Of a stretch of 33,258 nucleotides of DNA, positions 1 to 33,258 are shown piece after piece. A program made the translations under genes and the position numbers. The notes beneath the pieces were generated by a model. The model saw only the letters and a list, made by a program, of their open reading frames with translations, searched no databases and was not told the DNA's origin. This DNA is from Thraustochytrium aureum (Eukaryota): positions 62,234 through 95,491 of the forward strand of contig BLSG01000161.1 in assembly GCA_012862495.1 (NCBI GenBank). Direction: 5' to 3'. The number at the start of each line of letters is the position of its first letter. Within the stretch, counting starts at the first letter, position 1.

Positions 1-1
1 C

Positions 2-1000
2 GCCAAGACGTGCCAAGGTCTTGACGCCTCCGAAAGCGGCGCATCCCAAGGTCTCCTGGCCCGCAGCGCAGGGACGGCTGCTTGCAAAGCGGGAGGGGCG
101 GGACGAGCCCTCCCCTCATACTTTACGATAGGCTACAGCCAGGCCGGGTCCACCTTCTTCGCCTCGTTGCTGCAAAAGCACCCTGGAGTGGCCAGTGCGT
201 GCGCCAAGGAGATCAACTTTTTTGACAAGAAGTTGGTGGCGCTGGGCCACAAGCGCCAAGGCGCGGGCGCCGCGGGCGCCGCCCCCACCGCCTTAGTGAG
301 CGTGGACAGCTACCTGCACTGCCTGGGCGCCAGTCTCTCCGGCCCTCTAGACGGGCGGTTGGTGGGCGACAACACGATCAAAACCATCTACACAGACTCG
401 GCGATGCCGCTCTGGGTGCGGGCCGTCAACCCCCGCGCCCGCCTTATCGTGATTCTCCGCGACCCGGTCGCCAGGGTCTTCTCCAGGTACAAGCAAAAGG
501 GCGGCGGCATGGGCTGCGCGCGCCGCATCGAGGCCGCCGCCTGCGCGGGGAACTTCGCCGGCTACGTGCAGCAGATGACCGCGTACATCCACCGCGCCTG
601 CCCCGGCCTCGCCGAGGGCACCGCCGATCCGTCCAGCGTCTTCCACTGCGCCTCGCTGGCCAGCGCCTCCAAGTTGGACACGGACACCCTGGTCAGCTCC
701 TTGTACGCCGCGCACATCGAGTACTGGTTTCGCTTCTTCCCGCGGCGCCAATTCACCTTCGTGTCCAGCGCGCGGCTCTTCAGCGACGCGAACGGGACCA
801 TCAACGAGGTCGCCGAGCGCATCGGGCTCGACCACTTCGACGCCACGCCCTTCATGTCCAAGACCTCGCACAACTCGCACGTGCGCAGAGCCCGCGTAGG
901 CCCTGCGTCGCGCGACCTCCTGCGCGCCTTCTTCCGCCCCACCGTGCGGCGCGTACGCGAGCTCACGGGCATCGACCTGGCCGAGGACTGGGCGGCCTAG
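2..1000 (+). CDS. PAPS-dependent sulfotransferase (heparan-sulfate sulfotransferase-like), 5'-truncated by the window edge
   Basis: The frame is open from base 2, upstream of the listed TTG at 167. It contains the 5'-PSB-like LPSYFTIGYSQAGSTFFASLLQKHP, KEINFFD, the 3'-PB motif ARLIVILRDPVARVFSRY, SLYAAHIEYWFRFFPRRQF and C-terminal LRAFFRP. Stop TAG at 998-1000. Confidence 0.85.
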   Translation, partial: AKTCQGLDASESGASQGLLARSAGTAACKAGGAGRALPSYFTIGYSQAGSTFFASLLQKHPGVASACAKEINFFDKKLVALGHKRQGAGAAGAAPTALVSVDSYLHCLGASLSGPLDGRLVGDNTIKTIYTDSAMPLWVRAVNPRARLIVILRDPVARVFSRYKQKGGGMGCARRIEAAACAGNFAGYVQQMTAYIHRACPGLAEGTADPSSVFHCASLASASKLDTDTLVSSLYAAHIEYWFRFFPRRQFTFVSSARLFSDANGTINEVAERIGLDHFDATPFMSKTSHNSHVRRARVGPASRDLLRAFFRPTVRRVRELTGIDLAEDWAA

Positions 1001-1006
1001 GCGCCT

Positions 1007-1100
1007 GGGCTCGTGGGGCTCGCGCGGATTGACGGGGCTCGTGGGGATTGTTGGGGCTCGCGGGATGGGGTTCTGCCGCGCCGGGCTCGATGGGCTGCTG
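1007..1100. repeat. Degenerate G-rich short repeats (GGGCTCG-type) next to an assembly gap
   Basis: gggctcg recurs about five times, with ggattg spacers, just before the gap. Confidence 0.4.
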
Positions 1101-1829
1101 GATGGCCCCCGCGCCCGCGCCGNNNNNNNNNNNNNNNNNNNNNNNNNNNNNNNNNNNNNNNNNNNNNNNNNNNNNNNNNNNNNNNNNNNNNNNNNNNNNN
1201 NNNNNNNNNNNNNNNNNNNNNNNNNNNNNNNNNNNNNNNNNNNNNNNNNNNNNNNNNNNNNNNNNNNNNNNNNNNNNNNNNNNNNNNNNNNNNNNNNNNN
1301 NNNNNNNNNNNNNNNNNNNNNNNNNNNNNNNNNNNNNNNNNNNNNNNNNNNNNNNNNNNNNNNNNNNNNNNNNNNNNNNNNNNNNNNNNNNNNNNNNNNN
1401 NNNNNNNNNNNNNNNNNNNNNNNNNNNNNNNNNNNNNNNNNNNNNNNNNNNNNNNNNNNNNNNNNNNNNNNNNNNNNNNNNNNNNNNNNNNNNNNNNNNN
1501 NNNNNNNNNNNNNNNNNNNNNNNNNNNNNNNNNNNNNNNNNNNNNNNNNNNNNNNNNNNNNNNNNNNNNNNNNNNNNNNNNNNNNNNNNNNNNNNNNNNN
1601 NNNNNNNNNNNNNNNNNNNNNNNNNNNNNNNNNNNNNNNNNNNNNNNNNNNNNNNNNNNNNNNNNNNNNNNNNNNNNNNNNNNNNNNNNNNNNNNNNNNN
1701 NNNNNNNNNNNNNNNNNNNNNNNNNNNNNNNNNNNNNNNNNNNNNNNNNNNNNNNNNNNNNNNNNNNNNNNNNNNNNNNNNNNNNNNNNNNNNNNNNNNN
1801 NNNNNNNNNNNNNNNNNNNNNNNNNNNNC

Positions 1830-2362
1830 TACGAGCGCGTGGACCGAGAAAGCCTGCCGTTGGATCGCGACCAAAGGCCGCTGGCGCTTTCGCAGGTTTT
1901 GGGTCCTCGTCGTGCTGGACCAACTTGAACCTGCCATTCGACAACATCCAGGCCACCACGGAGACGATGGGGGCAGGCGTTCTTGCGCTCGTTTGCGCAG
2001 CCTCGCGGCTTTCTCAGCGTGTGCCGACCATTGTTCGCGTGGTTGGCGATCCCAACAGCGCGGCGCGGCTGGTGCTGCATATTGTGAGGAGCCAATGCCT
2101 CCTGGACGATTCCGCCGCCCCTGCGACGCCGTCAGGCGCCGCGCAACGCGCAGAAACAGTTCACGAGCGCATCCTGCGCTCGTTGCCCAGAGTGAATGAG
2201 CTCAGCGCATTCCTGGGCGCCCGCGGCGCGTTGGGCCACGGCGGGCAAGGGGCCGGCAGTGGTTGGGGTGGGCAATCGAGCGCGCTTCGCGAGTTTCTGC
2301 GCACGTGGAGGTCTCGAATGGACGGCAGCGATGCGCCGACGGACCAGATACCGCCGCCTTGA
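1830..2362 (+). CDS. 3' end of a hypothetical protein, with a predicted 56-nt intron (1896-1951)
   Basis: Removing CAG|GTTTTG...CATCCAG|GCC joins YERVDRESLPLDRDQRPLALSQ to ATTETMGAGVLALV...QIPPP* in frame. The 5' part is lost in the gap. Confidence 0.4.
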
Positions 2363-2604
2363 GCTTGGCCTTGGGAGCGTCCGCTTTGGCGCAACTCACC
2401 GCTCTCGCTGTTTGCACATCGCCAAGAACAAGTGTATCCTTGTAGTACATAAAACCAAATCAATCCACATGCGCGCCGTGGTGCACCCGCGGGCCATCTT
2501 TCCTTCGCTGCGGCCATGCAGCTTGGAGGTTTGCAAACGGGGGAGGAATAAAACGGTAAGGTACTGTGTAATGATACAGGTGGAGCGATAGTAGGCGCGC
2601 GGCG

Positions 2605-3156
2605 TCACGTGCAAACCCGCTTTGCAGGAGATGCGACCGCGTCTTGCGCGCTTTCGGTTGGGCGCTTGCGAGTGAAACTGCTTCCAGTCCGCTCGTGGTA
2701 GCCTTGCACTGTGCAGCCCTTCAGGCCGATCTTGATGGGCTTGTTGGTCTGCGGGTTCACGGCACCCTGGAAGCAGGGCCACACTTTCAAACTGCGCACT
2801 TGAGCCAGCAGGCTCCTCTCAACAGGCTCGGGAAACGGAACCGTCCCTTCGTTCGAGCAGCTGAGATGCGCAACGATCGCCTTGCGAAAGGCCTGCTCTG
2901 GCCTCCGCGGCGGTGTTCTGCGCGATCCAACCCATGTCTTGAAGCATTCGCGGCTCAGAACCCCAGATGCGTCACATTGGCCCTCTCTGATGCGGACGAA
3001 CTTGAGAAATATGTCGAGCGATGTTTTTTCTGTCGGGCAGTTGGCCAGGCTAAACTGGTGCCAGGTCGGCTGGTTTGGCGCATCGATCCAGCTGACCTGT
3101 GCAAGCCATTCGCGTAGCTCCCGCTCGCTCTCGGCTTCGTCGTCATGGCTCTCCAT
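2605..3156 (-). CDS. Hypothetical globular protein with a basic C-terminal NLS-like tail (alternative ATG at 3219)
   Basis: MESHDDE... has protein-like composition: FKTWVGSRRTPPRRPEQAFRKAIVAHL, PFPEPVERSLL, VWPCF, IGLKG-GYHE, and tail RKRP...PAKR. The ORF-track extension to 3375 is only the translated tandem repeat. Confidence 0.65.
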   Translation of the reverse strand: MESHDDEAESERELREWLAQVSWIDAPNQPTWHQFSLANCPTEKTSLDIFLKFVRIREGQCDASGVLSRECFKTWVGSRRTPPRRPEQAFRKAIVAHLSCSNEGTVPFPEPVERSLLAQVRSLKVWPCFQGAVNPQTNKPIKIGLKGCTVQGYHERTGSSFTRKRPTESAQDAVASPAKRVCT

Positions 3157-3272
3157 TGCAAGCTCTGTTCGAGCACGCGGCGGCTCCTCAGAGCCGTAGC
3201 AGAAGCACCAGTCGCCCATGCAGGGGACGGAGGCCGAGGCGGCGTGTGGTGCAACGCACATTCTAGTAGTTG

Positions 3273-3388
3273 TGCACTTGAGAGCAATTCTGCACTTGAG
3301 CAATTCTGCGCTTGAGCAATCAATTCTGCACTTGAGCAATTCCGCACTTGAGCAATCAATTCTGCACTTGAGCAATTCTGCACTTGAG
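3273..3388. repeat. Minisatellite: six 16-bp CAATTCTGCACTTGAG units plus a partial copy, with a 36-bp higher-order period
   Basis: Units start at 3285, 3301, 3321, 3337, 3357 and 3373. An extra CAAT follows every second unit. Two units carry single substitutions. Confidence 0.95.
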
Positions 3389-4120
3389 TCGGCTGATTAC
3401 TCGCTCTAGCTCTTTTAGAGATATCGCTTTGGTATGCGTTTCGTGTTTGGCCGCACTTGCGCGCGCGCGCCGCAGATGAACGTGCCTACCCACCTCGAAA
3501 ACGCTCTGGCCAATCTGCACCGAACTCGGAAACATTAGCCAGTGGGCATGTCCTGCGCGTTCAACCAAAACGCGCCGAGCAACTGCTCTGGCGCACTGGC
3601 ACTGCATCAGCGCGCACGAGACGCGTGCACGAGCGAGGCTGTGCCGTCGGGCAGCACGTCGCCAAAGGAAGGAGAGGCCCGTGCCAGCTGGCGCTCATTC
3701 TTCTGTGCCGTTGTGGTGAGCAGACCGAGTTCGGCTGACACAAATACCGGCAAGCCTCCCAGGGCAACTGCTCTTGCGTCCGCACGACGCGCTGACTCTT
3801 GCCCACAGGCACTCGCGCCCAGCAGGCCGGCCGTGCGACACGAAATAATGCAACCTCATCGACGCGCGGACGCCATGATCGTCTCGGCGTTCAGTGCCGG
3901 AATCACGGCAAAGTGGTATTCATGGTATTTACCGCGATAAACGGACTTTTCCGCATTTTGTATCCAAGCTGAATCGATCTCCAAAAAAAAGATCGTTCGC
4001 CCCGCTGCCCGCAGACCGCCTGGAGCAGGCGAAGGAGCTACGTCACAGCTTTGCAAAGAGGAAATCGCAGCCCCCAAGCCCCCCATGCTTGTATGTTTCC
4101 GCGACGCGCAACTGGCTGGC

Positions 4121-5282
4121 CTAAGCCTCAAGCTGCGCGAGCGTCTTGCTAATTTTGCACTGCTCCACAAGCTCGTACGCGCCAGCTTTGCCGATCGAAC
4201 CGGCCCAGTCCGGGTAGTCCGTGTATCCGGCGGGGCCGCGCGAGTAGAACGTCGAGCGGTCGTACTTGTTCAGTGGGTGCCCATGCAGAAGGCGCGCCGG
4301 AAGGTCCGGGTTGGAGATGAACCAGCGCCCGAAGGCAACGGCATCGTATAGCCCATTGTCCAGGGCCTGATGGGCGTTAACCGGAGTGAAGCCGCCGCTG
4401 CCAATCATCGGCCATCGGTACAACTTCCTGAACTTGCGCGGGTGAAAGAAAGGCATCTCCCAGCCCTTGTCCTGGTCACCCCCAAACCACCGCGGCTCCG
4501 TGAGCAAAAGATAGGCGAGGCCAAACCTGTCCAGCCCGGCAATCGCGTGCGCAAAAAGCGCATCCGGGTCCGAGTCGTCACCATCGCTCGGCTCAGCCGG
4601 GTTGCTGGGCGAGAGGCGGAGCGCAACGCGCCCAGCGTCGCCGACCTCGTCGACAACGGCTTCCACACCTCGAAGAGCAGCCTGCAACGGTTCGAGATCG
4701 GCCCGCCGTAGGCGTCGGTGCGCTCGTTGACGCCGTCGCACAGAAACTGGTCCAGAAGGTAGCCATGAGCGCCGTGTATCTCGACGATGTCGCACCCTGC
4801 GCGCATCGCGTTGCGAGCTGCTCGGCGGTAGTCTTGGAGCAGCCGCGGGATCTCTTCGACTGGCAGCGCACGCGGCGTCGCGTGGGGAACGCGTTCTTCC
4901 GATCCGTAGATGCGCGTTGTGCCCTCGATGCGCTTGGCGCTCGACGACACGCTTGGGAGCGGCATCCCAGACTCTTTCAGAAGCGGGTGCTCTCCGAACG
5001 CGGGGTGCGCAACGCGCCCCACGTGCCACAGCTGCATGGACAACAGTGCGCCCTTTGCGTGGACCGCGGCGGCCACTCTCGTCCACGCCTTCACCTGATC
5101 TTCAGTCCAGATCCCGGGCGTCCCAGCGTAACCCATCGCCTCCGGGCTAATGTTGGTCGCCTCGGTGATGAGCAGCCCGCCGGGGGACGCCCGCTGGGCG
5201 TAGTACTCTACCACCATCTCTGACGGCGCCAGCTCTGGCTCCGTCGCCCTGTGCCTTGTCAACGGTGCGAGCACGACGCGGT
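4121..5282 (-). CDS. Old Yellow Enzyme family NADH:flavin oxidoreductase (NemA/OPR-like); N-terminus in gap; apparent 1-bp frameshift at ~4667
   Basis: First frame: RVVLAPLTRHRA, YYAQRASPGGLLITEAT, QLWHVGR, EIHGAHGYLLDQFL (H-x-x-H..Y active site), NERTDAYGG..NRCRLLFEV. Second frame: VALRLSP, DAVAFGRWFISNPDL, YDRSTFY..GYTDYP. Confidence 0.93.
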
Positions 5283-5947
5283 NNNNNNNNNNNNNNNNNN
5301 NNNNNNNNNNNNNNNNNNNNNNNNNNNNNNNNNNNNNNNNNNNNNNNNNNNNNNNNNNNNNNNNNNNNNNNNNNNNNNNNNNNNNNNNNNNNNNNNNNNN
5401 NNNNNNNNNNNNNNNNNNNNNNTTGGTTGGCGTCACAAAAAACAAAAAAAGTCCCGCTGTCTGGGCTTCAGCGCCGCCATCATTGGCCAGTACCGCCGAG
5501 GCCGAGACGCAGGCCGGCCGGCGCCGCGCGCCGCAGCGCACAGCCCGCTCAGCAAGCACGCTGGACAGTTGGAGGGAGGAGAGACGTGCCACGCCTCTCG
5601 AGGCATCGCAATGGCCGGTCCTTCGCGGTCGTCCCCAGCGCCCAAGACCGCTAAGCTTCCCACCACCGTGAGTTGCGCGGCCGCGGCCTCCGACTCTGCG
5701 TTGCTCTGCGCTGCTCTGCGCTGCCCTGCGCGTTGACAACTCGCAAGAATCGCTGCCATCTCGAGGTGGTTTTGCGGAATTTCCGAGACGTTGATTGCAG
5801 CAGAGTCTCAACAGCAGCGTCTCAACAGCAGCGCGCGCGAGCCACGGGGGCGCGCGAGTCCACGACGGGCGGGCGCAGAGGGCCGTGGGAGCGAGCGCGC
5901 GCCAAAAATTTGCTGGCGGGTGGCGGGGCTCGGGCCGACTTGGCGCG

Positions 5948-7006
5948 ATGAAGCGCGGGATGACCGTGGCGAACGACGAGGTCACTCTGCCTCCCGGCGT
6001 GGTCGCGCAGCCGCTGCTGCTCGACAAGTCGCGGTCGAGCGCGCTACGGCTGTGCAGGCGGTACCCGCTCGGCCTGTTCAAGGAGCGTGACCTGTTGGAC
6101 GCGTACAGAGCCCTCGTGTCGGCGATAGAGCAGAGGCTGGAGACCAAGTTGACGAGGAAAAACCGCAACGAGCAGCAGCCGATATACTGGTCAAACATGA
6201 TGCAGAACAGGTACGAGCTCGACGCGTACGAATCCTCCATCGAGCTCGGAGCCATCATTTTCGAGTCGCTCGACGTCTTCCGCGAGAAGAACATTGACAT
6301 CAAGGTATGCCACCGCAGCAGGCTGGACGAGGCGACACACAACCCCGTTGTGGATCGCTGGCTCGAGTTTATAGACCTAGACATCGCGCCAACTTCGTAC
6401 CGCTGCAACTGGGCCGTCGCCGGAACGTTAATACTCCCCGTGTGCGTCTGCCTCAATTCCTACGACATGCTGAGCGTTGTGCTGCCGCCGGTCGGCGTGC
6501 TGAAGCTCTTGCCGCTTGATCGAGGCGGCAACGAGATGTTCGAGACTTGCCCTGCGCGGCTGAAAGGCCTCATCGAGCGCAAGCTCCTGCAGACCCAGTA
6601 CACGTATCTCGTCAGCGACCTCGTGACGCTCCCTGTGCTCAAGTCTGGCAACTGGCGCCCGTCTGCCGTGGACCACCTTGTGTCGCGCCACCGGCCCGCG
6701 TTTCGGGCCAAAGGCATGGACATCTTTTTCTGCAAGCTATTTTGCCTGCGCTCGCTTGACCGCCTCTTTCAGTGGATCGAGTTTGTGGACCTCGAAGAAA
6801 CGCCAAACTACACTCCGCAATACGTCTACGAGCCGTTCATCGCGCCCAAGGGGGCCAAAGTCAAGGTGGACGCGTACTCGGGCGAAGAGTATGTCTCCAA
6901 TGTGCTTCTCAACAAGCTCAAGGTGAGCGGCAACCTGAAGCGCGGGCGCCTGAGCTGCGTGAGCAAGTCACCGCCGGTATTCTGGTTCGATGACCGTGAT
7001 GTGTGA
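5948..7006 (+). CDS. Hypothetical protein made of two tandem copies of an unrecognised domain
   Basis: 352-aa ORF from ATG 5948 with host-like codon use. The internal repeat pattern LPP..L.LD..C..GL..Y..LVS..FR.K.ID/MDI..C..W[LI]EF[IV]DL..P occurs twice. Confidence 0.75.
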   Translation: MKRGMTVANDEVTLPPGVVAQPLLLDKSRSSALRLCRRYPLGLFKERDLLDAYRALVSAIEQRLETKLTRKNRNEQQPIYWSNMMQNRYELDAYESSIELGAIIFESLDVFREKNIDIKVCHRSRLDEATHNPVVDRWLEFIDLDIAPTSYRCNWAVAGTLILPVCVCLNSYDMLSVVLPPVGVLKLLPLDRGGNEMFETCPARLKGLIERKLLQTQYTYLVSDLVTLPVLKSGNWRPSAVDHLVSRHRPAFRAKGMDIFFCKLFCLRSLDRLFQWIEFVDLEETPNYTPQYVYEPFIAPKGAKVKVDAYSGEEYVSNVLLNKLKVSGNLKRGRLSCVSKSPPVFWFDDRDV

Positions 7007-7346
7007 ACTACGGGTGCAACGGCGGGCAGGCGCGTGAGGTTCGCGCCTGCTTGTTTGGCGGCCGAGCCAGCCTTTGGCGCGGCGAGCCAACGCGGCGACG
7101 TCCCAAGAATGCAGAGCTGTCGGCTCTCGCAGTGTAAAGAGTTCGTCTCCGTTTCGAAGTTGACTTTCAATTTTTTTAATGAGGGCTTGTCCGCGGGAGC
7201 ACGGGCAAAGCGCCTTGAAAAAAGTCGGCCGGCGAAGTAGGCCAAGCCGGTCCAGAGCAGTCCTCGCCCGACCCAAACGCCAGCACGCCAGCTAGCCAGC
7301 TAGACAGACAGCCGCTCCTGCTCAACTACCCGGAAGAATCGTCCCT

Positions 7347-9722
7347 TCAATGGCCGTCGTGGTACCCAGCCCAAGATGCGCCAGCGGGAAGCGCGTGCGA
7401 AACGAAAAAGTCCGCAAAGACAAGGCTGATGATGGCCATGAGCTTCATCAGAATGTTGAGCGCAGGCCCAGACGTGTCCTTGAGCGGGTCGCCAACAGTG
7501 TCGCCGATGACGGCCGCCTTGTGCGCCTCCGAGCCCTTGCCGCCGTGCACACCGCTTTCGATAAACTTTTTGGCATTGTCCCAGGCGCCGCCGGTGTTGG
7601 AGGACGAGATAGCCATCTGCACGCCAGAGACGAGGCTGCCAGCGAGGAGGCCGGTCAGCGCATGCACGCCAAAGAAGAAGCCCGTGCCGATGGGCGTCAG
7701 GATGACGAGCGCGCCGGGGGCAATCATCTCGCGCAGGGACGCCTTGGTGGAGATCTCGACGCAGCGCTCGTAGTCCGGCTTTGCGGTGCCTTCCATGAGG
7801 CCCGGGATGCGGGCAAACTGCTCGCGGACCTCGACCACCATCTCGCGCGCTGCAATGCCCACGCTCTTCATGGTCATCGCGCTGAACCAGTACGGAAGCA
7901 TCGACCCGTAGAGGAGGAAGACGATCACGATCGGCTCGAGGATGTTGACCGACTTGGCGCCGATGCGCGACACGAAAGCGCCGTACAGCGCAAGCGACAC
8001 CAGCGCCGCTGACCCGATGGCGAACCCCTTGCCGATGGCGGCGGTTGTGTTGCCGGCCGCGTCGAGCGTGTCGGTGATGTGGCGAACGCTGGCGCCCAGG
8101 TGGGCCATCTCGGCGATCCCGCCAGCGTTGTCGCAAATGGGCCCGTAGGCGTCGATCGTGAGCCCAATAGACAGCGACGAGAGCATGCCGAGCGCAGCGA
8201 GGGCGATCCCGTACATCCCGCAGAGCTTAAAGCTCAGGAAGATGGTGGCGCCGAGCGCGAGCACCGGGACGATGACGGACTTGTAGCCGAGCGCGAGGCC
8301 ATAGATGATGTTGGTAGCGGCGCCAGTCTTGCATGCCTCGGCCACCTCGCGCACGGGGGTGTACGAGTGGCTCGTGTAGTACTCGGTGATGAGGCCCGTT
8401 GTGAGGCCCGCCCAGAGGCCGGCGGAAATGCACATGAAAGCGCCAAACCACGTCGCGTAGGTCTCCGCGGTGCAGGGCTCGCCCGGCATGTTGACGCAGA
8501 ACACGGACGGAAGGAACATGAGCGAGATCAAAAACACAGCTGGCGTGAGGAGCACGGTCGAGAGGATGAGCTGCATTTTGAGCACGTGCTCGACGTCGCT
8601 CTCCTTGCGCACAGGGCTGATGTCGGTGGCCACAAAGCTCGTGCCGAAGCAGACGAGGATGCCCACGGCGCTGATGAGGAGCGGGAACATCATCGAGCTC
8701 CAGTTGGCCTGCAGCTGCGGGGAGCCCGAGCTGAGCACGAGCGCGGCGCAGGTGGCCTCAGCAAAGCTCCCGAACAAATCTGCCCCCATGCCAGCGACGT
8801 CGCCGACGTTGTCGCCGACGTTGTCAGCGATAGTGGCGGGGTTGCGCGGGTCGTCCTCGGGGATGTCCTTCTCGACCTTGCCGACCAGGTCTGCGCCCAC
8901 GTCCGCGGCCTTGGTGTAGATCCCGCCGCCAACGCGGCCGAACAGCGCGATCGTCGACCCGCCCAGCCCATAGCCAGAGACCACCTCAAAAAGTACCTTG
9001 TACGCGTAAATGCTGGCGTCCTCCCCAGTGCTCTCGCTGAGGTCGACGAACGACCAGGACAGCACCGTGATGAGGCCGAACAGCACCGCGAGGGCAAGCG
9101 CGCAGAGCGAAAACCCCATGACGGCGCCGCCGCGAAAGGCAGTGTTGAAGGCCTCGGTCCAGCCGACCTGCGCGTTCGTGGTGCAGCGCGCGTTCGTGTA
9201 CACCGCGATCATCATGCCGAGGTACCCACTCACGATGCTGGTGAGCCCGCCGATGACGAACGAGACCGCCGTGAAGGTGCCCTCGCGCCAGCACGATCCA
9301 GTCGCGCCGAGGTCTGAGGGCGAGGCGTTGATCACGGACTGCCCGCGGCCGCAGTTGGCGGCGCTCCCGACAAGCACCCAGACGATGCCGCCGAAAACGG
9401 CCAAGAAGATCAGGCAGATCCTGTACTCTGCGTACAAGAACGACCGCGCCCCGATCCCGATGGCGTCGTAGATCTCGAGCAGCTTCTCCGTGCGGTCCGC
9501 GCTGCGGCTGTGGCCGACTCCGTCGTCCATCACCAGGCTCGTGCCTTCGTGTCCATTCAGGTCATCGATCTTGATCGCGCGAATCACCACACTGCGAATC
9601 TTGATCGCCTGCGTGAACGCAAACACCACCCCCACAACGCACGCCGCGACGATCAGCACCGAGGCGAGGAAGGTGCCGCCAGTCACCTCGTAGGTGGGCA
9701 TCACCACGTTCGACGCCGCCAT
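7347..9722 (-). CDS. Membrane H+-translocating pyrophosphatase (V-PPase, K+-dependent type I, AVP1-like)
   Basis: GGGIYTKAADVGADLVGKVE, EDDPRNPATIADNVGDNVGD, EYYTS, DAYGPICDNAGGIAEM, GNTTAAIGKGF (Ala, the K+-dependent signature), GGAWDNAKK, GDTVGDPLKDTSGP. Many TM helices. Likely ATG at 9722. Confidence 0.98.
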   Translation of the reverse strand: MAASNVVMPTYEVTGGTFLASVLIVAACVVGVVFAFTQAIKIRSVVIRAIKIDDLNGHEGTSLVMDDGVGHSRSADRTEKLLEIYDAIGIGARSFLYAEYRICLIFLAVFGGIVWVLVGSAANCGRGQSVINASPSDLGATGSCWREGTFTAVSFVIGGLTSIVSGYLGMMIAVYTNARCTTNAQVGWTEAFNTAFRGGAVMGFSLCALALAVLFGLITVLSWSFVDLSESTGEDASIYAYKVLFEVVSGYGLGGSTIALFGRVGGGIYTKAADVGADLVGKVEKDIPEDDPRNPATIADNVGDNVGDVAGMGADLFGSFAEATCAALVLSSGSPQLQANWSSMMFPLLISAVGILVCFGTSFVATDISPVRKESDVEHVLKMQLILSTVLLTPAVFLISLMFLPSVFCVNMPGEPCTAETYATWFGAFMCISAGLWAGLTTGLITEYYTSHSYTPVREVAEACKTGAATNIIYGLALGYKSVIVPVLALGATIFLSFKLCGMYGIALAALGMLSSLSIGLTIDAYGPICDNAGGIAEMAHLGASVRHITDTLDAAGNTTAAIGKGFAIGSAALVSLALYGAFVSRIGAKSVNILEPIVIVFLLYGSMLPYWFSAMTMKSVGIAAREMVVEVREQFARIPGLMEGTAKPDYERCVEISTKASLREMIAPGALVILTPIGTGFFFGVHALTGLLAGSLVSGVQMAISSSNTGGAWDNAKKFIESGVHGGKGSEAHKAAVIGDTVGDPLKDTSGPALNILMKLMAIISLVFADFFVSHALPAGASWAGYHDGH

Positions 9723-9760
9723 CCCTCCCGGCCACAGCCGCCCGCACTCGCCTTCCGCGC

Positions 9761-9803
9761 CCGCCGCTGCTGCCGCTGCCGCCGCCGCCGCTGCTGCTGC
9801 TGC
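9761..9803. repeat. (GCC/GCT)n trinucleotide tract just upstream of the V-PPase start
   Basis: ccgccgctgctgccgctgccgccgccgccgctgctgctgctgct. Confidence 0.8.
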
Positions 9804-10002
9804 TCCTGCGCGATGCGAGGCTGCTCTGCCTGCTTGCTCTGCCGCCCGTCGTCGTTGGTTGGGCTTCTGGAGAGACCGGGAGGAGGGCACGGCAGAGAAG
9901 AGAGCGAGCGCGGCTCAGCCCAACAGAAAAAGATCCGCAACTGCGCCGGTAAAAAAACCACCAGCCGTCGCCGCCGCCCCGCACGCCCGCGACCAAGCCC
10001 TG

Positions 10003-10040
10003 GCACGCACGCACGCACGCACGCACGCTCGCTCGCACGC
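10003..10040. repeat. (GCAC)n/(GCTC)n tetranucleotide microsatellite
   Basis: gcacgcacgcacgcacgcacgcacgctcgctcgcacgc. Confidence 0.85.
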
Positions 10041-10410
10041 AGTCTGTGCTGCCGAGCTGCGAAGAAGCTGTTCTGCTGCCGCGGCTGCCTCCTTGCTGCT
10101 GGCCTCGTGGAGGCAAGGAAGGCAAGCAGCGCGGCCGCCTGGGCCACACACTCGCGCCCGCCTCGGGGGAAAGAAAGCGCGCAGGAGCGGCAAGCAGCGT
10201 GCCGGCTGGCTGGCGAGGAGGCTGGCTGGCTGGCTGGTGGGGTAGATACGGACTCTGCGCGAATCATCGGCGGGGACGCCGCGCGCCTTTTTCCCTTTTC
10301 CCTTTTTTTCCTGTTCTCACTGGCCAAAATCGTACTTTGTTCGTTTTGTTCGTGGGCGGGGCGTGGCCTGCCGCTCGGTTTGTTCGTCAGGTGACTGATT
10401 CCTCGAGGAG

Positions 10411-10611
10411 GAAGCTCTTTTTGTTCTTAATAGGGAATAGCTGGTGCTCGGTTTGTTCGGTGCTTGCTTGGATGAAGCTCTTTTTGTTCTTGGTCTGGAA
10501 TAGGTGATGTTCGGTTTGTTCGGTGCTTGCTTGGAGGAGGTTCGTTTTGTTCTTGGTACGGAATAGGTGATGTTCGGTTTGTTCGGTGGTTGTTTGAGCA
10601 AGTTCTTTTTG
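10411..10611. repeat. 63-bp T-rich tandem repeat (>=3 copies) running into a gap
   Basis: TCGGTTTGTTCGGTG occurs at 10448, 10511 and 10574 (exact 63-bp spacing). Copies share TTTTGTTCTT and GGAATAG. A partial core lies at 10375. Confidence 0.9.
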
Positions 10612-11165
10612 NNNNNNNNNNNNNNNNNNNNNNNNNNNNNNNNNNNNNNNNNNNNNNNNNNNNNNNNNNNNNNNNNNNNNNNNNNNNNNNNNNNNNNNNN
10701 NNNNNNNNNNNNNNNNNNNNNNNNNNNNNNNNNNNNNNNNNNNNNNNNNNNNNNNNNNNNNNNNNNNNNNNNNNNNNNNNNNNNNNNNNNNNNNNNNNNN
10801 NNNNNNNNNNNNNNNNNNNNNNNNNNNNNNNNNNNNNNNNNNNNNNNNNNNNNNNNNNNNNNNNNNNNNNNNNNNNNNNNNNNNNNNNNNNNNNNNNNNN
10901 NNNNNNNNNNNNNNNNNNNNNNNNNNNNNNNNNNNNNNNNNNNNNNNNNNNNNNNNNNNNNNNNNNNNNNNNNNNNNNNNNNNNNNNNNNNNNNNNNNNN
11001 NNNNNNNNNNNNNNNNNNNNNNNNNNNNNNNNNNNNNNNNNNNNCGTCGGCCGTCGCGCGCGTCTGGCGGGCTCGGCTCGCGCTCGGCGTGCGGTCGAGT
11101 TGCTTTGAAGTGGCGCTGCGTTGTTGGTCTGCGCTGTGGAGCCCGGTGCGAGGCCGTGCTCGGGG

Positions 11166-13442
11166 ATGGACGCCGGCGGCAGCGGGCAAGCCATGTTCCA
11201 GGAGGTGCAGTACTGGGAGCTGTCGAAGAATCCGCATGTGTTTAATGCGTGCAACTTTGAGTACTGCGGGCTGCAGCGGCTCGTGCTGGCGAGCCGCAAC
11301 CAGCTGCTCTCGCTCGGAGCTGAGTGGGGCAAGTTCAGCTTGCAGGAGCTCCCGCTGCTCGGCGTTCCCGAGGACGCGGAGATTCTCTCGCTTGGGGGAT
11401 TCGTGACGCAGGTGTCTGGCAGCCCTTACGAGTATTTTCGCGACAAGGAAGCCGAGGACAAGCCCATCATCGTCGTCGCGTTCATGCGCGGCCAGGACGG
11501 CGACAACATCGACGGAGACCCGGCCGTGGCTCTCGGAGGCTCCACGTCGCCGCCAGCGACGCCGTCCTCCATGATGTCCTCGCCCTCGTTTTCGTTCTCC
11601 TCGTCGACGAATGCGCTTGGCAAACCGGGGCCCCACGCGTTTTCCCTCGAGACAGGCACAGGGTTTGACGCGGAGGTGTCCTTCGGCGGACCGCCCAGCG
11701 CCGGGACGGCCGGCTCTGGCTTTCGCCGCGAGAACTCGGCAGGGTCTAGCAGCCCTAGTGAAGTGGCTGCGGAGCGCCAGGCGAGCCAGCGATACCATCT
11801 GCATATCTACAGCGGGCTGAGGCCGCCGCAGCAGCAGGACGGCGCGGACGACGTTGCCGATCTCGCGCACGTGACGCAGACGCAGCCGCAGGTGGCAGAC
11901 CTCGACTACATCCCGCTTCGCCTCGCACACACCATTCTGCCAGTGCCGTTCAAAGAGGCGACCAACCACTACTTGGTGGCAAGCGGCGACGACTCCAAGC
12001 TCCACTACTTTCGTCAGCGCAAGCACCCCTTCGCCGCACCGGTGCAGTCCGCGGGGTTCCCCGAGTTTGATGAAACCGCGTTCGCCTCCTTCGGGCACAC
12101 AAGCGCGGCGTCGCCTGGTGCAGATTCCAAACCACGCGCAACGCACGCCCGCAAGGGAGTGCGCGAAAGCGGCTCAAGCAAGGCTCTCCGGAGACTGTCG
12201 CGGTTGTCGACCCAGGACGCCTCCTCCACTGGCCAGGAGAGCGCTGCCGAGGCAGGGTCGCTCTCCGCTTCGACCTCCTCGTCCGCGCGGAGCGTGGAAG
12301 GTGACGAAGAAACCCACGATAGCGAGGTAGCGAACTCGCTCTCTGCCAGCAGCGCCGGCAGTGGAGACTCTGGCGGTTCAAGCGACGAGGCAGAAGGGGA
12401 AGACGGCGAAGATGACGACGACAACGACAACGACGACGAAGAAGAAGAAGAGGTCGATGACGACGACGACGACGACGACGACGACGTCGAAGAGGAGGAC
12501 GAGGACGAGGACGAGGAGGATGACCCCGGCGCCGCACACGCGCACCACTCGCGGCTGATGGCTCTCGTCAACGAAAACAGACGTACGCGCGCGGCTTCCT
12601 CGCTCTCGTCGCTGAGCGCTTCGCAGAGCAGCGCCAATGAAGGCGGGGCAAACAACCTCGGCAGCGACGCCGGCCGTCGCCGCGCACTTGATTCGTCCTC
12701 CGGGTCCCAGCTCTTCGAACCGATCGCCGCGCAGCGCGTGCCGCTTGGTGGCTTCGGAGACCTCTCGAGCCCGATTCTCAGTTTCCAGGCGCAAAACCTG
12801 GAAGCCAGTCAAAGCACGCAAATTTTCGCTGGAGGGTGCGAGGACGGCACGCTGAGGGTCGTCACCAAGCATCTGGACCGCCACGGCATTAATGACACCG
12901 CATTGACGGCGCGATTCAACGGCCCGCTGCCGTGCCTCCAGTTTGTAGAGTCCAGTCGCGGCGTCGACTGTCTTGACATCGTCGTAGGCGGCAGTCTCGG
13001 CTTTGCCGCTGTGCTAGAGTTTGACTCAGCGAACGGCGGGGTGGCTTTGGGCCGGCCCGCGCTCCTCCCCGGGTCCACGGAGCACGACTCGGTCCTCTGC
13101 TGCAAGGTGGCAGACGTCAACTGGGACGGCCGAGAGGAAATCCTCATCGGAACGTACGGCCAGCGCCTCATTGCTTACGGGAGCGTCGAAGAGGGCGCCG
13201 CGCTGCAGGAGGGAAAGCCAGGGCAATGCGCCGCCTCGCCCTTTGCCAAGACTTGGGAGCGCCAGTTCGCTTTCCCGGTGTTCTCTGTAGAGTCAGGGGA
13301 CTTTAACCAGGACGGCGCGGAAGAGCTCGTGATAAACACGCTCAAGGGTGTGCATATCCTGCAGCCAGACCTCAGCAAGGCTGCCGATGCTGTTGAGCTC
13401 ACCGTGGCGCGTTTAGAGCAGCTGCGCTCTCTACTGGCGTAG
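11166..13442 (+). CDS. KPTN: Kaptin (KICSTOR subunit) homologue with large low-complexity and acidic insertions
   Basis: Blocks collinear with KPTN as recalled: GVPEDAEILSL, YHLHIYS, LDYIPLRLAHT, ASGDDSKLHYF, FPEF, LSSPILSF, GCEDGTLRV, NGP, LLPGSTEHDSVLC..DVNWDGREEILIGTYGQRLIAY, WERQFAFPV..GDFNQDGAEELVINTLKGVHILQ. Start is ATG 11166 or 11193. Confidence 0.88.
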   Translation: MDAGGSGQAMFQEVQYWELSKNPHVFNACNFEYCGLQRLVLASRNQLLSLGAEWGKFSLQELPLLGVPEDAEILSLGGFVTQVSGSPYEYFRDKEAEDKPIIVVAFMRGQDGDNIDGDPAVALGGSTSPPATPSSMMSSPSFSFSSSTNALGKPGPHAFSLETGTGFDAEVSFGGPPSAGTAGSGFRRENSAGSSSPSEVAAERQASQRYHLHIYSGLRPPQQQDGADDVADLAHVTQTQPQVADLDYIPLRLAHTILPVPFKEATNHYLVASGDDSKLHYFRQRKHPFAAPVQSAGFPEFDETAFASFGHTSAASPGADSKPRATHARKGVRESGSSKALRRLSRLSTQDASSTGQESAAEAGSLSASTSSSARSVEGDEETHDSEVANSLSASSAGSGDSGGSSDEAEGEDGEDDDDNDNDDEEEEEVDDDDDDDDDDVEEEDEDEDEEDDPGAAHAHHSRLMALVNENRRTRAASSLSSLSASQSSANEGGANNLGSDAGRRRALDSSSGSQLFEPIAAQRVPLGGFGDLSSPILSFQAQNLEASQSTQIFAGGCEDGTLRVVTKHLDRHGINDTALTARFNGPLPCLQFVESSRGVDCLDIVVGGSLGFAAVLEFDSANGGVALGRPALLPGSTEHDSVLCCKVADVNWDGREEILIGTYGQRLIAYGSVEEGAALQEGKPGQCAASPFAKTWERQFAFPVFSVESGDFNQDGAEELVINTLKGVHILQPDLSKAADAVELTVARLEQLRSLLA
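12385..12522 (+). repeat. (GAC/GAA/GAG)n coding microsatellite encoding a poly-Asp/Glu tract inside KPTN
   Basis: EAEGEDGEDDDDNDNDDEEEEEVDDDDDDDDDDVEEEDEDEDEEDD. Confidence 0.9.
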
Positions 13443-13734
13443 GCGGCCCTTGCTTGCGGCAGGTGGCAAAGCGGCTGGCCGCGGTCGGGCTGCCCTCCCG
13501 GACTCGCCCTTGTACATTTCTTCACAGTTTTTTATTTTTTTGTAAAGCTTGAGCTCCCTCGGCCTCGCGTCGCCGATCGCGGCGTTGCAAGCTTGCGTTG
13601 CGGGGCTTCGTGCGCTCCGGCAGCATTTCTATCGTACCGTGTCTCGACCGCTCTGACAACGACGCGAGGTCTGCCCACAAAGACTTGCTCGTCGTTGCTT
13701 TGTTACTTCTACATTACAAAGACGAATCTTGCGT

Positions 13735-14235
13735 CTACTGCATGGCTGGCGGGCGCACGATGTTGACGCGGTCCCCGGAACAAACCAGGCCAAGACCGCC
13801 CAAATCCTCAGAGCCCTCAGCTGCATCCGAGTAAAAGAAGGCACCACCGCTGCCGCAACTGCGCGGACCCACGTAGACCAAGTCAACGCAGTGCGTTCGC
13901 TCGAGGCCCTCTGTGAGTTGCTGCGCAATGCTGCTGCACCGCGTCTCCACCGCGCTCGTCGCCCCACCGCCGCGAGCGACCGCGGGGCAGAGGCGAAGCC
14001 GGTCGCCCTTCTTCAGGGCATCGAGGTCAACGTTATCGAGCACGATCTGTTCGTTGGCCTGCCCGACCTCCCAGCCGTCGTCCTTGCCGAGGCTCGACGT
14101 GGCCAGTATCTCCTTGTCGCGCGAGGCGCGCAAGCCAAACTTGCTGTCCCCAACAACGCCGCCTGGCGCCACGACCCCGCAGCACTCGGCCTCGCGGTTC
14201 ACTACAAGGCACCGAATCTTGCCTTCCTGCGCCAT
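13735..14235 (-). CDS. Small MOSC-like beta-barrel protein (putative)
   Basis: 166 aa from ATG 14235. Segments GGVVGD..RDKEIL, GQANEQIVLDNVDLDALKKGDRLRL, VETRC and GLVCSGDRVNIV follow the MOSC pattern G..GD / GEN...D...L..GDRL.IG / C / G.V..GD.V. Confidence 0.55.
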   Translation of the reverse strand: MAQEGKIRCLVVNREAECCGVVAPGGVVGDSKFGLRASRDKEILATSSLGKDDGWEVGQANEQIVLDNVDLDALKKGDRLRLCPAVARGGGATSAVETRCSSIAQQLTEGLERTHCVDLVYVGPRSCGSGGAFFYSDAAEGSEDLGGLGLVCSGDRVNIVRPPAMQ

Positions 14236-14494
14236 CGCGGCCTCGCGGCCCGTCAAGGAGCTCTGCGAGCAGCGCCGCAAGTCGATGCGGCTCTGGCGCG
14301 AAGGACGCCGCGATGACTGGCCAGTGGCAGCTGGAGTCGTAGAGACAACTCTGCATCGAACCGTGTGAAAATGTGCACGAGCTGTTCAAGAGTGCGCCGC
14401 GTTCTCTGCGTGGAACATACGTATGCCGCGACGGGTACAGTGACAAACGCAACGTTTTCTTCTTCTCAATCAACAGATTGAAAGTTGAATCAAG

Positions 14495-16138
14495 ATGGTA
14501 CCGGTATACGAGAATGTGCACGGCGCGGAGCTCCATCGAGTGGCTGACGTCAACGAACGTTGGAGCAGCCCGATGCTGCAGCGCCCAAAGCTGAAGACGA
14601 CAAGGCACAGGCCAGGCAGGTCGCGAACGGCGGGATTCGGGCACGCAAGGTCGCGCGAGGACGGGAAGGCGCGATGGACAGGAGGGCGGCGCTTCGCTAT
14701 GCAAGGCTCAAGGAGAAGGTCGAGCTTGACCTGCGCGACGCGCTGAGCCCCAGCGACATCGAACGCGTTCACAATGCAGAGGCGGCGAGTGGACGGCCGA
14801 TCTTGGGCCCGTGCATCGACCAAGTCATCAGCGACGGCGCAGTCACGGGGCGCTTTGACCTCGAGGGCGCGGTCGCGCAGATCCGCCGCGACGTCGAAGC
14901 GATGGCCAGCTCTCCCCTGAGCCGCCCTGCTCCACCGAAAAGCGATTATATTTTCGCAAGCCGTGCAGGGCAGGGCGTGGTCGTCCAGGGCGGCCAGTGC
15001 TCGCTGTGCCACGCGCAGCTGAGCCTCTGCAGGTGCTCTGGGCCGGCGCGCTTCTCGGAACGGATGCTCGAAGACGAATACGCGCTCATCGCTGGAATGA
15101 ATGCACACGACGCCAGCAAGGACGCTGCTGCACAGAAGATTGCCTCCCGGCACGAGGCGCTGGCATACCGGCAACAGCTCGACCAGATGAGCGCCGAAAA
15201 GCGCCGCGCTGCCCAGCAAGCCGAGTACGAGCGACAGCGCGAGGCCCAGGTCGTGGCGCAGCGCACGCGCGAGTGGGAAGACGAGAGGCGCAGACGCGCC
15301 GAAGCGGATCGCCTCAGCAAGCGCAGCTGCTACGACGAGCTGGACAACTTTTGTGCCCTGCAGCGTTCGCTCGCAGAAGAAGAGCAGCACCGCGAGCACG
15401 AACAGATGGAAAAGATCCTCCTNNNNNNNNNNNNNNNNNNNNNNNNNNNNNNNNNNNNNNNNNNNNNNNNNNNNNNNNNNNNACGAGGTCGCGCGCCGCC
15501 GCGAGATGGAGCGCGAACGCGAGCGCCGCGCTATCCAAGCAAGGCAAGACAGCATCCTTGCCAGCGTCGGGAAAGAGATTGGCCGCGTTGAAGAGGAGCG
15601 GCGCCAGGCCTTGGACGCGGCCTTTGCACGCTGGGAGGCAGAGGAGGAGGCCCGAGCCGCGCAGCGAGAAGCACAAGATGAATATACGCGGAAGAAGGCG
15701 GTCCGCGATTTGGTCGACGGCCGCGCGCAGCAGGTCCACGAGCGGAAGCGCGAGCAGCACATTTCAGAGCAAGAGGAGCGATTGTTCGCGGAGCAAATTC
15801 AACGCCAAGTTCAGGAGAGTGTTCAAGCGGAAGAACGCCGTCGTCTGCAGGCTCTGCAAGAAAGGCAGGCGTACGGCTCATGCTTGTCCGCGCAAGTTGC
15901 GGAGGAGCGCCGCACGCGACGAGACCGTCTCCTCATTGGGATGAACGACGTCGAGCGACGCATGAACAGGGACCTCCTTTGCCACGTTGATAGATTTGTG
16001 TGCCAGTGTCACGACGGCCTGGTTCGCGGGCCTGGCTATTGCACGTGCGGTAGATTTCCGATCTTGAGCCCGACAGCCCCATCTGGGGCGCCACGTGGCA
16101 CGTCGTTCAAACAACCGCAACGGGCCCTGCGCGTCTGA
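14495..16138 (+). CDS. Trichohyalin-like E/R/Q-rich coiled-coil protein (possibly ciliary, TPH-like); predicted intron 14498-14568; spans a gap
   Basis: ATG|GTACCG...GCTGAC...GAGCAG|CCC gives MPDAAAPKAEDDK in frame with ORF 14560. Charged helical repeats continue after the gap in ORF 15353 (AYGSCLSAQVAEE..GMNDVERRMNRDLL). Confidence 0.65.
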
Positions 16139-16546
16139 GACCAGAGGTCGCCGGTGGAGACGGGTGGAGCAAGAGGTCTGGGGGAGTCTCTCACTCTATA
16201 GTGAGAGCTCTAGAGAGAGAGCTCAAGCCAGCGAGAGAAGAGTCGAGGAGGTTGGCAACCGCGCGTGGAGCTGTCTTGCGTTAGGGAAGTGCTGGAGGCT
16301 ATCATGAGGTCATTGGGCGCATGACTGGGGGTGAAGTCATCGGTCCAGAGGTCATCCTTATCAGTCCACTCTGCTATGTTGTAACCAACGCGCGTGCAGA
16401 TTGAGGGGATTGGGTCTGCCACGGTGCAGCAAGGGCACGCAGAGCCACCGTGAACCACGCTGAAGCGCTTTTAATTAAAAAAAAGGCAAGGAAAGAAAGT
16501 CACAGTTTTTTTGTTGGCATTCCAAGTCTCGCAAGCTGGACGCGAA

Positions 16547-18625
16547 TCACAGCGGCACATGAAGGACAACGCTCGCCTTGTCGTCGAGAAAAAGGTGCTC
16601 TGTCAGAAGCGCAAGGAACGACGGATCGATTTCCTCGCCTTCAAAGGCAGACGCATCGTCCAGCGCGAAAAGCTCGACCAAATGGGCTATGCGGAACTTT
16701 GCCTCGGCAGAGACGTTCTTGCGCGAGCTTAGAAGCTGCAGCTCGAGTTGCGCGTCGCCGCCGGAGCCGATGCGCTCTGCTGCAACGACTTGCATTGGTC
16801 CCTGCGTGGACTGGAAGCGAGAGAGGCGGGCGTCCGTTGCAGTTTCCTTCTTGCGCTCTTCCAGAAGCGCCAGGCGGCGCGCCAGGCAAAGCACATAGTC
16901 GTAGCCGTTTCGCGCAAGGGCAAGGCAATTTACCTCAGCCGGGGCGTCGAGGAAAATGTTGACCGACGCAAGCGCGTCGACGAGGATCGGCGACACCGAC
17001 TCTCCAAGGTACGTTGTGATGCAGTCCAGGAACGAGTTGCTGCTCATCACCGGCACGGCGCGGTCCGGAAAGTGCGCTTCCAGCGCGTGCCACAGCCCAG
17101 TATTAAACTCATCGCGGTCCTTGCCCTGCACGATTCGGAGCGCCGCCGCTTCTGCACGCTCTGCCAAGACGGCATTACGGACCAGACCGGCAGGGCGGAT
17201 GGTGTCAAAGGTGACTGCGGCACACGCCGCAGCGAATTCACGGCCAGAGACGACCTCCTCTGCTTCCGAAATGCTGGGACAGCTCGCCAGCATCGCGAGC
17301 GCGATCTCCTTGGAAAGGACTAGGCCGCGCCTGTCGCGCATGAGGCTGTGGTACACTTGCGCCCTCGTTACTCGAAGGTCGCTCTCGGTTGGCCCTGACT
17401 TTGACTCGCTTTCTCCGCTCTTCGACTCGTTGATTTCGCCCTCTTTCGACTCGCCCGCAACGCGTCTTGGCCCTAGTGCCGCACTTTTCCCGCCAAGGAG
17501 CTGCCAAATGTGTGCTTCCACCTCGTGGAGAGCGGAAAACTCGAGAAAGGCCTCTCGTGCGAAAGCAAGCCGCACGCGCTTGAGCTGGTGTGGAAGCTCA
17601 CGAGTGTCGACAGCGATCTCGCTGACGCTTCCGTTTGCCGAGGTTTGCAGCGCCATCACAGCATTCGCCTCTGCCTCGAAGATGCCCTCGCCGTCGTTGG
17701 CGAGGCTCTCCCGCAGCGACTGCCGGGGCATGTTTTTGTGGCAGTTGATGTGCGTCACCACACGCTGCACAATCCTGCGAATTGTGCGGCCGAGGCATGG
17801 ACTATGCGTGTCGATGAGGGCCGGCTCCAACTCCGAGCGCGAGGCCTGGCGAGACGGGTGTGTAAGTCGCGCCTGTAGCTTTGCGACCACTGCAGGCAGC
17901 AGCGCCCGCAAATCCACGGTGAGCGCCTCGCTCTCCCGGACGAGCGAGTAGAGAATGATCAGATCGTCCTCGTCGAGGTCGAGGAGCTCGCCGACGCTCC
18001 GCAGCGACTCGAGAACTTGCAAGTAGCCGGAGGCGCTGCTGTCTGCAGCGCACGCGCCAAAGACGTCCTCAACGACTTCGCGAATGTGGATGTGAGTGTT
18101 GCGAATGACGTCCTCAGGGTCAATCACGTGTTGCGGCACGTTGCCGTTGAAGACGATCTCGTCCGCAAGGAACTCGTCGTCGCTTTCGTCGCTGTAGAGC
18201 ACGGTTTCCTTGTCCTTTGCGATCTGCTTTTCCTCCGCAATTTCTGTCGCGTAGTCGATCTGCATTCGCGTCGATCCAAACGCGTCCCGCGCAATGTCCC
18301 TGTGCAGCTCTCGCACTGCGAGCTTGTCGTTAATGACGCGCTGAACGAGGGCGTCGTTGAATGCGTCGCTGGGGCGCCACGTTCGCTGCTCTTCGAGCTG
18401 AAATTCGATCGCCGCGCTCTCGTCCGCCACGCGAAAGTGAACATTTACCACGGCGCGGGGGATCGGGGCGAACTTGCTCGGCTTGCTCAGCTTGCCGCTT
18501 AGAATCCATCTCCCTCGCTCCCGCGCCGCCTTGGTCAGGCAGAGCTCGAAGTGCGTCTTCCACGTCGTTTCCACGAGCTTTGCCACAGCCGATTTGGCCT
18601 CGCTCGCCGACATTTCGTGGCTCAT
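16547..18625 (-). CDS. 692-aa protein with an N-terminal AKAP14/AKAP28-like domain and degenerate EF-hand-like repeats
   Basis: Long uninterrupted ORF. SKPSKFAPIPRAVVNVHFRV..IEFQLEEQRTWRP..FNDALVQRVINDK resembles the AKAP28 motif as recalled. Later segments (EDVFGACAADSSASGYL, DLDEDDLIILYSLV..TVDLRALLP, VVSGREFAAAC) have EF-hand-like spacing without full Ca2+ ligands. Confidence 0.6.
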   Translation of the reverse strand: MSHEMSASEAKSAVAKLVETTWKTHFELCLTKAARERGRWILSGKLSKPSKFAPIPRAVVNVHFRVADESAAIEFQLEEQRTWRPSDAFNDALVQRVINDKLAVRELHRDIARDAFGSTRMQIDYATEIAEEKQIAKDKETVLYSDESDDEFLADEIVFNGNVPQHVIDPEDVIRNTHIHIREVVEDVFGACAADSSASGYLQVLESLRSVGELLDLDEDDLIILYSLVRESEALTVDLRALLPAVVAKLQARLTHPSRQASRSELEPALIDTHSPCLGRTIRRIVQRVVTHINCHKNMPRQSLRESLANDGEGIFEAEANAVMALQTSANGSVSEIAVDTRELPHQLKRVRLAFAREAFLEFSALHEVEAHIWQLLGGKSAALGPRRVAGESKEGEINESKSGESESKSGPTESDLRVTRAQVYHSLMRDRRGLVLSKEIALAMLASCPSISEAEEVVSGREFAAACAAVTFDTIRPAGLVRNAVLAERAEAAALRIVQGKDRDEFNTGLWHALEAHFPDRAVPVMSSNSFLDCITTYLGESVSPILVDALASVNIFLDAPAEVNCLALARNGYDYVLCLARRLALLEERKKETATDARLSRFQSTQGPMQVVAAERIGSGGDAQLELQLLSSRKNVSAEAKFRIAHLVELFALDDASAFEGEEIDPSFLALLTEHLFLDDKASVVLHVPL

Positions 18626-18710
18626 CTGGCCTGGCGAGTCCGACTCAAGTCCACCAGAGCGAAACGCCCTGGCCGTTTTGGTGCGCCTTCTGGCCTGCGG
18701 CCGCTGTCTC

Positions 18711-18864
18711 GGTCAACGGCGGTCCGCCTCGAGCTCTGCGGCTGCTCCCGTGGCTGAAGAGGCGTGGACCTTGAGCAGGCGAGCAGGGGTCAAAGGCGGT
18801 CCGCCTCGAGCTCTGCGGCTGCTCCCGTGGCTGAAGAGGCGTGGACCTTGAGCAGGCGAGCAGG
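18711..18864. repeat. 77-bp direct tandem duplication (2 copies, 1 mismatch)
   Basis: Copies start at 18711 (ggtcaacggcggtccgcc...) and 18788 (ggtcaaaggcggtccgcc...). Both end gagcaggcgagcagg. Confidence 0.95.
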
Positions 18865-19381
18865 GTCTGCTGCCGCTGCTGGAGCTCCGAGTCGCGCACA
18901 AGGCGCGCGCGAGTGGCTGAATTGCCTCAACGGATTCATGTGTCCGCCCGAGACACTGGGCGGACATCGCTTCAATCTTTCAATGAAAACGAGGACAAGA
19001 CTCACGAGTGCTCCCAAGGCAGGCAGGCCCTCGTGGGGCCTCGGCGGATGGAGCACGCCAGAAGACATTGGTTGGTCGATCTGCGGGTTGAGGCATCAAC
19101 AGTCCACCACCGCCGCCGTGGCTTGCCGCGATGTCCCCATCGGTCCCGCGTTCGCTTTGGCAACAGGCAGTTCAAAGCAGCCTACGCTGCCTCTTCGGGC
19201 TGCCCGGCGCGCGCTCGCGGTGAGCGTTGGCAGGGCTTCGATGCGGCGTCGACATGTGGACTGCGTTGTATTTCTCAGCGGCTACAGTTGATTGGAACAT
19301 GGACGTGAAAGGAAAAAGCTGTGGCCCTTCGTAGATCCACCAGCCGCCTTTGCGTTCCCGCGCCTTGTGCCACGGCGGGCG

Positions 19382-21291
19382 TCAAGCGCGGACAGTTTCC
19401 TCGTAGACGACGGCCGTGCCATTGACAACTTTACACGCGACTTCCGTGATCCATTTCTCGACGGCCCAGGATGGAGGCGAGTCCAAGTCGATGTCGAAGA
19501 CGGCCAACCCAACCGTGAAGAAGACGCCCGTGAGGACGAACGTTGAGATGATGTTGAGGATGAACCCCGGCAGCATCATATCGCGAAAGGCAATCTTGCC
19601 CGTCGCAAAAACGACAGCGTTGGGCGGCGTCGCAATGGGAAACATGAAAGCGAGCGAGGCCGCCACAGTAGAAGGCACCAGCAGAATGTATGGATTGATC
19701 CCGTTTTGCACCGCGATCGGGGCGAGGATGGTGATCATGATGTTGCTGGTTGCCGTATTTGAGGTCAGCTCGGTGATCACATGCACAAAAAGCCCGATGA
19801 GAAACACCATGATGATGGGGTTCAGCGAGGTGAGCCCGCCCAGAGCCTCGCCGATCACTTTGGAGAGCCCGGACTTGATAAAGCCGTCCGAGATGGCAAA
19901 GCCTGCGCCAAAGAGTAGAAAGAGGCCCCAAGGCAGCTTGGCGATGTCCTTGTTGTTGAGGAGCCGGGGGCGCTGCACATGGCCGTTTTCGCCTTCGTCT
20001 GGCGGGAGGGAGAATGCCGGGAGAAGGAACAGGAGGCTCGCCATCATGCACGCGATGACCCCGTCATCCACATACTCTCTCCAGGACCCGCCCAGGGCCT
20101 CGCACTCGCTTCTGAGAGTCGACGTGTCGTCCGAGCACGTCCCAACGAAGGGCGAGATCAGGTATGGGCGGGAAAACCAAAGTGCGACCATCGCCACTTC
20201 TACAAGGAGGACCGCGCGCTCATCGCGAGACATTGGTCCTTGCTGCTTGGCTGCAGCGCGGAAAACGTCGGTGTTCATGCGCACCGACTCAGACCGCTTT
20301 CCGAAAGGCACAAACATGACGCACAGCAGCGCCCAGCTGATAACAAGCATCAGGACGGCTGTCGGGAAGCCGAACGAAAACCACTGGCCAAATGTGATCA
20401 CCTGACCGTAGCGGAGTTGGACCTGGGAAACGAGCACCGAGTTGGGCGGTGTCCTTTGCGTAGCGAGCCTCGTCAGCTGGGCCCGAGCCAACTTGCGAAG
20501 CGCCTGTTTCCAACTTACCCGATGATTGTCGCGATGCCACCGCAAGAGGCGCCATACGCGATCCCGATCAAAATGCCCTTGCCAAACTTTCGCCGCGCTT
20601 TCTCACGGTTCTTGTTCGATGCCGACATGCCGGCGCCGTCGCCCTCCTCGAGGCTTGCGTTGCGTTCTTCAATGCCGTCTTTGCCACCGTTGTTGTCGTC
20701 GCTCTCGTCGTGGCTGTCCATGACGCCGTTCGCGAACGGGACCAGCATCGCCGTCGTGGCCGTGTTGCTCGCAAACATTGACACGAACCAGGCAACAGAC
20801 ATGAACGCAAATAGCAAGCGCTGCGGCGACGAGCCTAGGTTGACGAGGAACTTTAGCGCGATGCGTTTGTGCAGGTTGACCTTCTCGAAGGCCATGCCGA
20901 CCAAAAACGAACCAATGAACAGAAAGACGACCCAGTTCATGTAGAGCGCCGCCACGGCGGTCCCGGTGTTGATTTCGGCGAACGGGATCAGGATCAACGG
21001 CAAAAGCGAAGCCACCGGAAGCGGGACCACCTCTGTTATCCACCAAACAGCGGTGATGGTGGTGATGCCGAGCATGGCGTTCGCCAAAGGAAACTCGTCT
21101 CTCAGGGGCGGGCTGGCCCAGAAGGCCACGAGCCCGAGCGGGCCCAGAACAAGACCAGCGAGTTGCATCGTCGAATAGACAGGTGTGGCATCGAGGAGTC
21201 TTTCGGCATCAACGCTGCCGTCTTCTGCGCTCTCGCTGTGCGACCCAGCATGTGGACCCAACGCGCTGACGTTTCCAGCGGCGCGTCCCAT
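19382..21291 (-). CDS. SLC13/DASS Na+-coupled dicarboxylate/sulfate transporter; two exons (21291-20519, 20453-19382)
   Basis: WWITEVVPLPVASLLP, SMFASNTATTAML, IAYGASCGGIATIIG|TPPN (restored by splicing a 65-nt GTAAGT...GCTGAC...AAG intron at 20518-20454), TELTSNTAT, AFMFPIATPPNAVVF. The N-terminus may extend above 21291. Confidence 0.95.
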
Positions 21292-21972
21292 TTTCGCCTT
21301 TGGACTGTAGAGCTCCAGCGTTTCGACGTCGTTGAGCTCTTGCGCTTGGCAATGGGGGTCTGTCTGTCTGCCTGCCTAACGGACTGACTGACTTGTCTGC
21401 CTGGACCACGGGAATGAGACCTCTGAGTCGCTCCATTTGAAGATTGGTACGCAGAACGCGAGCTGCGCTGGGGGCACGAGCTGCTAGTGTCGTGAATCGG
21501 GAGCTGGGCACCTTCTACTTGATGCGGCTCGGCCTCCATCCAAGTCGGACGACGCCACCGCCCTCCATCAGACGTCGCAGACAAAGAAACAAACCATCGA
21601 TAGGCTACAGACCACCTTCCGCAGCAGTCAGTCATCGCGGCCTTGGCCCCGCAAGCAAGAGAGAGTGTGGAGTTGGCTGTGGTCCGAGTACCTTCCGTAG
21701 AACAGTGTCGTCGAACTGTGGAAGGCGTCGACGCCAGCCGTACTCGTACAGCACTTTGTGAGTCAGTGAAGTGGGCTTTGAGCGGAGCACCTCGAACGAT
21801 CCGACGAGACGCATGCGCCCTTGCCATTCTCGTACCGCGCGAAGGGCACTTGACCGCACCTGCAGCCACCAGATTCATGACAGATTCCCATCCTGAAGCG
21901 CTCGCGCCACAAACGCGTCATTGATTCCCCCGCACGCATCATCGATCGTGCACACCACGACAGGGTTTGCAC

Positions 21973-22026
21973 TAGGTTAGGGCGCGCGGACAAGGTTAGG
22001 TTTAGAGGACTAGGTTTGGTTAGGGT
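21973..22026 (+). repeat. Degenerate telomere-like (TTAGG/TTAGGG) cluster
   Basis: taggttaggg, aggttaggtttagagg and taggtttggttagggt within ~55 bp. Confidence 0.45.
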
Positions 22027-22304
22027 GGAGTAAAGTTACCGTTCGGTCGGTTCAGGTCAGGCCCAATGCAGTTCAGAATTCAGATGGACGGGAGGCGTTC
22101 CACTGGCAGGGGCCCGATCAGACCAGATTGACGACTGCGCGCTGGTGGCCGGCTGGCAAGCGGTTTACAGTGTACTCTACACTTTGACGCGGCGCCTGAT
22201 GGACGCGCAGTTCTGAGCGATCTGCGCGAGCCTTCNNNNNNNNNNNNNNNNNNNNNNNNNNNNNNNNNNNNNNNNNNNNNNNNNNNNNNNNNNNNNNNNN
22301 NNNT

Positions 22305-25300
22305 GTCTGTGCAATCTGGCAAGCGGCCTGCGCGGCGCTGGAGCCCGCGCTTGACGGGTCTGGGAACAACCTGGACCATCCTGGGTGGGGCGCCGCTGGC
22401 CAACTCTTGGCCTTCCGAGAAGCAAACGCGAGCTTTGGCGACGGCAAGACTTCAACTGGCGTTGGCCGTCTTCCGTCGGCTCGCGCCGTGAGCACGCGCG
22501 TCTTTCTTGTGGCTCCACCGCGCACAGACTCTGAGACAAACGCACTCATCACCACCTTCGGTCAGCTCGTTGCACACGATGTGTTTGGGTTGGCGGAGGA
22601 CGGGTCGGAGAGTATCGCGATCCCCGTGCCTGCGTGTGATGCCGCTTTTGACACTTTGTGCACAGGGTCGCAGTCTCTCCCATTCTGGCACGCCAGGCGC
22701 GAACTCGGGCCAAGCGGGCAATCAGTGGTGCGGACCACCACGAGCGCGTGGCTTGACGCCTCCTTCGTTTACGGGACGGACCAGGCGAGACTATCAAAGC
22801 TGCGAACGCTCTCCGGCGGGCTGCTAAAGACATCCGCCGGGCCTGGCGGCGAGGAGCTCCTACCCCTTAGCGTCGCAATCGACGTGGGGATGCTTGGGCG
22901 CCACGGCGGCGGCGGCGGCGATCCGGCTCCGCTTTTTGCCGCTGGCGACGAGCGCGCAAACGCCAACCTGCCGATCCTTTCAATCCATACCGTCTTGCAT
23001 CTCGAGCACAACCGAATGGCGCGCAAGCTTCAGGCGATCGAGCCAACGTGGACAGACGATCAACTGTTCGAAGGCGCGCGAAGGTTTGTTATTGCGCTTT
23101 GGCAGCGCACGGTGTATACCGAGTACCTGCCGCGCTTGTTGGGCAAGCCAATCAGGCCATACGAAGGCTATGACTCGAGCGCCGACCCGGCCCTGGACTT
23201 TGCGACAGCTGCAACCGCGCTGCAGTACACTGTGTCTGCAATCTCGCCCAAGGTACTGCTGCTTAAACATGCGCGTGCTACGTTCGAAAGCGGGCACATT
23301 CGACTCGGAGAGTCGCTTCTCAACCCGGCCGAGTTTCATTCGAGCGGCCTTGCAGCGGTCCTCCGTGGCCAGATAGCGCAGCCGGCGAGCGTGGCTGGGC
23401 TTTTCGTCGCAGAGGAGGTCCAGAACTCGGAGATTTGGGGCGACCTTGTTGCAACTACCATCCAACGGGGTCGCGACCTCGGTGTCCCGAGTTTGAACAA
23501 CGTCCGCGAGCTCGTCGGCCTAGCTCGGTACTCGTCGTGGACCGAGCTCTCGACAGACCCTGCCTCCCGAGCTCGGCTCGCCGCTGCCTATGCGAGCCTA
23601 GACGATGTGGACGCCATTGTTGGTGGCCTTGCCGAACCCAAGGACCCGGGGGCGCTCGTCGGGCCGACGTTTGCTCGACTGATAGAGCTCCAATTCGAGC
23701 ATCTGAGACGCGCAGACCGCTTTCACTTCGAGCGGCTTGGCGCCCATCCGGGCTTTGTCTCCGCCGAGCTGGCGCGCCGGACGCTGGCGGACGTGCTGCG
23801 GGACCACGTTGGGGAGGGCTTTGAGATCGGTGACGACGCTCTCAGTGTTCAGCCTGCCAGAGCGCTAGCTAGAGGAGGAATGGCTCTCGCCAGCAAGCCT
23901 GCTCAAGCGCGGGCGCTTGCGGCAAACAACCTTGGTAGGAATACCGAGTGGCGGATCGTGGAGCCGTTCGAGGGCATGGAGGTGCGCTGGCATGTTAACG
24001 CAACCAGCGGCACGATCGAAATCGTGCTGAAAGGAAGGCTTTCGGATACTGGGTGGGTCGCCATTGGGTTTGGAACGACGCAAATGTACGGTTCCGACAT
24101 CGTGCTCGGTGTCCTCCACCCGGAATACAAGACGCCCATGGCGATTGACATGTTCATCCCGCCTGGCAAACTTGGTGTGCCAGACATCGAACTAGGTGGC
24201 ACCGACGACGTGCAGCCAGGTTCAGTGTCGGGCGGCTACTCGAATGGGTGGCTAGAGATTCGTTTTTCGCGCGCTCTCGTGGCCGGACTGGAAGACTACC
24301 CGCTGGACCCTACGCCTGGGATCAAAACAAACCTCATCTTCGCAATGGGAAGCGAGGCCGGAATAACCCATGGGCGGGCTTGGCGCGCGAGCCACCCGCT
24401 TGTGCTTCTTCTCGGCGAAGAGGACCCTCAGTGCACGCTACGGCCCGACGGTCGTTCCACCTCTGATTTCGTCGTGCACGCTGCCATCATGTCCCTGATG
24501 TGGATGTGCTTCATGCCTTTGTCTGTGTACTATGTCCATTTCCGGCGGTCAAGGCCTGGCGTCCTTGAGCTCCATCAGGCGCTCGCCCAGGCGGGTAGTC
24601 TCGGCGTGGTTGCGCTGGCCGCCTCGGCCCTTGCCGTAAACAAGCATGTCCTGACCGATCCGCACGTGCTCGTAGGTCTGCTCGTCGTGCTTGTTCTCGT
24701 GTGCCAGATTATTCTAGGCCGGCTCCTTCGCGCTGCGCTTCAGAAGGGCACAGATGTGGCGTCCGTGTTGCGCTTCAAAAAGGCCCACGGAGCAATTGGA
24801 TGGACGCTGCTCTGCGTCGCCCTCTTCAACTGCGGTTTGGGTGTGGACAGGATGTTCGCTGCGTCCAACACCACAGTGCGCCAGGCGTACATGGCCTACG
24901 TTGCCGGCCTCGTGTGCGTTTTCCTTTTCAAAGAGGCGCGCCGAAACGGGTCAAAGCTAACAATGAAGGGGTCGAGCCTCAAATACAAGCCAAGCGGGCT
25001 GTCCGCGGTGGTGCCCTACGGGCGGCAACGGGTAGACTCGAGCTCCTTGGTGGGCCCCAAGAACGCCGACTTGGTCAGCTGGTCGTGGCAGGAGTTCCGC
25101 AACCGCCTCATGTCCGGGCAGCAGTTAATAGTGATAGGCTCCAAGGCGTACAACATTGGCAACTTTGCGAACGGGCACCCAGCTGGCGCTCGGATCATTC
25201 AGGACTACGTCGGCTGCGACGCAACTGCCGCGTTTCTTGGGCGAGACATGACCAGTATTCTGCGCCGACCCCATAGCGCTGAAGCGGTCCAAATTCTGAC

Positions 25301-26479
25301 TGCGTTTCAGGCAGCTGCAATTCAGGACAGCAGCAGCAGCGACGAAGCGAGCCGCGAGTCGCTGCTCGACCACTTTGTTCGCGTCGAGGTGGTCGCAAAG
25401 ACTGTCATTAATGGTGGCCGCGCTGTCGTCATTGAAGTGCAACTGCCAGAAAGGGCAGAGCCGATCCTCGCAGACACAGCATGCGACAAGGCGGCGGCCA
25501 CTACGCCAGGCCGCAAGTCGGCTCTAGCGTCGGCCGCGGAAAAAGATNNNNNNNNNNNNNNNNNNNNNNNNNNNNNNNNNNNNNNNNNNNNNNNNNNNNN
25601 NNNNNNNNNNNNNNNNNNNNNNNNNNNNNNNNNNNNNNNNNNNNNNNNNNNNNNNNNNNNNNNNNNAGAATTACCAACGGGGGAGTCAAGGTCCTGGAGT
25701 CGCTCGGCGCTGGTGCCAGAGGTGCGCGGCAAGCACAGGCGTCGAATTCGAAGTGCGCGCCAAGCTCGCTCGGGCAGCATTTTGCGTTCCTGATGGTGCT
25801 AGGCGGTCAAGTTGTCGTGCGGCACTACACGCCGCTCGACACCTCGGTGGAGAGCGGGCGCGTCAGGTTTGGCGTCAAGGTGTACGAAAAGGGGCAAGTC
25901 TCTCGCGCGCTGGCAGACCTGTCTCCGGGCCAATACTTGCGCGTGCACGGGCCACTTGGGAGCGGTACTGCGTGCAAGAACGAGCTTCTCCCGCACGGGT
26001 GCTGGTCGCGGCTGGTGTTCCTTGCTGGGGGGAGCGGCGTCTTCCCAGCGATCTGCGCGGTGCGGCACCACCTGCGACACGCTAAAGGGAGCGTTGCGCT
26101 TTGGGTGATCGTCTCAAACAGGACCTCGGACGACTTTTTCTTTGTGGAGGAGCTCGAGCAGCTGGTTGTCAGCGCTGAAGGGTCGCTAAAGGTCGTCTAC
26201 ACCGCCACACGGCAAGCCGTGGGTTCGGGGCTGGCGGCACCAGCGCGGAGTTACGGCGCCAGCCAAGCCGCCAAGCGAAAAGAAGAACCCATCCGCGACT
26301 TGCGAGAAGGACACATCTCGGCCGAGCTGCTGATTGCGGCTGGAGTGCCAAAGCCAGAGGACTTTCCAGTCAAAGACTCGCTCCTCGTTGCGGCTGGCCC
26401 AACAGGCTTTTGCAGGGCTATGTCTACGATGCTTCAGTCTGTTGGGTACGACGAAGACCAAATTATTCAAATGTCGTGA
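22305..26479 (+). CDS. Multidomain membrane oxidoreductase: heme-peroxidase-like domain + DOMON + cytochrome b561 + cytochrome b5 + FAD/NAD(P)H reductase
   Basis: Open from 22305: signal-peptide-like end VCAIWQAACAA, then DGSGNNLDHPGWG, FGQLVAHD, WLDASFVYG, GDERAN, EHNR, IQRGRDLG, GGLAE, DRFHFE (peroxidase). GWVAIGF..MYGSD..FSRAL..TH (DOMON). Four TM His (b561). HPAG..DAT..HS (b5). After the gap: GQH, RHYTP, VKVYEKGQVS, GPLG, AGGSGVFP, SNRT, AGP (reductase). The start codon probably lies in gap 22236-22303. Confidence 0.88.
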
Positions 26480-26509
26480 CGTTGGCGAGCCCCGTGAAGC
26501 CGCAGACCC

Positions 26510-26587
26510 TGTGCCATCCATCTGTAGATTGACCAATTACAACGAGTGTGCCATCCATCTGTGGATTGACCAATTACAACGAGTGTG
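26510..26587. repeat. 37-bp direct tandem duplication followed by a short TATG/AATG tract
   Basis: tgtgccatccatctgt(a/g)gattgaccaattacaacgag at 26510 and 26547, followed by tatgaatgtatgtatgaatg at ~26595-26614. Confidence 0.93.
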
Positions 26588-26682
26588 TTGTTGTTATGAA
26601 TGTATGTATGAATGTTGTCTGAGAGTAGCTTGCTCGTACTTTGCCAAGTGATTCGCATACCCAGCGCAAACACCAAGGCCTG

Positions 26683-27740
26683 TCAGCGGAAAGAGCCTGG
26701 CGCGCTTCGCAAGAGCGGGTTGTGCTCGTGCGACTCGACGGCGCGCTCGACGTCGATCGAGGACAAGAGCTGTTTGACGTGGCCGCTCCTCACTCGGCGC
26801 TTTTTCAGTTCGTTGGCCCAGATTTGCGCTTCATTCGAAGCGGCCGCATCCACGTCACGCAGAAGCTCGCACCGGCGCTCCGCCATACAGACGGCCTCGT
26901 CCAGTCGCCGGGCCTTTACCATGCAGCACGTTGCTTCTTCCAAAAAGTCCGCCTCGGCCGCTTGTGCGCCAGCCAGTCCGTCGGCGGTGGCCTGGGCGTA
27001 CAGGCGCCAGGCTTCGCGCAAAAAGTCAAGCGCCTTCCAAGGACGGCCCTGGGCGTTTGCGTAGTGCAGAGCCGCGTCTTCGTAGGCAACGGCGAGGGCC
27101 TGGTCGTTCCCAGCGTCCTCTGCCAGGTTGATTGCCTGGAGTAGTCGGGCCTCCTCGTCGCCTTTGCGCACCGAGCTGGACAGCTCACGGAGGCGCTGGT
27201 GGGCCGGAGAAAGCGATGCTAGCGAGACGCTCGACGCAGACTCGGAACCGACCGAGTCGTGGCCGTGCTCGCTTGACTTGTCGGCATAGCCCCACCGGCG
27301 GGATCGAAGTCCACGGTGGGGTCTACGCGTCTGAGCGCAGTTGTTTGAATCGGTGGCGGAGCAGCTCGTTGCATGCGCTCTTTGCGGCCTGACACTGCTT
27401 GGCCTTCCGGCTTTGCGCTGTTTGGACTGGGGGTCTCGTTCTCGCGTTCGCCTGCCTGCGTCCGAAGCGCTTGCTTCTCTAGTGCGCGGACGAACGCGAG
27501 GTCGAGGTCCTCGTGCTCGCTTGCGCTCGGTAAAGCATCCTCGGGGGTGGCATGGCCCCTTCCTGCGTGTTTTTTGGCCCTCGCCGGGGCCAGGTTTGCC
27601 GGCAGCGCGTCACTTCCCCTCGCGACACCGCAGCAACCTTTGATCTCCCTCCCAAACGAGGCCATGTCCTCTGCAATATCCGCAAAGAACCTTTCAAACA
27701 CATTGCGCGAGTCCCCTCGCTTCGCGGTCCCCGGCTCCAT
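26683..27740 (-). CDS. Hypothetical protein: disordered N-terminal half and TPR/SNAP-like helical C-terminus; apparent frameshift near 27290
   Basis: ORF from ATG 27740 (MEPGTAKRGDSRNVFERFFADIAED...) overlaps a second frame that is open from ~27610 to stop 26683 (GYADKSSEHG..LLQAINLAEDAGNDQALAVAYEDAALHYANAQGRPWKALDFLREAWRLY). Confidence 0.55.
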
Positions 27741-28708
27741 GCCGCGCGGCCGCCTCGGGCACGGCGCCAGGAGGTGCGCGAGCGCGCAGGACGTGTGTCA
27801 ACAAACAAAAAGTGCGCGCGAGCCGGAAGGGGAAGGCGCAGGCCGTGGCCCTGGCCGCAAAAACCAGGGCCAGTCTATCCGTCTATGCGCCCGCCGTCGG
27901 CCTTGTGGCTCCAGCGGCCAATTCGCGCTCGGTCGATGGCGGCCTGCCCTGGCAGGGACCCGCTCGCGCACAAATCGGGTCTGCGTCAAGACCAAAACAG
28001 TGNNNNNNNNNNNNNNNNNNNNNNNNNNNNNNNNNNNNNNNNNNNNNNNNNNNNNNNNNNNNNNNNNNNNNNNNNNNNNNNNNNNNNNNNNNNNNNNNNN
28101 NNNNNNNNNNNNNNNNNNNNNNNNNNNNNNNNNNNNNNNNNNNNNNNNNNNNNNNNNNNNNNNNNNNNNNNNNNNNNNNNNNNNNNNNNNNNNNNNNNNN
28201 NNNNNNNNNNNNNNNNNNNNNNNNNNNNNNNNNNNNNNNNNNNNNNNNNNNNNNNNNNNNNNNNNNNNNNNNNNNNNNNNNNNNNNNNNNNNNNNNNNNN
28301 NNNNNNNNNNNNNNNNNNNNNNNNNNNNNNNNNNNNNNNNNNNNNNNNNNNNNNNNNNNNNNNNNNNNNNNNNNNNNNNNNNNNNNNNNNNNNNNNNNNN
28401 NNNNNNNNNNNNNNNNNNNNNNNNNNNNNNNNNNNNNNNNNNNNNNNNNNNNNNNNNNNNNNNNNNNNNNNNNNNNNNNNNNNNNNNNNNNNNNNNNNNN
28501 NNNNNNNNNNNNNNNNNNNNNNNNNNNNNNNNNNNNNNNNNNNNNNNNNNNNNNNNNNNNNNNNNNNNNNNNNNNNNNNNNNNNNNNNNNNNNNNNNNNN
28601 NNNNNNNNNNNNNNNNNNNNNNNNNNNNNNNNNNNNNNNNNNNNNNNNNNNNNNNNNNNNNNNNNNNNNNNNNNNNNNNNNNNNNNNNNNNNNNNNNNNN
28701 NNNNNNNN

Positions 28709-28952
28709 TGTCGGCGGGCTTGGCTTGCGCCGCCGTCTTTGCCGCGGCGGGGGGCGCGGCGGGCTTGGCTTCTGCTGCTTCAGATGGCGCGGCGGTAGGG
28801 GCCGCGTTGTCCGCGCCATCGCCCAGGAGCTCTTCGTCCAGCGCGGTCTGGAGCCGTTCGACGAGGTCGGCCTTCTTGCCGGTCGGGTCAAGTCCGCGGC
28901 TTTTGAGCGCGTCTCGCAGGTCGCCGACCTTCATCTTCTTCGGGTCCTCCAT
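28709..28952 (-). CDS. SAP-domain protein, N-terminus only (Tho1/SARNP-like size and layout); remainder in gap
   Basis: MEDPKKMKVGDLRDALKSRGLDPTGKKADLVERLQTALDEE is a canonical SAP motif, followed by an Ala/Pro linker. Confidence 0.85.
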
Positions 28953-29455
28953 TTTCTCTGCTTGCTTGGCTATCTGGCTGAGCTGCCTGCCGGTCGGTCA
29001 GCTTGTCCGCCTCTGGCTCTGCTCCTGGCACGCGGCGATCGAGACGCCTCGGCGGGGCAGACAGTCGGTGGATAGACTGATCGAATGACCGAACAAAGGC
29101 TTGGCTCCAGGCGAGCTCCAGGACTCCACTTTGAAGGTTGCGCGCGTGCGCAGCTGCGAGACGAACGGGCCGGACGCGCCTAAAAGCGGTGCCCCTTCCG
29201 AATCGCGGCGCGGGCCGGCGCGCTTCGCTGCGTCAGGCGGGATACTCGCTCTGTTGGACGGGGCGGGCGGCTGCGGCTTTGGCAGAGGCGGCGGTTGGTA
29301 GGTGAGGAACAAGGGAAGGGCTCGACGGCGGGCGCCGAGAAAACCCGCAGCAGGGAGCCGCGCTCCTCCTCGGGCTACTTGCTAGCTAGAGAGCCAGAGC
29401 TCGAGGGCGGTAGGCAGTCCGGGCTGGTTAATGGCTGAGCTGAGTGCTAATTTGG

Positions 29456-30292
29456 CTAGAGAGTGGCGCCAGAGGCGGTGAGCGCGTCGATGATGCCCCG
29501 AATGCGCTTCTTGTCCAGAAGCTTGTAGCCCTCCGCCTGGGTCACGGTAGCAACCTCGACGTTCGAGTCGTCCACCTTCTCCTCCATAACCTGCTTGAGC
29601 ACTTTGAGCGCGAGCGTAAGGCCCTCCTCGAGCGTCAGGTTCTCGTTGTACTCCTCCTGCAGAGCATTCGAGGCGCCTTCGCTGCCCGATCCGATTGCGC
29701 GCGCATCCCACTTGGAAAACGAGCCGGTTGGGTCCGTGTTGTACAGCTGCGGCCCGTTCTCGTCCACGCCAGCCAGGAGAAGCGCCACGCCAAAGGGCCG
29801 CGAAGGCACGTCGTCGCCCTTGCCAAACCCGATGGCCACGTCAGAGATGCTCTGCGCGATGGAAGCCACCCGCATTGGCTCGTTAAAGGTAAACACATGG
29901 TTTTGGGCCTCGACGCGCGCCTTGTCGATCAGGGTGCGCGCGTCGGCGACGAGGCCGCTCATGGCGGCGCCGAGGTGGTGGTCCACCTCCATAATCTTCT
30001 CCACGCTGTCGGCCTCGACGAGCGGCGAGGTGAGTCGTTTCTCGACGGCCAGGATCACGCCTTCCTTCGTGCGCACGCCGATCGCTGTCGACCCGAGCTT
30101 GATCGCCTGCGCCCCGAGCAAAACGCCGTCGTCAGCGCCACCGGCCAGCCCCAACGCACCCAGCGGCAACCCCCTCCCCAAGCACGACCTCCGCGCAGGA
30201 CTTACCTCCAGCGCATACTCGACCTGAAACAGCCGACCCTCCGGCGAGAAGGTGTTGACCCCCCGATCATACTCGGACCGCGTCGCAAACAT
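29456..30292 (-). CDS. PSMA5: 20S proteasome subunit alpha type-5, with a 99-nt intron (30107-30205)
   Basis: [76 protein letters not shown]. Intron reads GTAAGT...GCTGAC...GCGCAG. Confidence 0.98.
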
Positions 30293-30463
30293 CTCTCCGT
30301 CAAGCGCGCCTCAGGTGTCCGTCTCGCCGCGCCAACCGCCTCGCTCGCTCGCAGGAGGCCCTCTGCTCGCCGCTCTGCGCCGCCGCTCTGAATCCGCTGC
30401 CGAAGCCGAACGCCGCCGCTCCAACGTCGCCCAGGCCGTCCTCCACGCGCGCGCCGGCGATCA

Positions 30464-30464
<1 letters not shown>

Positions 30465-30494
<30 letters not shown>
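30465..30494. repeat. (CTG)10 microsatellite upstream of PSMA5
   Basis: Ten perfect CTG units. Confidence 0.95.
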
Positions 30495-30495
<1 letters not shown>

Positions 30496-30900
30496 GGCCT
30501 GGCCTTCCTTCCTTCGTGCTCGTCTGCTCGTCCCGCGATCCGCTTGCGCGGGCGAATGAACACGACTGAATCGCTCTCTACCGCAGGAAGCAAAGGCAAA
30601 ATCACATGGTTTGATTACCGTTTACGATGCGTTCCGCAGATAAAGCGGCCCGCGCAGAGCGAGCTTCGCCCGGAAAAGTGCCCCTCGTTGCCCGAAGCAA
30701 GCGCTGCGCGATGTTCTGTAGGAAATGCGTTCCCCTAAAAATACGCCGAGAGAACAAAGCGAGCCCGGGAGGAAGGCCGGAGAAAAGTGCCCCGGATACG
30801 GCGGGAGAGTCAGTCCATAGAGGCAGCTGCGGGTAAATAAATAGCCCGCAGCGCGCAAGGAGCAAAGCACCCTTCGCTGCAGGAACAAAGCACACCGCGG

Positions 30901-30909
30901 TTAGGGTTT
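30901..30909 (-). promoter_or_regulatory. Telo-box-like motif (AAACCCTAA) in the PSMA5/RPL7A divergent intergenic region
   Basis: TTAGGGTTT on the + strand, upstream of a ribosomal protein gene. Single copy only. Confidence 0.3.
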
Positions 30910-31923
30910 TCTGGCCGGGAAGAACGCCAGCCCAGCCGCTTGAACCTTGGAAACCAGATTTACAGGAACGCATTTTCGCTCGGCGACCCAGCAGCTCCTG
31001 GCGCGTCACTCGACCCAGTAGCGCAACCTTGGCGTGGATCGGCAGCGAAACGTGTGGCTCGCGCGCTTCCAGCCGCTCCTTTTACCCCGCCCAGCAGCAT
31101 TTACCTCCGCTCCTCTCGTCTCCGGAACGCGCAGTGCTGAGCCTGGCCCAGCAGCTTCACCTTGTATGGGGTTCCCCGCGGAACGCGCAGCGCCTCGCAG
31201 TGCCGCGCAGTGCCGCACCCTCCCCAGTCTCTCCCTGTCAGTAGCGTATCCTTTGCGGAACGCCTCGTGTCTGGTGCGCCCAAGGGGGCATAGCCCGGCC
31301 CAGCTGCGTGCTGTCGCGAAGGAGTGCTTTGGGGAACGCGAATTGGGGCGAATCGGGTGGAGCGAGTGGAGCGGCAGAGGGAGAAGGAGCAGAGGGAGAG
31401 AGAGAGGGAGCGGCGGAGGCAGAGCAGAGCAGTAGCGAGTGCAGGCAGGAGAGGCGCGTCAGGCAGGCNNNNNNNNNNNNNNNNNNNNNNNNNNNNNNNN
31501 NNNNNNNNNNNNNNNNNNNNNNNNNNNNNNNNNNNNNNNNNNNNNNNNNNNNNNNNNNNNNNNNNNNNNNNNNNNNNNNNNNNNNNNNNNNNNNNNNNNN
31601 NNNNNNNNNNNNNNNNNNNNNNNNNNNNNNNNNNNNNNNNNNNNNNNNNNNNNNNNNNNNNNNNNNNNNNNNNNNNNNNNNNNNNNNNNNNNNNNNNNNN
31701 NNNNNNNNNNNNNNNNNNNNNNNNNNNNNNNNNNNNNNNNNNNNNNNNNNNNNNNNNNNNNNNNNNNNNNNNNNNNNNNNNNNNNNNNNNNNNNNNNNNN
31801 NNNNNNNNNNNNNNNNNNNNNNNNNNNNNNNNNNNNNNNNNNNNNNNNNNNNNNNNNNNNNNNNNNNNNNNNNNNNNNNNNNNNNNNNNNNNNNNNNNNN
31901 NNNNNNNNNNNNNNNNNNNNNNN

Positions 31924-32561
31924 GGCCGCGCTATGTGCGCATCCAGCGCCAGCGCAAGATTCTGCTGCAGCGCCTCAAGGTGCCGCCCACGCTCAACCAG
32001 TTCACCAACGTGCTGGACAAGAGCCAGGCCACCGACTTGTTCAAGCTGATGGCCTCGTACCGCCCCGAGAGCAAGAAGGAGAAGGCGCAGCGCATCAAGG
32101 CCCTCGCCGACGCCAAGGCGCAGGGCGGTGATGCCACCCCCTCCAAGCCCGGCCCCGTGCTCAAGTTCGGCCTCCACCACGTCACCACCCTGATCGAGGA
32201 GAAGAAGGCTCAGCTCGTTGTTATCGCCGCCGACGTCAACCCGATCGAGCTCGTGCTCTGGATGCCCGCGCTCTGCCGCAAGCAGAACATCCCGTACTGC
32301 GTGGTCAACAACAAGGGCCGCCTCGGCGCCCTCGTCCACCAGCGCAACGCTGCCGTTCTCGCCATCACCGCGGTCAACGGCGAGCATGAGGCCAAGCTCA
32401 GCCAACTCAAGGACATCTGCAAGGCCCAGTACAACGACAACAAGGCCATCCTCCGCAAGTGGGGCGGTGGTATTATGGGACTCCGGACGCAGGCCAAGCT
32501 CGCGCAGCGCGCCGCTGCCCTCGCCGCTGAGGAGGCCAAGAAGAAGAAGATGATGATGTAG
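31924..32561 (+). CDS. RPL7A: 60S ribosomal protein L7a (eL8); 5' part in gap
   Basis: (W)PRYVRIQRQRKILLQRLKVPPTLNQF, YRPESKKEK, LKFGLHHVTTLIEEKKAQLVVIAADVNPIELVLWMPALCRK, KGRLGALVH, WGGGIMG. Strongly biased codons. Confidence 0.98.
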
Positions 32562-33037
32562 GCGTGCCATGGCGCAGGCTATCTGGCTATCTGAAACTTT
32601 TCCTTCTTCGCACTAACCAGCGCTCTATTGTCGCCGCACGGCCCTCTTGCTGCGCATGCATCCCATGCCGTTCCTTGGCGCGCGTTCTCTTGCAGTCCGT
32701 CCGCCCGGCCCCGAGCTCGGGCTTGCCTGCGCCGCCGCGCCAGCCAGGCTGGCAAGCAACAGGGCGTGAGGCTGAAACTGCAGAACGGCTTTCTTGTTTC
32801 GATTCGAGAGCTCTGGTGCGTTCTGGAATGCAGCCGCGACGCCCAAAACCTATTCCCCAAGCGTTTTCGCGCGGCGCCCGCTTCGGGCCGCCAGAGCCCG
32901 CTCCCGAGCCGGAGGCGGCGCCGGGTGTTTGCTAGCTGGGAGGGGGCAGACGGGGCGCGGCTTGCGCCCGCTCAATTGTGCAACGGGCTGCAGGCGCGCG
33001 CCGCGATTGAGCGAGCGAGGCCCTCGCAGGTTAATAA

Positions 33038-33258
33038 ATGTTCGGACCTCCGCGCCGAGCGTACGGGCGCCGCCAACATGGGCACGGCGGGCTCAACCCG
33101 CTTGCGGCCATCATCCTCGTCAGGCTAGCGCGGCAGGTCGCGGACCTGCCCGTGAAGCCGCCCGTGACGCTCGCACTGATAGCCGCGCAAGTGTGGCTGC
33201 ACTTGAGCGCTGGCGCCAGCAGGCCCCCGCTCGGCGCGGTTTGCCTCTCGCCGCTTGC
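33038..33258 (+). CDS. Rhomboid-family protease, RHBDD1/RHBDL4 (plant RBL14)-like, N-terminus only; not in the ORF track
   Basis: MFGPPRRAYGRRQHGHGGLNPLAAIILVRLARQVADLPVKPPVTLALIAAQVWLHL..PLGAVCLSP. The KPPVTLAL TM1 and CLSP motifs match this subfamily's N-terminus as recalled. Runs off the window. Confidence 0.7.
   Translation, partial: MFGPPRRAYGRRQHGHGGLNPLAAIILVRLARQVADLPVKPPVTLALIAAQVWLHLSAGASRPPLGAVCLSPL

What the first reader, a model, noticed from the sequence alone, without database searches (positions are those of the whole stretch)
22305..26479. Single-chain peroxidase-DOMON-cyt b561-cyt b5-flavoreductase: a DUOX analogue built without a NOX core
Seen: five redox modules in order. 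These are peroxidase-like (~22341-23850), DOMON (~23976-24400), five hydrophobic helices with b561 His pattern (~24470-24935), cyt b5 (~25075-25320) and FAD/NAD-binding reductase (~25370-26479). Cofactor ligands are intact along the wire: DOMON Met 24084 and His 24369; b561 His 24477, 24573, 24663, 24786; b5 His 25176 and 25272; RxYTP at 25820. Known: DOMON-b561 (CYBDOM/FRRS1-type) proteins move electrons across membranes, usually from ascorbate. Soluble b5-b5 reductase fusions carry electrons from NAD(P)H. DUOX joins an extracellular peroxidase-homology domain to a NOX core. Inference: a signal peptide plus five TM helices would put peroxidase and DOMON outside, and b5 and reductase in the cytosol. 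That gives a self-sufficient chain NAD(P)H > FAD > b5 > two b561 hemes > DOMON heme > external acceptor (Fe3+, quinones, O2/ROS or matrix cross-linking). I know of no functional characterisation of this architecture, but cannot exclude uncharacterised homologues in other protists or early-diverging fungi.
Basis: partly seen in the sequence, partly recalled or inferred. Interest (0 to 1): 0.9.

Follow-up and report, generated by a model that had tools for sequence, protein, structure and literature searches.

The report
Self-powered membrane haem wire, disabled cap
This single-celled eukaryote's gene strings a flavin reductase, four haem-type modules' worth of binding sites and a peroxidase-shaped cap into what is very likely one membrane protein, predicted to carry electrons from NADPH out of the cell to reduce metals such as iron; dozens of relatives exist across fungi, algae and protists, I found no study of any of them, and in this copy the cap lacks the histidine that peroxidases use to hold haem.

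Summary
Observation confirmed. All modules and all eight named ligands are present. One public contig bridges the 119-N gap with 7 letters and puts the two halves in frame.

The gene is not unique. 43 of the 150 best relatives carry the full peroxidase-DOMON-b561-b5-FAD-NAD(P) chain and 30 carry the wire without that head. Named hosts include chytrids, Glomeromycota, a brown alga, a green alga and Rigifila. This scan noted the same design three times before, in fungal DNA.

- This copy's head lacks the proximal haem His (kept in 38 of 45 relatives), like human DUOX1.
- The wire's haem ligands are nearly invariant.
- The NADH-selecting Asp is missing across the family, so NADPH is the likely donor.
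- Heads are interchangeable: two relatives carry a class I peroxidase and one a ceruloplasmin-like oxidase.

Best reading: an NADPH-driven trans-membrane reductase, most likely of Fe3+/Cu2+. It is a CYBDOM with its own power supply, convergent on FRE/NOX. It is not a DUOX, and ROS output is untested. Eight literature searches found no description.

The parts
22236..22303 (+). Assembly gap inferred to hold the start codon and most of the signal peptide (or an exon boundary)
   Evidence: Not bridged. The 30 loose-end letters shown from run X1 hold no ATG and include a stop in this frame if the gap length is right, so the start would lie in the last ~13 codons of the gap. Inference.
22305..22340 (+). 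Tail of a probable signal peptide (hydrophobic, small residues)
   Evidence: Sequence. 17 of 29 relatives with a complete head start have a signal-like N-terminus by a crude hydrophobicity rule. No SignalP run.
22344..23813 (+). Peroxidase-cyclooxygenase-fold head, likely haem-less (pseudo-peroxidase)
   Evidence: Pfam E 6.5e-108; fold Z 48.5 to cyanobacterial peroxidase 8s6c and 47.0 to DdPoxA. Distal Q87, H91 and R217 kept; ester Asp and Glu sites are Ala.
23223..23234 (+). Degenerate proximal haem site: Q307 and V310 stand where relatives have Arg and His (RYGH)
   Evidence: An X1 contig covers 22991-23243 with 0 other letters.
23961..24410 (+). DOMON haem domain, ligands M594 (24084) and H689 (24369)
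   Evidence: Pfam 3.2e-12; fold Z 14.9 to DBH DOMON and 13-14 to CDH/PDH cytochrome domains. Met in 90 of 91 and His in 87 of 91 relatives.
24450..24968 (+). Five-helix cytochrome b561 (CYBDOM type), H725, H757, H787, H828
   Evidence: His spacing 32/30/41 against 34/33/36 in HYP1 (PMC10784544). Conservation.
25077..25313 (+). Cytochrome b5 domain, H958 and H990
   Evidence: Pfam 3.8e-08; fold Z about 11 to b5. H958 in 110 of 110 and H990 in 103 of 110 relatives.
25371..25442 (+). First two beta-strands of the FAD domain, on the b5 side of the gap
   Evidence: Weak family-profile match (5.8 bits, profile positions 24-73) that complements the post-gap match (70-136). Strands predicted. In relative P0017 the equivalent strands open the reductase fold.
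25548..25666 (.). Scaffold gap of 119 N, probably only a few bases in reality
   Evidence: One X1 contig joins 25543 to 25667 with 7 letters, phase 0.
25751..25972 (+). Core of the FAD-binding domain (b5-reductase/FNR type), RHYTP at 25820
   Evidence: (best solved relative: NADH-cytochrome b5 reductase 2eix, E 7.7e-17).
26009..26479 (+). NAD(P)H-binding domain and stop codon; Thr at 26207 sits at the site of rat b5R Asp239

Best explanation
This is very likely one membrane protein of about 1,365 residues, predicted to pass electrons from cytosolic NADPH through FAD, a cytochrome b5 haem, two b561 haems and a DOMON haem to acceptors outside the cell, most likely Fe3+ or Cu2+ chelates, while its peroxidase-fold cap, which lacks the proximal histidine, likely serves as a haem-less scaffold. 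Shown: domain order, ligands, five helices, in-frame join in one contig, family conservation, loss of the proximal His. Inferred: topology (signal peptide plus five helices puts cap and DOMON outside, b5 and reductase inside), cofactor binding, direction of flow, NADPH preference, plasma-membrane location and the acceptor. In effect the fused b5/b5-reductase replaces ascorbate as the donor of a CYBDOM ferric reductase, which reaches the FRE/NOX design with unrelated membrane parts.
For: Modules and ligands. Single chain: bridging contig; 43 of 150 relatives with the whole chain by family HMMs; independently, 24 of 30 long relatives carry An_peroxidase, Cyt-b5 and FAD_binding_6 together and 11 of 30 carry all six Pfam families; a transcript-derived Rigifila protein has it whole. 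Selection on the wire: H787 110/110, H828 109/110, H757 100/110, H725 98/110, b5 H958 110/110, DOMON Met 90/91; 22 of 35 listed variant sites are synonymous against 26% expected, with no stops. The cap is optional: 30 of 150 lack it, 13 of them with a signal-like start directly before DOMON. Ferric reduction is the measured activity of the DOMON-b561 core in HYP1 and CRR (PMC10784544, PMC10784552, passages). One relative, P0069, fuses the wire to a ceruloplasmin-like oxidase (E 5e-131), the reductase-plus-ferroxidase pairing of iron uptake. NADPH: Thr at the Asp239 site; D239T switches rat b5R towards NADPH (table row in PMC5817062); Asp in only 1 of 78 relatives, Ser or Thr in 40. Haem-less cap: human DUOX1 lacks the haem His, shows no haem density, and its heads pack together (PMC7794343, passages).
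Against: No activity, location or expression data. The acceptor is borrowed from CYBDOMs. Metal uptake does not explain why most relatives keep a haem-competent cap (proximal His in 38 of 45; full distal His, Arg and proximal His in 14 of 29), nor why an unrelated peroxidase was recruited to the same position. The join rests on one low-depth contig that disagrees with the window's contig end by one base, and that run may not be independent of the window's sample. The b561 Pfam score is below cut-off, and Z 14 is modest for a helical bundle. The relatives were found with the DOMON-b5 stretch and my HMMs were built from them, so conservation there is partly by selection. pTM is only 0.59 and 0.50, so domain contacts and haem distances are not established. 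P0069 is a single unnamed gene model. The reductase has Ala at the Cys of the usual CGP motif.
Confidence: 0.55

Rival explanations
1. DUOX-like ROS generator: the same outward wire ends by reducing O2 at the solvent-exposed DOMON haem to superoxide/H2O2 (or drives Fenton chemistry through Fe2+). In relatives with an intact cap the peroxide is used for cross-linking, halogenation or killing prey. The window's copy would resemble vertebrate DUOX, with a dead cap.
For: Same layout as DUOX, with the same loss of the haem His. Peroxidases of two unrelated superfamilies sit on this wire. NADPH-type fingerprint. [quoted passage not shown] The DOMON fold matches the CDH cytochrome domains, whose link to Fenton chemistry is recalled.
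Against: No NOX core. Characterised DOMON-b561 proteins reduce metal chelates. Met/His and bis-His haems have no free site for O2 (established knowledge). Half of the fully covered caps lack a distal catalytic residue (14 of 29).
Confidence: 0.22
2. NAD(P)H-fuelled surface peroxide sink: the DOMON haem is the electron donor of the cap, as cytochrome c is for cytochrome c peroxidase, so the chain turns external H2O2 into water. The window's copy would be a derived form that kept only the wire.
For: P0054 carries a class I (CcP/APX-like) head with distal RLMFH and proximal GAHT motifs intact. P0087 carries another class I head, and a common origin of the two is weakly rejected (p-AU 0.033). 14 of 29 animal-type caps keep the full triad.
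Against: For this copy the proximal His and the Arg before it are gone, and the head shows relaxed constraint (4 of 9 variant sites synonymous against 10 of 11 in DOMON-b5, Fisher p 0.05). P0087's head lacks the distal His and the proximal segment. Headless members exist. More likely for other family members than for this gene.
Confidence: 0.15
3. Two neighbouring genes, or a frameshifted and decaying gene, which look fused only because of the gap.
For: With the gap taken at 119 N the halves are out of frame. The window's contig end has one more A than the bridging contig. The cap has lost its His.
Against: The bridging contig is in frame; the FAD domain is split across the gap; 43 relatives are single chains; the b5-to-FAD distance of about 108 residues is within the family range (median 81, 75th percentile 105, n 82); synonymous excess on both sides (15 of 21 and 7 of 14).
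Confidence: 0.04

Closest known systems
CYBDOM proteins (Arabidopsis HYP1/CRR; animal FRRS1/SDR2)
   Same: DOMON with Met/His ligands, then a five-helix b561 with four His at similar spacing; a three-haem conduit to the outside.
   Different: CYBDOMs take electrons from cytosolic ascorbate. Here a b5 and an FAD/NAD(P)H reductase are fused on the cytosolic side and a peroxidase fold is added outside.
Dual oxidases (DUOX1/2, BLI-3)
   Same: Extracellular peroxidase-homology domain (here also without the haem His), a two-haem membrane domain and a cytosolic FNR-type dehydrogenase in one chain.
   Different: The membrane core is b561, not the six-helix ferric-reductase domain; no EF-hands; extra DOMON and b5 haems; H2O2 output not shown.
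Ferric reductases of the FRD superfamily, including the DOMON-bearing eFRE clade of Naegleria and oomycetes (PMC3591440, passages)
   Same: NADPH to FAD to two membrane haems to an extracellular DOMON.
   Different: Those use the FRD core and FAD_binding_8/NAD_binding_6 domains; this family uses b561, b5 and a b5-reductase-type domain, so the likeness is convergent.
Cytochrome b5 reductase, NCB5OR and the diaphorase part of nitrate reductase
   Same: b5 haem domain followed by FAD_binding_6 and NAD_binding_1.
   Different: Those are soluble or singly anchored; here the unit feeds a membrane b561 and lacks the NADH-selecting Asp.
DdPoxA and cyanobacterial short peroxidases (6erc, 8s6c)
   Same: Closest solved relatives of the cap (E 5e-52 and 2e-70; Z 47-48).
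   Different: They keep the proximal His; this cap has Val there.

Membership tests
DUOX | N-terminal peroxidase-homology domain | tested here: met
DUOX | Six-helix NOX/FRD core with paired His on helices 3 and 5 | tested here: not met
   Five helices with one His on each of four; no Ferric_reduct hit at E up to 1; NOX5 TM Z 11.5 below b561 Z 14.1-14.2. Definition from PMC7794343.
DUOX | EF-hand regulatory region | tested here: not met
   No EF-hand family at E up to 1 in either half; the bridged gap is too short to hold one.
DUOX | NADPH-dependent H2O2 production | not testable with these tools
   Needs an assay.
CYBDOM | DOMON domain with haem Met/His pair | tested here: met
CYBDOM | Five-helix b561 with four conserved His | tested here: met
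CYBDOM | Pfam Cytochrom_B561 above its curated cut-off | tested here: inconclusive
   12.4 bits against 23 for the window; several relatives pass, e.g. P0038 31.1 and P0072 31.7.
CYBDOM | Only DOMON plus b561, with ascorbate as the cytosolic donor | tested here: not met
   Fused b5 and flavin reductase follow the last helix. Ascorbate use itself was not testable.
Active peroxidase-cyclooxygenase enzyme | Distal Gln, His and Arg | tested here: met
   Q87, H91, R217.
Active peroxidase-cyclooxygenase enzyme | Proximal haem His | tested here: not met
   Val310, with Gln307 for the conserved Arg; same letters in an X1 contig.
Active peroxidase-cyclooxygenase enzyme | Asp/Glu for haem ester links (subfamily feature; role recalled) | tested here: not met
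   Ala at both sites.
NADH-cytochrome b5 reductase family | RxY(T/S) FAD motif and GxGxxP nucleotide motif | tested here: met
   RHYTP and GSGVFP.
NADH-cytochrome b5 reductase family | NADH-selecting Asp (rat D239) | tested here: not met
   Thr in the window (residue 213 of 1i7p equated with 239 by recalled numbering); Asp in 1 of 78 relatives.
Uncharacterised peroxidase-DOMON-b561-b5-FAD-NAD(P) family (ESM Atlas cluster of 179) | All six domains in this order in one chain | tested here: met
   (score 0.93, 224 of 256 features); the join rests on one contig.

The most novel reading that the evidence does not exclude
Eukaryotes invented the NOX/FRE machine a second time from unrelated membrane parts: a widespread family of self-contained NADPH-driven five-haem wires (b5 reductase, b5, b561, DOMON) with plug-in extracellular heads. 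The heads seen are an animal-type peroxidase (active, distal-dead or haem-less), a class I peroxidase gained twice, a ceruloplasmin-like oxidase, or none. In head-bearing members the wire powers the head's chemistry directly, making them true functional DUOX analogues or NADPH-fuelled surface peroxidases in chytrids, mycorrhizal fungi, algae and flagellates.
Probability: 0.3. Interest if true: 0.85.

Novelty: new variant of a known kind. Interest (0 to 1): 0.66.

Why it matters
Trans-membrane electron export powered directly by NADPH is, in established knowledge, the work of the NOX/FRE superfamily, while b561 proteins depend on ascorbate. This family would be a second, convergent solution, present in at least four eukaryotic supergroups and filed in databases as 'heme peroxidase' or 'hypothetical protein'. 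It offers candidates for surface ferric reductase or ROS activity in early-diverging fungi (including arbuscular mycorrhizal fungi), algae and flagellates. Natural variants with active, dead, swapped or absent heads also make an old DUOX question testable: what a peroxidase domain does on top of an electron wire.

Tried and rejected
No whole genome is held, so copy number and paralogues are unknown.

The word-indexed protein searches missed the family: 1 hit, 12 hits showing only peroxidase-type matches, 2 hits. Only the full HMMER search found it.

The metagenome scan returned 3 loci with a peroxidase only, none with the wire. The alignment-based scan was not possible.

No RNA holder was listed, which says nothing about expression. 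Runs X2 and X3 show the same contigs and appear to be one data set, so no second bridge of the gap was found. No contig covers 22304-22461 except a foreign-looking 41-base piece, so the start stays unseen.

The careful tree did not finish; only quick trees are used. They group the window with two unnamed ENA proteins, so the host lineage stays open. They cannot date the family or tell vertical descent from transfer.

A frameshift as the cause of the missing proximal His was rejected: the flanking residues align in frame. An intron in the long FAD-domain loop was considered; there is no evidence either way and the length is within the family range.

No complex prediction was run. SignalP, DeepTMHMM, InterPro and RedOxiBase were not available. 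Asard 2013 is not held; Aravind 2001 and Iyer 2007 were seen only as citations and may mention such fusions.
Full report
Observation. The + strand from 22305 reads open for 1,081 codons up to the second N gap, and a second open frame of 270 codons runs from 25667 to the stop at 26477-26479. Pfam finds An_peroxidase (E 6.5e-108), DOMON (3.2e-12), Cyt-b5 (3.8e-08) and a sub-threshold Cytochrom_B561 (E 0.19) in the first part, and FAD_binding_6 (2.2e-13) and NAD_binding_1 (2e-07) in the second. AlphaFold2 with 39 aligned rows gives five long helices between DOMON and b5. A search of 48,161 solved chains assigns each part: peroxidase fold Z 48.5; DOMON/CDH cytochrome Z 13-15; Dcytb and plant b561 Z 14.2 and 14.1, against 11.5 for the NOX5 membrane domain; b5 Z about 11. 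Z 14 is modest for a helical bundle, but the His spacing (32/30/41) matches HYP1 (34/33/36; PMC10784544, passages).

One gene or two. Taken at 119 N, the gap leaves the halves out of frame. One contig of public run X1 (depth 3.6, 89 letters on the shorter side) joins 25543 to 25667 with 7 letters between, which is phase 0. The window's contig end has one more A in a run of A than that contig, so the join rests on the contig; X1 may also not be independent of the window's sample. No second bridge was found, since X2 and X3 show the same contigs. Three other lines agree with a single chain. The first two FAD-domain strands lie before the gap (weak profile match, 5.8 bits, complementary to the post-gap match; the equivalent strands open the reductase fold in relative P0017). 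Relatives are single chains. And 22 of 35 listed variant sites in the coding region are synonymous, against 26% expected from all possible changes (p 4e-6, no stops; transition bias not modelled; 5 non-coding rows dropped and 1 row not shown by the tool). The 5' gap was not bridged, so the start codon is unseen. Estimated length is about 1,365 residues.

Host. The neighbours include an H+-pyrophosphatase, a proteasome alpha subunit, a sodium:sulfate symporter, a flavin oxidoreductase and weak matches to ciliary families, with sparse GT-AG introns. This reads as an intron-poor, probably flagellated protist; that fungi and animals lack H+-PPase is recalled. The lineage was not resolved.

Family. 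The ESM Atlas places the protein in a 179-member cluster (An_peroxidase 100%, Cyt-b5 97%, DOMON 88%). A full HMMER search with the DOMON-b5 stretch gave 583 hits, of which the best 150 were returned. With profiles built from these hits, 43 of 150 have peroxidase-DOMON-b561-b5-FAD-NAD in order and 30 of 150 have the same without that head. Independent Pfam scans agree: of 30 long hits, 24 carry An_peroxidase, Cyt-b5 and FAD_binding_6 together and 11 carry all six families. I looked up 30 of the 150; 15 carry an organism name. They are Rigifila (CRuMs, a transcript assembly), Discosporangium (brown alga), Cymbomonas (green alga), a bicosoecid, Acaulospora, Sorochytrium, Hyaloraphidium and six chytrid genera plus Geranomyces paralogues (lineages checked for five, the rest recalled). 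Annotations are 'heme peroxidase' or 'hypothetical protein'. In quick trees the window groups with two unnamed ENA proteins, P0016 and P0017 (SH-aLRT 99-100).

What is conserved. Among 110 relatives with b561 and b5, H787 is kept in 110, H828 in 109, H757 in 100 (8 Lys), H725 in 98 (10 gaps), b5 H958 in 110 and H990 in 103. DOMON Met is kept in 90 of 91 and His in 87 of 91. These hits were selected with that stretch, so part of this is ascertainment. The head is far more variable (48 head-bearing relatives, counted where covered): proximal His 38 of 45, distal His 17 of 31, distal Arg 26 of 40; all three in 14 of 29; proximal His without the full distal pair in another 14 of 29. The window's copy keeps the distal Gln, His and Arg but has Gln307 and Val310 where relatives have Arg (44 of 45) and His. 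An X1 contig covers this site with no difference. Mouse DUOX1 also lacks His at this place, and human DUOX1 shows no haem there and uses the domain for packing (PMC7794343, passages). Variant sites hint at relaxed constraint on the head (4 of 9 synonymous, against 10 of 11 in DOMON-b5; Fisher p 0.05). In the reductase, Thr stands at the site of rat b5R Asp239, whose change to Thr shifts the enzyme to NADPH (table row, PMC5817062). Only 1 of 78 relatives has Asp there and 40 have Ser or Thr. This corrects the 'NADH-type' label of two earlier scan notes.

Swappable heads. 13 of the 30 headless wires begin with a signal-like stretch just before DOMON, so they look complete (crude rule); they include named chytrid proteins. 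P0054 and P0087 carry a class I (CcP/APX-like) peroxidase, an unrelated superfamily, in the head position. P0054's catalytic motifs are intact and it fills a 4.3-kb contig as one frame; P0087's are broken. A common origin of the two is weakly rejected (p-AU 0.033; quick tree, no mixture model, 30 of 72 rows chosen by me, P0054 on a long branch). P0069 places a ceruloplasmin-like oxidase (E 5e-131) before the wire; it is one unnamed gene model.

Mechanism. A signal peptide and five helices put head and DOMON outside and b5 and reductase inside (inferred). The likely path is NADPH, FAD, b5 haem, inner and outer b561 haems, DOMON haem, then an external one-electron acceptor; I put about 0.9 on this wire. 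The acceptor is less sure. Fe3+/Cu2+ chelates are favoured (0.55) because that is the measured activity of HYP1 and CRR (PMC10784544, PMC10784552, passages), because the head is dispensable or dead in many members including this one, and because one member is fused to a ferroxidase. O2 (0.22) and the head's own peroxide cycle (0.15 for this copy, higher for intact relatives) stay open, since unrelated peroxidases were recruited to the same position. Low pTM (0.59 and 0.50) means domain contacts are not established.

Known and novel. It is not a DUOX member (no FRD core, no EF-hands) and not a plain CYBDOM (fused donor), but it works like a CYBDOM with a built-in FRE/NOX-style power supply. Eight searches of the held library found no paper describing this architecture; I saw the listings only, and 20 of 40 and 25 of 353 rows. 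Passages of PMC3591440 describe DOMON on FRD-type reductases, PMC9524095 a sponge NOX with an added b561, and PMC10784552 notes in one sentence that DOMON is often fused to FAD/NAD-binding oxidoreductases, citing Aravind 2001, which I could not see. Subscription journals, supplements and InterPro were not searched. This scan noted the design three times before in fungal DNA; no note on the head swaps came up. Verdict: real, a new variant of a known kind at family scale, function untested; interest 0.66.

Noticed in passing
P0069, residues about 437-1565: DOMON-b561, then a ceruloplasmin-like multicopper oxidase, then the full DOMON-b561-b5-FAD-NAD wire in one 2,338-residue chain: a possible ferric reductase plus ferroxidase in one protein. 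Single unnamed gene model.
   Followed up: partly
P0054 residues about 39-330; P0087 residues about 52-235: Class I (CcP/APX-like) peroxidase heads on the same wire, possibly gained twice.
   Followed up: partly
P0042, P0052, P0063, P0075, P0082, P0118, P0122, P0125, P0139, P0159, P0163: A mostly headless chytrid-containing subfamily has an SH3 domain inserted in the NAD(P)-binding domain, suggesting regulated or scaffolded activity as in NOX systems.
   Followed up: no
b561 column of H757: 8 of 62 headless relatives show Lys instead of this haem His; a real ligand change or an alignment shift.
   Followed up: no
window 25764 and 22904: Run X1 has a 9-base in-frame insertion just before the FAD-domain GQH motif and a 3-base in-frame deletion in the Gly run of the head, relative to the window: alleles or assembly differences.
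   Followed up: partly
window 4124-5280 (-): The NADH:flavin oxidoreductase (Old Yellow Enzyme type) gene changes frame near 4660 without an obvious intron: frameshift or assembly error.
   Followed up: no
window 7350-9914 (-), 19385-21375 (-), 29459-30310 (-): H+-pyrophosphatase, sodium:sulfate symporter (with a short GT-AG intron near 20518) and proteasome alpha subunit genes; ordinary neighbours with no evident link to the redox gene.
   Followed up: partly
window 26505-26590: A direct repeat of about 40 bases in two copies just behind the stop codon (seen).
   Followed up: no
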